A stretch of DNA of 64,000 nucleotides from Escherichia coli (lineage in GTDB: Bacteria; Pseudomonadota; Gammaproteobacteria; Enterobacterales; Enterobacteriaceae): NCBI RefSeq assembly GCF_029227855.1, contig NZ_CP074356.1. The stretch is one strand, 5' to 3'. The notes beneath the pieces are model-generated. The model saw only the letters and a list, made by a program, of their open reading frames with translations. It searched no databases and had not been told where the DNA came from. Within the stretch, counting starts at the first letter, position 1; the number at the start of each line of letters is the position of its first letter. This document shows, one piece after another, positions 1 to 64,000 of the stretch. A program made the translations under genes and the position numbers.

Positions 1-698
1 CTGGTTCGATGATGATTGGTTATGCCGGAATGGGCGTACCAATTGACTACCTGTTAGCGGCATCGCTGATGGCGATCCCTGGCGGTATTTTGTTTGCACG
101 TATTCTTAGCCCGGCAACCGAGCCTTCGCAGGTCACATTTGAAAATCTGTCGTTCAGCGAAACGCCGCCAAAAAGCTTTATCGAAGCAGCGGCGAGCGGT
201 GCGATGACCGGGTTGAAAATCGCCGCTGGTGTGGCGACGGTGGTAATGGCGTTTGTCGCAATTATTGCGCTGATCAACGGTATTATCGGCGGAATTGGCG
301 GCTGGTTTGGTTTTGCCAATGCTTCTCTGGAAAGTATTTTTGGCTATGTGCTGGCACCGCTGGCGTGGATCATGGGCGTGGACTGGAGTGATGCCAACCT
401 TGCGGGTAGCCTGATTGGGCAGAAACTGGCGATTAACGAATTTGTCGCTTACCTGAGTTTCTCCCCATACCTGCAAACGGGCGGCACGCTGGAAGTGAAA
501 ACCGTGGCGATTATCTCCTTTGCGCTTTGTGGTTTTGCTAACTTTGGTTCTATCGGTGTTGTCGTTGGGGCGTTTTCGGCTATTTCGCCAAAACGTGCTC
601 CAGAAATCGCCCAGCTTGGTTTACGGGCGCTGGCAGCAGCAACGCTTTCCAACCTGATGAGCGCGACCATTGCCGGGTTCTTTATTGGTTTAGCTTGA
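1..698 (+). CDS. psuT: Nucleoside transporter (NupC/CNT family), 5'-truncated by window edge; paralogue of nupX
   Basis: ORF 9..698 is open to the window start; C-terminal part closely parallels the 2635..3885 product; position next to yeiL/rihB. Confidence 0.8.
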   Translation, partial: GSMMIGYAGMGVPIDYLLAASLMAIPGGILFARILSPATEPSQVTFENLSFSETPPKSFIEAAASGAMTGLKIAAGVATVVMAFVAIIALINGIIGGIGGWFGFANASLESIFGYVLAPLAWIMGVDWSDANLAGSLIGQKLAINEFVAYLSFSPYLQTGGTLEVKTVAIISFALCGFANFGSIGVVVGAFSAISPKRAPEIAQLGLRALAAATLSNLMSATIAGFFIGLA

Positions 699-765
699 GT
701 TTCATTGCCGGATGTACGCGCTTATTAAGTGTTGCATCCGGCAATCGCGCTATTGCAAATAATTT

Positions 766-1425
766 TTACTGCATCATCCCGGAGAATTTATTCTCCGGGT
801 CCATCTCCAGCGCCAGTCCTGACAACTGCTTTCTGTTTTTAATTAGATACCCTTTCTTGCTTTTAATTAATAAACCGTCGTGAATGAATTGCGCGAGAAC
901 ATATAAAAGATGTCGATAAGAAACGCCTAAATACTCTGCCGCTTGCGTATGCTTTTCGTGATAAAGATCACCTTCCTGCGAGAGTAATATAAATGCTGCC
1001 AGGCGATTCACTAACGGAAATGATTGATTCTGAGTTAAAGAAACAATATTACGGTAATTTTTATGACTTAAGGTGACGCAGAGTTTTCGTAAAAATAGCG
1101 TGTCGTTTAATAACACCGGGCGGTAATGTTTCATAGGGAGCGCAAGGCACCAACACTCTTCAATAGCCTGCACCGCACGCGGTTCATGGTCTTTGTCGAT
1201 TAACTCAATCTCGCCAATAAAACAGGGAGCGGCAAAGAAATCGATCAGCGACACGCGACCATTAGCAAGCGTGGCGTAAAGCCTGGCGCGGCCTCGCGTC
1301 AGGTAAAACAGCCAGGACGGCTGTTGCCCTTCCTGCACAATGTAGTCACGCGCTAAAAAATGAAACAGCCGCGTATCGGCTGAAACATCCGTTGAAAAGC
1401 AATCCTTAAACGCGGATTCACTCAT
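766..1425 (-). CDS. yeiL: Crp/Fnr-family transcriptional regulator YeiL
   Basis: ORF 766..1464; start trimmed to the internal Met of [10 protein letters not shown].. from recalled K-12 N-terminus; C-terminal HTH. Confidence 0.75.
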
Positions 1426-1593
1426 CAATTGCTGCTTAAGATCATTATTGTGGATTTCTTTCACGATGTTTATCCGCTATGAGATTTCTCATATTTAGCA
1501 TACGTACGCTGTTGTTAAGATTCAATCATCGGCCCGGTCGAATTTTCTTTGCTGTAGAAAAAATAACGCAACTGGAAACAGAGGAAATAAACA

Positions 1594-2535
1594 ATGGAAA
1601 AGAGAAAAATTATTCTGGATTGTGATCCGGGTCATGATGATGCTATTGCAATGATGATGGCAGCGAAACATCCGGCAATAGATTTATTAGGCATCACCAT
1701 TGTGGCGGGTAATCAGACGCTTGATAAAACATTAATTAATGGCCTGAATGTTTGCCAGAAACTGGAGATTAATGTTCCGGTTTATGCGGGGATGCCACAG
1801 CCCATTATGCGTCAACAAATCGTTGCCGATAATATTCACGGTGAAACCGGACTTGATGGCCCGGTATTCGGGCCGCTGACCCGCCAGGCAGAAAGCACTC
1901 ATGCGGTGAAATATATCATCGATACCCTGATGGCAAGTGATGGCGATATCACTCTGGTGCCGGTTGGTCCACTTTCAAACATCGCGGTGGCAATGCGTAT
2001 GCAACCCGCGATCCTGCCGAAAATCCGTGAAATTGTGCTGATGGGCGGCGCTTACGGTACTGGCAACTTTACGCCATCCGCCGAGTTCAACATCTTTGCT
2101 GACCCGGAAGCCGCACGCGTGGTGTTCACCTCCGGCGTTCCATTAGTGATGATGGGCCTCGATCTCACCAACCAGACCGTTTGCACCCCGGACGTGATTG
2201 CACGGATGGAAAGGGCAGGCGGCCCCGCCGGAGAGCTGTTCAGCGACATCATGAACTTCACTCTCAAAACGCAGTTCGAAAACTACGGCCTTGCTGGCGG
2301 CCCGGTGCACGACGCCACCTGCATCGGTTATCTGATCAACCCTGATGGCATTAAAACCCAGGATATGTACGTCGAAGTGGACGTCAACAGCGGCCCTTGC
2401 TATGGGCGTACGGTCTGCGACGAACTGGGCGTTCTTGGCAAGCCCGCCAATACCAAAGTCGGCATCACTATTGATACTGACTGGTTCTGGGGATTAGTCG
2501 AAGAGTGCGTGCGCGGCTACATCAAAACCCATTAA
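1594..2535 (+). CDS. rihB: Pyrimidine-specific ribonucleoside hydrolase RihB
   Basis: 313 aa; N-terminal DCDPGHDD nucleoside-hydrolase motif. Confidence 0.9.
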
Positions 2536-2634
2536 GTGTTGATAACAAGCCGGGTCAGTATCGCAAGATGCAGGCCCGGCTATTTCTGATGGGCAGAAAG
2601 CCGTCGCCCAAAATGACATGAAGAGATAATAACT

Positions 2635-3885
2635 ATGGATGTCATGAGAAGTGTTCTGGGAATGGTGGTATTGCTGGCAATTGCGTTTTTGCTGTCAGTA
2701 AACAAGAAGAAGATCAGCCTGCGTACCGTTGGCGCGGCGTTAGTGTTACAGGTCGTGATTGGCGGCATTATGCTTTGGTTACCGCCAGGGCGTTGGGTCG
2801 CTGAAAAAGTCGCTTTTGGCGTGCATAAAGTGATGGCGTACAGCGACGCGGGTAGCGCATTTATCTTTGGTTCTCTGGTCGGACCGAAAATGGACATCTT
2901 ATTTGATGGCGCTGGATTTATCTTTGGTTTCAGGGTATTACCGGCAATTATCTTCGTTACAGCACTGGTGAGTATTCTCTACTACATCGGTGTGATGGGG
3001 ATCTTAATTCGCATTCTCGGCGGTATATTCCAGAAAGCATTGAATATCAGCAAGATTGAGTCATTCGTCGCTGTCACTACCATTTTCCTCGGGCAAAACG
3101 AAATTCCGGCAATCGTCAAACCCTTTATCGATCGTCTGAATCGCAATGAATTATTTACGGCTATTTGTAGTGGCATGGCCTCGATTGCTGGTTCGACAAT
3201 GATTGGTTACGCCGCACTGGGCGTGCCTGTGGAATATCTGCTAGCGGCATCGTTAATGGCGATCCCCGGCGGGATCTTGTTTGCCCGCCTGTTAAGCCCG
3301 GCTACCGAATCTTCGCAGGTTTCCTTTAATAACCTCTCTTTCACCGAAACACCGCCAAAAAGCATTATTGAAGCCGCCGCTACAGGGGCAATGACCGGAC
3401 TGAAAATCGCCGCAGGTGTGGCGACAGTAGTGATGGCATTTGTCGCCATCATTGCGTTAATTAACGGTATTATCGGCGGCGTTGGCGGCTGGTTTGGTTT
3501 TGAACATGCCTCGCTGGAGTCCATTTTAGGTTACCTGCTGGCCCCACTGGCGTGGGTAATGGGTGTTGACTGGACTGATGCGAATCTTGCCGGGAGTTTG
3601 ATTGGACAGAAACTGGCAATAAATGAATTTGTCGCTTATCTCAATTTCTCACCCTATCTGCAAACGGCTGGCACTCTGGATACTAAAACCGTGGCGATTA
3701 TTTCTTTCGCGTTGTGCGGTTTCGCTAACTTTGGTTCTATCGGGGTGGTGGTGGGGGCGTTTTCTGCGGTTGCGCCACACCGTGCGCCGGAAATCGCCCA
3801 GCTTGGTTTACGCGCGCTGGCAGCGGCGACACTTTCTAACCTGATGAGTGCCACCATTGCAGGATTCTTTATTGGCTTAGTGTAG
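2635..3885 (+). CDS. nupX: Nucleoside permease NupX (NupC family)
   Basis: 416 aa polytopic membrane protein; paralogue of the psuT fragment at window start. Confidence 0.85.
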   Translation: MDVMRSVLGMVVLLAIAFLLSVNKKKISLRTVGAALVLQVVIGGIMLWLPPGRWVAEKVAFGVHKVMAYSDAGSAFIFGSLVGPKMDILFDGAGFIFGFRVLPAIIFVTALVSILYYIGVMGILIRILGGIFQKALNISKIESFVAVTTIFLGQNEIPAIVKPFIDRLNRNELFTAICSGMASIAGSTMIGYAALGVPVEYLLAASLMAIPGGILFARLLSPATESSQVSFNNLSFTETPPKSIIEAAATGAMTGLKIAAGVATVVMAFVAIIALINGIIGGVGGWFGFEHASLESILGYLLAPLAWVMGVDWTDANLAGSLIGQKLAINEFVAYLNFSPYLQTAGTLDTKTVAIISFALCGFANFGSIGVVVGAFSAVAPHRAPEIAQLGLRALAAATLSNLMSATIAGFFIGLV

Positions 3886-3897
3886 TGCGCGATTTAT

Positions 3898-3933
3898 GAG
3901 CCGGATAAGACGCGGTCAAGCGTCGAATCCGGC
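3898..3933. repeat. REP-like palindromic element
   Basis: gccggataagacgcg...cgtcgaatccggc imperfect palindrome between convergent nupX and yeiI. Confidence 0.6.
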
Positions 3934-3940
3934 AACATTG

Positions 3941-5029
3941 TTACACCATCGGCACTAATGAAAGCGCGTTATCGGCAGACAGGGTAGGGTTGTTTAAGCT
4001 GCCGCTGGCGCGTGAAATTGCCGCGCAGGCCATCGCAAAATGGGCGCTGTCACGGAAATTGTTTCCCTCCAGAAAGCTATATACCAGGCCCGCCATAAAA
4101 CCATCGTCAGCACCAAAACTGTCTACTGTCGTATGCGCTGGTGCGGTCAGCAAAAATTGTTCTCCATCCTTTTCGCTGCAATAAACAGACTCATCGGGCA
4201 AATAAACAAACAGTTGCTGAACGCCTTGCTGATGCAACGCATTCACTGCGGCATTACGGTCAGCATCGCTGGTGATCGCCTGTCCCCATAAAATTTCCAG
4301 CTCCGGTAAAGTGGGTTTCAGGGTGTGAATATGCGCCAGCCAGTGTTTGATTTTGCCCGCTTTGAATTCTGAAACGGTATCGACAAACACCGGGATTTCA
4401 TCAGCGAGGGTAAAGACCCACTCCAGCGCCTCGGCTGTCAGGTTGCAATCAGCCAGTACCACGCCCGCATGACGAAGTAAATCGCGCGACCCGTTCAGTA
4501 GTTGCGGTGTCAACTGATCCAGCAGATGGGTATCGTTAATCGCCAGCACGGTTTGATCGTCTCGATTGGCAATTGCCAGATACGTCGATGTGCTTTGACC
4601 ATGTAAACGAACGCAGCCGGAGACATTCACGCCGGCGCGGCGCGTTTCTTCCAGGAGCATTTCGCCATAAAAGTCATCGCCAATCACTGAAAGCAAATGG
4701 ACGTCGCGGCCTAACAGCGCCAGATTGTGGGCGATATTGCGTCCAACGCCGCCTGCCGAGCAATGAATTGTACCGGGATGAGAAGCCGCTTGCGGGTAAC
4801 GGATATCCGCCATCCCGCGAATATCCATATTGATTGTCCCCACCACTACGCAGTATTCCTGCTCGGTGAGAATGTAACCTTTGCCTTTAATCCGACCTTT
4901 GCGCATTAAATCCATAATATGCGCCGCAACACGCGAACGGCTGATTTGCAGCATGTCCGCAATTTCGTTCTGCTGAATCAGCGGGTTACGCCGTAAAATT
5001 GCAAGGATCTCCTTCTCCCGGTTGTTCAT
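3941..5029 (-). CDS. yeiI: HTH-domain sugar/nucleoside kinase (PfkB family) YeiI
   Basis: 362 aa; N-terminal HTH followed by ribokinase-like domain. Confidence 0.8.
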   Translation of the reverse strand: MNNREKEILAILRRNPLIQQNEIADMLQISRSRVAAHIMDLMRKGRIKGKGYILTEQEYCVVVGTINMDIRGMADIRYPQAASHPGTIHCSAGGVGRNIAHNLALLGRDVHLLSVIGDDFYGEMLLEETRRAGVNVSGCVRLHGQSTSTYLAIANRDDQTVLAINDTHLLDQLTPQLLNGSRDLLRHAGVVLADCNLTAEALEWVFTLADEIPVFVDTVSEFKAGKIKHWLAHIHTLKPTLPELEILWGQAITSDADRNAAVNALHQQGVQQLFVYLPDESVYCSEKDGEQFLLTAPAHTTVDSFGADDGFMAGLVYSFLEGNNFRDSAHFAMACAAISRASGSLNNPTLSADNALSLVPMV

Positions 5030-5031
5030 CT

Positions 5032-5889
5032 TCAGGCTACCGCTTTTTCAGTTTGTTGCGCTTTCAGCCAGGCGATCTCTTCTGCCCAGATATCCGGGTT
5101 GATGGTTTCAAGGATCAGCGGAATGCCGTCGAAACGGTCGTCCTGCATGATCCAGCGGAACGCATCATGACCGATATTGCCTTCACCGAGGCTATGATGG
5201 CGGTCAACGCGGCTGCCAAAGGTGCTTTTCGCATCGTTAAGGTGCATCCCGCGCAGATACTTAAAGCCGACAATACGGGCAAAATCCGCGAACGTTTTCT
5301 CGCATTCGGCTGGAGTACGCAAATCATACCCGGCAGCAAAAGCATGGCAGGTATCAATGCAGACGCCGACGCGGGATTTATCTTCCACGCCGTCGATAAT
5401 CGCCGCGAGATGTTCGAATTTAAACCCTAAGTTACTGCCCTGACCGGCGGTGTTTTCAATCACCGCTGTCACACCTTGAGTTTTATCCAGCGCAATGTTG
5501 ATGGATTCGGCAATACGCGCAAGGCAATCCTCTTCTGAAATCTGCATCAGATGGCTGCCAGGGTGGAAGTTGAGCAAAGAAAGCCCCAGCTGTTCGCAAC
5601 GCTGCATTTCATCTATAAACGCATCGCGCGATTTTTCCAGAGCTTCAGCGACCGGATGTCCGAGGTTAATCAGATAACTGTCGTGAGGAAGAATTTGCGC
5701 CGATGTGTAGTGATATTTTTCACAGGCGGCTTTGAATTCATCAATGGTTTGCGTCGTGAGCGGTGCGGCACGCCACTGACGTTGGTTTTTGGTGAACAAG
5801 GCAAACGCGGTTGCGTCGATTTCGGCGGCGCGAATTGCGGCATTTGCCAGACCGCCAGCAGCACTAACGTGCGCTCCAATGTATTTCAT
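5032..5889 (-). CDS. nfo: Endonuclease IV (AP endonuclease)
   Basis: 285 aa; xylose-isomerase-like TIM barrel fold with His/Asp/Glu metal ligands. Confidence 0.95.
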
Positions 5890-5962
5890 GCGAGGACTCC
5901 TGTTAAACCCGCTGGAGGAAAACGGTAATGATAGCGGGTTAACAGGAGCAAGATGTAGTGGT

Positions 5963-7012
5963 TTATGCGATGACGCTTTGAATCACATAGTTAATCGCAC
6001 CACCACCAACAATCAGCCAGGCAAACAGTACCAGTGCCATCAGCAGAGGTTTCGCCCCGGCTTTTTTCAGTGCGCTGACGTGAGTGGTCAGACCCAGCGC
6101 CGCCATCGCCATTGCCAGCAGGAAGGTATCCAGCGTTACCAGCATGTTCACCACGCTCTGCGGTAACAGGTGGAACGAGTTAAAGATGGCAACTACGATG
6201 AACAAGATGGCAAACCACGGAATAGTGATTTTGCTTTTCTCGCCGCTGTTCGCCCCAGACAGCTGTTTAACACGCGCCGCCAGCAGGATGAGGAACGGAG
6301 CCAGCATCATCACGCGCAGCATTTTGGAAATAACTGCTGCGTTTTCTGCATCCGGGCTGATGGCATGACCTGCCGCCACCACCTGCGCCACTTCGTGCAC
6401 AGTAGAACCAATGTAGATACCGAAAGTTTCCGGACTAAACCATTGAGACATCAGCGGATATATCGCCGGGTAGAGGAAAATCGCCACGGTCCCGAAGATA
6501 ACAACGGTTGCAACAGCCACGGTTACTTTACTGGCTTCCGCTTTCACTACCGGCTCAGTCGCCAGTACCGCGGCAGCACCACAAATACTGCTACCGGCAC
6601 CGATCAACCAGCTGGTGTGCTTATCCAGACCAAACACTTTCTGCCCCAGGAAGCAAGCCAGCAGGAAGGTACTGGACAGCGTCAACACGTCAATGATGAT
6701 CCCACTGATACCGACATCGGCAATTTGCGAGAACGTCAGACGGAAGCCATAAAGAATGATACCCAGACGTAATAAATATTGCTTGGCAAACAGCACACCA
6801 CCGTCACAGCTTTTCCAGATGTGCGGATAGATGGTGTTGCCTAAAACCATCCCCAACAAGATTGCGAGGGTGAGGGCACTAAACCCGGCACCCGCAACCG
6901 CGGGAATGGAACCACCCCACAGGGCGACCCCGGTGATAACTGCACTCAGGGCTAACCCCGGAATAAAATGCCACAGTGTACGATGTTGTTTCTGTAAGGT
7001 GATATTCGTCAT
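5963..7012 (-). CDS. yeiH: UPF0324 inner membrane protein YeiH
   Basis: 349 aa polytopic membrane protein; divergent from LysR regulator yeiE. Confidence 0.85.
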
Positions 7013-7110
7013 AACCCTCTCCTTTAACCGGGCATAAGGTTACGACTAACTGGTTTAAAAATAAAATTGATTATATATTTATAATTAATCTTTATAAGTG
7101 GTAAGCGACT

Positions 7111-7992
7111 ATGCACATCACCCTCCGGCAGTTGGAAGTTTTTGCAGAAGTATTGAAAAGTGGATCAACCACCCAGGCGTCGGTGATGCTGGCGTTGTCG
7201 CAATCAGCAGTGAGCGCAGCCTTGACCGACCTGGAAGGGCAGCTTGGCGTGCAACTGTTTGATCGCGTGGGGAAAAGACTGGTTGTTAATGAACACGGGC
7301 GGCTGCTCTATCCGCGCGCGTTGGCACTGCTTGAACAGGCGGTTGAAATCGAACAACTGTTTCGCGAAGACAACGGCGCGATTCGTATCTATGCCAGTAG
7401 TACTATCGGTAACTACATTCTGCCTGCAGTTATCGCCCGTTATCGCCATGATTATCCGCAGTTGCCGATTGAACTTAGCGTTGGGAACAGCCAGGACGTG
7501 ATGCAAGCGGTGCTGGATTTCCGCGTTGATATTGGCTTTATTGAAGGACCGTGCCACAGCACTGAAATCATCTCAGAACCGTGGCTGGAAGACGAGCTGG
7601 TGGTTTTCGCCGCGCCGACTTCGCCATTGGCTCGTGGTCCGGTCACCTTAGAACAGCTGGCCGCTGCGCCGTGGATCCTGCGTGAACGCGGCTCCGGCAC
7701 GCGGGAGATTGTCGATTATCTGTTGCTGTCACATTTACCGAAGTTTGAGATGGCGATGGAATTAGGTAACTCCGAGGCAATCAAACATGCGGTGCGTCAT
7801 GGGTTGGGAATTAGTTGCCTGTCGCGACGGGTGATTGAAGATCAATTGCAGGCAGGCACATTAAGTGAAGTTGCGGTCCCTCTGCCGCGCCTGATGCGTA
7901 CGTTGTGGCGTATACATCATCGGCAAAAACACCTTTCCAACGCGCTACGGCGCTTTCTGGACTATTGCGATCCCGCGAATGTACCGCGTTAA
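7111..7992 (+). CDS. yeiE: LysR-type transcriptional regulator YeiE
   Basis: 293 aa; N-terminal LysR HTH. Confidence 0.85.
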
Positions 7993-8196
7993 GTTGCTGT
8001 ACAAGAACATGCTGGTGCTGTGTCGATTTCGTGACGCAGCGCCCTCAGCATGCATTCGCCAGAAAAGAGATTGGCTGCTTTACTTATAATCCCTGGGCGA
8101 TCATGAAGGTGTCTTATAACCGTGTATTTCTGCCGGAAGGATTGCCAATCGTCTGCTACAATCGCGCCTCATTTTTAAGATGGATAGCATTTTTGT

Positions 8197-9666
8197 ATGG
8201 GTTCCGAAACTAAAACTACAGAAGCGCCGGGCTTACGCCGTGAATTAAAGGCGCGTCACCTGACGATGATTGCCATTGGCGGTTCCATCGGTACAGGTCT
8301 TTTTGTTGCCTCTGGCGCAACGATTTCTCAGGCAGGTCCGGGCGGGGCGTTGCTCTCGTATATGTTGATTGGCCTGATGGTTTACTTCCTGATGACCAGT
8401 CTCGGTGAACTGGCTGCATATATGCCGGTTTCCGGTTCGTTTGCCACTTACGGTCAGAACTATGTTGAAGAAGGCTTTGGCTTCGCGCTGGGCTGGAACT
8501 ACTGGTACAACTGGGCGGTAACTATCGCCGTTGACCTGGTTGCAGCTCAGCTGGTCATGAGCTGGTGGTTCCCGGATACACCGGGCTGGATCTGGAGTGC
8601 GCTGTTCCTCGGCGTTATCTTCCTGCTGAACTACATCTCAGTTCGTGGCTTTGGTGAAGCGGAATACTGGTTCTCACTGATCAAAGTCACGACAGTTATT
8701 GTCTTTATCATCGTTGGCGTGCTGATGATTATCGGTATCTTCAAAGGCGCGCAGCCTGCGGGCTGGAGCAACTGGACAATCGGCGAAGCGCCGTTTGCTG
8801 GTGGTTTTGCGGCGATGATCGGCGTAGCTATGATTGTCGGCTTCTCTTTCCAGGGAACCGAGCTGATCGGTATTGCTGCAGGCGAGTCCGAAGATCCGGC
8901 GAAAAACATTCCACGCGCGGTACGTCAGGTGTTCTGGCGAATCCTGTTGTTCTATGTGTTCGCGATCCTGATTATCAGCCTGATTATTCCGTACACCGAT
9001 CCGAGCCTGCTGCGTAACGATGTTAAAGACATCAGCGTCAGTCCGTTCACCCTGGTATTCCAGCACGCGGGTCTGCTCTCTGCGGCGGCGGTGATGAACG
9101 CAGTTATTCTGACGGCGGTGCTGTCAGCGGGTAACTCCGGTATGTATGCGTCTACTCGTATGCTGTACACCCTGGCGTGTGACGGTAAAGCGCCGCGCAT
9201 TTTCGCTAAACTGTCGCGTGGTGGCGTGCCGCGTAATGCGCTGTATGCGACGACGGTGATTGCCGGTCTGTGCTTCCTGACCTCCATGTTTGGCAACCAG
9301 ACGGTATACCTGTGGCTGCTGAACACCTCCGGGATGACGGGCTTTATCGCCTGGCTGGGGATTGCCATTAGCCACTATCGCTTCCGTCGCGGGTACGTAT
9401 TGCAGGGACACGACATTAACGATCTGCCGTACCGTTCAGGTTTCTTCCCACTGGGGCCGATCTTCGCATTCATTCTGTGTCTGATTATCACTTTGGGCCA
9501 GAACTACGAAGCGTTCCTGAAAGATACCATTGACTGGGGCGGCGTAGCGGCAACGTATATTGGTATCCCGCTGTTCCTGATTATTTGGTTCGGCTACAAG
9601 CTGATTAAAGGAACTCACTTCGTACGTTACAGCGAAATGAAGTTCCCGCAGAACGATAAGAAATAA
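8197..9666 (+). CDS. lysP: Lysine-specific permease LysP (APC family)
   Basis: 489 aa, 12-TM amino-acid permease. Confidence 0.9.
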   Translation: MGSETKTTEAPGLRRELKARHLTMIAIGGSIGTGLFVASGATISQAGPGGALLSYMLIGLMVYFLMTSLGELAAYMPVSGSFATYGQNYVEEGFGFALGWNYWYNWAVTIAVDLVAAQLVMSWWFPDTPGWIWSALFLGVIFLLNYISVRGFGEAEYWFSLIKVTTVIVFIIVGVLMIIGIFKGAQPAGWSNWTIGEAPFAGGFAAMIGVAMIVGFSFQGTELIGIAAGESEDPAKNIPRAVRQVFWRILLFYVFAILIISLIIPYTDPSLLRNDVKDISVSPFTLVFQHAGLLSAAAVMNAVILTAVLSAGNSGMYASTRMLYTLACDGKAPRIFAKLSRGGVPRNALYATTVIAGLCFLTSMFGNQTVYLWLLNTSGMTGFIAWLGIAISHYRFRRGYVLQGHDINDLPYRSGFFPLGPIFAFILCLIITLGQNYEAFLKDTIDWGGVAATYIGIPLFLIIWFGYKLIKGTHFVRYSEMKFPQNDKK

Positions 9667-9686
9667 GTTTCCTCCCTTCCTTGCTA

Positions 9687-9712
9687 AGCCCTCTCAACCG
9701 AGAGGGCTTTTT
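9687..9712 (+). terminator. Rho-independent terminator downstream of lysP
   Basis: agccctctc-aacc-gagagggct stem-loop followed by TTTTT. Confidence 0.75.
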
Positions 9713-9760
9713 CAATTCCATTTCCCTGACAAATCATGCGGATATAAAATTTAACATTTG

Positions 9761-9790
9761 GATTGATAATTGTTATCGTTTGCATTATCG
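9761..9790 (+). promoter_or_regulatory. Fur box in cirA promoter region
   Basis: gattgataattgttatcgtttgcattatcg matches GATAATGATAATCATTATC-type iron box upstream of the siderophore receptor gene. Confidence 0.6.
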
Positions 9791-9958
9791 TTACGCCGCA
9801 ATCAAAAAAGGCTGACAAATCAGAGGCTGTTCCGGCTTTCTGGGATGATCACCTGCATACAAATAAGTCCACCGCGATGCTGCCGTACGCAAGGGGACAT
9901 GAAGAAGATGTGAGCGATAACCCATTTTATTTTCGTAGTTACCTCATGGAGATATGGA

Positions 9959-11938
9959 ATGTTTAGGTTGAACCCTTTCGTACGGGTCGGGCTGTGTTTG
10001 TCCGCTATTTCTTGTGCATGGCCTGTGTTAGCGGTCGATGATGATGGCGAAACGATGGTTGTCACTGCATCTTCCGTTGAGCAAAACCTTAAAGATGCAC
10101 CCGCCAGTATCAGCGTCATTACCCAGGAAGACCTGCAGCGAAAACCGGTACAGAATCTGAAGGATGTCCTCAAAGAAGTGCCTGGCGTACAACTGACGAA
10201 CGAAGGGGATAACCGTAAGGGCGTTAGTATTCGTGGTCTGGACAGCAGCTACACCCTGATTCTCGTCGACGGTAAACGCGTTAACTCCCGCAATGCCGTC
10301 TTCCGCCACAATGATTTCGATCTGAACTGGATCCCGGTCGATTCCATCGAACGTATTGAAGTGGTCCGTGGCCCGATGTCGTCGCTGTACGGTTCCGATG
10401 CGCTCGGCGGTGTAGTGAATATCATCACCAAAAAAATCGGTCAGAAATGGTCGGGTACCGTTACCGTCGATACCACCATTCAGGAACATCGCGATCGCGG
10501 TGATACCTATAACGGTCAGTTCTTTACCAGCGGACCATTAATTGACGGCGTGCTGGGAATGAAAGCTTACGGCAGCCTGGCAAAACGTGAAAAGGATGAC
10601 CCGCAAAACTCAACGACCACCGATACCGGAGAAACGCCGCGTATTGAAGGTTTCTCCAGCCGCGACGGCAATGTGGAATTTGCCTGGACACCGAATCAAA
10701 ATCACGATTTTACTGCCGGATACGGTTTCGACCGTCAGGATCGTGATTCCGACTCGCTGGACAAAAACCGCCTGGAACGCCAGAACTACTCCGTCAGCCA
10801 TAATGGTCGTTGGGATTACGGCACCAGCGAACTGAAATACTACGGTGAGAAAGTCGAGAACAAAAACCCTGGCAACAGCAGCCCGATAACTTCCGAAAGC
10901 AATACGGTCGACGGCAAATACACGTTGCCGCTGACGGCGATTAATCAGTTTCTCACGGTTGGCGGTGAATGGCGTCACGACAAACTTAGCGATGCGGTGA
11001 ACCTGACCGGGGGAACCAGCTCCAAAACATCTGCCAGCCAGTACGCGCTATTTGTTGAAGATGAATGGCGGATCTTCGAGCCGCTGGCGCTGACGACCGG
11101 CGTGCGTATGGACGATCACGAAACCTACGGTGAACACTGGAGTCCGCGTGCCTACCTGGTTTATAACGCCACCGACACCGTAACGGTGAAAGGGGGCTGG
11201 GCGACGGCATTTAAAGCACCTTCTCTGTTGCAACTTAGCCCTGACTGGACGAGCAATTCCTGCCGTGGCGCATGTAAGATTGTGGGTAGCCCGGATCTGA
11301 AACCAGAAACCAGCGAAAGTTGGGAACTGGGGCTTTACTACATGGGCGAAGAAGGCTGGCTGGAAGGGGTGGAATCCAGCGTGACCGTTTTCCGTAACGA
11401 TGTGAAAGATCGTATCAGCATCAGCCGTACGTCTGACGTCAACGCTGCACCGGGCTACCAAAACTTTGTTGGTTTTACAGCGAACGGTGTGCCGGTATTT
11501 AGCTACTACAACGTTAACAAAGCTCGTATTCAGGGCGTGGAAACCGAACTGAAAATTCCGTTCAACGATGAATGGAAACTGTCACTCAACTACACCTACA
11601 ACGATGGTCGTGATGTCAGCAACGGCGAAAATAAACCTTTATCCGATCTGCCGTTCCATACCGCTAACGGTACGCTGGACTGGAAACCGCTGGCGCTGGA
11701 AGACTGGTCATTCTATGTTTCTGGTCACTATACCGGGCAGAAACGCGCCGACAGCGCGACGGCTAAAACACCGGGCGGTTATACCATCTGGAATACCGGT
11801 GCGGCCTGGCAGGTGACTAAAGACGTCAAACTGCGCGCAGGCGTGCTGAACCTTGGCGACAAGGATCTCAGTCGTGACGACTACAGCTATAACGAAGACG
11901 GACGTCGTTACTTTATGGCAGTGGATTATCGCTTCTGA
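9959..11938 (+). CDS. cirA: TonB-dependent catecholate siderophore / colicin I receptor CirA
   Basis: 659 aa; signal peptide, TonB box, C-terminal beta-barrel ending in aromatic residue. Confidence 0.9.
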
Positions 11939-11968
11939 CAGGAAGATGCCCGGCGAACCGGGCAGACT

Positions 11969-12838
<870 letters not shown>

Positions 12839-13062
12839 TCATCATACCGTTTATTCAATGTGCTGTGAGTAACTTTCACTTCCGTATTTGCATAACGATG
12901 TTTTAACATCTGCTGATGAAAGGCAGCGGCAATTACAATAATTATCGCTGTGAATACTGGATTATGTGCGCCGCCTCACGCACAATAATCAGGCTGTAAA
13001 TCAGCTTAATAACTTTGCCCCCACGCAGGGCGGAGGCGTCACACCTGCAGGAGAAATCATAA

Positions 13063-13731
13063 ATGCCATCACTCAGTAAAGAAGCGGCCCTGGTTCATGA
13101 AGCGTTAGTTGCGCGAGGACTGGAAACACCGCTGCGCCCGCCCGTGCATGAAATGGATAACGAAACGCGCAAAAGCCTTATTGCTGGTCATATGACCGAA
13201 ATCATGCAGCTGCTGAATCTCGACCTGGCTGATGACAGTTTGATGGAAACGCCGCATCGCATCGCTAAAATGTATGTCGATGAAATTTTCTCCGGTCTGG
13301 ATTACGCCAATTTCCCGAAAATCACCCTCATTGAAAACAAAATGAAGGTCGATGAAATGGTCACCGTGCGCGATATCACCCTGACCAGCACCTGTGAACA
13401 CCATTTTGTTACCATAGATGGCAAAGCGACGGTGGCTTATATCCCGAAAGATTCGGTGATCGGTCTGTCAAAAATTAACCGCATCGTGCAGTTCTTTGCC
13501 CAGCGTCCGCAGGTGCAGGAACGTCTGACCCAGCAAATTCTCATTGCGCTACAAACGCTGCTGGGCACCAATAACGTGGCTGTCTCTATCGACGCGGTGC
13601 ATTACTGCGTGAAAGCGCGTGGCATCCGCGACGCAACCAGTGCCACAACAACGACCTCTCTTGGTGGATTGTTCAAATCCAGTCAGAATACGCGCCACGA
13701 ATTTCTGCGCGCTGTGCGTCATCACAACTGA
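13063..13731 (+). CDS. folE: GTP cyclohydrolase I
   Basis: 222 aa; matches recalled FolE sequence. Confidence 0.95.
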
Positions 13732-13747
13732 TTAAAAGGCAGGAACC

Positions 13748-14905
13748 ATGGAGCGCAACGTCACGCTCGATTTTGTTCGCGGCGTCGCCATTCTGGGGAT
13801 CCTGCTATTAAACATCAGCGCCTTTGGGCTACCAAAGGCGGCTTATCTCAATCCCGCCTGGTACGGCGCTATTACGCCGCAGGATGCATGGACCTGGGCA
13901 TTTCTCGATCTCATCGGCCAGGTGAAATTCCTCACGCTTTTTGCGCTGCTGTTTGGTGCTGGCCTGCAAATGTTGCTGCCCCGTGGCAGACGCTGGATCC
14001 AGTCGCGGTTAACGCTGTTAGTCTTGCTGGGCTTTATTCACGGTTTATTGTTCTGGGACGGCGATATTCTGCTGGCTTACGGGCTGGTGGGCTTAATCTG
14101 CTGGCGGCTGGTGCGCGATGCGCCATCAGTAAAAAGCCTGTTTAATACAGGCGTCATGCTTTATCTGGTGGGGCTTGGCGTTTTGATGTTATTGGGGCTG
14201 ATTTCCGACAGCCAGACCAGCCGCGCCTGGACGCCGGATGCATCGGCTATTTTGTATGAAAAATACTGGAAGCTTCACGGCGGCGTTGAAGCGATCAGTA
14301 ATCGTGCCGACGGTGTTGGCAACAGTTTACTGGCACTGGGCGCACAGTATGGCTGGCAACTGGCAGGGATGATGCTCATTGGTGCGGCGCTGATGCGCAG
14401 CGGCTGGCTGAAAGGGCAGTTCAGCTTACGTCACTATCGTCGTACTGGTTTTGTGCTGGTGGCGATTGGGGTGACCATTAACCTTCCTGCCATCGCCCTG
14501 CAATGGCAGCTGGACTGGGCGTATCGCTGGTGTGCCTTCTTACTTCAAATGCCGCGGGAACTGAGTGCGCCGTTTCAGGCGATTGGCTATGCGTCGCTGT
14601 TTTATGGTTTCTGGCCGCAATTAAGCCGCTTTAAGCTGGTGCTTGCGATCGCCTGCGTCGGACGGATGGCGCTGACCAACTATCTATTGCAAACGCTGAT
14701 TTGTACCACGCTTTTTTACCACCTCGGTTTGTTTATGCATTTTGACCGCCTGGAGCTGCTGGCGTTTGTTATTCCGGTATGGCTGGCGAATATCCTCTTC
14801 TCTGTTATCTGGCTGCGTTACTTCCGCCAGGGGCCGGTGGAATGGCTCTGGCGTCAGTTAACTTTGCGTGCTGCCGGACCGGCAATATCTAAAACATCAA
14901 GATAA
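13748..14905 (+). CDS. yeiB: DUF418-family inner membrane protein YeiB
   Basis: 385 aa polytopic membrane protein immediately downstream of folE. Confidence 0.8.
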   Translation: MERNVTLDFVRGVAILGILLLNISAFGLPKAAYLNPAWYGAITPQDAWTWAFLDLIGQVKFLTLFALLFGAGLQMLLPRGRRWIQSRLTLLVLLGFIHGLLFWDGDILLAYGLVGLICWRLVRDAPSVKSLFNTGVMLYLVGLGVLMLLGLISDSQTSRAWTPDASAILYEKYWKLHGGVEAISNRADGVGNSLLALGAQYGWQLAGMMLIGAALMRSGWLKGQFSLRHYRRTGFVLVAIGVTINLPAIALQWQLDWAYRWCAFLLQMPRELSAPFQAIGYASLFYGFWPQLSRFKLVLAIACVGRMALTNYLLQTLICTTLFYHLGLFMHFDRLELLAFVIPVWLANILFSVIWLRYFRQGPVEWLWRQLTLRAAGPAISKTSR

Positions 14906-15046
14906 CGATCTGGATCACATTCGTTAACAAAACGGCTGTAACCGTTTCCATTGCTGTGACTCGATTCACGAAGTCCTGTATTCAGTGCTGACAAAATAGC
15001 CGCCAGCAAGCAGTCATTTACTGCAATCTCATAACAGGTAGTGAAT

Positions 15047-16087
15047 ATGATCACCATTCGTGATGTAGCGCGTCAGGCTGGCGTCTCTGTGGCAACGGTT
15101 TCCCGAGTGCTCAATAACAGTACGCTGGTCAGTGCCGACACGCGTGAAGCAGTAATGAAAGCCGTTAGTGAGCTGGATTATCGACCAAATGCCAATGCCC
15201 AGGCGCTGGCAACTCAGGTTAGCGACACCATTGGCGTGGTGGTGATGGACGTTTCTGATGCGTTTTTCGGCGCGCTGGTAAAAGCGGTGGATCTGGTCGC
15301 CCAGCAGCATCAGAAATACGTGCTAATCGGCAATAGCTATCATGAAGCGGAAAAAGAGCGTCACGCCATTGAGGTGTTAATTCGCCAGCGTTGTAATGCA
15401 TTGATTGTTCACTCAAAAGCATTGAGTGACGATGAGCTGGCACAATTTATGGATAACATTCCCGGTATGGTATTAATCAACCGCGTTGTGCCGGGGTACG
15501 CCCATCGTTGCGTTTGCCTGGATAATCTCAGCGGTGCCCGAATGGCGACGCGCATGTTGCTGAATAACGGTCATCAACGTATTGGTTATCTTTCTTCCAG
15601 TCACGGCATTGAAGATGACGCCATGCGTAAAGCAGGCTGGATGAGTGCGTTGAAAGAGCAGGATATTATTCCGCCGGAAAGCTGGATTGGCACTGGCACG
15701 CCGGACATGCCGGGTGGTGAGGCGGCGATGGTTGAACTGCTGGGGCGCAATCTACAACTTACCGCTGTATTTGCTTATAACGACAATATGGCCGCTGGCG
15801 CACTGACAGCATTAAAAGATAATGGCATTGCGATTCCGTTACATCTCTCCATCATCGGTTTCGATGATATTCCCATCGCCCGTTACACCGACCCGCAATT
15901 AACGACCGTACGTTATCCCATTGCTTCAATGGCGAAATTAGTCACCGAACTGGCCTTGCAGGGGGCAGCAGGCAATATTGATCCTCGTGCCAGCCACTGT
16001 TTTATGCCGACGTTAGTGCGTCGCCATTCTGTCGCAACACGCCAGAATGCGGCGGCGATCACTAACTCAACAAATCTGGCGATGTAA
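15047..16087 (+). CDS. galS: LacI-family repressor GalS (mgl/gal isorepressor)
   Basis: ORF 15041..16087; start trimmed to [23 protein letters not shown] (LacI HTH). Confidence 0.9.
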
Positions 16088-16098
16088 CCGCTTTCAAT
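16082..16098. promoter_or_regulatory. gal-operator-like sequence (possible GalR/GalS site) upstream of mglB
   Basis: tgtaaccgctttcaat resembles the GTGNAANCGNTTNCAC gal operator; adjacent to the CRP site. Confidence 0.35.
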
Positions 16099-16099
16099 C

Positions 16100-16115
16100 T
16101 GTGAGTGATTTCACA
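16100..16115. promoter_or_regulatory. CRP binding site in galS-mglB intergenic region
   Basis: tgtgagtgatttcaca = TGTGA-N6-TCACA perfect half-sites. Confidence 0.6.
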
Positions 16116-16366
16116 GTATCTTAACAATGTGATAGCTATGATTGCACTGTTTTAACGTTGTAACCCGTATGTAACAGTGAATAATCACTTTCACCGAGGT
16201 AATAGCGTCATAACAACAATTAAAGCCGTTTTCTGGAGCGTTACCGGGCATGGAAGAACGAATTTTAAAAAGTGAGCTTCGGCGTTCAGTAACACTTCAT
16301 TAACTCTACTGCCCCGCCGAGCATTTATCTCAAGCACTACCCTGCATAAGAAAAACCGGAGATACC

Positions 16367-17365
16367 ATGAATAAGAAGGTGTTAACCCTATCTGCTGTGA
16401 TGGCCAGCATGTTATTCGGTGCCGCTGCACACGCTGCTGATACTCGCATTGGTGTAACAATCTATAAGTACGACGATAACTTTATGTCTGTGGTGCGCAA
16501 GGCTATTGAGCAAGATGCGAAAGCCGCGCCAGATGTTCAGCTGCTGATGAATGATTCTCAGAATGACCAGTCCAAGCAGAACGATCAGATCGACGTATTG
16601 CTGGCGAAAGGGGTGAAGGCACTGGCAATCAACCTGGTTGACCCGGCAGCTGCGGGTACGGTGATTGAGAAAGCGCGTGGGCAAAACGTGCCGGTGGTTT
16701 TCTTTAACAAAGAACCGTCTCGTAAGGCGCTGGATAGCTACGACAAAGCCTACTACGTTGGCACTGACTCCAAAGAGTCCGGCATTATTCAGGGCGATTT
16801 GATTGCTAAACACTGGGCGGCGAATCAGGGGTGGGATCTGAACAAAGACGGTCAGATTCAGTTCGTACTGCTGAAAGGTGAGCCGGGCCATCCGGATGCA
16901 GAAGCACGTACCACTTACGTGATTAAAGAATTGAACGACAAAGGCATCAAAACTGAACAGTTACAGTTAGATACCGCTATGTGGGATACCGCTCAGGCGA
17001 AAGATAAGATGGACGCCTGGCTGTCTGGCCCGAACGCCAACAAAATCGAAGTGGTTATCGCCAACAACGATGCGATGGCAATGGGCGCGGTAGAAGCACT
17101 GAAAGCACACAACAAGTCCAGCATTCCGGTGTTTGGCGTCGATGCGCTGCCAGAAGCGCTGGCGCTGGTGAAATCCGGTGCACTGGCGGGCACCGTACTG
17201 AACGATGCTAACAACCAGGCGAAAGCGACCTTTGATTTGGCGAAAAACCTGGCCGATGGCAAAGGTGCGGCTGATGGCACCAACTGGAAAATCGACAACA
17301 AAGTGGTCCGCGTACCTTATGTTGGCGTAGATAAAGACAACCTGGCTGAATTCAGCAAGAAATAA
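16367..17365 (+). CDS. mglB: Periplasmic galactose/glucose-binding protein
   Basis: 332 aa with signal peptide. Confidence 0.95.
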
Positions 17366-17425
17366 GACTGATTGGGCGCAGTCGTTTACTGCGCCCTTAT
17401 TGTATGGCCAACAAGGTAAAATTAT

Positions 17426-18946
17426 ATGGTCAGCTCAACGACTCCGTCTTCCGGGGAATACTTGTTGGAAATGAGCGGTATCAACAAGTCTTTTCCTGGT
17501 GTTAAGGCACTTGATAACGTTAATTTAAAAGTCCGGCCACATTCTATCCATGCATTAATGGGGGAAAACGGCGCAGGAAAATCAACATTATTAAAATGCC
17601 TGTTTGGTATTTATCAAAAAGACTCCGGCACCATTTTATTCCAGGGTAAAGAGATCGATTTCCATTCTGCCAAAGAAGCGCTGGAAAATGGTATTTCGAT
17701 GGTACACCAGGAGTTAAACCTGGTATTACAACGTTCGGTGATGGATAACATGTGGCTGGGGCGATATCCCACCAAAGGCATGTTTGTCGATCAGGACAAA
17801 ATGTACCGCGAAACCAAAGCGATTTTTGATGAACTGGATATTGATATCGATCCGCGTGCGCGCGTCGGCACATTATCCGTTTCGCAAATGCAGATGATCG
17901 AAATCGCCAAAGCGTTTTCCTATAACGCGAAAATTGTGATTATGGATGAACCGACTTCTTCGTTGACCGAAAAAGAGGTCAATCATCTGTTCACTATTAT
18001 TCGTAAATTAAAAGAGCGCGGCTGCGGTATTGTTTATATCTCGCATAAAATGGAAGAAATCTTCCAGTTATGTGATGAAGTTACCGTATTGCGCGACGGT
18101 CAGTGGATCGCTACCGAACCGCTGGCAGGGCTGACGATGGACAAGATCATCGCCATGATGGTTGGGCGTTCTCTTAACCAACGTTTCCCTGACAAAGAAA
18201 ACAAGCCGGGCGAAGTGATCCTCGAAGTGCGTAACCTGACGTCACTGCGCCAGCCGTCGATTCGCGATGTCTCGTTTGATCTGCATAAAGGGGAGATCCT
18301 CGGTATTGCCGGTCTGGTGGGGGCGAAACGTACCGATATTGTTGAGACGTTATTTGGTATTCGCGAGAAATCGGCTGGCACCATTACGTTGCACGGCAAA
18401 AAGATCAATAACCATAATGCCAACGAAGCCATAAACCACGGATTTGCACTGGTAACTGAAGAGCGCCGCTCAACGGGAATTTATGCCTATCTGGATATCG
18501 GTTTTAACTCGTTAATTTCCAATATTCGCAACTACAAAAATAAAGTTGGTTTACTGGATAACTCGCGGATGAAAAGCGATACCCAGTGGGTGATTGATTC
18601 GATGCGGGTAAAAACACCGGGTCATCGGACGCAAATTGGTTCGCTCTCCGGTGGTAATCAGCAAAAGGTGATTATTGGTCGCTGGCTACTAACGCAACCA
18701 GAAATATTAATGCTCGATGAACCGACGCGCGGTATTGATGTCGGGGCGAAGTTTGAGATCTATCAGTTAATTGCCGAACTGGCGAAGAAAGGCAAGGGGA
18801 TTATTATTATCTCCTCCGAAATGCCTGAGTTGTTAGGGATAACAGACCGTATTCTGGTTATGAGCAATGGTCTCGTTTCCGGAATTGTCGATACAAAAAC
18901 AACAACGCAAAACGAAATTCTGCGTCTTGCGTCTTTGCACCTTTAA
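17426..18946 (+). CDS. mglA: Galactose/methyl-galactoside ABC transporter ATPase (tandem ABC domains)
   Basis: 506 aa, two Walker A/ABC signature sets. Confidence 0.95.
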
Positions 18947-18961
18947 GATTAGGGGCTTCCC

Positions 18962-19972
18962 ATGAGTGCGTTAAATAAGAAAAGTTTTCTTACTTACCTG
19001 AAAGAGGGCGGTATTTACGTCGTTCTTTTAGTCTTGCTGGCGATTATTATTTTCCAGGACCCAACATTTTTAAGTCTGTTGAACTTAAGTAATATTCTCA
19101 CCCAGTCATCGGTGCGTATTATTATCGCGCTCGGTGTGGCAGGGTTAATTGTCACCCAGGGGACCGATCTTTCTGCTGGTCGTCAGGTAGGGCTGGCGGC
19201 AGTGGTGGCAGCGACATTATTGCAGTCCATGGATAACGCTAACAAAGTGTTCCCGGAAATGGCGACGATGCCGATTGCGCTGGTTATTCTGATTGTCTGT
19301 GCCATTGGTGCGGTGATCGGTTTGATTAACGGCCTGATTATCGCTTATCTCAACGTGACGCCTTTCATTACCACACTCGGCACGATGATTATCGTCTATG
19401 GTATCAACTCGCTCTATTACGATTTTGTCGGGGCGTCGCCAATTTCTGGTTTTGACAGTGGCTTCTCTACCTTTGCTCAGGGCTTTGTCGCGCTGGGAAG
19501 TTTCCGTCTCTCTTACATCACCTTTTACGCGTTGATTGCGGTGGCGTTCGTCTGGGTGTTGTGGAACAAAACCCGCTTCGGTAAGAACATTTTTGCCATT
19601 GGCGGTAACCCGGAAGCGGCGAAAGTATCTGGTGTCAACGTCGGCCTGAACCTGCTGATGATCTACGCGTTGTCTGGTGTGTTCTATGCCTTCGGCGGGA
19701 TGTTAGAAGCCGGACGTATCGGCTCTGCCACCAACAACCTCGGCTTTATGTATGAGTTGGATGCTATCGCGGCATGTGTGGTGGGTGGTGTATCGTTCAG
19801 CGGTGGTGTAGGGACGGTGATTGGCGTGGTGACCGGGGTGATTATTTTTACCGTCATCAACTATGGCCTGACGTACATCGGCGTAAACCCATACTGGCAG
19901 TACATCATCAAAGGGGCGATTATTATCTTCGCAGTGGCACTGGATTCACTGAAATACGCACGTAAGAAATGA
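18962..19972 (+). CDS. mglC: Galactose/methyl-galactoside ABC transporter permease
   Basis: 336 aa membrane permease. Confidence 0.95.
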   Translation: MSALNKKSFLTYLKEGGIYVVLLVLLAIIIFQDPTFLSLLNLSNILTQSSVRIIIALGVAGLIVTQGTDLSAGRQVGLAAVVAATLLQSMDNANKVFPEMATMPIALVILIVCAIGAVIGLINGLIIAYLNVTPFITTLGTMIIVYGINSLYYDFVGASPISGFDSGFSTFAQGFVALGSFRLSYITFYALIAVAFVWVLWNKTRFGKNIFAIGGNPEAAKVSGVNVGLNLLMIYALSGVFYAFGGMLEAGRIGSATNNLGFMYELDAIAACVVGGVSFSGGVGTVIGVVTGVIIFTVINYGLTYIGVNPYWQYIIKGAIIIFAVALDSLKYARKK

Positions 19973-19984
19973 TGTGAATGTGGG

Positions 19985-20036
19985 TATTGCCGGATGCGCC
20001 GCATCCGGCAATCGGTGCCAAATGCCGGATGCGTCT
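19985..20036. repeat. REP element(s)
   Basis: gccggatgcgccgcatccggc palindrome plus partial second copy between convergent mglC and preA. Confidence 0.7.
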
Positions 20037-20042
20037 CTGATT

Positions 20043-21278
20043 TTACAACGTTACCGGGTGTTCTTTCTCTCCCTTCTTAAACTTCACTTCCCCAAGATCA
20101 ATACAACCCACCGGGCAGACGTGACCGCAAAGCAGACAACCGACGCATTTCTCGGTATTACAATGCGGCGTGCGGGTTTTCTCGCTCCATTCCATCGCCT
20201 GGTGACCGCCGTCGTAACAGGAAATATAACAGCGTCCACAGCCAACACATTTATCGAGATTGATATGGGGATAGACAATATAACTGCGGTCTAAATCTTC
20301 CGCCGGGACAATATTGTTATTCGCCAGACCTACCATCTCCTGCAACGAATCAAATCCCTGATCGGCGAGATAATGCGATAACCCGCTCGCCATATCTTCT
20401 ACGATGCGATAGCCGTACTGCATAATGCCGGTGGTCACCTGTAACGTTGCTGCGCCGAGCAATAAAAACTCCGCCGCATCCTCCCAGGTTTCAATGCCGC
20501 CGATACCGCTGATCGGGAAATCGCGCAGCTCTGGATGGGTACGCATTTGCTGAATGAAGCGCAGGGCGATCGGTTTTACCGCTTTACCGGAATATCCGGA
20601 AATACTCGATTTACCGTTAACGATCGGCATACCGATTTTCTGATTAAGATCGATATTGGTGATGGATTTAACGGTGTTAATCGCCGCAATGCCATCTGCG
20701 CCGCCGCGCTTCGCCGCCAGCGCCACTTCGCACATATCACCGATATTCGGCGTCATCTTCGCCAGCATCGGCAGCGTGGAACCCCGTTTCACTGCCCGAC
20801 AATATTTTTCTACCAGCTCCGGGCTTTGCCCGACATCGCTACCCATCGCATGAGAAGTCATTTGCGGACAGGAGAAATTACACTCGATCATATCCGCGCC
20901 AGCTTCTTGCACCAGGCGCGCCAGCTCCTCCCATTGCTGCTCATTTTCCCCCATGATCGAAGCGATCAATACTTTGTCCGGGTAATCTTCCTTCAGCCGA
21001 CGCAGGGCGGCCAGATTCTCTTCCAACGGATGTTCAGCAATCTGCTCCATATTTTTGAAGCCGATAAAACCGGTATCTTCTTTCACCAGATGATCAAAAC
21101 GCGGCGAGACTTCGTTGGCGATAAAAAAGCCGATCGTTTTAAACACCACGCCGCCCCAACCTGTGTCGTAGGCTTTGGCACACATCTCATAGCAGTTGCC
21201 TACAGGCGAAGAAGAGAGGCAGAACGGATTGGGAAACTTCACGCCGCAAAAAGTAATCGAAAGATCTTTCGTTAACAT
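20043..21278 (-). CDS. preA: NAD-dependent dihydropyrimidine dehydrogenase subunit PreA
   Basis: ORF 20043..21284 trimmed to [10 protein letters not shown]..; C-terminal ferredoxin-type Cys clusters. Confidence 0.9.
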
Positions 21279-22510
21279 GAGCAAGCTCCCTCTAAATAGT
21301 GATGAATCGCCTCGGCGGCTTCTTTCCCGGTTTTCACGGCATAGACCACGGTTTTGTCACCCTCAACAATATCGCCAGCAGCAAAGACTTGCGGATCGCG
21401 GGTCTGGTAATTTTGTGTATTGATGGTGTTACGCTGCGGCTCTAACTCCGCAAAGGCATCCAGTCTGGCATGCTGACCGACGGCGAGAATAATTTTATCT
21501 GCCGTCATCGTCAGTTCGCCCGGTAACCGTACATGCTTAAACGTGACTTTATTGCCTTCCACGGCTACTGGCGTAAATCCATCGATGATCGAAACGCCCA
21601 GCTCCCGGGCGCTGGCAAACTCTTTTTCGCTTGCCGGAAACTCATCTAACTCTTCACGCGCTACGCAAGTTACCGCCTGACAGCCGAGAACTTTCAGCGT
21701 GCTGGCTACGTCCATCGCGACATCACCGCCGCCGATAATTAATGCGCTTTGTGGAATGCTGATATCGCCTTGCGCCTGTCGTGCACGTTGCAAGAAGTCG
21801 ACGGCAATCTCAACGTCGCTATGCTCAAACAGTGGTAGCCCCGAACCGCTCGATAACCCCACAGTGACCAGTACCGCGCGGTTTTCCGCTTTCAGCTGCT
21901 CCAGGGTGAGTGTGTTACCGATTTCGTTATTGCATTTAATGGTCACGCCCATTTTTTCGATACGGGCGATTTCTGCATCCAGTACTGATTGCGGTAACCG
22001 GAATTGCGGAATGCCGTTACGCAACCAGCCACCGGGTTGTGCTTCTTTCTCATAGATCGTGACGTCATAACCCTGGTTTGTCAGTGTCACACTGGCCTGC
22101 AATCCGGCAGGACCCGCGCCAATAATGGCGACTTTGCCGAGCGTTTTAGTACCGGGCTGATAAATTTCCATCCCAGTTTGTTGTTCAAAATCAGTAACAA
22201 AACGCTGTAAGCGACCGATATCAATGGGAGTATCAACACCGGCACGGGTACAACCGCTTTGGCATAATTTCTCCGTCGGGCACACTCTGGCACAAACGGC
22301 ACCGAGGGCATTATTTTCGCGAATTGTCTCGGCAGCGCCTTTAAAATTACGAAAGTAGATTGAGCGAATAAATTTCCCCGGATCGGTCTGTGCCGGGCAA
22401 GCCTGACTACAGGGAGCGTCATGACATAATAAGCAGCGAGAGGCTTCTTTAATCGCCAGTAAAGGCGTAAAAGCCGGAGTGAGTTCATCCAGATAATTTT
22501 GTTGCGGCAT
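21272..22510 (-). CDS. preT: NAD-dependent dihydropyrimidine dehydrogenase subunit PreT
   Basis: 412 aa; Fe-S Cys motifs and GAGPAG nucleotide-binding motif; overlaps preA start. Confidence 0.9.
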
Positions 22511-22602
22511 GTGATCTTCCTTAATGCTATGAGTAATTAAGGCGAACGCTAAATAGATATTGCGTGCTGATATTAAGGCTATGCGCGTGGGGAAATTTAA
22601 AC

Positions 22603-22618
22603 TGTGAAAGGATTCACA
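22603..22618. promoter_or_regulatory. CRP-like site upstream of preT
   Basis: tgtgaaaggattcaca = TGTGA-N6-TCACA, about 95 bp upstream of the preT start. Confidence 0.45.
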
Positions 22619-22703
22619 AATAGCTGCGGTTCAGAATGTTATATCCGCAGCTTATTAAGTGAAGTAATAATTATTCTCAATAATTAACAGAAAAGAGAAA
22701 ATA

Positions 22704-24699
<1,996 letters not shown>

Positions 24700-24758
24700 G
24701 GCGTTGCCTCATAATCATGTAATGGGATAACAGTTTACGAACCCGTTATGGCTTTATA

Positions 24759-24774
24759 TGTGATCTTAATCTCA
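24759..24774 (-). promoter_or_regulatory. cdd promoter CRP site (proximal)
   Basis: minus-strand TGAGATTAAGATCACA upstream of cdd; cdd is a recalled CRP/CytR-regulated promoter. Confidence 0.5.
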
Positions 24775-24808
24775 TTAATTATGCAACGCGTGAAACTTAC
24801 ATCAAAAA

Positions 24809-24824
24809 TGCGCGACGCATCGCA
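24809..24824 (-). promoter_or_regulatory. cdd promoter CRP site (distal)
   Basis: minus-strand TGCGATGCGTCGCGCA palindrome about 50 bp upstream of the proximal site. Confidence 0.45.
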
Positions 24825-24828
24825 AATT

Positions 24829-25955
<1,127 letters not shown>

Positions 25956-26157
25956 TTAATTCGTAAAACGTGCTACCGATCACATTAAGAAATCAGCGCT
26001 TATTTTTTCGCTCCCGGGCATTACGCAATGAGCAGCGAACTCAGGCATACATCAAGCATAGAGAGGGAATGCAGTTTGCAGCAATCCCTCTTTGCAGACC
26101 TTTAATCCGCTGACCATAGGCGCTAACATAGCGCCTCATTTTTTTGCGGGTGATGAT

Positions 26158-27105
26158 ATGCGTGTGTTACTGGCACCGATGGAGGGTGTACTCGACTCTC
26201 TGGTGCGTGAATTGCTGACCGAAGTTAACGACTACGATCTGTGCATCACCGAGTTTGTCCGCGTGGTGGATCAACTGCTGCCGGTAAAAGTCTTTCATCG
26301 CATTTGCCCTGAGCTACAAAACGCCAGCCGGACACCATCCGGTACGCTGGTGCGCGTGCAGTTGTTAGGTCAGTTCCCACAATGGCTGGCAGAGAATGCC
26401 GCCCGTGCGGTCGAGTTAGGTTCCTGGGGCGTGGATCTCAATTGCGGCTGCCCGTCGAAAACGGTTAACGGTAGCGGCGGTGGGGCGACGTTACTCAAAG
26501 ATCCTGAACTCATCTATCAGGGTGCAAAAGCGATGCGTGAAGCTGTACCGGCGCATTTGCCCGTCAGCGTGAAAGTGCGTCTGGGCTGGGACAGCGGTGA
26601 GAAGAAATTTGAAATCGCCGATGCGGTGCAACAGGCTGGCGCTACGGAGCTGGTAGTACATGGGCGGACAAAAGAGCAGGGTTACCGCGCGGAGCATATT
26701 GACTGGCAGGCGATTGGCGAGATTCGCCAGCGGCTGAATATTCCGGTGATTGCCAACGGTGAAATTTGGGACTGGCAGAGCGCGCAACAATGCATGGCGA
26801 TCAGCGGCTGTGACGCAGTGATGATTGGTCGCGGGGCGCTCAATATTCCCAACCTGAGCCGGGTGGTAAAATATAACGAACCGCGAATGCCGTGGCCGGA
26901 GGTGGTTGCTTTGCTGCAAAAATATACCCGTCTGGAAAAGCAGGGCGATACCGGGTTATATCACGTAGCGCGGATTAAACAGTGGTTGAGTTATTTGCGT
27001 AAAGAATACGATGAAGCAACGGAATTATTTCAGCATGTTCGGGTGTTGAATAATTCCCATGATATTGCAAGGGCTATTCAGGCAATTGATATCGAGAAAC
27101 TCTAA
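26158..27105 (+). CDS. dusC: tRNA-dihydrouridine synthase C
   Basis: ORF 26092..27105 trimmed to [11 protein letters not shown].. (Dus family TIM barrel). Confidence 0.9.
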
Positions 27106-27257
27106 GAAACCATAGTGATGTTTTTTGACAATGTGTTAGCTCTTTATCAATAGGCCGCACGGTTGTTTGGTGGCGTCAAAATCGCCGAGGCGTTCCCTGA
27201 AGGCCGGGGCAGCCCACATGGATGTGGGCTGAGGGCGCGTTTTACAGGGATAATGAG

Positions 27258-27268
27258 ATGGACGCTCC
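27258..27268. repeat. Left subterminal inverted repeat of IS element
   Basis: atggacgctcc; reverse complement recurs at 28623..28633 and, imperfectly, over the transposase RBS at 27326..27335. Confidence 0.5.
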
Positions 27269-27336
27269 AGATTTTACGGTATCAAAGTACCAGACTGGAT
27301 CGTTGCAATACGTCCTGAAAAATTAGGAGCGTCCAC

Positions 27337-28362
27337 ATGAAAGTATCAACTCTTGGTATCGACTTGGCAAAGAACGTTTTTCAGCTTCATGGTGTCGATC
27401 ATGAAGGCCATACTATTTTGCGTAAAAAGCTCACCCGGGCTAAGTTTGTTCAGTTTGTGATTCAACTGGAACCTTGTCTGATTGGCATGGAAGCCTGCTC
27501 ATCCAGTCATTATTTTGCGCGATTATTCACCCGCTATGGTCATGAGGTAAAACTCATACCTCCGCAGTATGTGAAGCCTTATGTGAAAACGAACAAGACG
27601 GATGCAGCAGATGCTGAAGCAATCTGCGAAGCGGTAACCCGTCCGAATATGCGTTTTGTTCAGATAAAAACCGAAGAGCAGCAGGCCGTTTTAGCGTTAC
27701 ACACTGAACGGGGAATACTTATCCGTGAGCGGATTGCCTGTGCCAATAGTTTAAGAGCCACACTTGCTGAGTTTGGTATTACGATTGCGGCCGGACAAAA
27801 CCATTTAACCCGTGAGCTGCCAGCCATTCTGGAGGATGGCGAAAATGGTTTATCTCCCTTTGTCAGAACCAGCATCTACAGACAGTCTAAACATATCCGG
27901 GAACTTGAAGAACAAGTTAAACAGGTAGAAGAAGCTCTGGCCTCCTGGTATAGAACGCAGGAAGCCTGCCAGAGAATGGCCAAGATCCCGGGGGTTGGCA
28001 TGCTAACGGCCACTTATGTGGTAGCAGCAGTGGGTAATGCCCGACAATTCAGTACCGCAAAGCAGTTCGCTTCATGGCTGGGGCTGACACCAAAGGAACA
28101 TTCCAGCGGCGGGAAACAGCAACTGGGAGGGATCAGCAAACGTGGAGATGGATATTTCCGATACCTGCTGGTTCACGGCGCACGCGCACTTACCGCCTGG
28201 GTCAACCGAAACGGCGCGGTTGAGGAGAATTCCTGGCTTCAGGGACTCCTTGAGCGGAAGCACTACAATGTAGCTGTTGTCGCCATGGCGGCAAAAACAG
28301 CGAGGATCATGTGGTCAATATTGTCACACAATACTGAATATCAACCTCGGCAGCTCGCCTGA
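27337..28362 (+). CDS. IS110-family transposase/recombinase (DEDD RuvC-like N-domain plus C-terminal Ser domain)
   Basis: 341 aa; N-terminal GIDLAK, GMEACSS, DAADAEAI and C-terminal SSGG...GGISKRGD motifs typical of IS110/IS1111 transposases; resembles IS4321/IS5075 more than IS621. Confidence 0.9.
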   Translation: MKVSTLGIDLAKNVFQLHGVDHEGHTILRKKLTRAKFVQFVIQLEPCLIGMEACSSSHYFARLFTRYGHEVKLIPPQYVKPYVKTNKTDAADAEAICEAVTRPNMRFVQIKTEEQQAVLALHTERGILIRERIACANSLRATLAEFGITIAAGQNHLTRELPAILEDGENGLSPFVRTSIYRQSKHIRELEEQVKQVEEALASWYRTQEACQRMAKIPGVGMLTATYVVAAVGNARQFSTAKQFASWLGLTPKEHSSGGKQQLGGISKRGDGYFRYLLVHGARALTAWVNRNGAVEENSWLQGLLERKHYNVAVVAMAAKTARIMWSILSHNTEYQPRQLA

Positions 28363-28640
28363 CACAAGGTCAGTCAATCTGACGAGGTGCTGAAAAAAAG
28401 TTAACGTCCTGGTAGGTGCAAGTGACTTCAGAAGATGGCAAAACAGGTAAGACCGCAGGCAGGATACACCGAGAGGTAACAAGGGCAAGTTAGCCCGTAG
28501 AGGATGATTGGTACCTGCCTGGCGGATTTCATCATGGTTCGGGATAAAAATCCCATCAGAAACCGGATATATGGCTGCACCTACCCGTTTTATTACATAA
28601 CTGAAGAAAGCATTGCATTCCGGGAGCGTCCATATATGTT
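28363..28640 (+). ncRNA. Candidate IS-encoded guide (bridge/seek) RNA in right-end non-coding region
   Basis: IS1111-group elements encode their guide RNA downstream of the transposase; region has no ORF and several short stems (gtcagtcaatctgac); extent is guessed. Confidence 0.3.
28623..28633. repeat. Right subterminal inverted repeat of IS element
   Basis: ggagcgtccat, reverse complement of 27258..27268. Confidence 0.5.
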
Positions 28641-28863
28641 ACCTCGCGCCCGACCCGGTAGCCGTAAGGGATAAGCCGAGGGCACCGCGCAGCGGCGATT
28701 TTGTTCGCCAGAGCCCGGGGGGGCAGGGGGCGGCGGCGATTGGTCGCCCCCTGCGCGCTCCCTGCGCCAGTGATTATATGAAGCAATGCACATGACAGGA
28801 GCGCAACAGGATGAGAGACTGAAATATTCTCGTTATTTTCGGATCTGATGACATTAATTAATT

Positions 28864-28947
28864 TTAAAATATCATCTTAAATACGCCAGTCACCACCAGT
28901 AGCCCAATCAGGAAAATAATCAATACAGCCCAGAGTATAATTTTCAT
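28864..28947 (-). CDS. yohP: Small membrane protein YohP (27 aa)
   Basis: Minus-strand ORF MKIILWAVLIIFLIGLLVVTGVFKMIF, below the 60-aa cut-off of the ORF track. Confidence 0.7.
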   Translation of the reverse strand: MKIILWAVLIIFLIGLLVVTGVFKMIF

Positions 28948-29170
28948 TGGCGTTCCTTTATTTGTGAGTGCTGAATAAGTATAGGAAAAAACGAAGCCCT
29001 TTGCCGCTATCCATAAACGATTAAGATAAATCGGAAGATATCATTCACTTAGTGTATATTTTTCTGGATATGTCGTTTTATTGCCACTGATGTATTGCCA
29101 CGCGAAACTAAAAAATATATCGCAACACACGGTAATCTCCGCGCACCTTTTCTTACCTGATTATTCCCCC

Positions 29171-30607
29171 ATGAATCGTGATTTTTTTTATCCAGCCATC
29201 GCCTGTTTTCCGCTGTTACTGATGCTGACCGGGTGTGCGCCTATGCATGAAACCCGCCAGGCGTTAAGCCAGCAAACGCCCGCTGCACAAGTTGACACCG
29301 CATTACCCACGGCGCTGAAAAATGGTTGGCCAGACAGCCAATGGTGGCTGGAGTATCACGATAATCAACTCACTTCCTTAATTAATAACGCACTACAGAG
29401 CGCACCGGATATGCAGGTGGCTGAACAGCGCATTCAGCTGGCTGAAGCCCAGGCGAAGGCAATTGCCACTCAGGATGGTCCGCAGATCGACTTTTCTGCG
29501 GATATGGAGCGGCAAAAAATGTCTGCAGAAGGGTTAATGGGGCCGTTTGCTCTGAACGATCCTGCCGCAGGTACGACCGGTCCGTGGTACACCAACGGTA
29601 CTTTTGGCTTAACGGCGGGCTGGCATCTCGATATCTGGGGAAAGAATCGGGCGGAGGTTACTGCTCGCCTGGGTACGGTTAAAGCACGGGCGGCGGAACG
29701 CGAGCAAACCCGCCAATTGCTGGCTGGCAGCGTAGCCCGTCTGTACTGGGAGTGGCAAACCCAGGCGGCGTTAAACACTGTCTTACAGCAAATCGAAAAA
29801 GAGCAGAACACCATTATCGCCACCGATCGCCAGCTATATCAGAACGGGATTACTTCTTCAGTTGAAGGTGTGGAAACCGATATTAATGCCAGCAAAACCC
29901 GGCAGCAGCTCAACGATGTCGCGGGGAAAATGAAAATTATTGAGGCACGGTTAAATGCACTCACAAATCACCAGACAAAGGCATTGAAGCTTAATCCGGT
30001 CGCGTTGCCGAAAGTGGCAAGTCAGCTTCCTGATGAACTGGGGTACTCCTTACTGGCCCGGCGGGCAGATTTGCAGGCGGCGCACTGGTACGTTGAGTCA
30101 TCGTTAAGCACTATTGATGCGGCAAAAGCGGCATTTTATCCTGACATCAACCTGATGGCCTTCCTGCAACAGGATGCGTTGCACTTAAGCGATCTGTTCC
30201 GTCATTCCGCGCAGCAAATGGGCGTTACGGCAGGCCTGACGCTACCCATTTTCGATAGTGGTCGTCTTAACGCCAACCTCGATATCGCAAAAGCCGAAAG
30301 CAACTTGTCTATCGCCAGCTACAACAAAGCGGTGGTTGAAGCGGTGAATGACGTGGCGCGGGCAGCCAGTCAGGTTCAGACACTGGCGGAGAAAAACCAG
30401 CATCAGGCGCAAATTGAGCGCGATGCCTTGCGTGTAGTAGGTCTTGCGCAGGCGCGCTTTAACGCGGGCATCATTGCGGGTTCCCGCGTCAGCGAAGCCA
30501 GAATCCCCGCGCTGCGTGAGCGGGCCAATGGCCTGTTATTGCAAGGGCAGTGGCTGGATGCCTCCATTCAACTCACTGGTGCGTTGGGCGGGGGTTACAA
30601 ACGCTGA
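29171..30607 (+). CDS. mdtQ: Outer membrane efflux lipoprotein (OMF / NodT family) MdtQ, apparently intact
   Basis: ORF 29081..30607 trimmed to MNRDFFYP..; lipobox LTGC; two OEP-type repeats. Confidence 0.75.
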   Translation: MNRDFFYPAIACFPLLLMLTGCAPMHETRQALSQQTPAAQVDTALPTALKNGWPDSQWWLEYHDNQLTSLINNALQSAPDMQVAEQRIQLAEAQAKAIATQDGPQIDFSADMERQKMSAEGLMGPFALNDPAAGTTGPWYTNGTFGLTAGWHLDIWGKNRAEVTARLGTVKARAAEREQTRQLLAGSVARLYWEWQTQAALNTVLQQIEKEQNTIIATDRQLYQNGITSSVEGVETDINASKTRQQLNDVAGKMKIIEARLNALTNHQTKALKLNPVALPKVASQLPDELGYSLLARRADLQAAHWYVESSLSTIDAAKAAFYPDINLMAFLQQDALHLSDLFRHSAQQMGVTAGLTLPIFDSGRLNANLDIAKAESNLSIASYNKAVVEAVNDVARAASQVQTLAEKNQHQAQIERDALRVVGLAQARFNAGIIAGSRVSEARIPALRERANGLLLQGQWLDASIQLTGALGGGYKR

Positions 30608-30659
30608 TGATATGCGCCTTCTATACTTAACGTTTATTCAGCGTTAAGTGGAGAACTCG

Positions 30660-31421
30660 ATGGCACAGGTCGCGATTATTACCGCCTCCGATTCGGGGAT
30701 CGGCAAAGAGTGCGCGTTATTACTGGCGCAGCAGGGGTTTGATATTGGCATTACCTGGCACTCAGATGAATAAGGGGCAAAAGATACCGCGCGTGAGGTA
30801 GTTAGCCACGGCGTACGTGCGGAGATCGTGCAGCTGGATCTCGGCAATCTACCAGAAGGGGCACTGGCGCTGGAGAAACTCATTCAACGGCTGGGGCGTA
30901 TTGATGTGCTGGTGAATAATGCGGGCGCAATGACCAAAGCGCCGTTTCTTGATATGGCTTTCGATGAGTGGCGCAAGATTTTTACCGTTGATGTCGATGG
31001 TGCATTTTTATGCTCGCAAATTGCTGCCCGCCAGATGGTGAAACAAGGGCAGGGTGGTCGCATCATCAACATTACGTCGGTGCATGAACATACGCCGTTG
31101 CCGGATGCCAGCGCCTACACAGCCGCTAAACATGCGCTCGGCGGGTTAACCAAAGCGATGGCGCTGGAGCTGGTCAGGCATAAGATTTTGGTGAATGCGG
31201 TTGCACCTGGGGCGATCGCCACGCCAATGAACGGCATGGATGATGGCGACGTGAAGCCCGGCGCGGAGCCTTCGATTCCCTTGCGGCGTTTTGGCGCAAC
31301 GCATGAGATTGCCAGCCTGGTGGTGTGGCTTTGTTCGGAGGGCGCAAATTACACCACTGGGCAGTCGTTGATAGTGGATGGCGGCTTTATGCTGGCGAAT
31401 CCGCAGTTCAAGCCAGAATAG
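30660..31421 (+). pseudogene. yohF: Short-chain dehydrogenase YohF with in-frame ochre codon at codon 38
   Basis: ATG at 30660, Rossmann SDSGIGK motif, then TAA at 30771..30773; same frame continues as an SDR to 31421. Confidence 0.8.
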
Positions 31422-31459
31422 CGCAGTGAGGTGCGTGGTTATTTCAATGGGTAATATTT

Positions 31460-31545
31460 GGGTAGGCATGATAAGACGCACAAGCGTCGCATCAGGCATG
31501 GTGCACCGGATGTCGGATGCGGCGCGAACGCCTTATCCTAGGCAA
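31460..31545. repeat. Tandem REP elements
   Basis: gcatgataagacgca...gcgtcgcatcaggc and ccggatgtcggatgcggcgcgaacgccttatcc between yohF and yohD. Confidence 0.65.
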
Positions 31546-31550
31546 TGGTT

Positions 31551-32129
31551 TTACGCCTGATTATCCGGCTTTTTCTTCCCGCGCCGTTTCAGCCACCAGC
31601 GCACGCCTACCACCAGAACCACGACCAGAATCAACCAGACCCAGTGCTTCAAATGCTGGTCGAGATTGTGCAACCACGGCGCAATCACCTGACCACCAGC
31701 GTAACCGATAGTGGTAAAAATCAACGCCCAGGCAAATGCGCCAAGGATATTCAGTGGCAGAAAGATTTTCGGCGGCAGCTGGCTGGCACCAATCAGCGTC
31801 GGGCCAATGACCCGAAAGCCATACATAAAGCGCGTACCAATGACAAACAGATACGGATGGCGTTGGATAAGTTTCTGCGCCCGCTCAATTTTATCCTGAT
31901 GTTTCGAGAAACGGCGTAACAGCTTGCCGCCAAACCGCCGCCCGCACAGATAAAGCACCTGGTCGCCAATCATGCCGCCAAGCGCCACAGAAAGTACCAC
32001 CAGCGGGAACTTTAATAGCCCCTGATGTGCCGCAACGCCTCCCAGCAAAGTCACGGTTTCACCTTCCGCCAGGCTACCGATCACCAGCGCGGCATAACCA
32101 TATTGTGAGATGAGTGTATTGAGATCCAT
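31551..32129 (-). CDS. yohD: DedA-family inner membrane protein YohD
   Basis: 192 aa. Confidence 0.85.
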   Translation of the reverse strand: MDLNTLISQYGYAALVIGSLAEGETVTLLGGVAAHQGLLKFPLVVLSVALGGMIGDQVLYLCGRRFGGKLLRRFSKHQDKIERAQKLIQRHPYLFVIGTRFMYGFRVIGPTLIGASQLPPKIFLPLNILGAFAWALIFTTIGYAGGQVIAPWLHNLDQHLKHWVWLILVVVLVVGVRWWLKRRGKKKPDNQA

Positions 32130-32298
32130 AGGCCAGTCTGTCTCCCTTTAGTTGCCTGTAAGCATACACCCTGTGAATAGTTCACGCTGACAAAGGACAT
32201 ACATCAGACGCTGCAAATTACATGAGCGAACAAAAAATAATCACAAGCTGACTTATACTTGAACTGTCAGGTTCATGAACTCACAACAAGGGGGCGGT

Positions 32299-32886
32299 AT
32301 GAGCCATGTCTGGGGACTGTTTTCCCATCCCGATCGTGAAATGCAGGTGATTAATCGTGAAAACGAAACGATTTCTCATCACTACACCCACCACGTTTTG
32401 CTGATGGCGGCGATTCCGGTGATTTGCGCCTTCATTGGCACTACACAGATTGGCTGGAATTTTGGCGATGGCACTATTCTGAAGTTATCCTGGTTTACCG
32501 GACTGGCGCTGGCTGTCTTGTTTTACGGCGTTATGCTGGCTGGGGTCGCGGTGATGGGGCGGGTCATCTGGTGGATGGCGCGCAATTACCCACAGCGTCC
32601 GTCACTTGCGCACTGCATGGTCTTCGCGGGCTACGTTGCAACTCCGCTGTTTTTAAGCGGTCTGGTGGCGCTTTATCCGCTGGTCTGGTTGTGTGCGCTG
32701 GTCGGCACGGTGGCGCTGTTTTACACCGGCTACCTGCTTTATCTCGGTATTCCGAGCTTCCTGAATATCAACAAAGAGGAAGGCCTTAGCTTCTCCAGTT
32801 CGACGCTGGCGATAGGCGTGCTGGTGCTGGAAGTGCTGCTCGCCCTTACCGTTATACTATGGGGTTACGGTTATCGTTTGTTCTAG
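32299..32886 (+). CDS. yohC: Yip1-family inner membrane protein YohC
   Basis: ORF 32275..32886 trimmed to MSHVWGLFSHPD.. Confidence 0.8.
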   Translation: MSHVWGLFSHPDREMQVINRENETISHHYTHHVLLMAAIPVICAFIGTTQIGWNFGDGTILKLSWFTGLALAVLFYGVMLAGVAVMGRVIWWMARNYPQRPSLAHCMVFAGYVATPLFLSGLVALYPLVWLCALVGTVALFYTGYLLYLGIPSFLNINKEEGLSFSSSTLAIGVLVLEVLLALTVILWGYGYRLF

Positions 32887-33059
32887 AAAGTTCTTTTGTG
32901 TTGCATTGCTGGCGTAAATGTCAGCAATGCAGCATTTCCTCACGATTCTCCTTTGACGATCGCACTTTTTGCTCGTTATGATGGCGTCGCTAGCCTCAGT
33001 AAATCCTTACTCCGGCGGTGCGCAACCCGTGCGCGTGAACCACTATCTGAATGCTCATC

Positions 33060-33992
33060 ATGCCGAAATTTCGAGTTTCTTTATTTAGCCTGGCCCTGAT
33101 GCTGGCTGTGCCTTTGGCACCGCAGGCCGTTGCGAAAACGGCAGCCGCTACCACCGCTTCACAGCCGGAAATTGCCTCCGGTAGCGCGATGATTGTTGAT
33201 CTGAATACCAACAAAGTGATCTATTCGAACCACCCGGATCTGGTGCGTCCGATTGCGTCTATCAGCAAATTAATGACCGCGATGGTCGTGCTGGATGCGC
33301 GACTGCCGCTGGATGAAAAACTAAAAGTGGATATCAGCCAGACGCCGGAGATGAAAGGGGTCTATTCGCGCGTACGACTGAACAGCGAAATCAGCCGTAA
33401 AGATATGCTGTTGTTGGCGCTGATGTCTTCAGAAAACCGCGCGGCGGCAAGCCTTGCGCACCATTATCCCGGTGGTTACAAAGCCTTTATTAAGGCGATG
33501 AATGCGAAAGCGAAATCGCTCGGAATGAACAACACGCGCTTTGTTGAACCGACCGGATTGTCGGTGCATAACGTTTCAACCGCCCGTGACTTAACCAAAC
33601 TGCTCATTGCCAGCAAACAATATCCGTTGATCGGGCAGTTAAGTACTACCCGGGAAGATATGGCAACCTTCTCTAACCCGACGTATACGCTGCCATTCCG
33701 CAATACTAACCATCTGGTGTATCGCGATAACTGGAATATTCAGTTAACCAAAACCGGCTTTACCAATGCGGCGGGCCATTGTCTGGTGATGCGTACGGTT
33801 ATCAATAATAAACCGGTGGCGCTGGTAGTGATGGACGCGTTTGGCAAATATACCCATTTTGCCGATGCCAGCCGCCTGCGTACCTGGATTGAAACCGGTA
33901 AAGTGATGCCTGTTCCGGCAGCAGCGTTGAGCTATAAAAAACAAAAAGCCGCCCAGATGGCGGCGGCGGGGCAGACGGCACAGAACGATTAA
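33060..33992 (+). CDS. pbpG: D-alanyl-D-alanine endopeptidase PBP7
   Basis: ORF 33051..33992 trimmed to MPKFRVSLF..; SxxK (SISK) and SEN motifs. Confidence 0.9.
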
Positions 33993-34030
33993 ATGAATGA
34001 CGGATGGCGATACTCTGCCATCCGTAATTT

Positions 34031-35746
34031 TTACTCCACTTCCTGCCAGTTTTTCCGCTTACTGGTTTTACCGATCCCCGGATTCATGCTGTTGGTCGGA
34101 TCGTTCTCGCGATAAAACTTCTGCAACGTCTCCGGTGCTTTATACAAATGACCGACGTTATGCTCGGCAGGGTACTGCGCGCCGCGCTGCTGTAGCAGTT
34201 CCAGCATCTGTTCTTTCAACGCATGCACATCCACGCCTTTTTTAACGATGTAATCCTGATGGAAGACATAGCACATAAAATGGCCGTAATAGAGCTTGTG
34301 CACCAGCTGGCTGTCGATGTCCGGCGGTAAATGCTCATACCACTCGGTGTCGTTACGCCGCAGAGCGATATCCAGTGCCAGAATGTCTTCGACTTCATCG
34401 GAATGCACCGCCTGATAACGAATTGCTGCGCCCGCAGCGGCGAAACGGTGTAAAAACGCTTTGCTACCTTCCTCCGGCGTACAGACAAAGAAATCGCCTT
34501 CGGCCTGTTTGAAATAATCCACCAGCCACGATTTGGCTTCACCGACGCCATCGCCCGCCATTTTTAACAGCAGATGATGCTCGTATTTATCGCGCCAGTT
34601 TTTCATGCGCGGCGGTAAATGGCTGGGGAACAGGTGACCGAATTTTTGCATCGCACGGTCGGTAAAATGCGGACGGAAGAATTTCACTTTCTCCAGCATC
34701 GCATCGGTGCGCCCCTTGAGATTAAAGAAGAACGGCATCTTGTCGGTGCCTAACTTATCAATCATCAGGAAGGTGTCTTTGCCGTATTTTTCCGCAATAT
34801 CGTAGATATCCCGGTGCATATATTCCCCGGCAACCGGCAGATTTTCGAAATTAGCCAGAATATGACGGCGGATTTCGGTCAGCACTTCCGGCTGGTTGGT
34901 ACCGATATAAAACACCTGCTGATTTTTTTCCGCTTCGAAGGTATCAAGACGTACCGCAAAGACGGCCAGCTTCCCGGCGCAACCAGAAGATTCAAATAAC
35001 CGATCCGGATCGGCGTTATAACGTGCGGGCGTGTCGGCTTCAATATCACGAACGCGGTGGACATAGTCATAATCGTGGGCGTGACGACCATCGTGACGCA
35101 CATCGTCATCTTTGATGCGATCGTCATCCAGCTTGCTAAGGATCTGCTCCGGCGTTTCGCCGAGCTCAATCCCCAGATGGTTCACCAGCGTCAGCTTGCC
35201 ATCTTCATTTATACGCGCGAATAACGACATTTCGGTATACGCCGGGCCACGTTGCACCAGTGAACCACCAGAGTTATTACAGATACCGCCGATAACCGAT
35301 GCGCCTATACACGATGATCCAATCACCGAGTGCGGTTCGCGTCCCAGCGGTTTGAGGGCTTTTTCCAGCGAATAGAGCGTGGTGCCCGGATAGGCCAGCA
35401 CCTGTTCGCCCTTGCCAAGAACGTGCAGCTTGTCGAGACGCAGGGTGCTGATGATCACGATATCGCGATCATAGTCGTTACCGTTTGGCGTCGAGCCTTC
35501 GGTCAGACCTGTATTGGCAGCCTGCATCAGAATAATTTTGTCGGCGGTGACGCAGGCTTTCAGCACCCGCCACAATTCCAGTAGTGAGCCAGGGAAAACG
35601 ACAGCCAGTGCGTCGCCCTGACCAGAACGGAAGCCCTTGCGATAGCGGGCCGTTTTTGCGGGATCGGTGAGCAGGTGTGAAGAACCCACCAGTCGGGCAA
35701 GTTCATTCAAAAAGGCTTTATTATCAGTTGTTGTCATGGAAGACAT
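34031..35746 (-). CDS. dld: FAD-dependent D-lactate dehydrogenase
   Basis: ORF 34031..35779 trimmed to MSSMTTTDNK.. (571 aa). Confidence 0.95.
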   Translation of the reverse strand: MSSMTTTDNKAFLNELARLVGSSHLLTDPAKTARYRKGFRSGQGDALAVVFPGSLLELWRVLKACVTADKIILMQAANTGLTEGSTPNGNDYDRDIVIISTLRLDKLHVLGKGEQVLAYPGTTLYSLEKALKPLGREPHSVIGSSCIGASVIGGICNNSGGSLVQRGPAYTEMSLFARINEDGKLTLVNHLGIELGETPEQILSKLDDDRIKDDDVRHDGRHAHDYDYVHRVRDIEADTPARYNADPDRLFESSGCAGKLAVFAVRLDTFEAEKNQQVFYIGTNQPEVLTEIRRHILANFENLPVAGEYMHRDIYDIAEKYGKDTFLMIDKLGTDKMPFFFNLKGRTDAMLEKVKFFRPHFTDRAMQKFGHLFPSHLPPRMKNWRDKYEHHLLLKMAGDGVGEAKSWLVDYFKQAEGDFFVCTPEEGSKAFLHRFAAAGAAIRYQAVHSDEVEDILALDIALRRNDTEWYEHLPPDIDSQLVHKLYYGHFMCYVFHQDYIVKKGVDVHALKEQMLELLQQRGAQYPAEHNVGHLYKAPETLQKFYRENDPTNSMNPGIGKTSKRKNWQEVE

Positions 35747-35941
35747 TTTCCACTCCTTGTGGTGGCGAAAAAATATCACAAACTAGAATAGCGCCTTGTA
35801 TGACAATTCAGCGAGTGAATATTTTGAAAATTCAGACAATAAACTGAGCATTCTTTTTCTCTCTCCATCATGCTTATGGCAAACTACGGTTTTTGCACCA
35901 TTTTCGCTGCCTCGTCGGGCAACAGAGGAAGAAAAATCCAT

Positions 35942-38239
35942 ATGAAATGGCTATGTTCAGTAGGAATCGCGGTGAGTCTGGCCCTGCAGCCAGCACTGGC
36001 GGATGATTTATTCGGCAACCATCCATTAACGCCCGAAGCGCGGGATGCGTTCGTCACCGAACTGCTTAAGAAAATGACAGTTGATGAGAAAATTGGTCAG
36101 CTGCGCTTAATCAGCGTCGGCCCGGATAATCCGAAAGAGGCGATCCGCGAGATGATCAAAGACGGGCAGGTTGGGGCGATTTTCAACACCGTAACCCGTC
36201 AGGATATCCGCGCCATGCAGGATCAGGTGATGGAATTAAGCCGCCTGAAAATTCCTCTTTTCTTTGCTTACGACGTGCTGCACGGTCAGCGCACGGTGTT
36301 CCCGATTAGCCTCGGTCTGGCCTCGTCTTTTAACCTCAATGCGGTGAAAACAGTCGGGCGTGTCTCTGCTTATGAAGCGGCAGATGATGGCCTGAATATG
36401 ACCTGGGCACCGATGGTCGATGTCTCGCGCGATCCGCGCTGGGGACGTGCTTCCGAAGGTTTTGGCGAAGATACGTATCTCACCTCAATAATGGGTAAAA
36501 CCATGGTGGAAGCGATGCAGGGTAAAAGCCCGGCAGATCGCTACTCGGTGATGACCAGCGTCAAACACTTTGCCGCTTACGGCGCGGTAGAAGGCGGTAA
36601 AGAGTACAACACCGTCGATATGAGTCCGCAGCGCCTGTTTAATGATTATATGCCGCCGTACAAAGCGGGGCTGGACGCAGGCAGCGGCGCGGTGATGGTG
36701 GCGCTGAACTCGCTGAACGGCACGCCAGCCACCTCCGATTCATGGCTGCTGAAAGATGTTCTGCGCGACCAGTGGGGCTTTAAAGGCATCACCGTTTCCG
36801 ATCACGGCGCAATCAAAGAGCTGATTAAACATGGCACGGCGGCAGACCCGGAAGATGCGGTGCGCGTGGCGCTGAAATCCGGCATCAACATGAGTATGAG
36901 CGACGAGTACTACTCGAAGTATCTGCCTGGGTTGATCAAGTCTGGCAAAGTGACCATGGCAGAGCTGGATGACGCTGCCCGTCATGTACTGAACGTTAAA
37001 TATGATATGGGGTTGTTTAACGACCCGTACAGCCATCTCGGTCCGAAAGAGTCTGACCCGGTGGATACCAATGCCGAAAGCCGCCTGCACCGCAAAGAAG
37101 CGCGTGAAGTGGCACGCGAAAGCCTGGTGTTGCTGAAAAACCGTCTCGAAACGTTACCGCTGAAAAAATCAGCCACCATTGCGGTGGTTGGGCCACTGGC
37201 GGACAGCAAACGTGACGTGATGGGAAGCTGGTCCGCAGCCGGTGTTGCCGATCAATCCGTGACCGTACTGACCGGGATTAAAAATGCCGTCGGTGAAAAC
37301 GGTAAAGTGCTGTACGCCAAAGGGGCGAACGTCACCAGTGACAAAGGCATTATCGATTTCCTGAATCAGTATGAAGAGGCGGTCAAAGTCGATCCGCGTT
37401 CGCCGCAAGAGATGATTGATGAAGCGGTGCAAACCGCGAAACAATCTGATGTGGTGGTGGCTGTGGTCGGTGAAGCTCAGGGGATGGCGCACGAGGCTTC
37501 CAGCCGTACCGATATTACTATTCCGCAAAGCCAACGTGACTTGATTGCGGCGCTGAAAGCCACCGGTAAACCGCTGGTGCTGGTGCTGATGAACGGGCGT
37601 CCGCTGGCGCTGGTGAAAGAAGATCAGCAGGCTGATGCGATTCTGGAAACCTGGTTTGCGGGGACTGAAGGCGGTAATGCAATTGCCGATGTGTTGTTTG
37701 GTGATTACAACCCGTCCGGCAAGCTACCGATGTCCTTCCCGCGTTCTGTCGGGCAGATCCCTGTGTACTACAGCCATCTGAATACCGGGCGTCCGTATAA
37801 TGCCGACAAGCCGAACAAATACACGTCGCGTTATTTTGATGAAGCTAACGGGGCGCTTTATCCGTTCGGCTATGGTCTGAGCTATACCACTTTCACCGTC
37901 TCTGATGTGAAACTTTCTGCGCCGACCATGAAGCGTGACGGCAAAGTGACCGCCAGCGTGCAGGTGACGAACACCGGTAAGCGCGAAGGGGCGACGGTAG
38001 TGCAGATGTACTTGCAGGATGTGACGGCTTCCATGAGTCGTCCGGTGAAGCAGCTGAAAGGCTTTGAGAAAATCACCCTGAAACCGGGCGAAACTCAGAC
38101 CGTCAGCTTCCCGATTGATATTGAGGCGCTGAAGTTCTGGAATCAACAGATGAAATATGACGCCGAGCCTGGCAAGTTCAATGTCTTTATCGGCACTGAT
38201 TCCGCACGCGTTAAGAAAGGCGAGTTTGAGTTGCTGTAA
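35942..38239 (+). CDS. bglX: Periplasmic beta-glucosidase (GH3)
   Basis: ORF 35870..38239 trimmed to MKWLCSVGIAVSLALQPALA signal peptide (765 aa). Confidence 0.95.
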   Translation: MKWLCSVGIAVSLALQPALADDLFGNHPLTPEARDAFVTELLKKMTVDEKIGQLRLISVGPDNPKEAIREMIKDGQVGAIFNTVTRQDIRAMQDQVMELSRLKIPLFFAYDVLHGQRTVFPISLGLASSFNLNAVKTVGRVSAYEAADDGLNMTWAPMVDVSRDPRWGRASEGFGEDTYLTSIMGKTMVEAMQGKSPADRYSVMTSVKHFAAYGAVEGGKEYNTVDMSPQRLFNDYMPPYKAGLDAGSGAVMVALNSLNGTPATSDSWLLKDVLRDQWGFKGITVSDHGAIKELIKHGTAADPEDAVRVALKSGINMSMSDEYYSKYLPGLIKSGKVTMAELDDAARHVLNVKYDMGLFNDPYSHLGPKESDPVDTNAESRLHRKEAREVARESLVLLKNRLETLPLKKSATIAVVGPLADSKRDVMGSWSAAGVADQSVTVLTGIKNAVGENGKVLYAKGANVTSDKGIIDFLNQYEEAVKVDPRSPQEMIDEAVQTAKQSDVVVAVVGEAQGMAHEASSRTDITIPQSQRDLIAALKATGKPLVLVLMNGRPLALVKEDQQADAILETWFAGTEGGNAIADVLFGDYNPSGKLPMSFPRSVGQIPVYYSHLNTGRPYNADKPNKYTSRYFDEANGALYPFGYGLSYTTFTVSDVKLSAPTMKRDGKVTASVQVTNTGKREGATVVQMYLQDVTASMSRPVKQLKGFEKITLKPGETQTVSFPIDIEALKFWNQQMKYDAEPGKFNVFIGTDSARVKKGEFELL

Positions 38240-38248
38240 TGCTTTAGT

Positions 38249-38274
38249 AAGGGCGCGACGTTTGCGCCCTTTGC
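38249..38274 (+). terminator. Rho-independent terminator downstream of bglX
   Basis: aagggcgc-gacgttt-gcgccctt stem-loop plus T-run. Confidence 0.7.
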
Positions 38275-38313
38275 CTGATGTTCATATCTTAACTTGCTGA
38301 ATTTTCGCCCTTT

Positions 38314-38350
38314 GTAGGCCGGATAAGGCGCTCGCGCCGCATCCGGCAGG
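38314..38350. repeat. REP element
   Basis: gtaggccggataaggcgctcgcgccgcatccggcagg. Confidence 0.75.
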
Positions 38351-38490
38351 AAACGCCGGACCGAATATGCCTCTTAAGTATTTATCTGATTCTGCAACTG
38401 AATCCTTCCGCTCAGGCTAACCCCGCCATTATCAACTATGCTTTTCTCTTAATTCGCTGAAAACAACAGTAAAAGAATGAGGAAAGCATC

Positions 38491-39408
38491 ATGCCACTCT
38501 CAAAGGTCTGGGCAGGTTCACTGGTTCTGATGGCAGCCGTGAGCCTGCCGCTACAGGCGGCTTCCCCCGTTAAGGTCGGTTCAAAAATCGATACCGAAGG
38601 CGCGCTGCTCGGCAATATCATTTTGCAGGTGCTGGAAAGTCACGGTGTTCCTACGGTAAATAAAGTGCAACTGGGAACGACTCCCGTGGTGCGCGGGGCG
38701 ATTACTTCCGGTGAACTGGATATCTATCCGGAATATACCGGCAATGGCGCGTTTTTCTTTAAAGATGAAAACGATGCGGCATGGAAAAATGCCGGGCAGG
38801 GCTACGAGAAAGTCAAAAAGCTCGATGCAGAGCAAAACAAGTTAATCTGGCTGACGCCCGCACCTGCGAATAACACCTGGACCATCGCCGTGCGTCAGGA
38901 TGTGGCAGAGAAAAACAAACTCACTTCGCTTGCTGACCTGAGTCGTTATCTGAAAGAGGGCGGCACCTTCAAACTGGCTGCCTCAGCAGAGTTTATCGAA
39001 CGCGCCGATGCGTTACCCGCGTTTGAAAAAGCCTATGGCTTTAAGCTCGGTCAGGATCAGTTGCTGTCACTGGCTGGTGGCGACACGGCGGTGACGATCA
39101 AAGCCGCTGCCCAGCAAACCTCTGGCGTTAATGCGGCGATGGCTTACGGCACTGACGGCCCGGTCGCGGCGCTGGGGCTGCAAACCTTAAGCGATCCGCA
39201 AGGCGTGCAACCTATCTACGCGCCTGCACCAGTGGTGCGTGAGTCGGTGTTGAAAGAGTATCCACAAATGGCACAGTGGTTACAGCCAGTCTTCGCCAGC
39301 CTCGATGAAAAAACATTGCAGCAACTGAATGCCAGCATTGCTGTGGAAGGACTGGATGCCAAAAAAGTGGCTGCCGACTACCTGAAACAAAAAGGGTGGA
39401 CGAAGTAA
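38491..39408 (+). CDS. osmF: Glycine betaine/osmoprotectant-binding periplasmic protein
   Basis: 305 aa with signal peptide; first gene of osmF-yehYXW ABC operon. Confidence 0.9.
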   Translation: MPLSKVWAGSLVLMAAVSLPLQAASPVKVGSKIDTEGALLGNIILQVLESHGVPTVNKVQLGTTPVVRGAITSGELDIYPEYTGNGAFFFKDENDAAWKNAGQGYEKVKKLDAEQNKLIWLTPAPANNTWTIAVRQDVAEKNKLTSLADLSRYLKEGGTFKLAASAEFIERADALPAFEKAYGFKLGQDQLLSLAGGDTAVTIKAAAQQTSGVNAAMAYGTDGPVAALGLQTLSDPQGVQPIYAPAPVVRESVLKEYPQMAQWLQPVFASLDEKTLQQLNASIAVEGLDAKKVAADYLKQKGWTK

Positions 39409-39414
39409 TTTCCC

Positions 39415-40572
39415 GTGACTTATCTACGTATTAATCCTGTTCTGGCGCTGCTGCTGTTGCTGACGGCAATCGCAGCGGCGCTGCCGTTTATCAGTTACGC
39501 GCCTAATCGTTTAGTTTCGGGTGAGGGGCGTCATCTCTGGCAGCTGTGGCCGCAAACGATCTGGATGCTGGTGGGCGTTGGTTGCGCCTGGATGACAGCC
39601 TGTTTTATTCCCGCTAAAAAAGGCAGCATTTTTGCACTCATTCTGGCGCAATTCGTCTTCGTATTGCTGGTGTGGGGAGCAGGAAAGGCGGCGACACAAC
39701 TGGCACAAAATGGCAGTGCGCTGGCGCGTACCAGCCTCGGCAGTGGTTTCTGGCTGGCTGCGGCGCTGGCATTGCTGGCCTGTAGCGATGCCATCCGCCG
39801 AATCTCCACGCATCCGCTGTGGCGCTGGTTGTTGCATATGCAGATTGCCATCATTCCGCTGTGGTTACTGTACTCCGGCACGCTTAACGATCTCTCGCTA
39901 ATGAAAGAATACGCCAACCGTCAGGATGTGTTTGACGACGCGCTGGCACAACATCTGACGTTGCTGTTTGGTGCGGTGCTGCCTGCGTTAGTGATTGGTG
40001 TGCCGTTGGGCATCTGGTGCTACTTTTCCACCGCGCGGCAGGGGGCGATTTTTTCGCTACTCAATGTCATTCAGACCGTGCCTTCGGTGGCGCTCTTTGG
40101 CCTGTTGATTGCGCCGCTTGCCGCGCTGGTTACGGCCTTTCCGTGGCTGGGTAAGCTCGGCATAGCAGGAACCGGAATGACACCCGCACTGATTGCGCTG
40201 GTGCTCTATGCCTTGCTGCCGCTGGTGCGCGGCGTGGTAGTCGGCTTGAACCAGATCCCGCGCGATGTGCTGGAGAGCGCCAGAGCGATGGGCATGAGCG
40301 GGGCGCAGCGATTCCTGCATGTTCAGTTACCGCTGGCGTTACCGGTATTTCTGCGTAGCCTGCGGGTGGTGATGGTGCAAACCGTCGGCATGGCGGTGAT
40401 TGCGGCGTTAATCGGCGCAGGCGGTTTTGGTGCGCTGGTTTTCCAGGGGCTGCTAAGCAGTGCCATTGATTTAGTGTTGCTGGGGGTGATCCCGGTAATT
40501 GTTCTGGCGGTGCTGATCGATGCGCTGTTCGATTTGCTTATCGCACTGCTGAAGGTGAAACGTAATGATTGA
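39415..40572 (+). CDS. yehY: Osmoprotectant ABC transporter permease
   Basis: 385 aa membrane permease. Confidence 0.9.
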
Positions 40573-41491
40573 ATTTAGCCATGTCAGCAAACTGTTCGGC
40601 GCACAAAAAGCCGTTAACGATCTCAATCTCAATTTTCAGGAAGGGAGTTTTTCGGTGCTGATTGGTACATCAGGCTCCGGCAAATCCACCACCCTGAAAA
40701 TGATCAACCGCCTGGTGGAGCATGACAGCGGCGTGATCCGCTTTGCCGGAGAAGAAATTCGCTCGCTGCCAGTACTGGAGTTGCGCCGCCGGATGGGCTA
40801 CGCCATTCAATCTATTGGCCTGTTCCCCCACTGGAGCGTGGCGCAAAACATCGCTACCGTGCCGCAATTACAAAAATGGTCGCGGGCGCGGATTGACGAT
40901 CGTATCGACGAATTAATGGCGCTACTGGGGCTGGAGCCAAATTTGCGTGAGCGTTATCCGCATCAGCTTTCTGGCGGTCAGCAGCAACGTGTGGGAGTGG
41001 CGCGCGCACTGGCTGCCGATCCGCAAGTCTTACTGATGGATGAACCTTTTGGCGCACTGGACCCGGTAACGCGCGGCGCGTTGCAACAAGAGATGACGCG
41101 CATTCACCGTTTGCTGGGGCGCACTATTGTGCTGGTCACTCATGATATTGATGAGGCGCTACGGCTGGCAGAACATCTGGTATTGATGGATCACGGTGAA
41201 GTGGTGCAGCAGGGCAATCCGCTGACGATGCTGACTCGTCCGGCGAATGATTTTGTCCGCCAGTTTTTTGGGCATAGTGAACTGGGTGTCCGCCTGCTTT
41301 CGTTACGTAGCGTGGCGGATTACGTGCGTCGCGAAGAACGGGCAGAAGGTGAGGCGCTGGCAGAAGAGATGACGCTACGCGATGCGCTCTCCCTGTTTGT
41401 CGCGCGGAGATGTGAAGTGCTGCCGGTGGTGAACACGCAGGGCGAGCCTTGCGGCACGCTGCATTTTCAGGATCTGCTGGTGGAGGCGTAA
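40565..41491 (+). CDS. yehX: Osmoprotectant ABC transporter ATP-binding protein
   Basis: 308 aa; Walker [18 protein letters not shown] signature. Confidence 0.9.
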
Positions 41492-41495
41492 GCGT

Positions 41496-42227
41496 ATGAA
41501 GATGTTGCGCGATCCGCTGTTCTGGCTCATTGCTCTGTTTGTGGCGCTGATTTTCTGGCTGCCTTACAGCCAGCCGCTGTTTGCCGCCTTGTTCCCACAA
41601 CTGCCACGACCCGTTTATCAGCAAGAAAGTTTTGCAGTTCTGGCACTGGCTCATTTCTGGCTGGTGGGAATTTCGAGTTTGTTTGCGGTGATCATTGGTA
41701 CTGGTGCCGGAATTGCTGTCACTCGCCCTTGGGGCGCGGAATTTCGCCCACTGGTGGAAACTATTGCCGCCGTTGGACAGACTTTTCCGCCCGTCGCGGT
41801 GCTGGCGATTGCCGTTCCGGTGATCGGCTTTGGTCTGCAACCCGCGATTATCGCCTTGATCCTTTACGGCGTGCTGCCCGTCCTGCAGGCAACACTTGCC
41901 GGGCTGGGAGCGATTGATGCCAGCGTGACAGAAGTTGCGAAAGGTATGGGAATGAGCCGTGGTCAGCGACTGCGTAAGGTCGAGCTACCGCTGGCGGCTC
42001 CGGTGATTCTGGCGGGCGTGCGAACTTCGGTGATTATCAACATTGGTACGGCGACGATCGCCTCAACGGTAGGGGCCAGCACGCTGGGTACGCCGATCAT
42101 CATCGGGCTTAGCGGATTTAATACCGCGTATGTGATCCAGGGGGCGTTACTGGTGGCACTGGCGGCGATCATTGCAGACCGCCTGTTTGAAAGGCTGGTG
42201 CAGGCGCTTAGCCAGCACGCAAAATAA
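41496..42227 (+). CDS. yehW: Osmoprotectant ABC transporter permease
   Basis: 243 aa. Confidence 0.9.
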
Positions 42228-42316
42228 AGGTATAACCTGCGAGCATGACGCCACCAATTCCGCCTAACGCCATAAACAGGAACAGGGCGATGACCCCAAT
42301 TTTAGCTATGCGCATA
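42209..42316 (-). CDS. yohO: Small membrane protein YohO (35 aa)
   Basis: Minus-strand [38 protein letters not shown], convergent with and overlapping the 3' end of yehW; below ORF-track cut-off. Confidence 0.6.
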
Positions 42317-42374
42317 ATGCACTCCTTATGTTAACGAAAGGATTGTACAGTAAAGCGCATTTGTTAACGAATCA

Positions 42375-43106
42375 TTAAATGCCGAGTGGGAAAATATCAT
42401 GGCCTTGTTCCTGCCAACTGGTAAGTTGCTGCTGTTGGGCAGAGGTTCGATTTTCACCGCACCACACCAGCAATGTACGGCCTTCGAACAGTTCAGGGCG
42501 TAGTTGATTGAGCGAGTGGGCGAGGACATCAATGCGCCATCCTTGTTGACTGGCAATCCAGCCCTCCAGCCACAGACGGGTGGTATCGTGAATATTCCAG
42601 CCAACCACCAGCGCATCTTTACCCTGTTTTTTACGTGCCGAAGCCAGACAAATGGCGATGTAGTTGATCAGTACGCCGTCGAGGATCGCCAGCAGCGCCT
42701 GGAGAGTCGGTTGTTGGCACTGAAGTCGTCGGCGCAGAGGAATAAACAGATGCGTGGTGAGTGTCTGGGCGGGGTAATCCTGACCGCGCTCTTTGATCCA
42801 CGTTCGCAGGCTATGCAGATTGCCGCTTTGCAGGTAAGTCAGTAATGTTTCTTGCTGATCGCGCCAGCCGTTCTGCACATCAACATTTTCATTACTGAGC
42901 AGCATTTTAACTTTGCTGACCTGCACGCCGTTGTCGATCCAGCGTTTGATCTCGCGGATCCGGTCAATATCGGCATCGTTGAACAGCCGATGGCCGCCGT
43001 CTGTCCGTTGCGGTTTCAGCAATCCGTAACGCCTCTGACACGCGCGTAACGTGACAGGGTTAATATCACAAAGCAACGCCACTTCACCAATTGTGTAAAG
43101 CGCCAT
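42375..43106 (-). CDS. mlrA: MerR-family regulator MlrA (curli/csgD activator)
   Basis: 243 aa; N-terminal MerR HTH. Confidence 0.9.
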   Translation of the reverse strand: MALYTIGEVALLCDINPVTLRACQRRYGLLKPQRTDGGHRLFNDADIDRIREIKRWIDNGVQVSKVKMLLSNENVDVQNGWRDQQETLLTYLQSGNLHSLRTWIKERGQDYPAQTLTTHLFIPLRRRLQCQQPTLQALLAILDGVLINYIAICLASARKKQGKDALVVGWNIHDTTRLWLEGWIASQQGWRIDVLAHSLNQLRPELFEGRTLLVWCGENRTSAQQQQLTSWQEQGHDIFPLGI

Positions 43107-43327
43107 CGTCTCACCCTTGCTCGCGAGGTCCCGGTTTAACTTTAGACGCAGTTTTGCGAACCAGGTAGTTTTGCCCGTTTTTTGTGCATCTATAGGGTGA
43201 TTTTATTTTTGCCAGGCGATTTTGAGTGATCGTACTCACGAATTCTCATTTTTCTGCAAGAGTTCAAAGAAAGTTAAACGCAGGCAATGTATGTTACGCG
43301 TTTTAAAGGGAAGTGTGGTTTGCGGGT

Positions 43328-45013
43328 ATGTACGATTTTAATCTGGTGTTGCTGCTGCTTCAGCAGATGTGCGTTTTTTTAGTCATTGCGTGGTTAATGA
43401 GTAAAACCCCATTATTCATACCGTTAATGCAGGTCACGGTTCGTCTGCCGCATAAATTTCTCTGCTACATCGTCTTTTCCATCTTCTGCATCATGGGCAC
43501 CTGGTTTGGGTTGCACATTGACGATTCTATTGCCAATACCCGTGCGATAGGCGCGGTAATGGGCGGCTTGCTCGGCGGTCCGGTCGTCGGTGGGCTGGTT
43601 GGTCTGACCGGCGGGTTACATCGATATTCGATGGGGGGCATGACCGCGCTAAGTTGCATGATCTCGACCATCGTTGAAGGATTGCTCGGCGGCCTGGTAC
43701 ACAGCATCCTGATCCGTCGCGGGCGCACTGATAAAGTCTTTAACCCCATTACCGCCGGTGCCGTCACGTTCGTCGCTGAAATGGTGCAAATGTTGATCAT
43801 CCTGGCGATCGCCCGACCTTATGAAGATGCGGTGCGTCTGGTGAGTAATATTGCTGCGCCAATGATGGTTACCAATACCGTCGGCGCGGCGCTGTTTATG
43901 CGTATATTGCTCGATAAACGCGCGATGTTTGAAAAATACACTTCGGCTTTTTCTGCCACTGCGCTAAAAGTGGCTGCCTCGACGGAAGGCATTTTGCGCC
44001 AGGGGTTTAACGAAGTGAACAGCATGAAAGTGGCACAGGTGCTGTATCAGGAGCTGGATATTGGTGCAGTCGCGATTACCGATCGAGAGAAATTGCTGGC
44101 TTTTACCGGAATTGGTGACGATCACCATTTACCCGGCAAACCGATTTCTTCGACTTACACCTTAAAAGCGATTGAAACCGGTGAAGTGGTCTACGCTGAT
44201 GGCAACGAAGTACCTTATCGTTGCTCTTTGCATCCGCAATGCAAACTGGGGTCGACGCTGGTAATTCCGTTGCGTGGTGAAAATCAGCGGGTGATGGGCA
44301 CCATCAAATTGTATGAAGCCAAAAACCGTTTATTCAGTTCAATCAACCGCACGCTGGGCGAGGGGATTGCGCAACTGCTTTCGGCGCAGATCCTCGCCGG
44401 GCAATATGAGCGGCAAAAAGCGATGCTCACCCAGTCAGAGATCAAACTGCTTCACGCCCAGGTGAACCCCCATTTTTTGTTTAATGCGCTTAACACCATT
44501 AAAGCGGTGATCCGTCGCGACAGCGAACAGGCCAGCCAGCTGGTCCAGTATCTTTCCACTTTTTTCCGCAAAAACTTAAAGCGGCCTTCGGAGTTTGTTA
44601 CTCTCGCCGACGAAATTGAACATGTGAACGCTTATCTGCAAATTGAAAAGGCGCGCTTCCAGTCGCGGTTGCAGGTCAACATTGCTATTCCGCAAGAATT
44701 ATCCCAGCAGCAATTGCCCGCGTTTACCCTGCAACCGATAGTGGAAAACGCCATTAAACATGGGACATCACAACTGCTGGATACAGGGCGAGTGGCGATC
44801 AGCGCCCGACGTGAGGGGCAACATTTGATGCTGGAGATCGAAGACAATGCCGGTTTGTATCAACCGGTAACCAATGCCAGTGGGCTGGGGATGAATCTGG
44901 TGGATAAGCGTTTACGTGAACGGTTTGGCGATGACTATGGGATAAGCGTCGCCTGTGAGCCTGATTGTTACACCCGAATAACGTTACGACTACCATGGAG
45001 GGACGAGGCATGA
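43328..45013 (+). CDS. btsS: LytS-type sensor histidine kinase BtsS
   Basis: ORF 43313..45013 trimmed to [10 protein letters not shown]..; 5TM-LytS, GAF and His-kinase domains. Confidence 0.9.
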
Positions 45014-45729
45014 TTAAAGTCTTAATTGTCGATGATGAACCGCTTGCACGGGAGAACCTGCGCGTATTTTTGCAGGAGCAGAGCGATATTGAAATCGTTG
45101 GTGAGTGTTCAAACGCCGTGGAAGGGATCGGCGCGGTGCATAAACTGCGCCCGGATGTGCTGTTTCTCGATATCCAGATGCCGCGCATCAGTGGTCTTGA
45201 AATGGTGGGGATGCTCGACCCGGAACATCGTCCGTATATTGTTTTTCTCACCGCGTTTGATGAATACGCCATTAAAGCCTTTGAAGAACATGCCTTTGAT
45301 TATCTGCTGAAGCCAATTGATGAAGCGCGACTGGAGAAAACGCTGGCGCGATTGCGTCTGGAGCGCAGCAAGCAGGATGTTTCGCTGTTACCGGAAAATC
45401 AACAGGCGCTGAAATTTATCCCTTGTACGGGGCATAGTCGGATTTATTTGCTGCAAATGAAAGATGTAGCATTTGTCAGCAGTCGGATGAGCGGTGTCTA
45501 CGTTACCAGTCACGAAGGGAAAGAGGGCTTTACCGAACTGACATTACGTACCCTGGAGAGTCGTACACCACTACTACGCTGCCATCGTCAGTATCTGGTT
45601 AACCTCGCGCATTTACAGGAGATTCGTCTGGAAGATAACGGCCAGGCCGAGTTGATTTTGCGTAATGGCTTAACCGTGCCGGTCAGCCGCCGTTATCTGA
45701 AAAGCTTAAAAGAGGCGATTGGCCTGTAA
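45010..45729 (+). CDS. btsR: LytTR-family response regulator BtsR
   Basis: Start [16 protein letters not shown]; 4-bp ATGA overlap with btsS stop. Confidence 0.9.
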
Positions 45730-45775
45730 AAGACTGCTAGAATGGCTTTTTGCCTCATCAACACCTGAAGGCCTC

Positions 45776-46246
45776 ATGCTAAGTAACGATATTCTGCGCA
45801 GCGTGCGCTACATTTTGAAAGCCAATAATAATGACCTGGTGCGTATTCTGGCGCTGGGTAATGTCGAAGCCACCGCGGAACAGATCGCCGTCTGGCTACG
45901 TAAAGAAGACGAAGAGGGTTTTCAGCGTTGTCCGGACATTGTTTTGTCGTCATTCCTCAATGGCCTGATTTATGAAAAACGCGGCAAGGATGAGTCTGCT
46001 CCGGCACTGGAGCCGGAACGTCGCATTAATAACAACATCGTGCTGAAAAAATTACGCATCGCGTTTTCGCTGAAAACCGATGATATTCTGGCGATCCTTA
46101 CCGAACAGCAGTTCCGCGTTTCGATGCCGGAAATTACAGCGATGATGCGCGCACCGGATCATAAAAACTTCCGCGAATGCGGCGATCAATTTTTACGTTA
46201 TTTTCTGCGTGGACTGGCAGCGCGCCAGCATGTGAAGAAAAGCTAA
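45776..46246 (+). CDS. yehS: DUF1456 protein YehS
   Basis: ORF 45719..46246 trimmed to MLSNDILRSV.. Confidence 0.75.
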   Translation: MLSNDILRSVRYILKANNNDLVRILALGNVEATAEQIAVWLRKEDEEGFQRCPDIVLSSFLNGLIYEKRGKDESAPALEPERRINNNIVLKKLRIAFSLKTDDILAILTEQQFRVSMPEITAMMRAPDHKNFRECGDQFLRYFLRGLAARQHVKKS

Positions 46247-46287
46247 GACGGGTATGGCGGCCATGCAAAAACATGGCCGCCGACAGA

Positions 46288-46749
46288 TTATTTCACTTCT
46301 TTAAAACCAGCGGCTTTCATCACCAGTTCCATTTGCGCCATAGTGATACCTTTTTTGGCATCTTCAGCAGAAACGTTGATTCCTGAAATACCCTGCAGGG
46401 CTTTGAAATCCACTTTTTCCATATCGATAGTCACGTTTTCCTGCGCGTAAGTATCGGTATAGGTTAATTTTTCTTCAACACCCGCGATGTTTTTGTATTT
46501 GGCGCTTAACGGCTCAAGTGTCTTGGCAGCGTCTTCTTTGGTGGTTGCACCAATGGAGGCAAATTGAATTTTGGTTTCAGAAGATTGCTTAAGCACCTTG
46601 TCACCTTTGTAGACATAGGTAATGGCAATTTCAGTACCGTTCAGATTGGCGCTGAATTTTTTCGATTCTTCTTTGTCACCGCAGCCAGCAAGAGAGAAAA
46701 CCAGAACAGATGCAACAACGAGGGAAAACAGCTTATTGAAAGCCTTCAT
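46288..46749 (-). CDS. yehR: DUF1307 lipoprotein YehR
   Basis: ORF trimmed to MKAFNKLFSL..; lipobox LAGC. Confidence 0.8.
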   Translation of the reverse strand: MKAFNKLFSLVVASVLVFSLAGCGDKEESKKFSANLNGTEIAITYVYKGDKVLKQSSETKIQFASIGATTKEDAAKTLEPLSAKYKNIAGVEEKLTYTDTYAQENVTIDMEKVDFKALQGISGINVSAEDAKKGITMAQMELVMKAAGFKEVK

Positions 46750-46873
46750 GTAAAACTCCATTTTATTTAATCAAGAAACTGGTGACTCTCACCAGGAGCT
46801 ATATAGGATATGCCTAACACCGTGACGTGAGCAGTCCGGAACTGGAGTGGAACTCTTAGTAAAAAGCACTATT

Positions 46874-48874
46874 TCATCCTTGTTGCTGAAGCATGGGGAA
46901 TAATTGTTCGCAAATCAAAACACCGTTATTCATTGCTTCTACCCGTGCCTCGCTTTCTGTATTACGAAATTGTGCCAACACATGTGCCAGCCGATAAAAA
47001 CCGACCGCGGTGAGGTCATTCGCCAGCAACTCTGCCTGACCAATAGCACTCTGTTCCTGATAGCGCCAGCCGTTATGGAGCAGTTGAATAAGTAACGCCT
47101 GGCAGCGCATCAGCAACTGATGAGCGGTAGACGGCACAGGCAAAACGCTGGCAGAAGGTAGCGGTGCCACAGGCGCAGTTTCTGCGTCCAGCGCCCAGGC
47201 GCGGGTTTTTGTCATCATCACCCGTGGTTCCAGTGTCAATTGCCCCTCTACAAAGCTGACAAAGCCAGAAACCAGACTCACGGGGTCGTCTGTTTGTTGC
47301 AAAAGCGCCGCCATGCGTTCAACGGCAAAAGGAGAACAGGCAGATGCGGGAAGGGATAACGTCAGCAGATTATCTTCACCTTCGCCGCTGATTACCTGCG
47401 CATCCAGCGTCTGGCGGCTGCTATCCCAACCGAGTGAAATACACTCAGCGACTGGCAGAATAAATAAGTTATCCACCTGATTAAGAGGCCGTATGCAGGC
47501 GGGGGGACGCTGGCGTAAATATTCCCGCAAAGCCACAATGCCCGGCTGGCGCAATGGCGCGCTCAACATTTGCCAGGCATCAGGCGACAGCGGCACAACG
47601 CTGCTTAAGCGGTTGCGGGTAGCTAACAGCAGCTCGCCATCGGCACTGCGTTTTGCTGCTTGTGAAACAATTTGCCCGCCCGCCAGTGCGCCAGCCTGAA
47701 AACTAAACAGCCGACGCGTAGCTGCCGGTGAGTTTTCCTGTTCACTTCGCGGCCAACTGCGCGAAAGGTGCAAAATACTGCCGGTGTCGGGATCGGTAAA
47801 CCAGATGCGTAAACCATAATGCTCAATATCCTGCCAGCAACGCATACCTAAAGACACCAGCCGCAGATGATCAAGCTTTGCTTCTCCGGCAATGCCAGAG
47901 CCAACGACCGTGCGCCACGGCACAGGAGGAACTTCACCAACACTGTCGCGCCGGGTCATCTCTTGCGCGCAATTTAATCGACTGTTTAATGCCGCAAGCT
48001 GACGTAAGCATTCTCCGGCATGATAGTGGCTGGCGCGGGCGTGGAAGGCATCAACGCTGGCGCGCAGTTGCCGTAGCGATTCACTCACCCAGCGCCAGTT
48101 GCAGCGTTCCGCCGCTTGCTGCGCGCGGCTGAAAGCAGCCTCGTAATGAATAAGCGGCTGGCTGATGCCGCCAAGCCATAACGCCTGGCTTAATTGCTGA
48201 ACATATTGACGACACGCGTCCCCCTCATCGTTGGCAAACGGATCGTCAGATGATGTGACGTGTTCGCTGCGCATCTGCCAGATTAAATGAGTAAATTCCG
48301 CTTGCTGCGCTTTGGCCTGGACAAAGGCCTGTACTGCCAGTACGACATGTTCGCAAAGTGTTCCTTCAATACAATCACAGCGAGCGAAACGAATGCTGCT
48401 GCGGGAATAAAAACGTACATCGCTCATCGGTAAGCGGGCAGAGGGAATTTCGCCCGGCGTACAGAACAACTCAATGGTGATGCCTTTAGCGACCAGTGCC
48501 TGTGCGCGTTTGCGGGTGGCATCGGGCAGGGTAGCCAGTTCTTCCAGCCAGATTGCCGGATCCCACTCTTCTTCTTTTTCCGTAGTCTGGGTGGTGGCGC
48601 AAAGTCGCTGATAACTTAAAACCAGCATCACGCGATGGCGGCACATGCCGCTGGCCCCGCAGCTGCACTGAGCCTCTTTCAGTGCCTGACCGTTCGCCAG
48701 CTGGGTACGGACACCGTCACTGAAGGTGGCGATTAAAGCGCCGTTCTCATGGCTGATTTCCGGGACGTTGCCATTTTCCAGTTCTTTAAGGCTGCGCTTA
48801 ACAAAACCGGCATTGCTTAACGCCGTCAAAGCTTGTGGTGTCAGTTCTAATAATTCCGGCCGTAGTGAATTCAT
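46874..48874 (-). CDS. yehQ: SWIM zinc-finger protein YehQ
   Basis: 666-aa ORF; CxC...CxH SWIM-like motifs; start overlaps yehP stop (ATGA). Confidence 0.8.
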   Translation of the reverse strand: MNSLRPELLELTPQALTALSNAGFVKRSLKELENGNVPEISHENGALIATFSDGVRTQLANGQALKEAQCSCGASGMCRHRVMLVLSYQRLCATTQTTEKEEEWDPAIWLEELATLPDATRKRAQALVAKGITIELFCTPGEIPSARLPMSDVRFYSRSSIRFARCDCIEGTLCEHVVLAVQAFVQAKAQQAEFTHLIWQMRSEHVTSSDDPFANDEGDACRQYVQQLSQALWLGGISQPLIHYEAAFSRAQQAAERCNWRWVSESLRQLRASVDAFHARASHYHAGECLRQLAALNSRLNCAQEMTRRDSVGEVPPVPWRTVVGSGIAGEAKLDHLRLVSLGMRCWQDIEHYGLRIWFTDPDTGSILHLSRSWPRSEQENSPAATRRLFSFQAGALAGGQIVSQAAKRSADGELLLATRNRLSSVVPLSPDAWQMLSAPLRQPGIVALREYLRQRPPACIRPLNQVDNLFILPVAECISLGWDSSRQTLDAQVISGEGEDNLLTLSLPASACSPFAVERMAALLQQTDDPVSLVSGFVSFVEGQLTLEPRVMMTKTRAWALDAETAPVAPLPSASVLPVPSTAHQLLMRCQALLIQLLHNGWRYQEQSAIGQAELLANDLTAVGFYRLAHVLAQFRNTESEARVEAMNNGVLICEQLFPMLQQQG

Positions 48875-50007
48875 GACTGAAGATTCTCCGCAAGCCAGGT
48901 CGCCAGTTCGCCCGGCGTCATGGCGGCTATTTGTGCACCGACATTAACCAGTGCCTGGGCCATATCGCGGTCATAGCAAGGTGTTGCGGTGCTATCGAGC
49001 GCCGCCAGTCCCAGCACTTTGACGCCGCTCTGGACACACTTTTTCACCTGATGCGTCAGCAATGATGATGAACCCCCTTCATAGAAATCGCTCACGAGGA
49101 TAATGACGCTTTTCGCTGGTTGTTCAATAAGTTGCCGACCATACTCCACGGCACTGGCGATATTGGTCCCGCCGCCCAGTTGTACTTTCATTAATAACTC
49201 TACTGGATCAGCAACGTCTGCCGTGAGATCAACGACGCTGGTGTCAAACGCCACCAGATGGGTACGAATGCCGGGTAACTGCCATAAACAGGCCGCCATC
49301 ACCGCAGAGTGGATCACCGAATCGACCATCGATCCGCTTTGATCAACCAGTAAGACCAGTTGCCATTGTTCGCTTTGGCGTTTAATGCGGCTGTTAAAGC
49401 GGGGGGATTCGATATACAACTTGTCGTGTTGCGGGTGCCAGTGTTGCAGGTTGGCGCGCAGAGTACTTTTGAAATCAAAGTTTCGCGCCAGTGGAATAAA
49501 TGAGCGGCGACGGCGATCGCGGACACCAGAAAAAGCCTGACGAACTTCCTTTGCCAGTCGCGCCATAATTTCTTCAACTACCTGGCGCACTATCCGGCGG
49601 GCGGCAGCCAGCACTTCGGGATTCATCAGATGTTTGGTGTGCAAAACGGCGCGTAACAGGCTTTCAGAAGGCTGCATACGTTCCAGCACGTCGAGATTCG
49701 TCAGCACATCTTCAATGCCGTAGCGCAGTACGGCATCGCTTTCCAGCCGCTCGATCACCTGTTGCGGAAACAGCGTGTGAATACTGTTGATCCACTCAGG
49801 GGTGGTGAGATTTGAGCCACCTAATCCACCAGAGCGTTCACCACGCTGGAGCCGTTCAGGATCGCGCCCATACAGCCACTCCAGCGCGTGGTCTATCTGC
49901 CGGGCGTTGTCATCCAGCCCACAAAGGGTCGTTTCTGCCGCTTCGCCAAGAATTAATCGCCAGCGTTGTAGCTCACGGGTGGTCAGAAGATCGTTCAGTT
50001 CAGACAT
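48871..50007 (-). CDS. yehP: von Willebrand factor A (VWA) domain protein YehP
   Basis: ORF 48871..50235 trimmed to MSELNDLL.. (378 aa); DxSGS MIDAS-like motif (VDQSGSM). Confidence 0.85.
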   Translation of the reverse strand: MSELNDLLTTRELQRWRLILGEAAETTLCGLDDNARQIDHALEWLYGRDPERLQRGERSGGLGGSNLTTPEWINSIHTLFPQQVIERLESDAVLRYGIEDVLTNLDVLERMQPSESLLRAVLHTKHLMNPEVLAAARRIVRQVVEEIMARLAKEVRQAFSGVRDRRRRSFIPLARNFDFKSTLRANLQHWHPQHDKLYIESPRFNSRIKRQSEQWQLVLLVDQSGSMVDSVIHSAVMAACLWQLPGIRTHLVAFDTSVVDLTADVADPVELLMKVQLGGGTNIASAVEYGRQLIEQPAKSVIILVSDFYEGGSSSLLTHQVKKCVQSGVKVLGLAALDSTATPCYDRDMAQALVNVGAQIAAMTPGELATWLAENLQS

Positions 50008-52231
50008 GGAAAACTCCCCAGTGTTGCAGCGATGCCAGTGCCTGCTGTTCGAGTTGTTGATGATGTGCAATGGCTTGTGGTGGACAATGCAACGGCATTT
50101 GCAGCGCTGAAACGGGAAGCTGTGCGAGCTGGTAATGCTCAAGCACCTGATGCGCCAGCGTCCCGCGTTCTCGTGGTGGTAGCCAGGCCATCGCTGCGCG
50201 TAAATCGGGCAGGGCGTTAATAAAATCGTCGTCACTCAGTTGATTTAAATGACTACTGAAACCGGCGATAAATGCCGGCTGACAGGCCAGTTGATGGCGG
50301 GCCAGCGCCAGCATCGTCAGCGCCGCTTCGGCACTGGCGTTGGGATGTTCCAGACGCATTAGTGCGCCAAGAGCCGCGCTGCGATCCAGCGCCGGGGCAT
50401 GAATCGCCTGACTGCGGCGCTCCAGTAAGGCTACCGCCGCAGAAAGCGAAACGCCGGGTAAATTAACGCCGCTATGTAGATCGCGCAGGATATGGCAAAG
50501 CGCCTGCCAGCTATGCAGGTGAGCGTGAAACTCCTTTTCCTCCGGTCTGCCGTTGGATTCACACAGCCAGAGTGTGCGATCGATAGCCGCGCATAACGTC
50601 GTCTGTAATATCTGCGCGCCTTGCATACCGCTAATTTCATCCAGCCGCCATAAGGCGTATAGCACTTCCAGCGCCTGGCCCATTTCGGCAAACTGATTTT
50701 CCTGGGCGATTAATAATGTAAGTTGCTCCAGTAATTGTTGACTGAAGGACGCCAGACCCGCTAACGCCGCCTGGCTAAGACATGTGGTGATACTGCCGAT
50801 TCCACCCGCGTCCAGCATATCGGCTTCTAATTTATTGCGTGCGGCTTCCTGGAGTGTGGCACCAAAGCAGGCGGCCTCAATCAATGCCGCATGCTGGCTA
50901 AGCGGGCGGGTTAATTTCCAGCGTTCTTCACCGTTGCCTGCAAGTGTCAGTGTGCTTCCCTGCTGGCGTACAATCCCTGGGATCTCCAGTATTACCAGCC
51001 GATGTAACACCTGACTTTGCGCCAGTCCATCGGGGGTAAAGCGATTTAAGGTAAGCTCTGCCGGAAGAGAGATTGTGGTACGTTCCAGTTCGCAGGTGAC
51101 ATCTTTTGGCAGAGGCGGCTGTGGCGTAGAGGGGGCAAGTTTACCGAATCCGCCACCCGCTAATGTGTCTATCAACGTTAGCAGAATCGGATCGGTATCG
51201 GGATGAATAACGCCGCGATAGCTCCACGGCAACGGCGCGTTCAAGGCTTCTTTAATCAGCGAGCCTGCTATGGCATCCAGCCAGTCAGTGCGTAACGGTA
51301 GTGTATGACCGCGCAACTGTGCCAGCGCCATCGCATGCAGATGAGCGGCAGCCATATCAGCGGTAGAAGCGGGCAATTTGTGCTGGCGCAAACGGGTAAG
51401 GATAGTTTTTAGCAGTTGTTCACCGGCCTGCTGTAGGCCCCACTGCCAGCACCAGTTTTGCCAGACCGGGGCAGGCATACCAGAAAGGTATCCTGCCAGC
51501 ACATCAAGGCGCTTTTCACTGTAGGGGGTGAGATAACAACCTGTAACGGCATCTGCCAGCTAGGGCAATTCCGGCGTGTTAATTTCCTGCGTGTATTCGC
51601 GCCACATCTTTGCCAGTGCCGGAGCATGCCAGCCGCCGCAGACGACTAACACGTCGCCATTGTTTTGCTGCATCGCCCATCCAATCCAGCGGGCCATAAA
51701 GGCTTCGCGCTGACGATTGAGGGCATCTCCGGGGGAATCGCCCCGCAGTTGTGCAAAATAGTGCGCCAGCGCAGAGGGTAATGCAGTTTGCTGGCTTTCA
51801 TCTTCGAACAAGTGATCCCACAGGGTGTCGCTGTTATCCATGCGGGTGGCACGCAGCAGTAAGGTCTGGCTGTCATCTTGCGTATCGGGTGATTCGTCTT
51901 CTTCTTCACTCTGCGCCCAGCAAGGCAAATCGATGAAGTAAGTTTGTGCCTGAATACGACGTGCGGCTTGTAGCGCCTGCCACTCCGGCGAAAATTCAGC
52001 AAATGGCGTCCAGGCACCACGCCCGGGGGCTGCACCGTCCTGATACTGGCAATAACTGTAAATAGCTACCGGAAGCTGGTGGGCTAAAAACAGTTCGTCT
52101 ACCCGGTCATTAAAATCAGCCGGGCCTTCAATCAACACGTATCGTGGCCGCTGGCTTTCGATTAACGATTTCACCAGCCGGGCGCAGGCCGGACTATGAT
52201 GCCGGATGCCGACAATTAACGGCTCGCTCAT
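50000..52231 (-). pseudogene. yehM: YehM, interrupted by a single in-frame amber codon
   Basis: ORFs 51560..52399 and 50000..51502 are in the same frame, separated only by TAG at 51560..51562; start MSEPLIVGIRHH at 52231 with GAGGAAAG RBS. Confidence 0.7.
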
Positions 52232-52241
52232 GCATCTTTCC

Positions 52242-53319
52242 TCACGGCAGGCGGTGGCGGGCTTGATAATAAGCCTGCCAGTGAGCTTCTTTATGTGTGG
52301 CGACACGCTGTTCGAAGTAACGGCGCAGACGCGCGCGATCTTCTTCGTTATCTTTAACGATGGTTCCGGCAATACAGTCCACCAGATCGGCTGGCTCACC
52401 TGCGCGATTCGCTAAAAACCAGGCGCGGACGCCCACTGCGTGGGCCACGTTCACGGCTTCAGCGGTGGATATAATTGCCGTCAGAGTATCCATTGACGTT
52501 TTCTTTTCGCCGTTGGCACGCAGATCGCGGAAGGTGCGGACCAGTAACTCCAGTACCGCGTCAGGCACTTTATGCGGAATACCGCTATGGGCCAGCAAAC
52601 GCGCCGAAGCACTGGCGACCAGTTCCAGCTCCTGGGCGAAATCCATAATCGGAAAGACGGTTTCAAAATCGAAGCGACGCTTTAGCGCGGCACTCATCTC
52701 ATTGACGCCGCGATCGCGGGTATTGGCAGTGGCAATAATATTAAAGCCTTCCCGCGCATAGAGCTGACTGGCTTCACCGGTGAGTTCCGGCACCGTCATC
52801 ACCCTGTCAGAAAGCATACCTAACAGACAGTCTTGTACTTCCAGCGGTGTACGCGTTATCTCTTCAAAACGGACGATTTTGCCGTCGCGCATTCCCTGGT
52901 AAAGCGGGGCAGGGACCAGTGCTTCCGTAGACGGACCATGGTTGATAAGCAGGGCGTAGTTCCATTTGATCTTCAGTAGTAGATGCGCCGCCCTGGATGG
53001 TTAACCCGGCATCGCCGCTAATAGCGGTTGCCAGTAATTCAGACAGGAGAGATTTTGCGGTGCCCGGTTCCCCCACCAACATCAAACCGCGCCCGGTGGC
53101 AAGAGTGACTAACATACGTTCGACAGCGGAGGGACTAATCACCACTTTACGGCTAATATTTTGCGCGCTATCGCCAAGGATAAAAGCACGGGCCGCAGGC
53201 AAACTTAACTGCCAACCGGGCGGGCAAGGTGCGTTATCATTTTGTTTTAATTTTGCCAGTTCATCGGCGTATAACACAGCAGCAGGCGGACGCTGCAGAT
53301 GATTATTCTGCGGTGACAT
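52242..53319 (-). pseudogene. yehL: MoxR-type AAA+ ATPase YehL, frameshifted
   Basis: Walker A GEPGTAKS lies in ORF 52864..53385; continuation ([26 protein letters not shown]) is in another frame from about 52965; total span 1078 nt is not a multiple of 3. Confidence 0.7.
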
Positions 53320-53431
53320 ATATTCATCCCTGAAATGTATTAATGAAATAAACGATATTTTACGCGCAATAAATGTTTGGCGCATTAGTTGTTTGAGCGA
53401 AAAATATCTGGAAAGCAGATCACAGTAAATA

Positions 53432-53466
53432 AAAAAACCTGCTGGTGAGGCAGGTTCTTTTATTTA
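53432..53466. terminator. Bidirectional rho-independent terminator
   Basis: aaaaaaa-cctgc-tggtgag-gcagg-ttctttt; A-run and T-run flank the stem, so it works in both orientations. Confidence 0.6.
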
Positions 53467-53513
53467 CTATTTTCAGGCCCAACACCGCAGCCTGTGCAAC
53501 ATCGTGTTCCAAC
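53432..53513 (-). ncRNA. Candidate antisense antitoxin sRNA (OrzO-like)
   Basis: Minus-strand -35 TTGCAA (53548..53543) and -10 TATAAT (53525..53520) put the start near 53513; first 18 nt are complementary to 53662..53679 in the toxin 5' UTR at 17/18; ends at terminator 53432..53466 (about 81 nt). Confidence 0.4.
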
Positions 53514-53519
53514 GAACGA

Positions 53520-53570
53520 ATTATAACCATCGGTGGACCCCGTTGCAATTAAGATAATGAGATTTATAAT
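53520..53570. promoter_or_regulatory. Divergent sigma70 promoter pair sharing a palindromic -35 TTGCAA
   Basis: Plus strand: TTGCAA (53543..53548), 16-bp spacer, TATAAT (53565..53570). Minus strand: the same TTGCAA, 17-bp spacer, TATAAT (53525..53520). Confidence 0.55.
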
Positions 53571-53751
53571 CCAGACGGTTGGGACGTTGCGCCGGATCGG
53601 ACCAATTTTAAGTCCTGGCTACCGGACGGGTGGTGCTGCAGGTGGTGCCCTGATCCGGAGTGCAACATCGTGGTCCAACATACGTAAACCAGTATCGACA
53701 GGCAGTGTAAGGGTAAGGTGCTGGTGTTGCGCTCCTTAATAAGGAGAGCGG

Positions 53752-53841
53752 ATGGACACGCTGACACAAAAGTTAACCGTGCTCATTGCCGTACTGGAGC
53801 TATTAGTGGCTCTGTTACGGTTGATTGATTTGTTGAAGTAA
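53752..53841 (+). CDS. zorO: Type I toxin-like small hydrophobic peptide (ZorO-like, 29 aa)
   Basis: AAGGAG RBS at 53741..53746 then MDTLTQKLTVLIAVLELLVALLRLIDLLK; single amphipathic helix like TisB/DinQ-type toxins; not recalled at this position in K-12. Confidence 0.6.
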   Translation: MDTLTQKLTVLIAVLELLVALLRLIDLLK

Positions 53842-53863
53842 TGGGCAAATTGAAACGCATCTA

Positions 53864-53887
53864 AGGGGGAATACCGTTTCCCCCTTT
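53864..53887. terminator. Stem-loop between convergent zorO-like ORF and yehK
   Basis: aggggga-ataccgtt-tccccct followed by tttaataaagctattttt. Confidence 0.5.
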
Positions 53888-53894
53888 AATAAAG

Positions 53895-54215
53895 CTATTT
53901 TTCTATTTCTTGGTTGAATATATTCTGTAGTTCGCGATTAAAAATGGCTATTACCGTTTCTGGTGATTCGCCCCGTAATTTTCGCTCATCAATAAACTCA
54001 TCTCTTATATAAATCAACGCATCATTTATTAGCGGGTCGACATCCTCTCGATCACGTTGATGAAATGTTGGATGTAGCCGGAATCGCTCCAGTCGGTAGA
54101 CGGAACCTGTAAATAATTCAGAGCATTTATGGATCTCAAGTCTGAAGGAAAACGGATCTTCAGGTACAGGGACCTCATAATCGTAAATAGCAACCAGCTC
54201 TTTTTGCACGATCAT
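53895..54215 (-). CDS. yehK: Uncharacterised protein YehK
   Basis: 106-aa ORF downstream of yehI. Confidence 0.65.
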   Translation of the reverse strand: MIVQKELVAIYDYEVPVPEDPFSFRLEIHKCSELFTGSVYRLERFRLHPTFHQRDREDVDPLINDALIYIRDEFIDERKLRGESPETVIAIFNRELQNIFNQEIEK

Positions 54216-54275
54216 CGCTTTTCCCGGTGGCAGGTCGTGTTAATAACGGGCAGTCGCATCACTGCCCGCTGTGTT

Positions 54276-57200
54276 TTAATGGAAAATGACGTCGGGTGCG
54301 CTTAACGCTTCACTCAAATCAAACACATCAAGTTCGGCAAAAGTGACAGATTTATTGTCACGGTATACATGAAGAGAACGGAAGCTCATTAGCGCTTTGC
54401 TATCAACATTGTAGTGGTTAAAACCGGATGAAAACTTAAGGACCAGCCGGTACTCGCCCAGGTCATAGACAAATGCATTCTCATAGCCTGACTCCCAGCC
54501 TTTGTATCGCATTCCCATAAGTTGCCCAACGGTAGCAGATTTACCTTCCCAGCGATTCAAACTATTACTGGCTGACTCGTCAGGCGTGAGCAGTACTGTG
54601 CGCCGTGCCAATTGGCGAAAAGGCGGCATAATTTCGTAATCGGCAAAAAGCTGTGCAAACTCACTGCGCATTTCTGCTGCCATTTCTAACGGGTGGGCAA
54701 TGCCAATCAGAGCATCGGCAGGCAGGTCAATTGGCTCATCTTGCTCATTGCAGAACTCCCCCTCAGCGGCCACACGAAAGGCGTTGAGTAAACGACGCGG
54801 TTCATTTGCCGGATAAACACCCCATATTAATCGCTGAGTAACCAGACGGGTAAAGGGATGATTAACAAACAGAGAATGAAAATCTGCCAGCGACCAGCGT
54901 CGGGTGGTGCGCAGGGCAGTTTCAAGACGCGGGAGCAGGTTTTTGCTCACCTGAGTGGCATCTTTTTTTAGCCCTTTTAGTCGGGCCAGTGCCTCGGGTG
55001 CTTTCAGTTGATCGTCATCGGCGCGCAACCGGGGAACGCTTTTCTGGCGAACGTTTTGCTGATCAAAGATAACCGGGTTAAGGTTTTCATCGAAGCGAAC
55101 GGTAAATTGCCGTGGACCAAAATCAAAAATCAACGCCTGCGGATCATCAAGACCCAGTGTTGGGACTAATCTGTCCGCTAACTGTTCCTGGCTTAGCCCT
55201 CGATTTTCTGCGACCACCTGAAGAAATTCCGCCGCGTTATCACGTAAGGGGCGGGATTTCGCCCGTTGCGATATATGATGCAGCTGTATCAGTGCCATAT
55301 CATTATTCATCTGAGTAAGTATGTTCAGGCCGCTGACGGCACGGGCAGATTTGCCTTCCTGTGGCCAGGCAAGGATCTGTGTCGTCAGATCCCGTGCCGT
55401 GCTTTCGTCGCCAAAGAGACTTAACGCCAGAAATGCCCAGTTGTCTTTTGCGGGAGCACCAGCTTGTTGCCACGCGGTGAAAAGATCCCAGGCAAAAGCT
55501 GCCAGCGTTTGCGGCTGGCAGAAAGTTTTCAGTTGTTCCAGTCCGCTATAAACGTCCGCCCTGGGTAAAGCGCAGCATTTCGCCGATAATTTCCAGTGCG
55601 TCATCGGTAACAGGCTGATTATTCGTGATAAGGCGCGGCCTGGACCACATTGCCGGCTGCCAGAAATCAGGGGCTTTTGGAATGCGTGTCGGGTAAATCT
55701 CTATTGGACTCTGTTTAAGTAAATGCTCCAGGGCAGGCCATACATCTGTACGCTGCCAGCGGTTTGCCGCGGTTTGCAGCAATTCACCATGTCCCTGTTC
55801 GTAAAGTAAACGTAGGGCAAGTAATGCAGCTTCGCTATTATCGCTGGATTTGGTGAAGACAAGAGGGATAAGTGCAGTAGCCGTATGTTCCGGCCATTGT
55901 AAAATCCACTGGCGAGCCAGATCACGCTGCGCCGCGAAACGTCGCCAGACGCGGGCAACGGGCAGGGCCAGTTCTGTTGCGCCAAAATTTAAAATTAACG
56001 GAAATGTTTCTTTTGGACGATATGAAAAAGCCAACAGCAGACCTGGTAGAGCATCCAATCCGAAGATACTGAGAAAATAGTCCTCACCCGCTAACAGATG
56101 CTTTTTCTCATTGATACGTAGCCAGAAAGTCAAAGCCATCTCACGCGGCAACTGTGCCAATAAATACAGGTTCCAGATACTCTTTTCCCGACGATAGCGT
56201 GAGTAGCTGTCATTTTCCCATATGTTAATTAACACTTCTACGTGACCGCTGCGAAGCGCCTGTTCTGCTAATTGTGCTTCCGGGGAGTTCCAGCCATTCA
56301 GGATCTCTTCAACCCGCCCCTGGTAGTAATGCCACTGAACAATGAGTGAATTGCGTGCAGCATCCAGTTTTCCGGGGAGTATATAATTCAGAAACAGCCA
56401 TACATCATCTCCAAAACCCAGCTCCTGTAGTACAACTCGTCCACTTTTATGTTCCATGCGTTCCGAAAGAGATTCCGTGCTGAAATAACGGGCAGACTCA
56501 GTGGCGGCAAGCCTCTCTCGTTCGCCTGGTTGCCAGTAAACTTGCGGCGTTAATTCGAACGGTGCCAAATCAAGACGTGGAACTGTCATTTTTTTCTTAC
56601 TACGCCACGGTGGTGAAACGAGGATTTCAGGCATTTGGCTGTTATCGGTGCTATCAATAACCGTTTTAGGCGGTGCCGATAAATAACTATTCAGCACTGA
56701 CCGGGCTTGAGTACTTAACCACGGCATCACCTCTTCTGCCAGTTGTGGCTGCGATGCCATCAGCGTTTGTAACAGCGTACGCCAGTATTCATCACGTGCT
56801 TTTTGCTGTGCAGGCAGCTTTTTGTCTTCGATGATTGGATAACCAGGGCGCGTAGGTGGTTCTTTTAGCGCCAGCAGTTCTGCCAGTGCGGCAAGCGTCG
56901 CATGGGGGAAATTTTTACTGTATTTAGCTACACGTTGCAGGCTGGGTTTGTTTTTATCAGCAACTAACAGCAGGGTGCGGATGACCTGCGGATGGTTAAT
57001 TTGTACCAGCAGACTGCCGCAATCTTCTTTATGGGCATACATTGCCAGGCGTGGAACGGCTGCCAGTCCTTGTTCGCGCAAAAGGGCAGCGCAGGCCGCG
57101 TAGCCGAAGTGGTTTTCATGCGACATGTAGCTGGCTTCCCGATCGCTAAATATATCCTGGCTCCAGTAGCGTTCGAGTTTTCTCACCGCTCTGGGGTCAA

Positions 57201-57906
57201 TAGCAACAACTTTTAACCACTCCTTAGAATGAAAATGAGTCCACGGGCATTCAAGGCTTACCAACTCATTGGCGATTTCTGGTTTTTCCGGGAGGATCAG
57301 AGCAATAAAAGGGCGGCGAACTTTGGTTATTCCTGGCAGTGCGGCAATGAGTTTGTCGGCGCAACGCTGCCAGCTGCTTTCCTCTGCCAGAGAGAGATGC
57401 TTACGCAGTCGGAGATCGAATTCGTTATAGGTTTCTGATCGATAACCATAGCCATAATCCTCGTTCTGATACTGCAATGTCACTAGCAGAGGATCACTTT
57501 CATAACATCGTGTAATAAACTGGCGTGCAATCACCACCTCAGTCGCATATTCCAGTCCCTCTTGTTGGACGATTTCGTCGAGCAACTGTTGGCTATCATT
57601 TTGCGCGATACAGGCTAGCGCCGCCATTGTCCGGGCCGGAACTGAGGGTTTGTGTTCGCCAATCAAGTTGATGGCCTGCGTAATGGCCGACTGCCACTCC
57701 AGTGAAAAATTTTCATAACGCCAGACAATGTTTTTTTTCTTCTCAGCTTTTTGTAGCAATTCATCACCCAGTGTCTGGATGAGGCTTTCAGTGATAACAG
57801 GCACCGGTTCGCCCGGCCAACTGCGATGGCTGAGCGGCGTTTTGCCTTTTTTATATTTCAGTTCCACTTGGGCGTTATCCGCCAGCCACGGTAATTCCTT
57901 GTCCAT
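54276..57906 (-). pseudogene. yehI: YehI (DUF4132 family giant protein), frameshifted
   Basis: ORF 55546..57906 (786 aa) and ORF 54276..55604 (442 aa) overlap in different frames; together they align end-to-end with the intact neighbouring paralogue. Confidence 0.65.
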
Positions 57907-57915
57907 GCTCTTTCC

Positions 57916-60900
57916 TTATTCAAACAGGGCTTCAATATCGTTAATGAGTTCGCTGGCGGTGATGTCGTCGAGCACGGAGAACTGCGCTTCCTGAGTTGAA
58001 TTACTCCCCCAGCCATAGCTTTCCGCTTTGCCTTCCCATAGCCACAGCTTGCTTAAGACCTGCTCAGCGCTAAGATCGGCTGGTGACATACCCACCGCAA
58101 AACCTTCGTCGATTTCCATGATTAACGACCAGCGACCGAGAGGTTTGATCATCCATCCGATCCAGCCTCCATCCTGTGGTTCGCCCTTTATCCAGCCTTT
58201 ATTTGCCAGCCCCATGACCCGGCCGCTCGGGCATTTTCTGCCTGCCCAGCGGGTCAGTTCGCTGGCGTTGCGCTCGGCTTCTGTCAGGGCGTAACTGTTA
58301 CGTTCAAGCTGACGGAACGGTGGTAGCAGTTCGTAGTCGGCAAAAAGCTGACCAAAGGCGACAGCATCCGTCGGTGATATTTCCAGAACGTGAGGAATGC
58401 CAACAGAGATATCGCCTTCCTGCAAGGTGAAAAGATCATCGTCAGCGGTGCTGTAGCTGTTATCTTCCGCCACCCTAAAGCACGCCTGTAGCTGGTTTTC
58501 GGCGCTATAAACGCCCCAAATCAGACGGCGGGTTAAGTGACGAACCAGCGGATGCTCAACCAGGAAGAGCTGAAAGTTTTCCGGCGACCAGCGGCGGCGC
58601 AGGCACATGGCGGATTCCAGCCTTGCTACCTGCTGGGCGGCGACGGTACGCGCATCTTTTTTCAGCAATTTGTAGCGGTTAACAGCATCGTTTGCCTGTG
58701 ATTCATCATCGCTTTTATTGGGTTTAGGTAAGTCTTTCAGGCGGCTGCCGGAAACATCGCGCACAAACGGTTTTAAGGTTTCATCAAAGCTGACGGTGAA
58801 CTGCCGTGGGCCAAAATCCAGCAGCAGCGAACCGTTATCATCCAGACCGAGAGCCGGTGCTAACCGATCTTCAAGCTCCGCTACCGTCAGTTCGCGACTT
58901 TCGGCAATGTCGGCAATTTTCTCTTTCGCCCGCTCCTGTAATGCTTTGAATTTCAGTTTCTGGGCAATGCCGTTAAGCTGCATCAGGGCGATATCACTAC
59001 TGATAGCGGCGAGGATATCCAGCCCGACGGTGGCGCGTTTATGCTGGGATTCACCAGGCCAGGCGCGTATTAATGGCGTCAGTTTGCGGGCGGTGTTATC
59101 GTTACCGAGAACGCCTAACGCAGTGAACGCCCAACTCTCTTTCGACGGCGCGCCAGCGGTCTGCCAGGCGGTAAACAGATCCCAGGCAAATTCAGCCAGT
59201 GAGTCGGCGGTACAGGCATCTTTCACCTGCAATAATCCCGGATACAGCGCCTCCTCCTGATGGAAGCGGAGCATTTCACCGAGGTGCTGGAGTGCGCTAT
59301 CGGGCAGTGATTGGGCATTTGCTTTTAATACCGGGCGGGTCCAGATCGATGGCTGATAAAAGGCCGGAAGAGTGGGGATTTTTGTCGGGTGATTATCTAA
59401 GGGATCGAGCGCAAGCATAGCGTTCACCGCATTTGTTACTTCCGGCTGGTTATAACGCCGGGCGATTTCTTGCAGTAATGGTTGATGACCGTTTTCGGTA
59501 AGCATACGCAATGCAGCGCGGGCGTTATCCTGTGCTTCACCGGCTTTGCCGAGCGCCGCAGACAGCAGGCCGGTAATGGCGTGTTCCGGGTATTTCAGCA
59601 GCCAGGTGCGGGCGTCTTGTCGTAGGGTTTTGAGTTTGTTGAAGGCGCGGGCGACGGCAGGTGCCAGCTCACTCGCTGCGAAGTAATTCGTTATGGGCAA
59701 GGCTTCCTGTGGATAGCGTGCAAGTGAGTTTACTAACCCAGGTAATCCTTTGAGTCCAAAATGTAACATGGCGTATTCGGTATCGGTATGCGGAGATAGA
59801 GTAAGGGCATTCCATGCTCTTACTGCTTTCTCCAGCGGCAATGTTGTCAAAATCCCCAAATGCCAATAATGCCCGGTAGGTGAATGAAACACCTTAAATT
59901 CACTTATTAAAGTTGAATAATCTTCATTTAGCCATGCCTCAACTACCGCTTCGGGAGCTTTAATATATGTACCAGCGATCCGTCGTTGAAAACCCATCCT
60001 TGCCAACAGATTGGCAGTACTTTCTTCATGACTAACCGTGATGTGTTTTGAATACCAGATATATTTCGCCAAAAGTTGATTACTGATTTCTTCTGTCAGA
60101 TAACTGATTGGCTCAATACCTAATGGTGCTAAATCAAGCACTGGAATCGGCGATTTTTTCTTTTTCGAAAGCCATGGTGGGGAGACTACTATGGCCGGCA
60201 GTAGATCGGCGCTGGCATGGTTTGAGGGCTGTGTCAGTTGTTGCTGGCATGATTTCAGCACTGCAACTGCGGGTGTCGAAAGCCAGGGAATGACCTGTTC
60301 TGCTAGTGTCGGTTGCGAGATAAGCATCGTCATTAGCATAATGCGCCAACTATTCTCTTCTTTTTGCACTAGAAGTTCCGCCAGTGCTGCCAGTGCTGCG
60401 TGTGGGAACGCAGCGCAGGCTTTCGTCATTCGATCGTGACAGCGTTTAGTATGCCCTGCTACACGTATAAGCAGTGTTAATGCGAACGGATGATTGATAT
60501 GACGCAACACATCGGCGCAGTAGTCACTTGCGACATAGGGAGCAAATCGGGGCAGGGCCGCAACACCTTGCTCCTGTAATACGGTGGCTGACCATATCGC
60601 ACCACAATAGTAATCATCAAAAATGGCATATGGCTCGTGATATTTTTCTAATGAGGCAAGAATGTGCTCATCAGTCGCCACTATTTTTAGCCACTCCAGC
60701 GAGGGTAATTTCTTTTGCCCCAGTAGACGCTGGGCAATTTCATGTGCAATTTCTGGTTTTTCGGGCAATAACAAAGCAATTAATGGTTGCCGCCATTCTG
60801 GAATATGTGGAACTGCGGCAATAAGTTTTTGTGCACATTTTTGCCAGAGAGACTCTTCCGCCAGTGATAAATGTTTACGTAGGCGTAATTCAAAGCTGGA

Positions 60901-61710
60901 ATATTGCTGCAAATAATCAGGTGAAATGCCAGACGACAGGAAAACAATATTATTGTTGACATAATCCCATTCAATAGATATTTGTTGAAGATGTATTATT
61001 ACATCAGTAGCATATTCCAGACCGCCTTCCTGAATAATCTGATCCATAACATCCGCACGCTCTTTATATCTCGTGCAGTGCAGTTCAAGTGCCGCGAGTA
61101 CAGCCATTACCGGTGATGGTAATTTTGTCGTTTTCGGGCTGTTAATCAGATCGATCGCCTGAGCGATGAAGTTTTGCCACTCTAAAGTACAGGCGCTGAA
61201 GTCAAATGTAGCTGTTTTGTTATCCCGTTGCGACACGCCACAGGCTAAGCGACGTAACTGGGTTAATTTATCTACAGGTGTAACAGGATCTCCGGGAAAG
61301 CGGCGATGGCTTAAGGTGGTGGGTACGACTTCAAGCGGAAAAACGACAGCAATATCTTTTGCCAGCCACGGTAAAATAACGTCTGTATTTTTGTCAGCCA
61401 CGTAGAATTCTGGTGTAACTGAGGGCTGTTCCTGAATGATGGTAGAAAAGTCAGATAATTCGAGAGATTTCGTTACCGTTCGAGTATGTTTCGATGTAGC
61501 ATTCTCCGCATGTTCCACATACCCCTTTTTCGTTTTCTCCGCAATCAGCTTGAGTTCCGCTTTTTCCGCCGCCGCAGCATCTGCAAAGCTTTTTACCTGA
61601 CTTTGCCCGTTGGTGCCGACTTTGCCCCAACTGATATTCAGTTCGTTTCCCTGCTGCTCCACCGCCCAGAATTTATGTGATTTTTCGTCCTGATAAATAT
61701 AGGTTTTCAT
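57916..61710 (-). CDS. molR: MolR-like giant protein: N-terminal WGR domain plus DUF4132-type body, intact 1264 aa
   Basis: N-terminus MKTYIYQDEKSHKFWAVEQQGNELNISWGKVG..KKGY is a WGR domain; body paralogous to yehI and to the upstream ORF; conserved C-terminus ITASELINDIEALFE. Confidence 0.65.
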   Translation of the reverse strand: MKTYIYQDEKSHKFWAVEQQGNELNISWGKVGTNGQSQVKSFADAAAAEKAELKLIAEKTKKGYVEHAENATSKHTRTVTKSLELSDFSTIIQEQPSVTPEFYVADKNTDVILPWLAKDIAVVFPLEVVPTTLSHRRFPGDPVTPVDKLTQLRRLACGVSQRDNKTATFDFSACTLEWQNFIAQAIDLINSPKTTKLPSPVMAVLAALELHCTRYKERADVMDQIIQEGGLEYATDVIIHLQQISIEWDYVNNNIVFLSSGISPDYLQQYSSFELRLRKHLSLAEESLWQKCAQKLIAAVPHIPEWRQPLIALLLPEKPEIAHEIAQRLLGQKKLPSLEWLKIVATDEHILASLEKYHEPYAIFDDYYCGAIWSATVLQEQGVAALPRFAPYVASDYCADVLRHINHPFALTLLIRVAGHTKRCHDRMTKACAAFPHAALAALAELLVQKEENSWRIMLMTMLISQPTLAEQVIPWLSTPAVAVLKSCQQQLTQPSNHASADLLPAIVVSPPWLSKKKKSPIPVLDLAPLGIEPISYLTEEISNQLLAKYIWYSKHITVSHEESTANLLARMGFQRRIAGTYIKAPEAVVEAWLNEDYSTLISEFKVFHSPTGHYWHLGILTTLPLEKAVRAWNALTLSPHTDTEYAMLHFGLKGLPGLVNSLARYPQEALPITNYFAASELAPAVARAFNKLKTLRQDARTWLLKYPEHAITGLLSAALGKAGEAQDNARAALRMLTENGHQPLLQEIARRYNQPEVTNAVNAMLALDPLDNHPTKIPTLPAFYQPSIWTRPVLKANAQSLPDSALQHLGEMLRFHQEEALYPGLLQVKDACTADSLAEFAWDLFTAWQTAGAPSKESWAFTALGVLGNDNTARKLTPLIRAWPGESQHKRATVGLDILAAISSDIALMQLNGIAQKLKFKALQERAKEKIADIAESRELTVAELEDRLAPALGLDDNGSLLLDFGPRQFTVSFDETLKPFVRDVSGSRLKDLPKPNKSDDESQANDAVNRYKLLKKDARTVAAQQVARLESAMCLRRRWSPENFQLFLVEHPLVRHLTRRLIWGVYSAENQLQACFRVAEDNSYSTADDDLFTLQEGDISVGIPHVLEISPTDAVAFGQLFADYELLPPFRQLERNSYALTEAERNASELTRWAGRKCPSGRVMGLANKGWIKGEPQDGGWIGWMIKPLGRWSLIMEIDEGFAVGMSPADLSAEQVLSKLWLWEGKAESYGWGSNSTQEAQFSVLDDITASELINDIEALFE

Positions 61711-61722
61711 TGCAAAGTCCTT

Positions 61723-64000
61723 TTAATCAAAAAGTGATTCGATGTCGTTAATGAGTTCGCTGGCGGTGATGGCATCAAGCGCGGAGAACGTGAGCGAGGG
61801 CTGTGTACTGTAGCGTTCCCCTGGTGAAGTGATTTTTACGCTTTCAACAGGTAGCAGGTCGCTATACCCCGTTTCGCCATAAATTAATGAAAAATGTTCT
61901 GTTTCAAGTTCGAGAGCGCCATAAGGGGTAGATTTGCGCATCGCATAGACGCTGCCGCTTTCTTCCAGACGTTGCCAGCCTCGACGTTCCAGCCCGACAA
62001 TGCGCCCGGCCTGGCAAAGACGTCCTTGCCAGCGTATCAATTCATGGGTATCACGTTCATTATCAGTAAGGTGGTAATAACCACGATCGAGTTGGCGAAA
62101 GGGAGGAAGCTTTTCGTAATCAGCATAAATTTGCCCAAATGCAGTGGCGGATTCAGGAGATATTTCCAGCACATGCGGTATACCGATGTTTCCTGCTGGC
62201 AGCGTGAATAACTCATCCTGCGCATCGCTGTAAGTGCTGTCTTCTGCGACCCGGAAGCAGGCGATCAGCGTGTTTTCCTCAGTATATACCCCCCATAACA
62301 CCCGTCGGGTTAAGTGACGTACCAGCGGATGCTCCACCAGAAACAGGCGGAACTGCTCTGCCGTCCAGCGTCTGCGCTGGCACATATCCTGCTCCAGACG
62401 ATCAATCTGCTGGCTGGCAATGGCGTGCACATCTTTCTTCAATTGTTTGAAGAGGTTAACGGAGTCAGTTGCCAGTGTTTGATCATCGCTCTGATTTGGT
62501 TTGGGTAAATCTTTCAGGACTTTGCCGTTTGCATCGTGCACTACAGGTTTTAAGGTTTCGTCAAAACCAACGGTGAATTGACGTGGGCCGAAATCCAGTA
62601 TCAGCGAGCCACTGTTATCAAGCCCTAAATCTGGAGCCAGGCGGTCTTCCAGTTCAGCCATAGTCAGCCCACGGTTTTCAGCAACTATGTTGATTTTCTC
62701 GCGGGCATGTTCCTGTAATGCTTTGAATTTAATTTTTCGCGCGATGCCATTAAGCAGCATTAGCGCAACATCGCTGCCAATATCAGCTAATACATCCAGC
62801 CCGTAAACCGCGCGTTTATGCTGGGATTCACCCGGCCAGGCACGGATAAGCGGGGTTAATTTACGTGCGGTGTCGTCATTGCCTAAAATCCCAAGCGAAG
62901 TAAATGCCCAGTTTTCTTTTGCGGGTGCGCCAGCTTCTGTCCATGCCGTGTAGAGATCCCAGCCAAAGTCAGCCAGTGATTCGTGGGTGAAGGTCTCTTT
63001 GATGGTCGCCAGCCCAGCGTAGGAGGTAATGTCGCGTGGAAAGCTCAACATTGTGCCCAGGTGGCGCATAGCGTCATCTGGCAGAGGCAGGTTGTTACTT
63101 TTAAGCCGTGGTCTGCGCCATAAGGTGAACTGATAAAAGCCGGGCAGTGGGGCGATTTTAGCGGGATATTCTTCCAGCGGATCGCTATCGAACAATGTTG
63201 CCAGCGCAGCTAAAACATCAGGTTGGTTGTATCTCCGGCCGATTTCTTCAATCGTTTCTCGCTGGTTTAATTTCACTAGCAGGCGGAATGCCTGGCGGGC
63301 ATATTCCCGATTTTGGCACGGTTTGCCCAGCGCCAAAGGCAGTAGCCCGGCGGCGGCATGGCGCGGGTTATTTGCCAGCCAATTAATGGCATCCTTGTAA
63401 GCCATTTTTTTCTGTAACCGCTGCGCCATTGGTAAGGCTAGTTCACTGGCCCCAATAAAGAGGGTGAATATCCACAGTCGTTGATGATCTCGTTGCAAGC
63501 AGGTCATAAACGCAGGAATGGCCGTACTACCAAAAACTGCCAGAATCTCTTTCTCACCTGAATATCGCTCCTCAATGATTATTTGGTTGAGAAATGAAAT
63601 CGCCTGTTGTCCCGGTAAGTAACAAAGCGCAGATAGATTCCAGCTTTTGTTGGCATTGTTGTGATATTTCGCAAACTCAGCTTTTAGTGCTGGAAAATCA
63701 AAGCGCAACAAGGCATCAACAGCGCTTTGCGGTATATATTTTTTTTCATGTAAGTCATCTTCGCAATGCAGCCATTCATTAAAACCTAATTGCCAAAGGA
63801 TTTGTTGTTCTGGTGTAAAAGGAATGAAAGATGTCTCCCAGCTTTCTTTTTCAATTAGTGGCAGGTCGGTAAATAAGGTTTGCTGTGATGACTGATATTG
63901 CGCGATTTCACTGAATCTGGATATGTCAGTATGACTGATTAACTCTGTAATTCCTGGCGTGATGTCAGTGACTGCAGGGATGGGAAGCACCGGTAAATCA
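61723..64000 (-). CDS. Third YehI/MolR-family paralogue, 5' end beyond window
   Basis: Frame stays open to the window edge; 755+ aa paralogous to the 57916..61710 product; C-terminus ITASELINDIESLFD. Confidence 0.7.
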   Translation of the reverse strand, partial: DLPVLPIPAVTDITPGITELISHTDISRFSEIAQYQSSQQTLFTDLPLIEKESWETSFIPFTPEQQILWQLGFNEWLHCEDDLHEKKYIPQSAVDALLRFDFPALKAEFAKYHNNANKSWNLSALCYLPGQQAISFLNQIIIEERYSGEKEILAVFGSTAIPAFMTCLQRDHQRLWIFTLFIGASELALPMAQRLQKKMAYKDAINWLANNPRHAAAGLLPLALGKPCQNREYARQAFRLLVKLNQRETIEEIGRRYNQPDVLAALATLFDSDPLEEYPAKIAPLPGFYQFTLWRRPRLKSNNLPLPDDAMRHLGTMLSFPRDITSYAGLATIKETFTHESLADFGWDLYTAWTEAGAPAKENWAFTSLGILGNDDTARKLTPLIRAWPGESQHKRAVYGLDVLADIGSDVALMLLNGIARKIKFKALQEHAREKINIVAENRGLTMAELEDRLAPDLGLDNSGSLILDFGPRQFTVGFDETLKPVVHDANGKVLKDLPKPNQSDDQTLATDSVNLFKQLKKDVHAIASQQIDRLEQDMCQRRRWTAEQFRLFLVEHPLVRHLTRRVLWGVYTEENTLIACFRVAEDSTYSDAQDELFTLPAGNIGIPHVLEISPESATAFGQIYADYEKLPPFRQLDRGYYHLTDNERDTHELIRWQGRLCQAGRIVGLERRGWQRLEESGSVYAMRKSTPYGALELETEHFSLIYGETGYSDLLPVESVKITSPGERYSTQPSLTFSALDAITASELINDIESLFD

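Follow-up and report, generated by a model that had tools for sequence, protein, structure and literature searches.

Introduction

The CNT-family transporters of solved structure, vcCNT (PDB 3TIJ) and CNT_NW (PDB 5L26), are full-length homologs of Escherichia coli PsuT and NupX, with E-values of about 1e-125 to 1e-132. The HP1 GQxE, HP2 NEF, and TM7 FANxxS motifs align between the structures and the two E. coli proteins, and the numbering is identical up to about residue 232. Johnson et al. 2012 reportedly assigned nucleoside binding in vcCNT to Q154 and E156 of HP1, E332 of HP2, and F366, N368, and S371 of TM7. Position 188 forms the nucleobase pocket of vcCNT together with G187 and L259 (PMC4139061). 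Position 187 is glycine in vcCNT, while both E. coli paralogs and CNT_NW carry serine.

E. coli NupC shares its Pfam family and general role, cation-coupled nucleoside uptake, with PsuT and NupX, but it represents the other major bacterial CNT clade with about 30% identity and lies outside the psuT/nupX duplication (PMC11241209; PMC3368855). In the literature, PsuT and NupX already figure as the two CNT paralogs that E. coli has besides NupC (PMC11241209; PMC3368855). Weak, low-efficiency transport of uridine and cytidine was described for NupX, while transport of uridine, cytidine, and xanthosine was not detected for PsuT (PMC11241209), which is presumed to import pseudouridine (PMC11241209; PMC12500856). 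The pair is known and ordinary, and its pairing is textbook-level annotation that alters nothing.

In E. coli K-12, PsuT/YeiM (b2164, P33024) and NupX/YeiJ (b2161, P33021) are encoded by the same genes as those analyzed here and in the same order, namely psuK-psuG-psuT, yeiL, rihB-nupX, and yeiI.

Genomic context and feature inventory

The window is a 64,000 nt stretch of an E. coli chromosome (NCBI RefSeq assembly GCF_029227855.1, contig NZ_CP074356.1), whose RefSeq annotation gives psuT, yeiL (minus strand), rihB, nupX, and yeiI (minus strand) in this region (Table 1). The window gave a 100% match to E. coli JNEC-KY178. The window strain is 96.3% identical to K-12 in the nucleotides of psuT and 95.4% in those of nupX, and its psuG is annotated as frameshifted by RefSeq. 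A hairpin also appears to be present in the rihB-nupX spacer of other genera, judging by sequence, where the sequence itself differs.

Table 1. Features of the psuT-nupX region, numbered from the first nucleotide of the window.
Feature	Position	Strand	Remarks
psuT (yeiM), 3' 698 nt	1..698	+	Start removed by window edge; C-terminal 231 residues; RefSeq
REP-like palindrome, end type A	699..744	+	Directly 3' of psuT stop; TTGCCGGATG...CATCCGGCAA; six-strain comparison
yeiL, CRP/FNR-family regulator	766..1464	-	Pfam PF00027 and PF13545; first gene of the yeiL-rihB-nupX cassette
rihB, pyrimidine ribonucleoside hydrolase	1594..2535	+	Pfam PF01156, E = 2e-97; RefSeq; directly upstream of nupX on the same strand
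Stem-loop 3' of rihB stop	2548..2581	+	AGCCGGG...CCCGGCT; RNA fold; without homology to the psuT side
nupX 5' leader part homologous to psuT leader	2582..2634	+	Self-blastn, alignment
Conserved leader stem-loop	2589..2611	+	6-bp stem RYGGGC/GCCCRY, 11-nt loop AGNNNGNNGTC
nupX (yeiJ), complete CNT-family transporter, psuT paralog	2635..3885	+	Pfam PF01773, PF07670, PF07662
REP-like palindrome, end type B	3886..3935	+	3' of nupX stop
yeiI, HTH and PfkB sugar kinase	3941..5029	-	blastp, Pfam
Antisense ORF in psuT, 90 aa, TTG start	47..319	-	Not a gene
Antisense ORF in nupX, 105 aa	3207..3524	-	Mirrors 47..319; not a gene

The coding sequences of psuT and nupX are separated in E. coli by 1936 bp containing yeiL and rihB, and this gene pair was found in 5418 of 5426 complete E. 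coli genomes. One genome lacking it, TUM2820, was considered as a paralog-mediated deletion and rejected, as the genes were lost through a deletion by ISKpn26, of the IS5 family, that extends from yeiL into nfo. The region is also flanked by a second pair of paralogs, the PfkB kinases psuK and yeiI. As these share only 39% amino acid identity and yeiI carries an extra N-terminal HTH domain compared to psuK, they form a far older pair, separate from the psuT/nupX duplication.

Paralogy of psuT and nupX

Full-length psuT was recovered from the DNA flanking the window. Both genes comprise 1251 nt and 416 aa and align without gaps, with 994 of 1251 nucleotides (79.5%) and 88.2% of amino acids identical, and the alignment of window positions 1-698 with 3188-3885 is likewise gapless. 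Both LLAASLMAIPGGILFAR and FANFGSIGVVVGAFSA, cited in an earlier, sequence-only reading of the window as common to the psuT fragment and nupX, were found in each of the ORFs 9..698(+) and 2635..3885(+).

The homology extends beyond the coding sequence. Self-blastn matched the two genes over 1267 nt (E = 0), beginning 21 nt before the ATG, and a leader patch at 2582-2609 is identical to the psuT side in 27 of 28 nt. In the 5' leader of nupX, homology covers about 55 nt in total, reaching about 95 nt upstream of the psuT start, and on the 3' side a REP-like palindrome after the stop is common to both genes. The two genes are thus paralogs by DNA duplication, with colinear nucleotide homology running past the coding sequence into non-coding flanks, and the similarity is not confined to the protein level.

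A Ka of 0.075 and a Ks of about 1.25 were obtained between psuT and nupX, with a Ka/Ks of 0.06 and a pS of 0.61. Synonymous sites are close to saturation, although homology at the DNA level is plain.

Three Pfam domains, Nucleos_tra2_N, Gate, and Nucleos_tra2_C, were identified in nupX with 80.6, 56.3, and 241.7 bits, respectively, all above the gathering score. The psuT fragment matched PF07662 with 244.5 bits (E = 1e-72), which is the only domain of psuT inside the window. Against the solved structures, nupX reached E = 4e-130 to CNT_NW and 5e-125 to vcCNT, and the motifs GQNE, INEF, and GFANFGS are kept in both PsuT and NupX. Pfam domains as well as structural homology and motifs place the pair in the CNT/NupC/SLC28 family, and the closely related NupC-family C-termini noticed earlier in the two genes are those of true paralogs.

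Diagnostic residues and age of the duplication

The tree and the residue comparison were based on 22 genes from more than 10 genera, of which 10 encode psuKG-linked and 12 rihB-linked proteins. Four alignment columns, V56A, I112V, M188T, and M195L, split the psuKG-linked from the rihB-linked proteins, and the Serratia/Hafnia outgroup is psuT-like at 56, 112, and 188. In the NJ protein tree, the psuT and nupX copies of Enterobacteriaceae formed a clade with 100% bootstrap against the psuKG-linked genes of Serratia and Hafnia, which are 73% identical to both psuT and nupX. No genome's two copies grouped together among the 22 genes. The deep nodes of this tree had very low bootstrap values of 3-36%, so the monophyly of the rihB-linked proteins rests mainly on the four residue columns. 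For the same reason, the psuT and nupX clades were resolved by the diagnostic residues and no longer by the bootstrapped tree.

At synonymous sites, E. coli nupX is 79.6% identical to E. coli psuT, compared to 75.7-77.5% to the rihB-linked genes of other genera. Codon usage common to both genes, or conversion in the very distant past, could account for this slight closeness. The duplication had been called old from the window alone, and the Ks, the four clade-diagnostic residues, and the copies that never group within a genome all bear this out.

The diagnostic M188T change falls in the nucleobase pocket. Position 188 is valine in vcCNT and CNT_NW, methionine in all psuKG-linked copies, and threonine in all rihB-linked copies. 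Residue 188 is a rational first mutation to probe the discrimination between pseudouridine and uridine in CNT proteins, which bears on pseudouridine production strains.

Locus states and origin of the two cassettes

Locus states were collected from a limited sample of about 20 genomes, taken from the matches listed in a scan of the genome collection and, as many Enterobacteriaceae were missing among these, from protein searches and contig look-ups. Both cassettes in the E. coli order occur in E. coli and at loci L086, L093, and L094. At L003, L004, L005, L084, and L090, only psuKGT and yeiI are present at the site between fruA and nfo. Only yeiL-rihB-nupX is found at L083, L085, L087, and L089, and this cassette stands alone between fruA and nfo in Salmonella, Leclercia, Buttiauxella, and L087. 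It lies at another site at L011, L088, and L092 (in Superficieibacter, Dryocola, and K. spallanzanii). At L091 the order is reversed, with yeiL-rihB-nupX upstream of psuKGT and the transporters separated by psuK-psuG.

In every sampled genome with the rihB-nupX cassette, yeiL accompanies it, and yeiL-rihB-nupX behaves as a single three-gene cassette. The presence and absence of yeiI match those of psuKGT at all sampled loci, and yeiI belongs to the psuKGT set rather than to nupX. The interval between fruA and nfo is a small natural experiment in the gain, loss, and reordering of cassettes around two paralogs in direct repeat.

Directly observed are the homology and where it ends, the selection acting on the two genes, the way locus states are distributed, and the diagnostic residues. 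They are likely explained by one old duplication followed by a functional split, independent evolution in E. coli, and separable cassettes. We infer a single event, the derived state of the rihB-linked copy, and the split in function. The duplication would have taken place once Serratia and Hafnia had branched off, in an ancestor common to Escherichia, Salmonella, Citrobacter, Kluyvera, Leclercia, and their relatives, and the copied unit would have been the coding sequence with about 55-95 nt of leader on its 5' side and the REP-like palindrome after the stop. One copy would have remained behind psuK-psuG as the presumed pseudouridine importer, and the other would have become the terminal gene of the yeiL, rihB-nupX cassette, beside a pyrimidine ribonucleoside hydrolase. 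Strong purifying selection maintains both copies, and those of E. coli evolve independently, without gene conversion in the coding sequence. The two cassettes behave as separable units at the fruA to nfo site, where some lineages have both, some only one of them, and some both in reversed order.

The sequence-only reading had proposed a tandem duplication now split by yeiL and rihB. A duplication of psuT in place, with yeiL and rihB inserted between the copies later, is possible, though we would not expect it. The two cassettes share one interval between fruA and nfo in most genera, the copied block of leader, coding sequence, and REP is compact and gene-sized, as a small tandem duplication would give, and in E. 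coli the rih cassette sits within the psu set, between psuT and yeiI, like an insertion. However, no psuT-nupX pair standing directly head to tail was found among 22 sampled copies from about 20 Enterobacteriaceae genomes, and the intermediate state is hypothetical. The yeiL-rihB-nupX genes instead always occur as one block, which is found alone, at other sites, or upstream of psuKGT as in L091, and neither insertion scars nor remains of mobile elements were found beside yeiL-rihB in the window. The tandem part of the proposal is thus not borne out in this sample. A local origin of the duplication is nevertheless plausible, as both cassettes usually occupy one chromosomal interval.

Alternatively, the psuKG- and rihB-linked transporters may have diverged in separate lineages and been joined between fruA and nfo by horizontal transfer and recombination, which would make them pseudoparalogs. 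The divergence of the pair (79.5% nucleotide identity) lies within the range of orthologs between genera, such as 82.5% between the psuT genes of E. coli and C. freundii and 77.5% between the nupX genes of E. coli and Salmonella. Close relatives within Leclercia have either cassette alone or both, the cassettes are known in two different orders, and divergence within the species is high at this locus, with psuG of the window strain 93.5% identical to that of K-12. We consider this merger unlikely, however. The E. coli order of both cassettes is common to Escherichia, Citrobacter, Kluyvera, and Entomohabitans with matching psuT and nupX lineages and is therefore old, and an outgroup with the psuKG-linked form only, next to a rihB-linked clade with derived residues, fits a duplication within the family equally well.

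For the preferred single duplication, the passage from the E. coli layout to the layout with yeiL-rihB-nupX only takes two deletions, so vertical loss alone is not clearly the most economical history. Lineages may have swapped entire alleles of the locus by way of its conserved flanks.

Gene conversion and 3' ends

The 3' end of psuT with its last codons is dimorphic among E. coli, with type A in 2646 genomes and type B in 2431. For nupX, the end of the window strain (type B) was found in 4151 genomes and the K-12 type, with an extra REP, in 1267. The type B end of nupX has its homologs in the elements that follow psuT in K-12 and E. albertii. Across E. coli strains, the same two REP-linked 3' end types occur at both psuT and nupX. 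Compared to K-12, the last codons, stop, and REP arm are exchanged in the window strain, where psuT has the end type of K-12 nupX and nupX lacks the extra REP. The Rfam search of the locus gave two sub-threshold matches at chance level only, one of them to naRNA4, weak and on the minus strand, at 3899-3947, where it overlaps the REP-like element after nupX.

Ongoing conversion between the direct repeats might sustain the similarity in E. coli and let the pair look younger than its real age. At L086, a C. freundii-like locus, the two genes are 93-96% identical in their 3' halves, compared to 69-77% at positions 121-360, with an identical run of 83 nt, and this near-identical tract shows that conversion does happen in the psuT/nupX pair. 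Across E. coli strains, the last 9 nt or so of the coding sequence and the REP arm also recur in two forms shared by the genes. Against this, identity in E. coli is flat with 66-86% per 90-nt window, the longest identical run is 23 nt, and paralog identity stays at 78.2-79.6% in six E. coli strains, in which no conversion tracts were found in the psuT and nupX coding sequences. With both paralogs of the window strain and K-12 compared, only one of about 300 variable sites followed strain rather than gene. Recombination breakpoints inside E. coli psuT and nupX were rejected on these four-sequence site patterns and the flat sliding windows. Sustained conversion in E. coli is accordingly very improbable, while the extreme 3' end and the REP may have undergone a short exchange.

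A crossover between psuT and nupX was also considered for the psuKGT-yeiI layout of E. albertii, and a simple one inside the gene was rejected, as the last seven informative sites of E. albertii psuT are all of the psuT type. At about 1020-1100 this gene contains clustered sites that are nupX-like. The junction of the layout is located at the stop or beyond it, within the REP-like element common to both flanks.

Leader stem-loop

The leader stem-loop was present in 21 of 22 psuT and nupX leaders of Enterobacteriaceae. Of all cells, 94.4% were paired and three pairs had compensatory changes, and none of 500 shuffles came up to the value observed. The copy at nupX is the sole match within the window. 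No Rfam covariance model matched the psuT or nupX leader at E <= 1. A covariance model of the hairpin, searched against 1.58 Mb of loci with CNT genes 47-57% identical to psuT and of Serratia/Hafnia, found only its training sequences significant. The promoter and terminator scan of 600-4000 gave nothing in the rihB-nupX spacer and counts not above those of shuffles.

The 23-nt stem-loop may tentatively be regarded as a so far undescribed RNA element acting in cis, which would have been duplicated together with the gene and retained by both paralogs ever since, although we hold this to be rather doubtful. It could control the transporter cistron in the psuKGT and rihB-nupX operons, for instance as a site of protein binding, processing, or stability. 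In psuT-type leaders, it could act with a downstream terminator-like hairpin and a hairpin covering the start codon. For two operons that are poorly understood, the conserved stem-loop provides a candidate regulatory element.

Antisense ORFs

Both minus-strand ORFs noted earlier exist and lie in the same frame of the homologous segment. Their frame is open in nearly all homologs, including the 73% identical outgroup, as expected from the Gly/Ala/Ile-rich codons of the sense strand. The start codon is unconserved, being TTG, ATG, or a stop in many homologs, and the ORFs did not behave as protein-coding. As had been suspected, homology of the sense strands is the only reason for their mirrored arrangement. 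A second mirrored pair, absent from the earlier reading, is located at 449..670(-) and 3654..3857(-).

Gene layout and divergence of the locus

Over its first 6 kb the window was 100% identical to the E. coli JNEC-KY178 chromosome. In the RefSeq annotation the genes were ordered psuK-psuG-psuT(+), yeiL(-), rihB-nupX(+), yeiI(-), nfo(-), a layout identical to that of K-12 MG1655. As the window begins inside psuT, only the 3' part of this gene is contained in it, and the full-length gene was taken from the 5-kb flank for comparison with nupX. The annotated yeiL start is a GTG, giving 232 aa in the window strain and 219 aa in K-12, a difference of start-codon annotation only. Compared to K-12 (window 1-5029), identity was 93.5% for psuG, 95.4% for nupX, 96.3% for psuT, and 98.95% for nfo, and the best match among other genomes reached 98.7% over 6 kb. 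Within-species divergence in this region is unusually high for core genes. The psuG gene is annotated as frameshifted in the window strain, and that of E. coli TUM2820 (L095 3691-4629) carries an internal stop; certain lineages of E. coli may be losing the pseudouridine pathway, with psuT staying intact.

Features of the locus, in window positions or in those of L001, the window strain's locus with its upstream flank
Feature	Position	Strand	Description
psuG	L001 3417-4354		immediately 5' of the window
Leader stem-loop, psuT copy	L001 4361-4383		outside the window
psuT, 3' part	1-698	+	RefSeq; Pfam CNT transporter C-terminal domain
Second antisense pair, psuT side	449-670	-	
psuT 3' end region	684-744		
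yeiL	766-1464	-	Pfam cNMP-binding and Crp-type HTH
rihB	1594-2535	+	Pfam IU-type nucleoside hydrolase
Leader stem-loop, nupX copy	2589-2611		
Predicted nupX start hairpin	2613-2645		UGACAUG...GUCAUGA
nupX	2635-3885	+	Pfam, all three CNT domains
Second antisense pair, nupX side	3654-3857	-	
nupX 3' end region	3871-3935		
yeiI	3941-5029	-	Pfam HTH and PfkB kinase

Extent of the repeated unit

The close relatedness of psuT and nupX claimed in the sequence-only reading was confirmed, and both peptides that it quoted as shared are present in both ORFs. The two genes, each of 1251 nt, are colinear and align over their full length without gaps, with 994 of 1251 bases (79.5%) and 88% of residues identical; within the window, 1-698 aligned gaplessly to 3188-3885. 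The homology is thus real at the DNA level and not confined to the protein. Nei-Gojobori estimates gave a Ka of 0.075, a Ks of 1.25, and a Ka/Ks of 0.06; synonymous sites are almost saturated and the preserved part is mostly protein. The pair itself is an ordinary one of paralogs and already known.

Self-blastn of the 16-kb locus returned psuT/nupX as the single DNA-level repeat, with a 1267-nt match beginning 21 nt 5' of the start codons and an additional 28-nt patch in the upstream spacers (27/28 identical). Both spacers have ATTTCTGAYGGGCAGAAAGCCGTCGCCC and the ribosome-binding region in common, and the psuT spacer contains an additional 41 nt forming a terminator-like hairpin. Directly 3' of both genes lies a REP-like palindrome, of which the copy following nupX in the window strain is homologous to the one 3' of psuT in K-12 and E. 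albertii, and homology ends at the ends of the convergent genes yeiL and yeiI. Since leader, coding sequence, and palindrome are all shared, the copied unit comprised these three parts.

Synteny and origin of the duplication

Loci for comparison were collected by a genome-collection scan and from contigs of protein matches. The interval fruBKA ... nfo-yeiH-yeiE-lysP-cirA occurred in several states among the sampled loci. Both cassettes were present, ordered as in E. coli, in E. coli itself, C. freundii-like L086, Entomohabitans L093, and Kluyvera L094, and psuK-psuG-psuT with yeiI directly behind it was found in E. albertii L003, Citrobacter L004 and L005, Leclercia L084, and K. michiganensis L090. 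Only yeiL and rihB-nupX, without psuKGT and yeiI, were present in Salmonella L085, L. adecarboxylata L083, Buttiauxella L089, and L087. The opposite order (yeiL rihB nupX, psuK psuG psuT, yeiI) appeared in L091 (6168-13838; GCA_046366295.1, labelled Enterobacter hormaechei), where the paralogs flank psuK-psuG and not yeiL-rihB. The yeiL-rihB-nupX block was located at other positions in K. spallanzanii L088, Superficieibacter L011, and Dryocola L092. In Serratia, Hafnia, and a Klebsiella-labelled isolate, psuK-psuG is followed by a transporter with 73% identity to either of the E. coli copies. The yeiI gene, 39% identical to psuK, was present in every sampled genome with psuKGT and in none without, and it is probably a functional part of the pseudouridine set, though the rih cassette separates them in E. 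coli.

In the neighbor-joining tree, the Enterobacteriaceae copies formed one clade against the Serratia/Hafnia genes with 100% support; no genome's two copies paired, and deeper nodes were unsupported. Four columns (V56A, I112V, M188T, and M195L) separated all psuKG-linked proteins (10/10) from all rihB-linked ones (12/12), and at three of these columns the outgroup matches the psuKG-linked proteins. We conclude that a single duplication predated the divergence of these genera, that the ancestral context persisted in the psuT lineage, and that nupX is the derived copy. The sequence-only reading had proposed an old tandem duplication later split by yeiL and rihB. This is plausible in outline, as the duplication is old and probably local; its tandem-then-split part is not supported because psuT and nupX are adjacent in none of the sampled genomes, the genes of the rih cassette move together, and the two cassettes occur in either order.

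Among complete E. coli genomes, yeiL-rihB was found in 5418 of 5426, with six matches on records classed as plasmids. In TUM2820, which is among the 8 E. coli genomes without a yeiL-rihB match or the 36 with a partial one, the segment running from the 5' part of yeiL over rihB, nupX, and yeiI into nfo is deleted and replaced by the IS5-family element ISKpn26 (L095 6044-7951).

Exchange between the paralogs

No recombination between psuT and nupX was detected in the E. coli coding sequences by sliding windows, four-way comparison, and six strains. Identity ranged from 66 to 86% per 90-nt window with a longest identical run of 23 nt, 203 sites split the genes and one grouped by strain when both paralogs of the window strain and K-12 were compared, and paralog identity was 78.2-79.6% across the six strains. 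Outside E. coli, gene conversion is clear in this gene pair on the C. freundii-like metagenome contig L086 (4848-6098 vs 8001-9251), with 93-96% identity over 721-840 and 961-1260, 69-77% over 121-360, and a longest identical run of 83 nt. In E. albertii (L003), a species without nupX, a cluster of nupX-like sites at ~1020-1100 of an otherwise psuT-like gene may be the trace of an old conversion preceding loss of the rih cassette.

The 3' end, comprising the final ~9 nt of the coding region, the stop codon, and the first arm of the REP element, has two forms, each occurring on either gene. The psuT end was window-like (type A) in 2646 genomes and K-12-like (type B) in 2431, and the nupX end was window-like (type B only) in 4151 and K-12-like (type A plus B) in 1267. 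The six-strain sample showed the psuT/nupX combinations A/B, B/B, and B/A+B, with the window strain and K-12 opposite to each other. The occurrence of both forms on either gene points to REP turnover, to which short ectopic exchange possibly contributed.

A conserved stem-loop in both leaders

A stem-loop with a 6-bp stem (RYGGGC/GCCCRY) and an 11-nt loop, AGNNNGNNGTC, was present in 21 of 22 Enterobacteriaceae psuT and nupX leaders from more than ten genera. Across the 21 aligned sequences, 94.4% of cells were paired and three of six stem pairs had changes on both sides (C-G/U-A, A-U/G-C, and G-C/A-U); because the pattern used to select the sequences prescribes the pair type at the four inner positions, unbiased evidence is limited to the outer pairs and the G-C/A-U switch. 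None of 500 shuffles matched the observed pairing or covariation. These compensatory changes argue for a putative RNA-level role of the stem-loop. It had no Rfam match, and its covariance model detected no further copy in the 64-kb window and, in 76 other loci, none upstream of CNT genes that are more distantly related. In the searched loci it occurred only upstream of Enterobacteriaceae psuT/nupX genes.

A terminator-like hairpin follows 3' of the stem-loop in psuT-type leaders and in that of K. spallanzanii nupX, and every leader that was folded has its start codon inside a small predicted hairpin. That of nupX also encloses the ribosome-binding site, and in psuT-type leaders UCAUUAU-GGAU-AUAAUGA spans the AUG; the sequences differ, with the start codon covered in both.

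Transporter function and antisense ORFs

PsuT and NupX are close homologs of the structurally solved vcCNT and CNT_NW, and both retain the HP1, HP2, and TM7 binding motifs. In published assays NupX transported uridine and cytidine weakly, and transport of uridine, cytidine, and xanthosine by PsuT was undetected (PMC11241209); pseudouridine import for PsuK and PsuG is the assumed role of PsuT (PMC12500856). We infer a functional split between the two. Diagnostic residue 188 aligns with vcCNT V188, which corresponds to hCNT1 position 353 and lines the nucleo-pocket beside the base together with G187 and L259 (PMC4139061). A contribution of Met to Thr at this position to differing base recognition is plausible.

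The two antisense ORFs described in the sequence-only reading as mirroring each other do lie in the same frame of homologous segments, as does a second pair. This frame is open in nearly all homologs, outgroup included, with starts that are not conserved and are often stop codons. As that reading had implied, the antisense ORFs are a by-product of the sense gene, which encodes a membrane protein rich in Gly, Ala, Ile, and Val.

What the first reader, a model, noticed from the sequence alone, without database searches (positions are those of the whole stretch)
22603..22618. Perfect CRP consensus upstream of preT
tgtgaaaggattcaca (TGTGA-N6-TCACA) lies about 95 bp upstream of the preTA start. This suggests cAMP-CRP control of the dihydropyrimidine dehydrogenase operon, which I do not recall as established.
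Basis: seen in the sequence. Interest (0 to 1): 0.3.

Follow-up and report, generated by a model that had tools for sequence, protein, structure and literature searches.

The report
Known CRP site activating preTA promoter
The perfect CRP-binding palindrome upstream of the E. coli preTA (dihydropyrimidine dehydrogenase) operon is real and deeply conserved, but cAMP-CRP activation of this operon is already recorded in RegulonDB, so the finding is ordinary.

Summary
TGTGAAAGGATTCACA lies at 22603-22618, 92 nt upstream of the preT ATG (22510, minus strand), in the yeiS-preT intergenic region of an E. coli chromosome. It is one of two perfect TGTGA-N6-TCACA matches in the window (0.06 expected). 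The other is the known mglB CRP site.

The interpretation, cAMP-CRP control of preTA, is supported but not new. Shimada et al. 2011 (PMC3105977) list yeiT (= preT) among the CRP targets already in RegulonDB (yeiTA, activator, -57.5). They also recovered this site by cAMP-dependent genomic SELEX.

New here:
- Both half-sites are invariant in 27 preT upstream regions from eight taxon groups, including Escherichia, Citrobacter, Salmonella and Kluyvera.
- An exact copy of the 16-mer is present in at least 5405 of 5426 complete E. coli genomes.
- The box is followed by 21 nt (26 of 27) of divergent sequence, then a near-invariant TAGCCT.

This is the geometry of a class II CRP promoter (CRP at -41.5, -10 at -12 to -7). 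It disagrees with RegulonDB's -57.5, which matches a 5'-RACE start site in a poorly conserved stretch. I infer class II at about 0.6; it needs start-site mapping under CRP-active conditions.

Novelty: already known. Interest: low.

The parts
22603..22618 (-). CRP core site, TGTGAATCCTTTCACA on the preT strand (palindromic half-sites; centre 22610.5). The 22-bp extended site is 22600-22621.
   Evidence: sequence; 2 matches against 0.06 expected; half-sites invariant in 27 orthologous upstream regions; exact 16-mer in at least 5405 of 5426 E. coli genomes. RegulonDB activator site and SELEX-bound (PMC3105977).
22582..22602 (-). 21-nt stretch between the CRP box and the -10-like hexamer. Its length is fixed and its sequence diverges.
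   Evidence: 26 of 27 sequences have exactly 21 nt (one Citrobacter has 20). Mean information is 1.00 bit per column, against 2.00 for the half-sites.
22576..22581 (-). TAGCCT, the inferred -10 hexamer of a class II CRP-dependent preTA promoter (-12 to -7 if CRP is at -41.5).
   Evidence: TAGCCT in 26 of 27 sequences (25 at this offset; one Citrobacter has it 1 nt closer to the box) and TAGGCT in Salmonella; the only -10-like hexamer at a conserved offset in all 8 taxon groups. Its function as a -10 element is inferred, not shown.
22568..22569 (-). Predicted transcription start of the class II promoter (C22569 or A22568, giving CRP at -41.5 or -42.5).
   Evidence: Inferred from the geometry. 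No start-site data support it yet.
22554..22557 (-). Window positions equivalent to the K-12 start sites on record: the 5'-RACE start at -47 from the ATG (Mendoza-Vargas 2009) and the start implied by RegulonDB's -57.5 (-44 from the ATG).
   Evidence: PMC2760140 Table S1: b2146, -47, Tttactaaacgctcgccttaa. (-57.5). (alignment of K-12 with the window). This stretch is polymorphic within E. coli and is where ERIC elements insert.
21272..22510 (-). preT (yeiT), first gene of the regulated operon.
20043..21284 (-). preA (yeiA), second gene of the operon; it overlaps the end of preT.
22622..22652 (-). Inverted repeat AGCTGCGG-N15-CCGCAGCT, ending 3 nt upstream of the CRP box. It is probably the sanA-yeiS terminator hairpin, which would leave preTA its own promoter.
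   Evidence: RNA fold -19.5 kcal/mol, z = -5.0. (E. albertii has the compensatory pair AGCTGTGG/CCACAGCT); the simple terminator scan did not call it (15-nt loop, weak T tract).
22665..22679 (.). Fur-box-like 7-1-7 palindrome (TGAGAATAATTATTA on the preT strand), about 60 nt upstream of the CRP centre.
   Evidence: 2 mismatches; one of 2 matches in the window against 0.24 expected. (block conserved in Escherichia and Citrobacter). (Beauchene 2015, PMC4676285: anaerobic Fur ChIP-seq peak at the preT promoter and Fur-dependent activation). That this box is the site Fur binds is my inference.

Best explanation
This is a genuine high-affinity cAMP-CRP operator that activates the preTA operon's own promoter, so dihydropyrimidine dehydrogenase is made when glucose is scarce, like the neighbouring nucleoside-catabolism gene cdd. 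That much is already on record in RegulonDB. My added inference concerns the mechanism. The conserved anatomy is a class II arrangement: CRP is centred 41.5 bp (or 42.5) upstream of a start at about 22569/22568, takes the place of a -35 element, and is followed after exactly 21 nt by the weak -10 hexamer TAGCCT. CRP would then recruit and activate RNA polymerase by direct contact, as at mglB or galP1. Shown or documented: the site, its rarity, its conservation, in-vitro cAMP-CRP binding and the RegulonDB annotation as activator. Inferred: TAGCCT is the -10 element, the start lies at about 22569, and activation is class II. The confidence of 0.6 is for the whole statement including class II. 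That the site is a functional CRP activator site of preTA, whatever the geometry, I put at about 0.9.
For: - Perfect core; 2 matches in the window against 0.06 expected.
- RegulonDB lists yeiTA as CRP-activated, and cAMP-dependent genomic SELEX recovered the site TGTGAAAAGATTCACA between yeiS and yeiTA (PMC3105977).
- All 10 half-site positions are invariant in 27 preT upstream regions from eight taxon groups: Escherichia, the Citrobacter freundii group, C. amalonaticus, Pseudocitrobacter, Salmonella, Kluyvera, [Enterobacter] lignolyticus and a record labelled Aeromonas finlandensis. The spacer and flanks diverge.
- At least 5405 of 5426 E. coli genomes carry an exact copy of one of two 16-mer alleles.
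- The box-21 nt-TAGCCT module keeps its spacing in 26 of 27 sequences although the 21 nt diverge. It accompanies preTA even where the upstream gene differs (L034).
- TAGCCT is the only -10-like hexamer at a conserved offset in all groups. That offset (29.5 nt from the CRP centre to the first base) is the class II distance.
- In proteomic studies PreT rises together with Mal, Tdc, Glp and PsuG proteins, which I recognise as classical CRP-regulon members. This is circumstantial.
Against: - The only experimental start site I could find (5'-RACE, K-12, -47 from the ATG) and RegulonDB's -57.5 put CRP at -54.5 to -57.5, not -41.5.
- No start-site dataset I could read shows a start at the predicted class II position. 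Kim 2012 has only a 2-read start inside yeiS, and the held Cappable-seq supplement has no entry matching the preT upstream coordinates (2,233,900-2,234,099) or the gene names.
- TAGCCT matches TATAAT at only 3 of 6 positions. Its invariant middle GCC is more conservation than a -10 element needs, so it could belong to something else.
- I could not read the primary paper behind the RegulonDB 'activator' call, so in-vivo CRP dependence is taken second-hand.
Confidence: 0.6

Rival explanations
1. CRP activates preTA from the start site on record (K-12 -44 to -47 from the ATG; window 22554-22557). The AT-rich -10 would be K-12 TACATT or the window's CAATAT, and CRP would sit upstream at about -54.5 to -60.5, a class I-like arrangement as annotated in RegulonDB (-57.5).
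For: - A start site was mapped by 5'-RACE at -47 (PMC2760140 Table S1).
- RegulonDB gives the location as -57.5.
- In the window, CAATAT (22562-22557) would place CRP at about -60.5, close to the class I optimum of -61.5 (my count).
Against: - -54.5 and -57.5 are off the helical phase at which CRP is known to activate (-61.5, -72.5, ...; established knowledge of spacing dependence).
- This stretch is the least conserved part of the promoter. It is polymorphic with an indel within E. coli, has length changes between genera, and has no -10-like hexamer at a shared offset outside Escherichia and Citrobacter.
- This model leaves the invariant TAGCCT at fixed spacing unexplained.
- I did not check whether that 5'-RACE protocol separates primary from processed 5' ends.
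Confidence: 0.28
2. CRP binds here but does not regulate preTA. It would be a structural or 'chromosome-shaping' site, or would act on the upstream sanA-yeiS unit, for example as a roadblock next to its terminator.
For: - Shimada 2011 notes that some RegulonDB CRP targets were predicted from the CRP-box sequence alone, without experimental evidence.
- In Escherichia the box starts 3 nt after the yeiS-proximal hairpin.
Against: - The box keeps a fixed distance to TAGCCT, not to the hairpin. In Citrobacter the hairpin has a different sequence and lies further away.
- The module travels with preTA when yeiS is absent (L034).
- RegulonDB records activation.
Confidence: 0.05
3. CRP drives a divergent or antisense promoter on the window's + strand, reading back into yeiS. 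A -10-like TTATAT/TATATC at 22639-22645 lies at about the class II distance on the other side.
For: The palindromic site is symmetric, and the + strand has TATATC at 22640-22645, 29.5 nt from the centre (my count).
Against: - The hexamer lies in the loop of the Escherichia hairpin. It differs in K-12 (TGATAT/GATATC) and is absent in Citrobacter and other genera.
- No gene lies in that direction to be served.
Confidence: 0.03
4. A chance palindrome with no function.
For: None beyond the short length of the motif (10 specified bases).
Against: - 0.06 expected per window.
- Invariant across genera while neighbouring bases diverge.
- Bound by cAMP-CRP in vitro (PMC3105977).
Confidence: 0.01

Closest known systems
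RegulonDB entry 'yeiTA, CRP activator, -57.5' (site TGTGAATCTTTTCACA in K-12), as reproduced in Shimada et al. 2011, PLoS One 6:e20081, Table S4
   Same: It is the same site at the same locus. The window's strain differs by one spacer base (TCC against TCT), and the window's allele is the commoner one in E. coli (3943 against 1462 genomes).
   Different: Only the assigned position. Conservation of the box-21 nt-TAGCCT module points to -41.5 or -42.5 rather than -57.5.
mglBAC promoter CRP site (class II, -41.5), 6.5 kb away in the same window at 16100-16115
   Same: A perfect TGTGA-N6-TCACA core. RegulonDB lists it as an activator at -41.5, the geometry I infer for preTA.
   Different: I have not established a class II start site for preTA. 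The mglB site sits in the intergenic region downstream of galS and upstream of mglB.
cdd promoter (CRP/CytR-regulated nucleoside catabolism), about 2 kb upstream in the same gene cluster
   Same: A pyrimidine-salvage and catabolism gene under CRP, with sites at -42.5 and -92.5 (RegulonDB list). This gives the physiological logic for placing preTA under catabolite control.
   Different: cdd has tandem imperfect CRP sites that cooperate with CytR. The preT region has a single perfect site. I saw no second CRP box, and I did not search for CytR sites.
Fur-dependent activation of preTA under anaerobiosis (Beauchene et al. 2015, mBio 6:e01947-15)
   Same: The same promoter region. A Fur-like box at 22665-22679 lies about 60 nt upstream of the CRP centre.
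   Different: A different regulator and a different signal (iron and O2). Whether it interacts with CRP is unknown.

Membership tests
CRP (cAMP receptor protein) operator / CRP regulon member | Palindromic core TGTGA-N6-TCACA within a 22-bp site | tested here: met
   10 of 10 core positions match. Among the RegulonDB sites shown, only azuC also has a perfect core.
CRP (cAMP receptor protein) operator / CRP regulon member | Lies in a promoter region upstream of the regulated gene, not inside a gene | tested here: met
   It lies in the 193-nt yeiS-preT intergenic region, both genes run in the same direction, and it is 92 nt from the preT ATG.
CRP (cAMP receptor protein) operator / CRP regulon member | Purifying selection on the half-sites relative to the flanks | tested here: met
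   Half-sites 2.00 bits per column; spacer 1.43; flanks 0.7-1.0, over 26 distinct sequences from 8 taxon groups. Exact 16-mer in at least 99.6% of E. coli genomes.
CRP (cAMP receptor protein) operator / CRP regulon member | cAMP-dependent CRP binding to the DNA | not testable with these tools
   From the literature: recovered by genomic SELEX with cAMP-CRP, and no peaks appeared without cAMP (PMC3105977). I found no in-vivo ChIP evidence. The two supplementary files held for the Crp ChIP-exo paper do not name preT, yeiT or b2146 and have no entry at the site's coordinates.
CRP (cAMP receptor protein) operator / CRP regulon member | crp- and cAMP-dependent expression of the target operon | not testable with these tools
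   RegulonDB mode is 'activator'. Co-induction with Mal, Tdc and Glp proteins is only circumstantial.
Class II CRP-dependent promoter | CRP centred at -41.5 (plus or minus 1) from the transcription start, overlapping the -35 position | tested here: inconclusive
   The geometry to the conserved -10-like TAGCCT fits exactly (29.5 nt from centre to first base). The only mapped start (-47 from the ATG) gives -54.5, and no data show a start at the predicted position.
Class II CRP-dependent promoter | A recognisable -10 element and no good -35 hexamer | tested here: met
   TAGCCT keeps T-12, A-11 and T-7. The consensus promoter scan finds no promoter on the preT strand in 22400-22800, as expected for an activator-dependent promoter.
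Class I CRP-dependent promoter | CRP centred near -61.5, -72.5, -82.5 or -92.5 upstream of a complete core promoter | tested here: inconclusive
   The recorded positions, -54.5 and -57.5, are off-phase. In the window, CAATAT would give about -60.5, but that hexamer is not conserved.

The most novel reading that the evidence does not exclude
The CRP-dependent preTA promoter is a so-far unannotated class II promoter (CRP at -41.5 or -42.5, -10 TAGCCT, start about 59-60 nt before the ATG). It would be conserved as a box-21 nt-TAGCCT module across Enterobacteriaceae. RegulonDB's -57.5 would then refer to a different, strain-variable start or to a processed 5' end. If so, the database position should be corrected, and catabolite control of bacterial 5-fluorouracil inactivation can be engineered or predicted from this module.
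Probability: 0.6. Interest if true: 0.2.

Novelty: already known. Interest (0 to 1): 0.1.

Why it matters
PreTA reduces uracil and thymine, and it also inactivates the anticancer drug 5-fluorouracil in gut bacteria (bioRxiv 10.1101/820084; PMC11185696). When the operon is expressed therefore has some practical interest. CRP control means expression should be low when glucose is available and higher on poorer carbon sources. Neither of those two preTA drug-metabolism papers mentions CRP, catabolite control or the promoter. The regulatory link itself has been in RegulonDB since at least 2011. What this analysis adds is small: evidence that the site is under strong selection across enteric genera, and a probable correction of the promoter geometry.

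Tried and rejected
- **Primary papers.** I tried to read the likely sources for CRP dependence, Zheng 2004 (NAR) and Grainger 2005 (PNAS), by DOI and by PMC id. They are not held.
- **Start-site datasets.**
  - Kim 2012 has only a 2-read start inside yeiS.
  - The held Cappable-seq supplement has nothing.
  - Thomason 2015 is not held.
  - Conway 2014 has no supplement held.
  - Only Mendoza-Vargas 2009 gave a start site.
- **Crp ChIP-exo.** The held supplement of Latif 2018 does not name preT or yeiT. It lists transcription units, not peaks.
- **Paper searches.** preT+preA+CRP and yeiA+CRP added nothing. One search using the prefix 'preTA' was wasted on 'pretargeting' papers.
- **Rfam.** A scan of 22400-22760 gave only a chance-level PrrF hit (E = 0.93), which I rejected.
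- **Consensus scan.** It finds no sigma-70 promoter on the preT strand and no canonical terminator.
- **Alternative -10 candidates.** In Escherichia, TAATAT (22575-22570) would put CRP at about -47.5, the wrong helical face, and it is not conserved in register in Citrobacter, so I rejected it. Reading TAGCCT as a -35 element would put CRP at about -64.5 with a variable and poor -10, so I rejected that too.
- **Fur consensus.** The 19-bp Fur consensus has no match at 3 or fewer mismatches. The 7-1-7 form matches with 2 mismatches.

Full report
**1. What is there**

The window is E. coli chromosome. A 401-nt query around the site matches 5424 of 5426 complete E. coli genomes, the best at 99.8%. 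The annotated neighbourhood in that record runs mglA, mglC, preA, preT, yeiS, sanA, cdd, with the last five on the minus strand of the window.

- preT is the ORF at 21272-22510 (-), preA is 20043-21284 (-) and yeiS is 22704-22943 (-).
- The + strand at 22603-22618 reads tgtgaaaggattcaca. On the preT strand this is TGTGAATCCTTTCACA, centred at 22610.5.
- Its proximal edge is 92 nt from the ATG.
- The exact pattern occurs twice in 64 kb, against 0.06 expected from shuffles.
- The second copy (16100-16115) is the mglB CRP site. Its flanks match the RegulonDB mglBAC entry letter for letter.
- With one mismatch allowed, the known galS and cdd promoter sites also appear.

**2. It is already known**

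- Shimada et al. 2011 (PMC3105977) list yeiT (the old name of preT) in their Table 1A. That table covers targets already in RegulonDB that were also recovered by cAMP-dependent genomic SELEX.
- Their Table S3 places the SELEX site between yeiS and yeiTA as TGTGAAAAGATTCACA.
[quoted passage not shown] It gives 'yeiTA, activator, -57.5, aaacgcagctattTGTGAATCTTTTCACAgtttaaattcaaa'.
- K-12 differs from the window by one spacer base.
Its hint of novelty is not.
- I could not read the primary papers most likely to hold the in-vivo evidence. That part rests on the database annotation as quoted by Shimada et al., who caution that some RegulonDB CRP targets were predicted from sequence alone.

**3. Conservation**

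I collected preT loci in two ways. One was a scan of one genome per species. The other used contigs encoding more distant PreT proteins, with cluster names taken.

- All 27 enterobacterial upstream regions contain a perfect TGTGA-N6-TCACA. They fall into eight taxon groups: Escherichia, the Citrobacter freundii group, C. amalonaticus, Pseudocitrobacter, mainstream Salmonella enterica, Kluyvera, [Enterobacter] lignolyticus and a record labelled Aeromonas finlandensis.
- The spacer varies among them (ATCCTT, ATCTTT, ATAGAT, ATGCTT, GCATTT, GTATTT, ATTCTT, AACCTT).
- Information content per column is as follows:

| Region | Bits per column |
|---|---|
| Half-sites | 2.00 |
| Spacer | 1.43 |
| Next 21 nt | 1.00 |
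| Flanks | 0.7-0.8 |

- Within E. coli, 3943 genomes carry the window's 16-mer and 1462 carry the K-12 16-mer. Every megablast seed of 28 nt within my 40-nt queries spans the whole site. So at least 5405 of 5426 genomes hold an exact copy.
- Loci without the box are two low-GC loci whose PreT is only 61-62% identical (L032, L033; I take them to be Firmicutes, organism not checked) and a variant Salmonella-labelled locus where preTA follows an autotransporter gene (L023).

**4. How it most likely works**

Directly after the box come exactly 21 nt of divergent sequence in 26 of 27 cases. One Citrobacter has 20.

- TAGCCT then follows in 26 of 27 sequences; Salmonella has TAGGCT.
- The distance from the CRP centre to the first base of that hexamer is 29.5 nt. 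This is the class II geometry: CRP at -41.5 and the -10 element at -12 to -7.
- A scan for -10-like hexamers (A at position 2, T at position 6, at least 3 of 6 matches) downstream of the box finds only this offset shared by all eight taxon groups.
- There is no -35-like element and no consensus promoter on this strand, as expected for an activator-dependent promoter.
- I therefore infer a class II CRP promoter starting at about 22569/22568. I put this at about 0.6.

The conflicting evidence is as follows.

- A directed 5'-RACE start in K-12 lies 47 nt before the ATG (PMC2760140 Table S1).
- RegulonDB's -57.5 implies a start 44 nt before the ATG.
- These put CRP at -54.5 to -57.5, which is off the helical phase at which CRP is known to activate.
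- That start lies in the most variable part of the region. The stretch is polymorphic with an indel within E. coli and changes length between genera. It is also the insertion point of ERIC elements in some Escherichia.
- It may be a second, CRP-independent promoter or a processed end, or the class II inference may be wrong.
- The start-site datasets I could read do not settle this.

**5. The rest of the intergenic region**

- Between yeiS and the box lies a Fur-like 7-1-7 palindrome at 22665-22679. This fits the published anaerobic Fur ChIP peak and Fur-dependent activation of PpreT (PMC4676285).
- Next is a GC-rich hairpin at 22622-22652 (-19.5 kcal/mol, z = -5). E. albertii has a compensatory change in it. 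It is probably the sanA-yeiS terminator.
- In the leader, CCTTAAT (22542-22536) can pair with ATTAAGG (22525-22519), which covers the Shine-Dalgarno sequence. Both arms are almost invariant across genera, so there is no covariation to test the pairing.
- Rfam has nothing here.

**6. Verdict**

- Observation: confirmed.
- Interpretation: supported.
- Novelty: none. This is a RegulonDB-listed, SELEX-bound CRP activator site under older gene names.
- The only increments are the strength of the conservation and a probable correction of the promoter class. That correction needs start-site mapping under CRP-active conditions.
- Interest is low.

Noticed in passing
window 22519-22542 (minus strand): The preT leader can form a 7-bp hairpin, CCUUAAU-N10-AUUAAGG, whose 3' arm covers the Shine-Dalgarno sequence (AAGGAAG, 22522-22516). 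Both arms are nearly invariant from Escherichia to Kluyvera and Salmonella although the sequence around them diverges. It may be an SD-sequestering element or a palindromic operator. No pair covaries, so the structure is untested.
   Followed up: partly
window 22665-22679: A Fur-box-like palindrome (2 mismatches to TGATAAT-N-ATTATCA) lies between the yeiS stop codon and the hairpin and is conserved in Escherichia and Citrobacter. It fits the published anaerobic Fur ChIP-seq peak and Fur-dependent activation of preTA (PMC4676285). The other match in the window (9764-9778) lies upstream of the 659-aa ORF at 9959-11938, probably cirA (not verified).
   Followed up: partly
window 22622-22652: The inverted repeat AGCTGCGG-N15-CCGCAGCT ends 3 nt before the CRP box. 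E. albertii has the compensatory variant AGCTGTGG/CCACAGCT. Citrobacter has a different, shorter hairpin further upstream. It is probably the sanA-yeiS terminator, but it has a 15-nt loop and a weak T tract, and the terminator scan did not call it.
   Followed up: partly
L004 (170 nt), L005 (130 nt), L007 (68 nt), inserted opposite window ~22551-22553; also E. coli hits H3 and H4: ERIC/IRU-like repeat elements (identified from memory of the ERIC consensus, not by a search) are inserted in the preT leader of some Escherichia strains and species. They lie downstream of the CRP box and TAGCCT and upstream of the conserved leader hairpin. The 5' UTR length is therefore polymorphic (box start to ATG 107-279 nt).
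   Followed up: partly
window 22554-22557 against 22568-22569: RegulonDB's position for this CRP site (-57.5) and the 5'-RACE start (-47 from the ATG in K-12) do not match the conserved box-21 nt-TAGCCT geometry, which implies -41.5.
   Followed up: partly
L023 (Salmonella-labelled assembly GCA_007258435.1) and L034 (record labelled Aeromonas finlandensis): A variant preTA copy (PreT 77% identical) lies downstream of a pertactin-type autotransporter gene and has no CRP box. In L034 the full CRP box-21 nt-TAGCCT module is present although the upstream gene is a divergent sulfatase rather than yeiS. This suggests the promoter module moves with the operon.
   Followed up: partly
window 16100-16115: The second perfect TGTGA-N6-TCACA in the window is the known mglBAC CRP site (RegulonDB -41.5), between galS (15041-16087) and mglB (16367-17365).
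   Followed up: yes
window 5709-5724: A one-mismatch CRP-like sequence, AGTGATATTTTTCACA, lies inside the nfo coding sequence. There is no reason to think it functional.
   Followed up: partly

What the first reader, a model, noticed from the sequence alone, without database searches (positions are those of the whole stretch)
27196..27233. Near-perfect palindrome just left of the IS
cagcccacat-gg-atgtgggctg at 27210..27231 has 10-bp arms around a 2-nt centre, followed by gggcgcgtttt. It may be the dusC terminator, or part of a palindromic target, since IS1111-family elements often insert next to hairpin-forming repeats.
Basis: seen in the sequence. Interest (0 to 1): 0.3.

Follow-up and report, generated by a model that had tools for sequence, protein, structure and literature searches.

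The report
Native hairpin beside RNA-guided IS target
The palindrome is not made by the insertion sequence and is not a terminator: it is the first of two conserved hairpins of an unannotated repeat found in nearly every E. coli genome, and the insertion sequence has landed, apparently guided by its own RNA, in the loop of the second hairpin 20 bases away.

Summary
CAGCCCACAT-GG-ATGTGGGCTG lies at 27210-27231, 20 bp left of a 1.38-kb IS1111-type element.

The palindrome pre-dates the IS. It is present in IS-free dusC-yohP regions, including K-12. It is hairpin 1 of a ~265-nt structured repeat whose 71-nt core occurs in 5425 of 5426 complete E. coli genomes (median 2 places, maximum 7), never annotated.

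The uninterrupted repeat resembles Rfam TwoAYGGAY (RF01731) but scores 30.2 bits, below the 43-bit cut-off. A covariance model built from the E. coli-type copies finds curated TwoAYGGAY members and Shewanella repeats. The shared structure covaries strongly, including the palindrome helix.

At four independent chromosomal loci the same IS sits at the identical point and orientation, in the loop of hairpin 2 (…ACAGGG AT|IS|AT GTTACCTC…). The IS 3' non-coding region carries GAGGUAACA and GGAUG, which match that site as described for seekRNAs.

One plasmid insertion shares only ~GGAATGTTACCTC, so the palindrome is a neighbour of the target rather than the target.

No terminator signature was found. 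Both loops match the CsrA SELEX consensus. CsrA binding is inferred and untested, and published CLIP tables give no support.

The result is a new variant of a known kind, of moderate interest.

The parts
27160..27251 (+). Left (5') half of the native TwoAYGGAY-like repeat element: 5' arm of the closing stem P1 (CAAAATCGCCG), inner stems, hairpin 1, and the 5' arm plus left loop of hairpin 2. Cut off from its right half by the IS.
   Evidence: Model R1 hit at window 27160-27314 (43.7 bits). Colinear with empty sites L001 and K-12. Rfam TwoAYGGAY alignment on L001 477-616.
27210..27231 (+). The palindrome, which is hairpin 1 of the element: stem CAGCCCAC/GUGGGCUG closing the loop AUGGAU. Read as CCACAUGGAUGU it matches 9 of 12 positions of the CsrA SELEX consensus, including ACA, GGA and UGU.
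   Evidence: It is helix 8 of alignment A3: 9 pairs, 7 with compensatory changes, 95.9% of cells paired. The consensus is taken from PMC4347634.
27233..27251 (+). 5' arm (GGGCGCG) and left part of the loop (UUUUACAGGGAU) of hairpin 2. It ends in the AT core at which the IS is inserted.
   Evidence: Empty-site comparison. Rfam alignment. Hairpin 2 covaries in Kluyvera-type copies, GUUCAC/GUGAAC versus GUUUAC/GUAAAC.
27252..28635 (+). IS1111-subgroup (IS110-family) insertion sequence, 1384 bp plus one copy of the ambiguous AT. Its ISfinder name was not determined.
   Evidence: The transposase matches NF033542 at 357.6 bits. A 273-nt non-coding region lies downstream of tnp, there are subterminal inverted repeats, the transposase is 341 aa, and it carries GLTPKEHSSG, which fits GL-P----SG. 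These criteria come from PMC11187229.
27258..27268 (+). Left subterminal inverted repeat, ATGGACGCTCC.
   Evidence: I7: 11 nt, 100% complementary to 28623-28633.
27337..28362 (+). Transposase gene, 341 aa.
28457..28523 (+). Candidate seekRNA core stem-loop. It contains GAGGUAACA (28473-28481, complementary to target top strand TGTTACCTC) and GGAUG (28502-28506, identical to top-strand GGATG and so able to pair with the bottom strand), separated by a small apical hairpin.
   Evidence: 9-nt match reached by 10 of 500 shuffles. The order and overlap of the two matches are as described for IS1111 seekRNAs in PMC11187229. The guide segments are identical in all IS copies examined.
28623..28633 (+). 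Right subterminal inverted repeat, GGAGCGTCCAT.
   Evidence: I7.
28636..28709 (+). Right half of the TwoAYGGAY-like core: second AT, the rest of the hairpin-2 loop and its 3' arm (GTTACCTCGCGCCC, 28638-28651), inner stems, and the 3' arm of P1 (CGGCGATTTTG).
   Evidence: R1 hit at window 28564-28709. P1 covaries between loci: CAAAA…TTTTG versus GTAAA…TTTAC.
28710..28807 (+). Conserved 3' extension of the enterobacterial element: GC-rich hairpin GCAGGGGGCG…CGCCCCCTGC (28723-28754) and stem GCGCTCC…GGAGCGC, ending at AGGAGCGCAAC.
   Evidence: (I19), the fold, and conservation across loci and species with divergence immediately after AGGAGCGCAAC.

Best explanation
The palindrome is a pre-existing hairpin of the host genome. 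It is not part of the IS, not a by-product of insertion, and not the dusC terminator.

It is hairpin 1 of a ~265-nt dispersed structured repeat. The ~140-nt core of that repeat has the TwoAYGGAY architecture: a long closing stem and two adjacent hairpins with CA-Y/G-GGA-Y-G loops.

The IS1111-type element was inserted orientation-specifically at the AT in the loop of hairpin 2. The likely reason (inferred) is that an RNA from the IS's 3' non-coding region, a seekRNA, pairs with ~GGAT/GTTACCTC across that loop and the 3' arm. The palindrome is therefore always 20 bp to the left of chromosomal copies of this IS simply because it is the neighbouring hairpin of the same repeat.

In this genome the insertion splits the repeat. 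Hairpin 1 stays intact but is separated by 1.4 kb from the 3' half of its closing stem.

Shown: nativeness, repeat family, covarying structure, identical insertion point and orientation at 4 loci, and guide-target complementarity.

Inferred: the seekRNA function itself. Also inferred, with roughly 40% confidence, is that at the RNA level the two loops are CsrA/RsmA-type binding sites, so that the intact element would bind one CsrA dimer.
For: Nativeness:
- Empty sites in NZ_CP032879 and K-12 read …CAGCCCACATGGATGTGGGCTGAGGGCGCGTTTTACAGGGATGTTACCTCGCGCCC….
- 95 genomes carry the IS here. Most of the other genomes align to both flanks with the IS missing.

Repeat family:
- The 71-nt core is in 5425 of 5426 complete E. 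coli genomes, 14,876 places, median 2, maximum 7, with no annotation.
- K-12 has full copies at dusC-yohP and lysO-aqpZ.

Relation to TwoAYGGAY:
- The empty site matches RF01731 end to end (E=0.021), with the palindrome aligned to hairpin 1.
- Curated-threshold TwoAYGGAY hits occur in Lachnospiraceae, Erwinia and Pseudocitrobacter loci that share the same hairpin.
- Model R1, built from E. coli-type copies, recovers those members and full-length Shewanella elements.

Structure:
- 92.3% of cells are paired, against 67% in shuffles and about 36% with partners slid. 43 of 50 pairs show compensatory changes.
- The palindrome helix has 7 covarying pairs out of 9.
- The MAFFT-only enterobacterial alignment has 8 compensatory pairs.

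Targeting:
- The junction and orientation are identical at dusC-yohP, ybaP-copA, yegH-asmA and lysO-aqpZ.
- GAGGTAACA and GGATG sit in a stem-loop of the non-coding region, in the arrangement reported for IS1111 seekRNAs.
- The plasmid site shares only GGAATGTTACCTC.

CsrA:
- The loops CCACAUGGAUGU and UUACAGGGAUGU fit RUACARGGAUGU with GGA in the hairpin loop.
- TwoAYGGAY was predicted to be a CsrA-binding RNA (PMC4333381).
Against: - The E. coli copy scores 30.2 bits against the Rfam cut-off of 43. Its hairpin-2 loop is AGGGAU, not AYGGAY, and the apical stem of that hairpin is poorly paired.
- Alignment A3 was fitted to the model, which inflates the pairing counts.
- Loci for the wider family were ascertained by the exact hairpin-1 sequence. 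Hairpin-1 covariation therefore rests on about 8 extra paralogs.
- No promoter or terminator was found in the element, and its orientation relative to flanking genes is inconsistent, so transcription is unproven.
- Published CsrA CLIP tables list dusC, ybjE (lysO) and asmA as unbound.
- The bottom-strand guide match is only 5 nt and is not significant on its own.
- The single off-element insertion also has an unrelated 10-bp-arm palindrome 25 bp to its left. A helper role for a nearby hairpin is therefore not excluded.
Confidence: 0.8

Rival explanations
1. The palindrome is the Rho-independent terminator of dusC.
For: It lies 105 nt downstream of the dusC stop codon on the same strand, has a GC-rich 8-10 bp stem, and a TTTT run follows within 10 nt. 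At yegH the element is also downstream of, and co-oriented with, the flanking gene.
Against: The scan finds no terminator-like site in the empty intergenic region. The stem is followed by AGGGCGCG, and the T-run is part of the hairpin-2 loop. The same element is antisense to both neighbours at ybaP-copA and lysO-aqpZ and is inverted at this very locus in another lineage. The hairpin loop sequence is conserved across phyla, which terminators do not show.
Confidence: 0.05
2. The palindrome is a functional part of the IS target. A hairpin or cruciform about 20-25 bp to the left helps the recombinase-seekRNA complex open or recognise the site.
For: All four chromosomal sites have it at the same distance. 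The one off-element plasmid site has a different perfect 10-bp-arm palindrome ending 25 bp to the left. From my own knowledge, IS1111 and IS110 relatives are known to favour REP, attC and transposon inverted-repeat targets; ISPpu9 in REP sequences appears in the abstract listed.
Against: The constant distance at chromosomal sites follows trivially from the two hairpins being parts of one repeat. The guide matches cover only the hairpin-2 loop and 3' arm. Hairpin 1 at the lysO-aqpZ site carries a stem mismatch yet is occupied. There is only one off-element case, and intergenic sites are generally rich in palindromes.
Confidence: 0.12
3. The element works at the DNA level, for example as a MITE-like mobile repeat whose long closing stem is a pair of terminal inverted repeats, or as a protein-binding DNA site. 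The hairpins would then have no RNA function.
For: It is a dispersed, variably present repeat found in either orientation, with no promoter or terminator of its own. Both strands fold about equally well. Weinberg et al. note very long P1 stems. Some Shewanella copies carry a nested ~53-nt insert with two opposite-strand hairpins.
Against: Compensatory changes include G-U intermediates: 4 G-U at pair 29-192 and 8 U-G at pair 96-123. G-U pairs form on one strand only. The loops are strand-asymmetric (GGA, not UCC) and conserved from Lachnospiraceae to Enterobacteria. No target-site duplications or transposase partner were identified.
Confidence: 0.2
4. The palindrome belongs to the IS or was generated by the insertion, as an end, a target duplication or a footprint.
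For: Proximity to the IS only.
Against: It is present unchanged in IS-free genomes including K-12. The IS ends are defined by the subterminal inverted repeats at 27258-68 and 28623-33.
Confidence: 0.01

Closest known systems
TwoAYGGAY RNA motif (Rfam RF01731; Weinberg et al. 2010, PMC2864571)
   Same: Long closing stem. Two adjacent hairpins joined by UGAG, with loops of the CAYGGAYG type. Hairpin 1 has the same sequence as in curated Lachnospiraceae and Erwinia members. Detection is reciprocal with covariance models. The structure covaries.
   Different: The E. coli-type copy is below the curated score (30.2 versus 43 bits). The hairpin-2 loop is AGGGAU with a weak apical stem. There is a conserved ~100-nt 3' extension. 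The element behaves as a dispersed repeat (2-7 copies, either orientation) in a species where the family is not annotated.
CsrA/RsmA-binding hairpins and decoy RNAs (CsrB, CsrC, RsmY/Z); SELEX consensus RUACARGGAUGU
   Same: ACA-GGA-UGU presented in a hexaloop closed by C-G. There are two such sites 28 nt apart, a geometry that (from my own knowledge) a CsrA dimer can bridge. Gardner & Eldai 2015 predicted TwoAYGGAY to be a CsrA-binding RNA.
   Different: Only 2 sites per element, against many more in CsrB and CsrC (from my own knowledge). No promoter or terminator was identified. No CLIP support was found in the published E. coli tables. Binding was not tested.
Site-specific IS1111-family elements guided by a seekRNA (ISEc11, ISKpn4, ISPa11, IS4321/IS5075; Siddiquee et al. 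2024, PMC11187229)
   Same: Downstream non-coding region, subterminal inverted repeats, 341-aa DEDD-type transposase with GL-P----SG, no real target duplication, fixed orientation, and top-strand match 5' of an overlapping bottom-strand match.
   Different: The target (~GGATGTTACCTC in a TwoAYGGAY-like hairpin loop) is not among those named in that paper. ISEc11's target is GTGAAAATACTG. No match to the target or sTIR strings was found in the paper's supplements.
REP/BIME and other enterobacterial intergenic repeats that serve as IS targets (for example ISPpu9 or ISPa11 in REP)
   Same: A small, GC-rich, hairpin-forming intergenic repeat used as a landing pad by an IS110-family element.
   Different: No sequence similarity to the REP units seen in K-12 ybaQ-copA. 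It is much longer, multi-helix, low in copy number, and conserved across phyla.

Membership tests
TwoAYGGAY RNA (RF01731) | Hairpin 1 with an AYGGAY terminal loop | tested here: met
   The loop is AUGGAU, closed by the stem CAGCCCAC/GUGGGCUG, and is aligned to model hairpin 1. The identical hairpin occurs in members that pass the cut-off.
TwoAYGGAY RNA (RF01731) | Hairpin 2 with an AYGGAY terminal loop | tested here: inconclusive
   E. coli has AGGGAU (G at the Y position) and only 2-3 apical pairs. Close relatives in Kluyvera and Enterobacteriaceae have GUUYAC-AUGGAU-GURAAC.
TwoAYGGAY RNA (RF01731) | Closing P1 stem, often long | tested here: met
   CAAAAUCGCCG/CGGCGAUUUUG, with compensatory variants GUAAA/UUUAC.
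TwoAYGGAY RNA (RF01731) | Score at or above Rfam's gathering cut-off (43 bits) | tested here: not met
   30.2 bits, E=0.021, on empty site L001. E. coli-type loci give no hit at the gathering threshold.
TwoAYGGAY RNA (RF01731) | Homology shown by reciprocal model search | tested here: met
   Model R1 (E. coli-type) hits L125, L126, L127, L114, L122 and L043-2 at E from 1e-6 to 1e-4. Those same loci pass Rfam's cut-off.
CsrA-binding RNA | GGA in a hairpin loop within the ACA-GGA-UGU context | tested here: met
   Hairpin 1 matches 9 of 12 and hairpin 2 matches 11 of 12 positions of RUACARGGAUGU.
CsrA-binding RNA | Transcribed and bound by CsrA in vivo or in vitro | tested here: inconclusive
   No promoter or terminator in the element. 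The CLIP tables of PMC5694010 list dusC, ybjE and asmA as 'No'. Repeats may be lost as multi-mapping reads. Binding cannot be tested with these tools.
CsrB/CsrC-type sponge | Many GGA sites per RNA | tested here: not met
   Only two loop GGA sites in the core.
Intrinsic (Rho-independent) terminator | GC-rich stem-loop immediately followed by a U-tract | tested here: not met
   No site found in L001 350-900. The stem is followed by AGGGCGCG.
IS1111-subgroup target site | Same junction and orientation at independent loci | tested here: met
   Four chromosomal loci and one plasmid site share …GGAT/GGAAT|IS|ATGTTACCTC.
IS1111-subgroup target site | The palindrome lies within the guide-matched target | tested here: not met
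   The guide matches cover target positions 19-30, GGATGTTACCTC. The palindrome ends 16 nt before that segment. The plasmid site lacks the palindrome.
IS1111 subgroup of the IS110 family (the IS itself) | Downstream non-coding region, subterminal inverted repeats, 330-350 aa transposase, GL-P----S/TG motif | tested here: met
   273-nt non-coding region at 28363-28635. 11-bp subterminal repeats. 341 aa with GLTPKEHSSG. NF033542 at 357.6 bits. Criteria.
REP/BIME | Similarity to the REP consensus unit | tested here: not met
   K-12 REP units in ybaQ-copA (GCCGGATAAGGCGTTTACGCCGCATCCGGC) show no resemblance to the element. This was a comparison by eye only.

The most novel reading that the evidence does not exclude
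E. coli, K-12 included, and many other bacteria carry an unannotated, dispersed and apparently mobile family of two-hairpin RNAs that present SELEX-grade CsrA sites, acting as a third, modular class of CsrA-binding elements. An RNA-guided IS1111 element has evolved its guide to recognise one of these CsrA-type loops, so that insertion disables the module. A further possibility is that strong hairpins next to the target help seekRNA or bridge-RNA recombinases gain access to DNA.
Probability: 0.2. Interest if true: 0.7.

Novelty: new variant of a known kind. Interest (0 to 1): 0.42.

Why it matters
For the finding as posed, the answer is ordinary. The palindrome is host sequence, neither an IS feature nor a terminator, and it travels with the IS only because both hairpins belong to one repeat.

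Three side results have some value.

1. The best-studied bacterium has 2-7 unannotated copies of a covarying, cross-phylum RNA-like structure that Rfam's threshold misses. Its two loops are near-perfect CsrA SELEX sites. That makes the 2015 prediction that TwoAYGGAY binds CsrA directly testable in E. coli K-12.

2. It gives a naturally replicated target map for an RNA-guided IS1111 element: four chromosomal loci plus one off-element site. This map shows which target positions are constant (GTTACCTC) and which tolerate change (the left side). Such information is useful for understanding seekRNA specificity.

3. It shows that IS copies sitting in dispersed repeats accompany large chromosomal rearrangements.

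Tried and rejected
- Rfam on the interrupted window region gave only weak, irrelevant hits: AgvB-like at 22.9 bits and mir-611. The TwoAYGGAY resemblance appeared only on the uninterrupted empty site.
- Terminator and promoter scans of the empty site found nothing in the element.
- I looked for a conserved downstream gene, because the yegH copy is followed by a RelE/ParE pseudogene and an HTH gene. Across 16 enterobacterial copies the sequence diverges right after AGGAGCGCAAC and no ORF is shared. The toxin-antitoxin link was dropped.
- An inversion model for the L002-type locus was rejected. The flanks and the last dusC codons also differ, so it is a replacement or independent acquisition.
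- Literature searches for CsrA with yohP or dusC, and for the loop sequence, gave nothing relevant. The CLIP supplements gave no peaks.
- The supplements of the seekRNA paper do not contain this target or these subterminal repeats. The IS name could not be established.
- The plasmid search yielded one off-element site, present on two related plasmids.
- An alternative bottom-strand guide, CGTTTTA/TTACA at 28586-28597, was not significant (155 of 500 shuffles).
- A fuzzy-regex scan timed out and was replaced by exact patterns.

Full report
**1. Observation**

The window region is E. coli dusC (26092-27105, +), an IS110-family element, yohP (28864-28947, -) and mdtQ. The palindrome CAGCCCACAT-GG-ATGTGGGCTG is at 27210-27231, with perfect 10-nt arms around a 2-nt centre (I12). 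Perfect palindromes of this size occur at five distinct sites in the window, against 0.27 per shuffle. The feature is real and not a chance event.

**2. It pre-dates the IS**

A megablast of 26900-29100 against 5,426 complete E. coli genomes finds the region in 5,425 of them. Only 95 hold the IS at this site. Most of the others align to both flanks with a gap of 1,386 bp.

Alignment with an empty site (NZ_CP032879, L001) and with K-12 MG1655 (L004) gives the uninterrupted sequence …GGCCGGGGCAGCCCACATGGATGTGGGCTGAGGGCGCGTTTTACAGGG-AT-GTTACCTCGCGCCCGACC…. The IS therefore occupies 27252-28635 and is bracketed by AT on each side. The breakpoint is ambiguous within that dinucleotide. The palindrome is host sequence 20 bp to the left.

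**3. What the palindrome belongs to**

Run on the uninterrupted site, Rfam's covariance models give an end-to-end match to TwoAYGGAY (RF01731) at L001 477-616. The score is 30.2 bits with E=0.021, below the curated 43 bits. In that alignment the palindrome is model hairpin 1 (loop AUGGAU), and GGGCGCG-UUUUACAGGGAUGUUACCU-CGCGCCC is hairpin 2. The interrupted window gives no such hit.

The 71-nt two-hairpin core is present in 5,425 of 5,426 genomes, at 14,876 places, with a median of 2 and a maximum of 7 per genome. It never lies under an annotated feature. K-12 has full copies at dusC-yohP and lysO-aqpZ, and a 5'-truncated one at yegH-asmA.

The whole unit is about 265 nt. It consists of the ~140-nt core plus a conserved 3' extension that ends at AGGAGCGCAAC, after which the copies diverge. 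It folds far better than shuffles on either strand, with z about -4.8 and -5.0.

**4. Wider family and structure**

A scan of one genome per species for GCCCACAYGGAYGTGGGC returned 120 loci and was truncated. Some hits are chance or coding matches. Apart from those, the same hairpin sits in multi-copy repeats of the following groups:
- Shewanella.
- Escherichia albertii and E. whittamii.
- Pseudocitrobacter, Kluyvera and Erwinia.
- MAGs of Lachnospiraceae, Deferribacteraceae, Thiotrichaceae and Treponema.

At Rfam's curated threshold, the Lachnospiraceae (79 and 72 bits), Erwinia (53 and 46 bits) and a second Pseudocitrobacter element (49 bits) are TwoAYGGAY.

A covariance model built only from 18 enterobacterial E. 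coli-type copies (A2, R1) recovers those curated members. It also recovers full-length Shewanella elements and additional paralogs whose hairpin-1 stems differ, for example GUCCGCC/GGCGGAC, CCAU/AUGG and CCUG/CAGG.

On the 30-sequence alignment A3:
- 92.3% of cells are paired, against 67% in shuffles and about 36% with partners slid.
- 43 of 50 pairs show compensatory changes.
- The palindrome helix has 7 covarying pairs of 9 and is 95.9% paired.

A3 was fitted to the model, which favours the structure. The MAFFT-only enterobacterial alignment still shows 8 compensatory pairs in the outer stems.

The E. coli element is thus a divergent relative of TwoAYGGAY. It has the same architecture and is detected reciprocally, but it fails the curated score, and its loop 2 is AGGGAU.

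**5. Relation to the IS**

The IS is an IS1111-subgroup element:
- The transposase matches NF033542 at 357.6 bits.
- It is 341 aa and carries GLTPKEHSSG.
- A 273-nt non-coding region lies downstream of the gene.
- There are 11-bp subterminal inverted repeats (I7).

These are the criteria set out in PMC11187229. The IS occurs in 179 of 5,426 genomes, at 337 places.

Flanks were read at four independent chromosomal loci: dusC-yohP, ybaP-copA, yegH-asmA and lysO-aqpZ. In every case the IS lies in the same orientation at the same point of a copy of the repeat. The right flank GTTACCTC never varies. The left flank tolerates change (ACAGGGAT, ACAAGGAT, ACAGGAAT).

In the non-coding region, a stem-loop at 28457-28523 carries two short segments:
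- GAGGUAACA, complementary to top-strand TGTTACCTC. It is 9 nt long and is reached by 10 of 500 shuffles.
- GGAUG, 21 nt downstream, identical to top-strand GGATG. It overlaps the first match in the target.

This is the arrangement reported for IS1111 seekRNAs: the top-strand match lies 5' of an overlapping bottom-strand match. The guide segments are identical in all copies examined. That this RNA is the guide is an inference and was not shown here.

One degraded copy on F-type plasmids sits at …GCCGGAAT|IS|ATGTTACCTCACAG…. Model R1 finds no element there. The ~13-nt sequence therefore suffices, and the palindrome is not part of the recognised target.

There is a caveat. An unrelated perfect 10-bp-arm palindrome ends 25 bp to the left of that plasmid site. 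With a single case, a helper role for a neighbouring hairpin cannot be excluded.

**6. Terminator reading**

No terminator-like site is found in the empty intergenic region. The stem is followed by AGGGCGCG. The element is antisense to both neighbours at two loci. At dusC-yohP itself, another E. coli lineage carries it inverted within a different intergenic cassette. I reject the terminator reading, at about 5%.

**7. How the hairpin probably works**

Both loops fit the CsrA SELEX consensus RUACARGGAUGU, in which ACA and GGA are invariant and GGA lies in a hairpin loop (PMC4347634). Hairpin 1 reads CCACAUGGAUGU (9 of 12). Hairpin 2 reads UUACAGGGAUGU (11 of 12). The two GGA motifs are 28 nt apart. 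From my own knowledge, a CsrA dimer can bridge that spacing.

Gardner & Eldai (PMC4333381) had already predicted that TwoAYGGAY RNAs sequester CsrA. Some relatives carry three or four such hairpins (Deferribacteraceae L028).

Several points count against this:
- The element has no promoter or terminator of its own.
- Its orientation relative to neighbouring genes is inconsistent.
- The published E. coli CsrA CLIP tables list dusC, ybjE and asmA as unbound. Near-identical repeats are easily lost as multi-mapping reads, so this absence is weak evidence.

I put CsrA binding at about 40%, and a purely DNA-level or selfish repeat at about 20%. In this genome the IS has split hairpin 2 and the closing stem, so whatever the element does is probably lost here.

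**8. Verdict**

The palindrome is ordinary host sequence: hairpin 1 of an unannotated TwoAYGGAY-like repeat. Its proximity to the IS is explained by guide-specified insertion into the adjacent hairpin.

Novelty: a new variant of a known RNA motif family and a new natural target for a known RNA-guided IS mechanism. Interest is moderate.

Noticed in passing
L135 (NZ_CP029747.1 2681617-2683600), compared with L133 and the window: One IS copy has dusC and the dusC-type left half of the repeat on its left, and the aqpZ-side right half on its right. This implies a large chromosomal rearrangement, probably an inversion, by recombination between IS or repeat copies at the dusC-yohP and lysO-aqpZ loci in strain 2016C-3878.
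   Followed up: partly
L002 (NZ_CP056114.1) versus L001 and window 27100-28860: In another E. coli lineage the whole dusC-yohP intergenic cassette is different. The repeat is inverted, the flanks are unrelated, the last dusC codons differ, and loop 2 reads ACAAGGACGU (core AC instead of AT). This looks like replacement or independent acquisition rather than a simple inversion.
   Followed up: partly
L021, L053, L058 (2159-), L111, L121 (Shewanella): Some Shewanella copies carry a ~53-nt insert exactly at CAGG|AU of the hairpin-2 loop, the same position as the E. coli IS. The insert holds two hairpins (TGGCATCCATGCCA and GTGAATCCATTCAC) that are AYGGAY-type hairpins on the opposite strand. Their UCC loops could pair with the GGA loops.
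   Followed up: no
L136 246-275 (plasmid NZ_CP076707.1); same site in L138: The only off-element insertion of this IS also has an unrelated perfect palindrome (GCAGAGTCAG-n10-CTGACTCTGC) ending 25 bp left of the junction. This compares with 20 bp for the window palindrome.
   Followed up: partly
window 27259-27275 and 27319-27335; also 28623-28635: Inside the IS left end, the subterminal repeat pairs with a third copy of the GGAGCGTCCA motif that overlaps the transposase Shine-Dalgarno and start (AGGAGCGTCCACATG). A hairpin there would hide the ribosome-binding site in transcripts reading in from dusC.
   Followed up: no
L043 1967-2333, L081 9308-9669, L124 1541-2003: In Pseudocitrobacter, Kluyvera and an Enterobacteriaceae genome, two paralogous elements sit head to head (divergent) 40-140 bp apart. 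One is E. coli-type and the other has a different hairpin-1 stem; in Pseudocitrobacter (L043) that second element reaches Rfam's cut-off.
   Followed up: no
L007-L009 and L134, right of the yegH copy; L012 (K-12): Downstream of the yegH-locus repeat, some strains have a RelE/ParE toxin pseudogene plus an HTH gene. In K-12 the same repeat is 5'-truncated and lacks both hairpins.
   Followed up: partly
window 28781-28841 (-): A weak AgvB-like (anti-GcvB sRNA) match of 22.9 bits against a cut-off of 56, in the variable sequence between the repeat and yohP. It is probably chance.
   Followed up: no
plasmids NZ_MN783745.1, NZ_AP022288.1, NZ_CP066807.1 (H106-H108): Several F-type plasmids carry a 349-bp fragment, 92.9% identical to IS positions 1011-1359 (the transposase 3' end plus the seekRNA region), with no full IS. 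There are two places per plasmid.
   Followed up: no
window 27258-27268: The IS subterminal inverted repeat ATGGACGCTCC itself begins with ATGGAC, an AYGGAY hexamer. Here it lies in a stem rather than a loop. This may be coincidence.
   Followed up: no
window 778-799, 9686-9709, 19986-20012, 46256-46281: Four other perfect palindromes with arms of at least 10 bp in the window. They were not examined and are likely terminators or repeat units.
   Followed up: no

Follow-up and report, generated by a model that had tools for sequence, protein, structure and literature searches.

In Escherichia coli contig NZ_CP074356.1 (assembly GCF_029227855.1), the inverted repeat near the left end of an insertion sequence, ISEc81, is nearly complementary to the sequence just before the start codon of its transposase gene. 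Does this complementarity limit how much transposase is made, and if so, from which transcripts? We analyzed the 64,000 nucleotides of DNA that contain the element (the window; positions are numbered from its first letter) along with related elements from other bacteria. To our knowledge, almost nothing is known about the control of transposase synthesis in IS1111-type elements. The IS110/IS1111 recombinases are under development as programmable genome-editing tools.

ISEc81 and its insertion site

ISEc81 (27251-28636, + strand, 1386 bp) lies between dusC and yohP and belongs to the IS1111 group of the IS110 family. We set its boundaries by comparing the locus to the empty site in E. coli K-12 and by the IS1111 convention of a 7-nt terminal extension at the left end and a 3-nt extension at the right end (PMC11187229). 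The empty site reads ACAGGGA/TGTTACC (the slash marks the insertion point), and beyond a shared AT there is no target duplication. The shared AT leaves the ends uncertain by ±1, and extensions of 7 and 3 nt are compatible with the comparison. The left end consists of the extension TAATGAG (27251-27257, + strand), which is kept in relatives as TAATG(G/A)N, followed by the left subterminal inverted repeat (IRL), ATGGACGCTCC (27258-27268, + strand). At the right end are the right subterminal repeat (IRR), GGAGCGTCCAT (28623-28633, + strand), and the extension ATA (28634-28636, + strand). A repeat search shows that the two repeats (27258-27268 and 28623-28633) are complementary at 11 of 11 positions.

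The window is chromosomal and matches strain JNEC-KY178 at 100% identity. The order of the locus is yohK and yohJ (- strand), dusC (+ strand, with its stop at 27105), ISEc81, yohP, and mdtQ. The transposase gene (27337-28362, + strand, with its ATG at 27337-27339) is the sole open reading frame of ISEc81 and encodes a DEDD/RuvC-like protein of 341 amino acids, which matches the Pfam families PF01548 (E = 3.8e-15) and PF02371 (E = 1.1e-24) and which RefSeq labels as "IS110 family RNA-guided transposase." It is identical at 337 of 341 amino acids to the ISfinder protein for ISEc81 (supplement file 6 of Siddiquee et al., PMC11187229). The gene is preceded by an 86-nt leader and followed by a 274-nt non-coding region. 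As far as the sequence can tell, this arrangement matches that of the IS1111 group.

We found full-length copies of ISEc81 in 175 E. coli genomes. The element was seen at three sites in E. coli (dusC-yohP, yegH-asmA, and lysO-aqpZ), and the flanks of these sites are near-identical. Judging from these comparisons, the insertion of ISEc81 is site-specific and does not duplicate the target. The element is centred in an imperfect palindromic intergenic repeat (27177-27250 and 28637-28703), with the arms CAAAATCGCCGAGGCG and CGCAGCGGCGATTTTG. The three occupied sites are all copies of this one repeat, which is not annotated in K-12. The flank sequences have matches in 5,418 of 5,426 complete E. coli genomes, at a median of 2 places each. 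In strain 2016C-3878 (NZ_CP029747), a copy of ISEc81 has the dusC flank on its left and the aqpZ flank on its right, which points to a chromosomal rearrangement in which two copies of ISEc81 recombined.

The 3' non-coding region (28363-28622, + strand) is expected to encode the seekRNA or bridge RNA, given the layout of related elements (PMC11187229, PMC11208160). Within it, 11 of the 12 positions of CGAGAGGTAACA (28470-28481) are complementary to TGTTACCTCGCG, the right target flank (28637-28648), and CGTTTTA (28586-28592) is identical over its 7 nt to part of the left flank (27238-27244). These two segments look like the target guides of a seekRNA or bridge RNA. A long-range stem (28411-28420 with 28576-28585) encloses both putative guides. 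Also, CCGGATATATGGCTGCACC (28563-28581) resembles a motif that ISKpn4, ISPst6, and ISPa11 have in common in their non-coding regions (supplement of PMC11187229). Since it is complementary to the right-end tip, CCATATAT, it may be a donor-binding segment.

A predicted three-way junction in the leader

The sequence before the transposase gene, GGAGCGTCCAC (27326-27336), is a third copy of the subterminal repeat, and it is complementary to IRL at 10 of 11 positions. The Shine-Dalgarno sequence AGGAG lies at 27325-27329, 7 nt upstream of the ATG. The sequence-only reading of this DNA had proposed just such a match between IRL and an AGGAG-containing copy before the ATG at 27337, and this can be read directly from the letters; it placed the copy at 27326-27335, which has the right start and ends one base short, as the 11-mer runs to 27336. 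It also described the motif as a direct repeat at the right end, and there we find the copy with a short extension, GGAGCGTCCATAT (28623-28635), so that IRR is part of a 13-nt direct repeat (27326-27338 and 28623-28635) that is identical at 12 of 13 positions. The inverted repeat between IRL and the RBS-proximal copy is longer than either: it reaches 17 nt (27259-27275 with 27319-27335) at 88% complementarity, and its perfect 10-bp core is TGGACGCTCC with GGAGCGTCCA (27326-27335). The 10-mer GGAGCGTCCA or its complement occurs exactly three times in the window, all within ISEc81. We would expect 0.10 occurrences, and none of 100 dinucleotide shuffles reached 3.

If transcribed, the region 27250-27345, whose folding had been suggested as a check, is predicted to form a stable structure with the RBS region paired. 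Its minimum free energy is -30.2 kcal/mol (z = -4.6), and none of 200 shuffled sequences folds as well. In the minimum-energy structure, 27259-27268 pair with 27326-27335 and 27270-27275 pair with 27319-27324. The mean pairing probability is 0.87 for the ten bases from -14 to -5 relative to the ATG, which include the AGGAG, and 0.80 for the AGGAG alone.

This predicted structure is a three-way junction of the stems P1, P2, and P3, in which the hairpin makes up the outer stem, P1. The 5' arm of P1 (27259-27275, + strand), which includes most of IRL, contributes the 10-bp core, a 1-nt bulge, and a 6-bp inner extension, GATTTT. The 3' arm (27319-27336, + strand) is AAAATTA followed by the third repeat copy, with its Shine-Dalgarno sequence. 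Between the arms, the minimum-energy fold has two hairpins: P2 (27278-27291, + strand), GGTAT-CAAA-GTACC, for which the family consensus is GGCAUC-N3-4-GUGCC, and P3 (27297-27315, + strand), GGATCGT-TGCAAT-ACGTCC, whose sequence varies in the family while the pairing is kept. The sequence-only reading was right that a stem hides the RBS, and overlooked that the stem belongs to a three-way junction. A search of 27000-29000 against Rfam 15 (E ≤ 1) gave no match in the leader. The same search gave two sub-threshold matches outside the leader, to AgvB and mir-611. The AgvB match (28781-28841, - strand, near yohP) scores 22.9 bits, compared to a gathering score of 56, with E = 0.18, and is probably due to chance.

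To see how widely the fold occurs, we collected relatives of ISEc81 in three ways. A protein search identified ISYen1 and ISEch3, along with elements from Serratia and Pectobacterium. Scanning species-representative genomes gave at least 80 loci from α-, β-, and γ-proteobacteria, with 45-54% identity among the matches listed, and closer relatives were added by separate look-ups. In 51 loci, we identified the subterminal repeats independently of the leader, solely by the match between left and right. We then analyzed 36-37 distinct elements further, and the large majority of them have a third copy that abuts the ATG and varies along with the repeats. For example, the left repeat and the RBS-proximal copy are ATGGACGCTCC and GGAGCGTCCA in ISEc81, and elsewhere ATGGTCGCCCCT and GAGGCGACCG, GTGGATGGCTCC and GGAGCCACCCC, or ATGGACTCCTCCC and GAGGAGT. 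Among the relatives analyzed, the distance from IRL to the ATG is always 73-87 nt.

When we folded the 36 distinct leaders singly, nearly all of the minimum-energy structures contained the same three-way junction. In these leaders, the mean probability of pairing between the Shine-Dalgarno region and the first 22 nt is 0.78, versus 0.33 if the arm is shuffled and 0.56 if it is replaced by a foreign arm from a different class of repeat. Similarly, cognate arms pair at 11.69 of 16 positions, versus 10.39 of 16 if the arms are permuted (p ≤ 1e-4). The pairing of IRL with the RBS is also kept in IS4321 and IS5075 (40% identity), but only weakly in the IS5708 group.

A covariance model of P1, P2, and P3 has 77 matches in 73 related loci, at 45-88% protein identity. 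All 77 matches are on the + strand, and nearly all of them end at the transposase ATG. In the alignment of these 77 places, which is fitted to the model, 82.9% of the cells form standard pairs, versus 72.7% after shuffling and 30-43% in controls with slid positions. In that fitted alignment, 17 of the 22 pairs show changes on both sides (165 cells). None of 500 shuffles reached the observed covariation score, to which all three helices contribute. For P2, 94.9% of cells are paired, 3 of its 5 pairs have changed on both sides, and the closing U.G pair is kept in 61 of 74 rows. For P3, all 5 of the pairs in the model have changed on both sides. RNAalifold with its default scoring recovered P2 alone, both from a MAFFT alignment of the 36 leaders and from the 77-row model alignment. 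We attribute this miss to one-base shifts in register, to gappy weak rows, and to C.A mismatches in P1. With RIBOSUM scoring and the best 44 of the 77 rows, P1, P2, and P3 were all predicted. (An apparent tandem leader in a Rhizobacter contig, at 1014-1206, is bounded by Ns, and we rejected it as an assembly artefact.) Overall, the comparisons indicate that a large clade of IS1111-type elements shares the leader fold, with compensatory changes in its pairs.

What the fold may do

Which transcripts would carry this fold? The dusC gene is on the same strand as the transposase gene, and we found no terminator-like site between the dusC stop (27105) and ISEc81, so read-through RNA would carry both arms. 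The sequence-only reading had predicted that a read-through transcript from dusC could form a stem of roughly 10 bp that hides the RBS; such a transcript includes both arms, and the predicted 10-bp core bears the idea out. The element's own mRNA is the other candidate. If the ends are abutted, as in a circular intermediate, then TTGCAT (28613-28618, + strand) would serve as the -35 hexamer and, 16 nt downstream, the last two bases of the right extension (28635-28636) and the first four bases of the left extension (27251-27254) would form the -10 hexamer TATAAT. In about 35 relatives, the -10 is likewise built from the last two right-end bases and the first four left-end bases and reads TATAAT, the -35 (TTGGCA or TTGCAA) lies just inside the right repeat, and the spacer of 16-17 nt holds the repeat. 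So a promoter is predicted to arise in ISEc81 once the ends abut, and its elements are conserved in relatives. The sequence-only reading had the anatomy of a circle junction right, with two copies of the motif brought together; it missed that the joined copies are the right and left repeats, which make a palindrome inside the promoter. With IRR in the spacer and IRL at the expected start, any protein that binds the repeats would also occupy this promoter.

Transcription from the junction is predicted to start about 7 nt past the -10, at 27260-27262, which is in the first bases of the 5' arm of P1. The mRNA of ISEc81 itself would therefore carry the inhibitory arm too: a start at 27260-27262 leaves 7-9 of the 10 core pairs as well as the inner extension. 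To open 27322-27342, the predicted cost is 16.1 kcal/mol when transcription starts at 27258, 11.9 kcal/mol for 27261, and 9.6 kcal/mol for 27263, while a read-through transcript from 27200 gives 10.0 kcal/mol. We found no promoter-like site on the + strand between the arms (27269-27318). With the start site that we infer for the junction promoter, the stem is better read as a general brake on translation than as a filter against outside transcription.

Our preferred explanation, to which we give a probability of roughly 60%, is that the three-way junction is a built-in brake on transposase translation that acts on any transcript containing the left repeat. The 86-nt leader would fold so that P1 joins the left repeat (27259-27275) to the sequence before the start codon (27319-27335) and buries the AGGAG, and the inner hairpins P2 and P3 would lock the fold. 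Little transposase would then be translated from any of these transcripts, which means dusC read-through and most likely also junction-promoter mRNA from circles, as such mRNA should begin within the first few bases of the left repeat. We infer the folding of the sense RNA in vivo, the lowered translation, and the position of the transcription start from these models.

A variant that we consider unlikely is that the leader junction is a switch rather than a fixed brake, and represents an undescribed family of cis-regulatory RNAs in IS1111-type transposons, with P1 as an RNA copy of the duplex between the subterminal repeats. Several things might open it. In a full-length transcript, the right repeat lies at the 3' end and might draw the left repeat away from the RBS; IRL binds IRR more stably than it binds the RBS, by 7.4 kcal/mol on average, and the IRL:IRR duplex is the stronger of the two in 31 of 36 elements. 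Alternatively, the transposase or a seekRNA complex might bind the stem, or an antisense RNA similar to RNA-OUT might be made from a conserved promoter-like site on the minus strand. Each of these routes would couple the production of transposase to whether the guide RNA, or the circular form, is present.

Rather unlikely, in our view, is that the RBS-proximal copy is a third recognition site in the DNA for the transposase or its guide RNA, acting as an autoregulatory operator or an accessory end, and that the RNA pairing is a by-product. P1 is nearly co-extensive with the inverted repeat, and the copy tracks the subterminal repeats across the family, so covariation in P1 does not by itself tell an RNA stem apart from a third site in the DNA. 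Family-wide, pairing in P1 past the repeat is barely above chance (2.72 of 6 positions, versus about 2.25 expected); it is clear in the ISEc81 clade alone (4-5 of 6). The direct repeat that links this copy to the right end of ISEc81 runs 2 nt past the inverted repeat (12 of 13 identical), which fits a DNA site. Also, where the copy departs from the repeat, the departures are G-to-A changes that break the RNA pairing. In about half of the family, these appear as C.A mismatches at the As of the Shine-Dalgarno sequence (94 C.A cells versus 54 G.U cells), because the As of GGAG or GAGG in the RBS-proximal copy face the CCCC of the repeat. A DNA site does not account for the position of the copy, as the spacing between the 3' arm of P1 and the start codon is fixed at 0-4 nt across the family, or for the copy being embedded in a fold whose P2 and P3 covary. 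And in the integrated state, there is no nearby promoter for an operator to control.

ISEc11, a relative that has been studied by experiment and whose sequence we retrieved with tblastn using the ISEc11 protein, also speaks against a third DNA site. Its real left repeat, ATGAACGCATCCC, is 143 nt before the ATG. Yet the 97 nt before the ATG are predicted to form the same three-way junction (-32.6 kcal/mol, z = -3.15), with a 5' arm of P1 that has a different sequence, GUGGAGCCUC, and is not the true inverted repeat. In other words, the stem persists with a 5' arm that is unrelated to the real repeats, and the fold seems to be kept for its own sake. It looks as though ISEc11 kept an older leader while the ends on either side were exchanged. 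In the leader of ISEc11 (516-612 of its locus), the Shine-Dalgarno sequence is buried and the 5' arm is the internal sequence GTGGAGCCTC; the true left repeat is closer to the end of the element by about 60 nt, and GGGATGC in P3 is an alternative partner for it. A mini-ISEc11 with 50 bp of the left end transposes at 15-42% (PMC11187229), so 50 bp suffice and the leader region is dispensable in cis for recombination. Taken together, the covariation of P2 and P3, the lock to the start codon, and ISEc11 favour a role in the RNA over a third DNA site.

It is quite unlikely that the stem protects specifically against read-through, as in IS10 and IS50, with transcripts from dusC silenced and the element's own mRNA starting past the 5' arm. 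Both arms are indeed on transcripts that enter from dusC, with no terminator-like site found in between. Also, in 9 of 36 relatives, the minimum-energy fold has additional pairs between the ATGG of the 7-nt extension and the CCAU of the start region, and these pairs can form solely if transcription starts outside the element. But there is no promoter-like site between the arms: the sole conserved promoter is the one at the junction, whose -10 ends at 27254. Its start is predicted at 27260-27262, and for starts at 27261 and 27258 the RBS costs 11.9-16.1 kcal/mol to open, which is no lower than the 10.0 kcal/mol for a transcript from 27200. In ISEc11, moreover, any start from a junction would be upstream of the 5' arm, which is 85 nt in from the end of the element. 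The earlier suggestion that the stem sets read-through apart from the element's own transcripts is thus not supported, as we found no promoter-like site between the arms and the predicted junction start keeps most of the 5' arm.

We think it very unlikely that the molecule that folds is an antisense RNA, similar to RNA-OUT of IS10 or Asr9 of ISPpu9, that has its promoter on the minus strand within the first 35 nt of the gene, forms a mirror-image three-way junction, and pairs with the leader. In ISEc81, the hypothetical promoter is TTGCCA-17 nt-GATACT (27342-27370, - strand), which points outward through the leader. It matches at just 9 of 12 positions, and promoter-like sites are no commoner in this region than in shuffled sequences (3 versus 2.2). 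Most relatives have a site in the same position, within the first 35 nt of the gene (TTGCCA, 17 or 18 nt, and TAATCT or GATACT), and the codons that build it show a synonymous bias (GCA at 40 of 63 versus 12.5 expected, and ATT at 24 of 30 versus 9.8 expected). Selection for coding starts that are A/U-rich and unstructured would give the same codon bias. So the minus-strand site and its codons could reflect an antisense promoter or, equally, A/U-rich starts of genes. The signals for which strand is used conflict, both in counts of G.U versus A.C and in folding energies. The antisense strand folds better by 3.8 kcal/mol on average (p = 1e-5), and the C.A mismatches in P1 and P3 become U.G pairs on that strand. 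However, the 3' arm of P1 has to include a Shine-Dalgarno sequence, which accounts for its As, and the U.G pair of P2 that is conserved in 61 of 74 rows would turn into C.A on the antisense strand, which argues for the sense strand. Also, no terminator follows on the minus strand.

That the complementarity is a coincidence without function, for which nothing speaks except the short length of the repeat, is contradicted by the comparative data, with three exact 10-mers where 0.10 are expected, a z of -4.6 for the fold, and the recurrence of the arrangement at 77 places, down to 45% protein identity.

Significance and comparison with known systems

If the leader junction is a translational brake, it would explain why integrated IS1111 elements are quiet, and it would matter for expressing native IS1111 cassettes. 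The fold spans elements from E. coli to α- and β-proteobacteria, and in them the left repeat appears to be reused to hide the RBS. It may tie the sequence of the element's ends to the expression of the enzyme that recognises those ends. The covariance model can also be used to annotate the 5' boundary and the orientation of IS1111 elements.

How does this compare with other insertion sequences? The closest in arrangement are other IS1111 elements. ISEc11, IS4321/IS5075, ISYen1, and ISEch3 resemble ISEc81 in having a DEDD transposase, subterminal repeats of 11-13 bp, extensions of 7 and 3 nt, a 3' seekRNA region, a junction promoter, and site-specific insertion without duplication (PMC11187229), and the predicted leader fold is present in them too. 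ISEc11 differs in that its fold is uncoupled from the real left repeat.

ISPpu9, of the IS110 group, is the nearest case in which the leader is known to limit translation. Its 5'-UTR buries the RBS, mutations that weaken the fold raise translation 26-fold, and an antisense small RNA, Asr9, opens the leader (PMC8450116). Like ISPpu9, ISEc81 has a transposase of the same superfamily and a structure in the leader that involves the RBS and is predicted to limit translation. An antisense transcript of the leader was demonstrated in ISPpu9 and is possible in ISEc81, where it would come from the hypothetical minus-strand site. Unlike ISEc81, ISPpu9 has a leader of about 245 nt with its own promoter, on the bridge-RNA side, and no subterminal repeats. 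We found no sequence relation between the two.

In IS200, a stem that sequesters the RBS of tnpA and the antisense RNA art200 suppress translation independently (PMC4513863). The transposase family is unrelated to that of ISEc81, and the stem does not involve a terminal repeat.

The classical parallel is IS10 and IS50. In their 1998 review, Mahillon and Chandler reportedly describe fold-back inhibition in these elements, in which inverted repeats near the end sequester the RBS on read-through transcripts. IS10 and IS50 have their own promoter between the arms, and transcripts from outside alone are silenced. As in IS10 and IS50, the left end of ISEc81 has a sequence that is complementary to the translation start of the transposase, and ribosome binding is predicted to be blocked. 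Unlike them, ISEc81 has no detectable promoter between the arms, according to our predictions, and its junction promoter should give transcripts that include the 5' arm. ISEc81 also differs in that its stem closes a three-way junction and the 5' arm is the subterminal repeat itself.

Neither the leader fold nor the third copy of the repeat is described in the 2024 papers on seekRNA and bridge RNA or in the papers on ISPpu9. Overall, a leader structure that buries the RBS was already known from ISPpu9, and occlusion by a terminal repeat was already known from IS10 and IS50, while the leader fold of IS1111 elements, as predicted from these alignments, appears to be new.

What the first reader, a model, noticed from the sequence alone, without database searches (positions are those of the whole stretch)
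28363..28640. Right-end non-coding region may encode the element's guide (bridge/seek) RNA
IS1111-group elements place their guide RNA downstream of the transposase. Here about 270 bp between the transposase stop and the right inverted repeat has no ORF and contains short stems (for example gtcagtcaatctgac). If an RNA is made here, its loops should carry sequences complementary to the element ends and to the insertion target.
Basis: inference. Interest (0 to 1): 0.55.

Follow-up and report, generated by a model that had tools for sequence, protein, structure and literature searches.

The report
ISEc81 bridge (seek) RNA gene
The non-coding stretch after the transposase gene of this E. coli insertion sequence (ISEc81) does encode the roughly 190-nt guide RNA that tells the transposase where to insert, but this kind of RNA is already described and was already predicted for this element.

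Summary

**The element.** It is a 1386-bp IS1111-group copy, window 27251-28636. Its transposase is 337/341 aa identical to ISfinder ISEc81. It sits in the loop of a hairpin in an E. coli intergenic repeat; the empty site reads ...ACAGGGA|TGTTACCTCGCG....

**The RNA.** A conserved structured RNA lies at 28403-28593 on the + strand.
- In 13 relatives, 18 of 43 pairs show compensatory changes.
- In 69 sequences the covariation score is 0.474, against 0.168 when shuffled (0/500 shuffles reach it).
- A covariance model built here finds the RNA directly 3' of the transposase gene, same strand, in 65 of 70 relatives of 45-54% identity.

**The guides.** Unpaired segments match the target and the element ends in the reversed order reported for IS1111.
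- GAGAGGUAACA pairs with the right flank.
- GUAGAGGAUG equals the left flank.
- AUUUCAUCA pairs with the left end.
- AUAUAUG equals the right end.

Each guide type follows its own DNA across the family (0/20000 and 0/5000 permutations).

**What is missing or already known.** Rfam has no matching family. Transcription, processing and activity are untested. Durrant 2024 already lists ISEc81 with a right-end bridge RNA, so this is a correct but already known feature.

The parts
27251..28636 (+). Complete ISEc81 copy, 1386 bp. Boundaries follow the IS1111 convention of a 7-nt left and a 3-nt right extension outside the subterminal repeats. The shared 'AT' lets the boundary slide by 1-2 nt.
   Evidence: Empty site L002 compared with occupied sites. 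The transposase is 337/341 aa identical to ISfinder ISEc81.
27240..27250 (+). Left half of the target (TTTTACAGGGA). It lies in the loop of the hairpin GGGCGCG (27233-27239) / CGCGCCC (28645-28651) of a roughly 280-bp intergenic repeat.
   Evidence: Empty-site comparison. The repeat is present in 5425 of 5426 E. coli genomes, median 3 copies.
27251..27268 (+). Left end: the 7-nt extension TAATGAG plus the left subterminal inverted repeat ATGGACGCTCC (27258-27268).
   Evidence: I6. The repeat is conserved in relatives.
27337..28362 (+). Transposase gene, 341 aa, with DEDD/RuvC-like and Transposase_20 domains.
   Evidence: Pfam PF01548 and PF02371; NCBIfam NF033542 'IS110 family RNA-guided transposase', 357.6 bits against a cut-off of 140.
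28363..28402 (+). Poorly conserved spacer.
   Evidence: Alignment of 13 relatives. The covariance-model hit starts at 28403.
28403..28593 (+). Bridge/seek RNA gene (covariance-model boundaries). The conserved core from closing stem to closing stem is 28411-28585.
28411..28420 (+). 5' strand of the closing stem; pairs with 28576-28585 (GGTAGGTGCA / TGCACCTACC).
   Evidence: I17. Helix 1 is 90.6% paired, and 5 of its 6 pairs show changes on both sides.
28453..28463 (+). 5' strand of the target-binding arm stem; pairs with 28514-28525. A 3-bp inner helix, 28468-28470 / 28510-28512, follows.
   Evidence: Helices 6 and 7 are 93.6% and 99.0% paired, and all 11 pairs show compensatory changes.
28471..28481 (+). 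Right-target guide (top-strand match), GAGAGGUAACA. It pairs with the top strand TGTTACCTC(G)C at 28637-28647: 9 contiguous pairs, then one mismatch and one more pair.
   Evidence: I8.
28483..28496 (+). Capping hairpin of the target-binding loop (GGGC AAGUUA GCCC).
   Evidence: Helix 8 is 98.5% paired, and all 4 pairs covary.
28497..28506 (+). Left-target guide (bottom-strand match), GUAGAGGAUG. It has the same sequence as top-strand (C)AG-GGA|TG: 5 contiguous nt, or 7 if one RNA base bulges out. It overlaps the other target guide on the dinucleotide TG.
28526..28534 (+). Right-donor guide, AUUUCAUCA. It pairs with the top strand of the left end TAATGAGAT (27251-27259): 7 Watson-Crick pairs, one G.U and one C.A.
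   Evidence: it follows the left end across the family (TAATGGAAT with AUUCCAUCA; TGATGGGG with CCCAUCA). Helices 4 and 5, which would sequester it, are poorly supported.
28535..28565 (+). Hairpin between the two donor guides.
   Evidence: Helices 9 and 10 covary.
28567..28574 (+). Left-donor guide, AUAUAUGG, in the multiloop. It has the same sequence as top-strand right end ATATA|TG, so it would pair with the bottom strand.
   Evidence: The table shows a one-to-one match with the 3-nt right extension across the family (CTA, GTA, GCA, AGA, ACA, AAA).
28613..28618 (+). Probable -35 box TTGCAT. In a circular intermediate it lies 16 nt upstream of a TATAAT formed by the right end (TA) plus the left end (TAAT).
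   Evidence: Read from the joined ends. TTG is conserved at this distance in relatives. Such a junction promoter was shown for ISEc11 (PMC11187229). It is inferred here.
28623..28636 (+). Right subterminal inverted repeat GGAGCGTCCAT plus the 3-nt extension ATA.
28637..28648 (+). Right half of the target (TGTTACCTCGCG).

Best explanation
Window 28403-28593 (+) is the gene for the bridge RNA (seekRNA) of an ISEc81 copy.

**Architecture (shown).**
- A closing stem (28411-20/28576-85) encloses a multiloop.
- One arm of the multiloop is the target-binding loop. It is a long stem, a 3-bp inner helix, a large internal loop and a capping hairpin.
- The 5' strand of that loop (GAGAGGUAACA) pairs with the top strand of the right flank, TGTTACCTC.
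- The 3' strand (GUAGAGGAUG) has the sequence of the left flank plus TG, so it pairs with the bottom strand.
- Both strands cover the dinucleotide TG, which acts as the core.
- Outside that arm, AUUUCAUCA pairs with the top strand of the left end, TAATGAGAT.
- After a second hairpin, AUAUAUG has the sequence of the right end ATATA|TG and so pairs with its bottom strand.
- The order is therefore right-target, left-target, right-donor, left-donor. This is the reverse of IS621, as reported for IS1111 elements.

**Mechanism (inferred by homology with ISEc11 and IS621).**
- The element excises as a circle. Joining its ends creates the promoter TTGCAT-16 nt-TATAAT.
- That promoter transcribes the transposase gene and the RNA as one message, and the RNA is then trimmed.
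- The DEDD/serine transposase, loaded with the RNA, aligns the circle junction with the site ACAGGGA|TGTTACCTC. That site is in the loop of a hairpin in an E. coli intergenic repeat.
- The strands are exchanged there, without a target-site duplication.
For: **Element and site.** Four other ISEc81 sites and an empty site define the ends and one constant target.

**Structure.**
- In 13 relatives with 59-88% identical transposases, 18 of 43 predicted pairs keep pairing through changes on both sides.
- In 69 sequences, 86.5% of cells are paired against 69% in shuffles, and the covariation score is 0.474 against 0.168 (0/500 shuffles reach it). Structures slid by 1-3 columns score 0.025-0.063.

**Position and strand.** The model has a single hit in the window. 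Hits lie just downstream of the transposase gene, always on its strand, in 65 of 70 distant relatives. Many G.U pairs are kept, and these would be mismatches on the other strand.

**Target guides** (52 distinct guide sets).
- Mean contiguous match to the element's own right flank is 6.75 nt, against 3.03 nt to other elements' flanks.
- For the left flank the values are 5.54 and 2.93 nt.
- No permutation of 20000 reaches either observed value.
- In the window the own match is 9 nt, and the best match to any foreign flank is 4 nt.

**Natural retargeting.**
- ISEch3 copies encoding one identical transposase carry guide UUCGCCGCG next to flank CGCGGCGAA, or UUCGCGGCG next to flank CGCCGCGAA.
- In L096 both the left flank (ACTAT in place of AGGGA) and its guide are changed.

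**Donor guides.**
- The left-donor segment mirrors the 3-nt right extension across the family.
- The right-donor segment follows the left end.
- Both give 0/5000 permutations, while the opposite strand sense for the right-donor segment fails (4896/5000).

**Protein.** Pfam PF01548 and PF02371; NCBIfam 'IS110 family RNA-guided transposase'.

**Literature.**
- RNAs from the downstream non-coding region co-purify with four IS1111-group transposases. For ISEc11 the region is required for circle formation and transposition, and it can be reprogrammed; the top-strand match lies 5' of the bottom-strand match (PMC11187229).
- IS1111 bridge RNAs lie in the right end, with donor nucleotides in a multiloop, and ISEc81 is listed as 'RE' (PMC11208160 and its supplementary table).
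Against: - There is no expression or activity data for ISEc81. The 5' and 3' ends of the RNA are model boundaries, not mapped ends.
- No promoter-like site on the + strand was found inside the integrated element, so transcription has to be inferred (junction promoter, or read-through from dusC).
- The left-target match is short in the window: 5 contiguous nt, equal to the best match to a foreign flank. It needs a bulge to reach 7.
- Both donor guides encode G at the second core position, whereas the element has A (TAATG). This leaves a systematic C.A mismatch that I cannot explain with certainty.
- The right end ATATAT is self-complementary, so in this clade alone the strand sense of the left-donor guide is ambiguous. 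It is settled only by distant relatives.
- The alignments used for the family-wide pair counts were fitted to the model's structure, which favours that structure.
- L010 and L030 appear to have enough sequence downstream of the gene yet gave no hit.
Confidence: 0.92

Rival explanations
1. The region is conserved only as DNA: it holds binding sites for the transposase or host factors at the right end, and no functional RNA is made.
For: It lies next to the right inverted repeat. No internal + strand promoter was found. Folding z-scores are similar on both strands.
Against: Conservation follows base pairing rather than sequence: 34 of 43 pairs change on both sides while 86.5% of cells stay paired. 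G.U pairs give a strand asymmetry that duplex DNA would not have. The variable loop strands track the flanking DNA, which a protein-binding site has no reason to do.
Confidence: 0.03
2. It is a structured 3' untranslated region of the transposase mRNA (a stability or termination element) with no guiding role.
For: It has the same strand as the gene and lies directly downstream of it. It is probably co-transcribed.
Against: There is no terminator-like site here. Four unpaired segments covary with the two flanks and the two ends across the family, which a stability element would not do. Homologous regions in ISEc11, ISPa11 and ISKpn4 yield transposase-bound RNAs, and in ISEc11 the RNA determines the target (PMC11187229).
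Confidence: 0.03
3. The region encodes a small protein. Gene callers placed antisense ORFs of 74-156 aa over it in some relatives.
For: ORFs of 50-56 aa overlap the region in the window. Called minus-strand genes without Pfam hits overlap it in L086, L092, L093 and L098-L100.
Against: No frame is open throughout in all relatives. L087, L090, L096 and L102 have at most 42-44 stop-free codons in any frame across the roughly 190 nt. The open frames also differ between elements. Indels in the alignment are not multiples of three.
Confidence: 0.01

Closest known systems
seekRNA / bridge RNA of IS1111-group elements, shown experimentally for ISEc11, ISPa11, ISKpn4 and ISPst6 (Siddiquee et al. 2024, PMC11187229)
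   Same: - It is encoded in the long non-coding region downstream of the transposase gene, inside subterminal inverted repeats with 7-nt and 3-nt extensions.
- A stem-loop with an internal loop carries the top-strand match 5' of the bottom-strand match, and the two matches overlap in the target.
- There is no target duplication.
- The ends can form a junction promoter.
- The target-binding arm here (28453-28525, 73 nt) is close in size to the 82-nt short seekRNA, and the whole RNA is close to the 154-nt long form.
   Different: - The ISEc81 transposase is about 43% identical to the ISEc11-family transposase found on plasmids.
- The target differs: ACAGGGA|TGTTACCTC here, GTGAAAATACTG for ISEc11.
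- Nothing has been tested experimentally for ISEc81.
IS621 bridge RNA (IS110 group; Durrant et al. 2024, PMC11208160; Hiraizumi et al. 2024, PMC11208158)
   Same: - It is a bispecific RNA with two guides for the target and two for the donor.
- The left guides pair with the bottom strand and the right guides with the top strand.
- Both guides of a pair cover a core dinucleotide.
- The enzyme is a DEDD plus serine recombinase.
   Different: - The RNA is in the right end rather than the left end.
- The guide order is reversed (right before left).
- The donor guides sit in a multiloop that also carries the target arm, not in a separate internal loop.
- The subterminal repeats are long (11 nt).
- The donor core is TA while the guides encode TG.
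ISYen1 (IS1667) of Yersinia enterocolitica and ISEch3 of Dickeya dadantii, the nearest named relatives
   Same: - The transposases are 68% and 65% identical.
- The subterminal repeat ATGGACGCTCC is the same.
- The RNA architecture and donor guides are the same.
- The left half-site is (A/T)GGGA.
   Different: - The right-target guides differ, and so do the right half-sites: GGCGCGGCTC for ISYen1 and CGCGGCGAA for ISEch3.
- The host repeat that is targeted differs.
Ssr9 small RNA of ISPpu9, Pseudomonas putida (PMC12288879)
   Same: It is a small RNA gene downstream of the transposase gene of an IS110-family element that inserts into repetitive palindromic sequences.
   Different: Extra ssr9 copies exist outside the element. 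I took only the abstract from that paper and did not compare sequences.

Membership tests
IS1111-group insertion sequence (ISEc81) | DEDD (RuvC-like) N-terminal domain, Transposase_20 C-terminal domain, and the GL-P----S(T)G motif | tested here: met
   Pfam PF01548 (E = 1e-14) and PF02371 (E = 4e-24). NCBIfam NF033542, 357.6 bits against a cut-off of 140. The motif GLTPKEHSSG is read directly from the translation. The protein is 337/341 aa identical to ISEc81.
IS1111-group insertion sequence (ISEc81) | Subterminal inverted repeats with short terminal extensions; the long non-coding region lies downstream of the gene; no target-site duplication | tested here: met
   A perfect 11-nt repeat lies 7 nt from the left end and 3 nt from the right end. 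There are 274 nt downstream of the gene and 86 nt upstream. Empty and occupied sites differ only by the element.
IS1111-type bridge RNA / seekRNA | A conserved RNA secondary structure in the downstream non-coding region, on the transposase strand | tested here: met
   covariation; model hits in 65 of 70 distant relatives, all on the gene's strand and just 3' of the gene.
IS1111-type bridge RNA / seekRNA | An internal loop whose 5' strand is complementary to the top strand of the target and whose 3' strand is complementary to the bottom strand, with the two matches overlapping | tested here: met
   In the window the matches are 9 nt (plus one more pair after a mismatch) and 5 nt (7 with a bulge), overlapping on TG. 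Family-wide comparison of own flank against other flanks: 0/20000 permutations for each.
IS1111-type bridge RNA / seekRNA | Nucleotides that match the element ends (donor), located in a multiloop | tested here: met
   AUUUCAUCA pairs with the left end and AUAUAUG equals the right end. Both follow the ends across the family (0/5000 permutations). Position in the multiloop.
IS1111-type bridge RNA / seekRNA | The RNA is transcribed, processed, bound by the transposase and required for circle formation and transposition | not testable with these tools
   No expression data are available. No internal promoter was found. This was shown only for ISEc11 and other family members (PMC11187229).
Rfam-curated RNA family | A match to an existing covariance model | tested here: not met
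   No Rfam 15 model matches 28363-28637 at the gathering threshold or at E <= 10. The class appears not to be represented in that library.

The most novel reading that the evidence does not exclude
In ISEc81 and all relatives whose left end begins TAATG, the donor guides, like the target guides, specify the core dinucleotide TG. The element itself carries TA. The right-donor guide therefore always meets a C.A mismatch. The left-donor guide fits the integrated right junction (ATATA|TG, 7 nt) better than the circle junction (ATATA|TA, 6 nt). Relatives whose left end begins TGATG match their guides fully.

Two readings remain open. In the first, the mismatch is the price of a consensus TATAAT -10 box at the circle junction. 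In the second, IS1111-group guides are tuned to the integrated or post-exchange junctions. That would fit the reported need for target flanks during excision, and it would be a real mechanistic difference from IS621.
Probability: 0.25. Interest if true: 0.45.

Novelty: already known. Interest (0 to 1): 0.22.

Why it matters
For annotation, this explains a 274-bp 'non-coding' tail and gives exact coordinates for the RNA, its four guide segments and the target of ISEc81. As far as I could find, none of the three papers that mention ISEc81 by name describes these.

It also yields a covariance model that recovers the RNA in distant IS1111-group elements. Rfam has no such family, so the RNA is currently invisible to standard RNA annotation.

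The natural retargeting cases (ISEch3 variants, L096, and L086 with guide GACAGGCAACA) could serve as ready-made test pairs for reprogramming.

None of this changes current understanding. It confirms published work on this family.

Tried and rejected
- **Rfam.** Searches at the gathering threshold and at E <= 10 found nothing in the region. Weak hits nearby (AgvB, sX13, mir-611) are far below their thresholds and were treated as chance.
- **Single-sequence folding.** The z-scores (-3.3 on +, -3.2 on -) could not choose the strand.
- **Collection scan.** It returned only relatives of 45-54% identity and none of the 60-90% enterobacterial ones. Those were fetched one at a time instead.
- **Left-donor guide sense.** I first read AUAUAUGG as complementary to the top strand of the right end (I4). 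Distant relatives show it has the same sequence as the top strand (CTA goes with AUCUAUG, and so on), so it pairs with the bottom strand.
- **Lower stem.** RNAalifold pairs GGUAAGA (28446-52) with the right-donor guide. These pairs are poorly supported across the family: helix 4 has no double changes and helix 5 is 69.6% paired. I treat that pairing as doubtful.
- **Small ORF.** A conserved small ORF on either strand was rejected.
- **Internal promoter.** None was found on the + strand.
- **Other target sites.** No second copy of the target site exists in the window.

Full report
**What is there.** The window is E. coli chromosome, with gene order yohK-yohJ-dusC, then the element, then yohP-mdtQ. 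The 341-aa ORF at 27337-28362 has the DEDD_Tnp_IS110 and Transposase_20 domains. It matches NCBIfam 'IS110 family RNA-guided transposase'. It is 337/341 aa identical to the ISfinder ISEc81 transposase as printed in the supplement of Siddiquee et al..

A genome without the element reads ...GCGTTTTACAGGGATGTTACCTCGCGCC... at this place. The occupied site reads ...CAGGGA|TAATGAG-ATGGACGCTCC ... GGAGCGTCCAT-ATA|TGTTACC.... The element is therefore 1386 bp, 27251-28636. The boundary can slide by 1-2 nt because 'AT' is shared. It has perfect 11-nt subterminal repeats placed 7 and 3 nt from the ends and makes no target duplication. These are the IS1111-group hallmarks described in PMC11187229.

Copies next to lysO, yegH and ybaP/copA in other strains have the same flanks. 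The target lies in the loop of a hairpin (GGGCGCG...CGCGCCC) inside a roughly 280-bp intergenic repeat. That repeat is found in 5425 of 5426 complete E. coli genomes, with a median of three copies. The element itself is in 179 of 5426 genomes.

**Checking the observation.** The distances and the cited stem are real. However, that stem (28369-28383) sits in the least conserved 40 nt of the region and outside the conserved RNA. Mechanical ORFs of 50-56 aa overlap the region, but none is conserved. The single-sequence fold is only mildly better than shuffles and equally so on both strands. It proves little on its own.

**A conserved structured RNA.** I collected the homologous region from elements with 59-88% identical transposases, from Serratia, Pectobacterium, Pantoea, Yersinia (ISYen1), Dickeya (ISEch3), Citrobacter, Jejubacter and others.
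- The first roughly 40 nt after the stop codon vary freely. A block of about 190 nt then aligns well.
- RNAalifold predicts 43 pairs, and 18 of them keep pairing through changes on both sides.
- A covariance model built from this alignment gives one hit in the whole 64-kb window, at 28403-28593 on the + strand (194 bits).
- It gives hits in 65 of 70 relatives of only 45-54% identity, mostly full-length. All are on the transposase strand and start a few tens to about 200 nt after its stop codon.
- Three of the five misses are loci cut off too close to the gene. L010 and L030 appear to have enough downstream sequence.
- On the 69-sequence alignment, 86.5% of cells pair against 69% in shuffles. 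The covariation score is 0.474 against 0.168 (0/500 shuffles reach it). Structures slid by 1-3 columns score 0.025-0.063.
- That alignment was fitted to the model, which favours the structure. The 13-sequence MAFFT alignment shows the same helices independently.
- Well-supported helices in window coordinates: closing stem 28411-20/28576-85; target-arm stem 28453-63/28514-25; inner 3-bp helix 28468-70/28510-12; cap 28483-86/28493-96; second hairpin 28535-39/28561-65 with 28542-44/28551-53.
- The predicted pairing of 28446-52 with 28527-33 is not supported across the family (helices 4 and 5).
- Rfam 15 has nothing that matches here.

**Target guides.** The large internal loop of the arm carries GAGAGGUAACA (28471-81) on its 5' strand. 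This is complementary to the top strand of the right flank TGTTACCTC(G)C (28637-47): 9 contiguous pairs, then a mismatch and one more pair (I8).

Its 3' strand carries GUAGAGGAUG (28497-506). This repeats the top-strand left flank plus core, (C)AG-GGA|TG, and would therefore pair with the bottom strand. The contiguous match is 5 nt, or 7 with one bulged base. The two matches overlap on TG.

I took the two loop strands from every model hit and defined the flanks from the subterminal repeats. That gave 52 distinct guide sets with both flanks.
- The 5' strand has a mean contiguous complementarity of 6.75 nt to its own right flank, against 3.03 nt to the flanks of other elements.
- The 3' strand has a mean identity run of 5.54 nt with its own left flank, against 2.93 nt.
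- No permutation of 20000 reaches either value.
- Three ISEch3 copies in one Dickeya genome encode the same transposase protein. Two carry UUCGCCGCG next to flank CGCGGCGAA and the third carries UUCGCGGCG next to CGCCGCGAA.
- In L096 the left half-site is ACTAT instead of AGGGA, and the guide reads ACUUAUUG instead of AGAGGAUG.

**Donor guides.** Just 3' of the target arm, AUUUCAUCA (28526-34) is complementary to the top strand of the left end TAATGAGAT, with 7 Watson-Crick pairs, one G.U and one C.A. After the second hairpin, in the multiloop, AUAUAUG(G) (28567-74) repeats the top strand of the right end ATATA|TG.

In this clade both RNA and ends are invariant, and ATATAT is self-complementary. 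The distant relatives therefore decide the matter.
- The right extension CTA goes with AUCUAUG, GTA with AUGUAUG, GCA with AUGCAUG, AGA with AUAGAUG, and ACA/AAA with ACACAUG/ACAAAUG.
- Left ends TAATGGAAT, TGATGGGG and CAATGGGAT go with AUUCCAUCA, CCCAUCA and AUCCCAU.
- Permutation tests give 0/5000 for both. The opposite sense for the left-end guide fails (4896/5000).

The order along the RNA is right-target, left-target, right-donor, left-donor. The strand rules are those of IS621 (left guides on the bottom strand, right guides on the top strand; PMC11208158), but the order is reversed. Siddiquee et al. report this for IS1111 elements. The donor nucleotides lie in a multiloop, as Durrant et al. 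note for IS1111 orthologues.

**How it most likely works.**
- Shown here: the structure, the four complementarities and their covariation, the site and the ends.
- Inferred from ISEc11 and IS621: excision to a circle. Joining the ends gives TTGCAT (28613-18), 16 nt, then TATAAT (28635-36 plus 27251-54).
- No + strand promoter was found inside the integrated copy. The RNA is therefore probably made as the tail of the transposase transcript and then trimmed, as proposed for ISEc11.
- The RNA-loaded DEDD/serine enzyme would then pair circle junction and target and exchange strands at GGGA|TG.

**One unexplained detail.** All guides encode TG at the core, but the element's left end starts TA. The right-donor guide therefore always has a C.A mismatch at left-end position 2. 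Clades whose left end starts TGATG match fully. The A is what makes the junction -10 box a perfect TATAAT. Whether that is the reason is speculation.

**Rivals.**
- A pure DNA-binding region, or a plain mRNA 3' structure, does not explain loop strands that follow the flanks.
- A small ORF is excluded by the lack of any conserved frame.

**Comparison and novelty.** This is a member of the IS1111-type bridge/seek RNA class, and all sequence-level criteria are met. The functional criteria (expression, binding, requirement) cannot be tested here.
- The class was described in 2024 (PMC11187229, PMC11208160).
- PGAP already names the protein 'RNA-guided transposase'.
- Durrant et al.'s supplementary table lists 'ISEc81 / RE / IS1111', meaning a bridge RNA predicted in the right end.
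- The three papers that mention ISEc81 by name are resistance-genomics surveys.
- The finding is therefore correct but already known. What this analysis adds is the exact anatomy for ISEc81, its target, and a working covariance model.

**Verdict.** Novelty: already known. Interest: low (0.22).

Noticed in passing
L003/L105 (NC_010498.1 908000-914000) and L104 (NC_010498.1 2312159-2316829); compare window 26092-30607: In E. coli SMS-3-5 the gene order is lysO-ISEc81-yohP-mdtQ at 0.91 Mb and yohJ-dusC-ISEc81-aqpZ-ybjD at 2.31 Mb. In the window, as in K-12, dusC is next to yohP-mdtQ. From memory, K-12 also has lysO next to aqpZ; I did not check this. This suggests that the roughly 1.4 Mb between two inverted ISEc81 copies is inverted, roughly symmetrically about the terminus. 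Many genomes (H10-H25) stop matching at the same point of the right flank, so they may share the arrangement.
   Followed up: partly
window 27319-27336, with 27259-27275: A third copy of the subterminal repeat (GGAGCGTCCA, 27326-27335) lies directly before the transposase start codon and overlaps its Shine-Dalgarno sequence AGGAG. It can pair over 17 nt (88%) with the left repeat region (I1). It could occlude the ribosome-binding site or act as an extra transposase-binding site.
   Followed up: no
window 27140-27250 and 28637-28790: The insertion target lies in a roughly 280-bp intergenic repeat with dyad symmetry (for example CAAAATCGCCG at 27177 and CGGCGATTTTG at 28693). The repeat is present in 5425 of 5426 E. 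coli genomes, median 3 copies. The MG1655 RefSeq record annotates nothing in the yohP-dusC spacer. I could not name the repeat family.
   Followed up: partly
L098, L099, L100 (Dickeya dadantii CP002038.1): Three ISEch3 copies encode an identical transposase but two guide variants, each matching its own variant of the target. L100 also has C instead of T at the first base of the left end, the same base as in its right flank. This suggests that this position lies within the crossover region.
   Followed up: partly
L086 1157-1350: A relative with an 88% identical transposase, from a short metagenome contig, carries the right-target guide GACAGGCAACA instead of GAGAGGUAACA. This predicts a shifted target TGTTGCCTGTC. 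Its flank is not on the contig.
   Followed up: no
L080 2594-2789 and 2974-3175; L023 583-779: One Nitrospinota contig has two tandem copies of the bridge-RNA-like structure after a single transposase gene. Both carry guides for the same flank (TGTCCCCG). L023 has an extra copy upstream of the gene. These could be partial duplications of right ends or remnants of neighbouring elements.
   Followed up: partly
window 27251-27252, 28526-28534, 28567-28574: All guide segments specify TG at the core, but the element's left end begins TA. This produces a constant C.A mismatch in every relative whose left end begins TAATG. Relatives with TGATG match fully. The A completes a consensus TATAAT at the circle junction.
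   Followed up: partly
window 53431-53506 (-) and 32975-33055 (+): There are two Rfam matches above the gathering score elsewhere in the window: the OrzO-P antitoxin RNA (101 bits) and the Peptidase-S11 RNA motif (72.8 bits).
   Followed up: no
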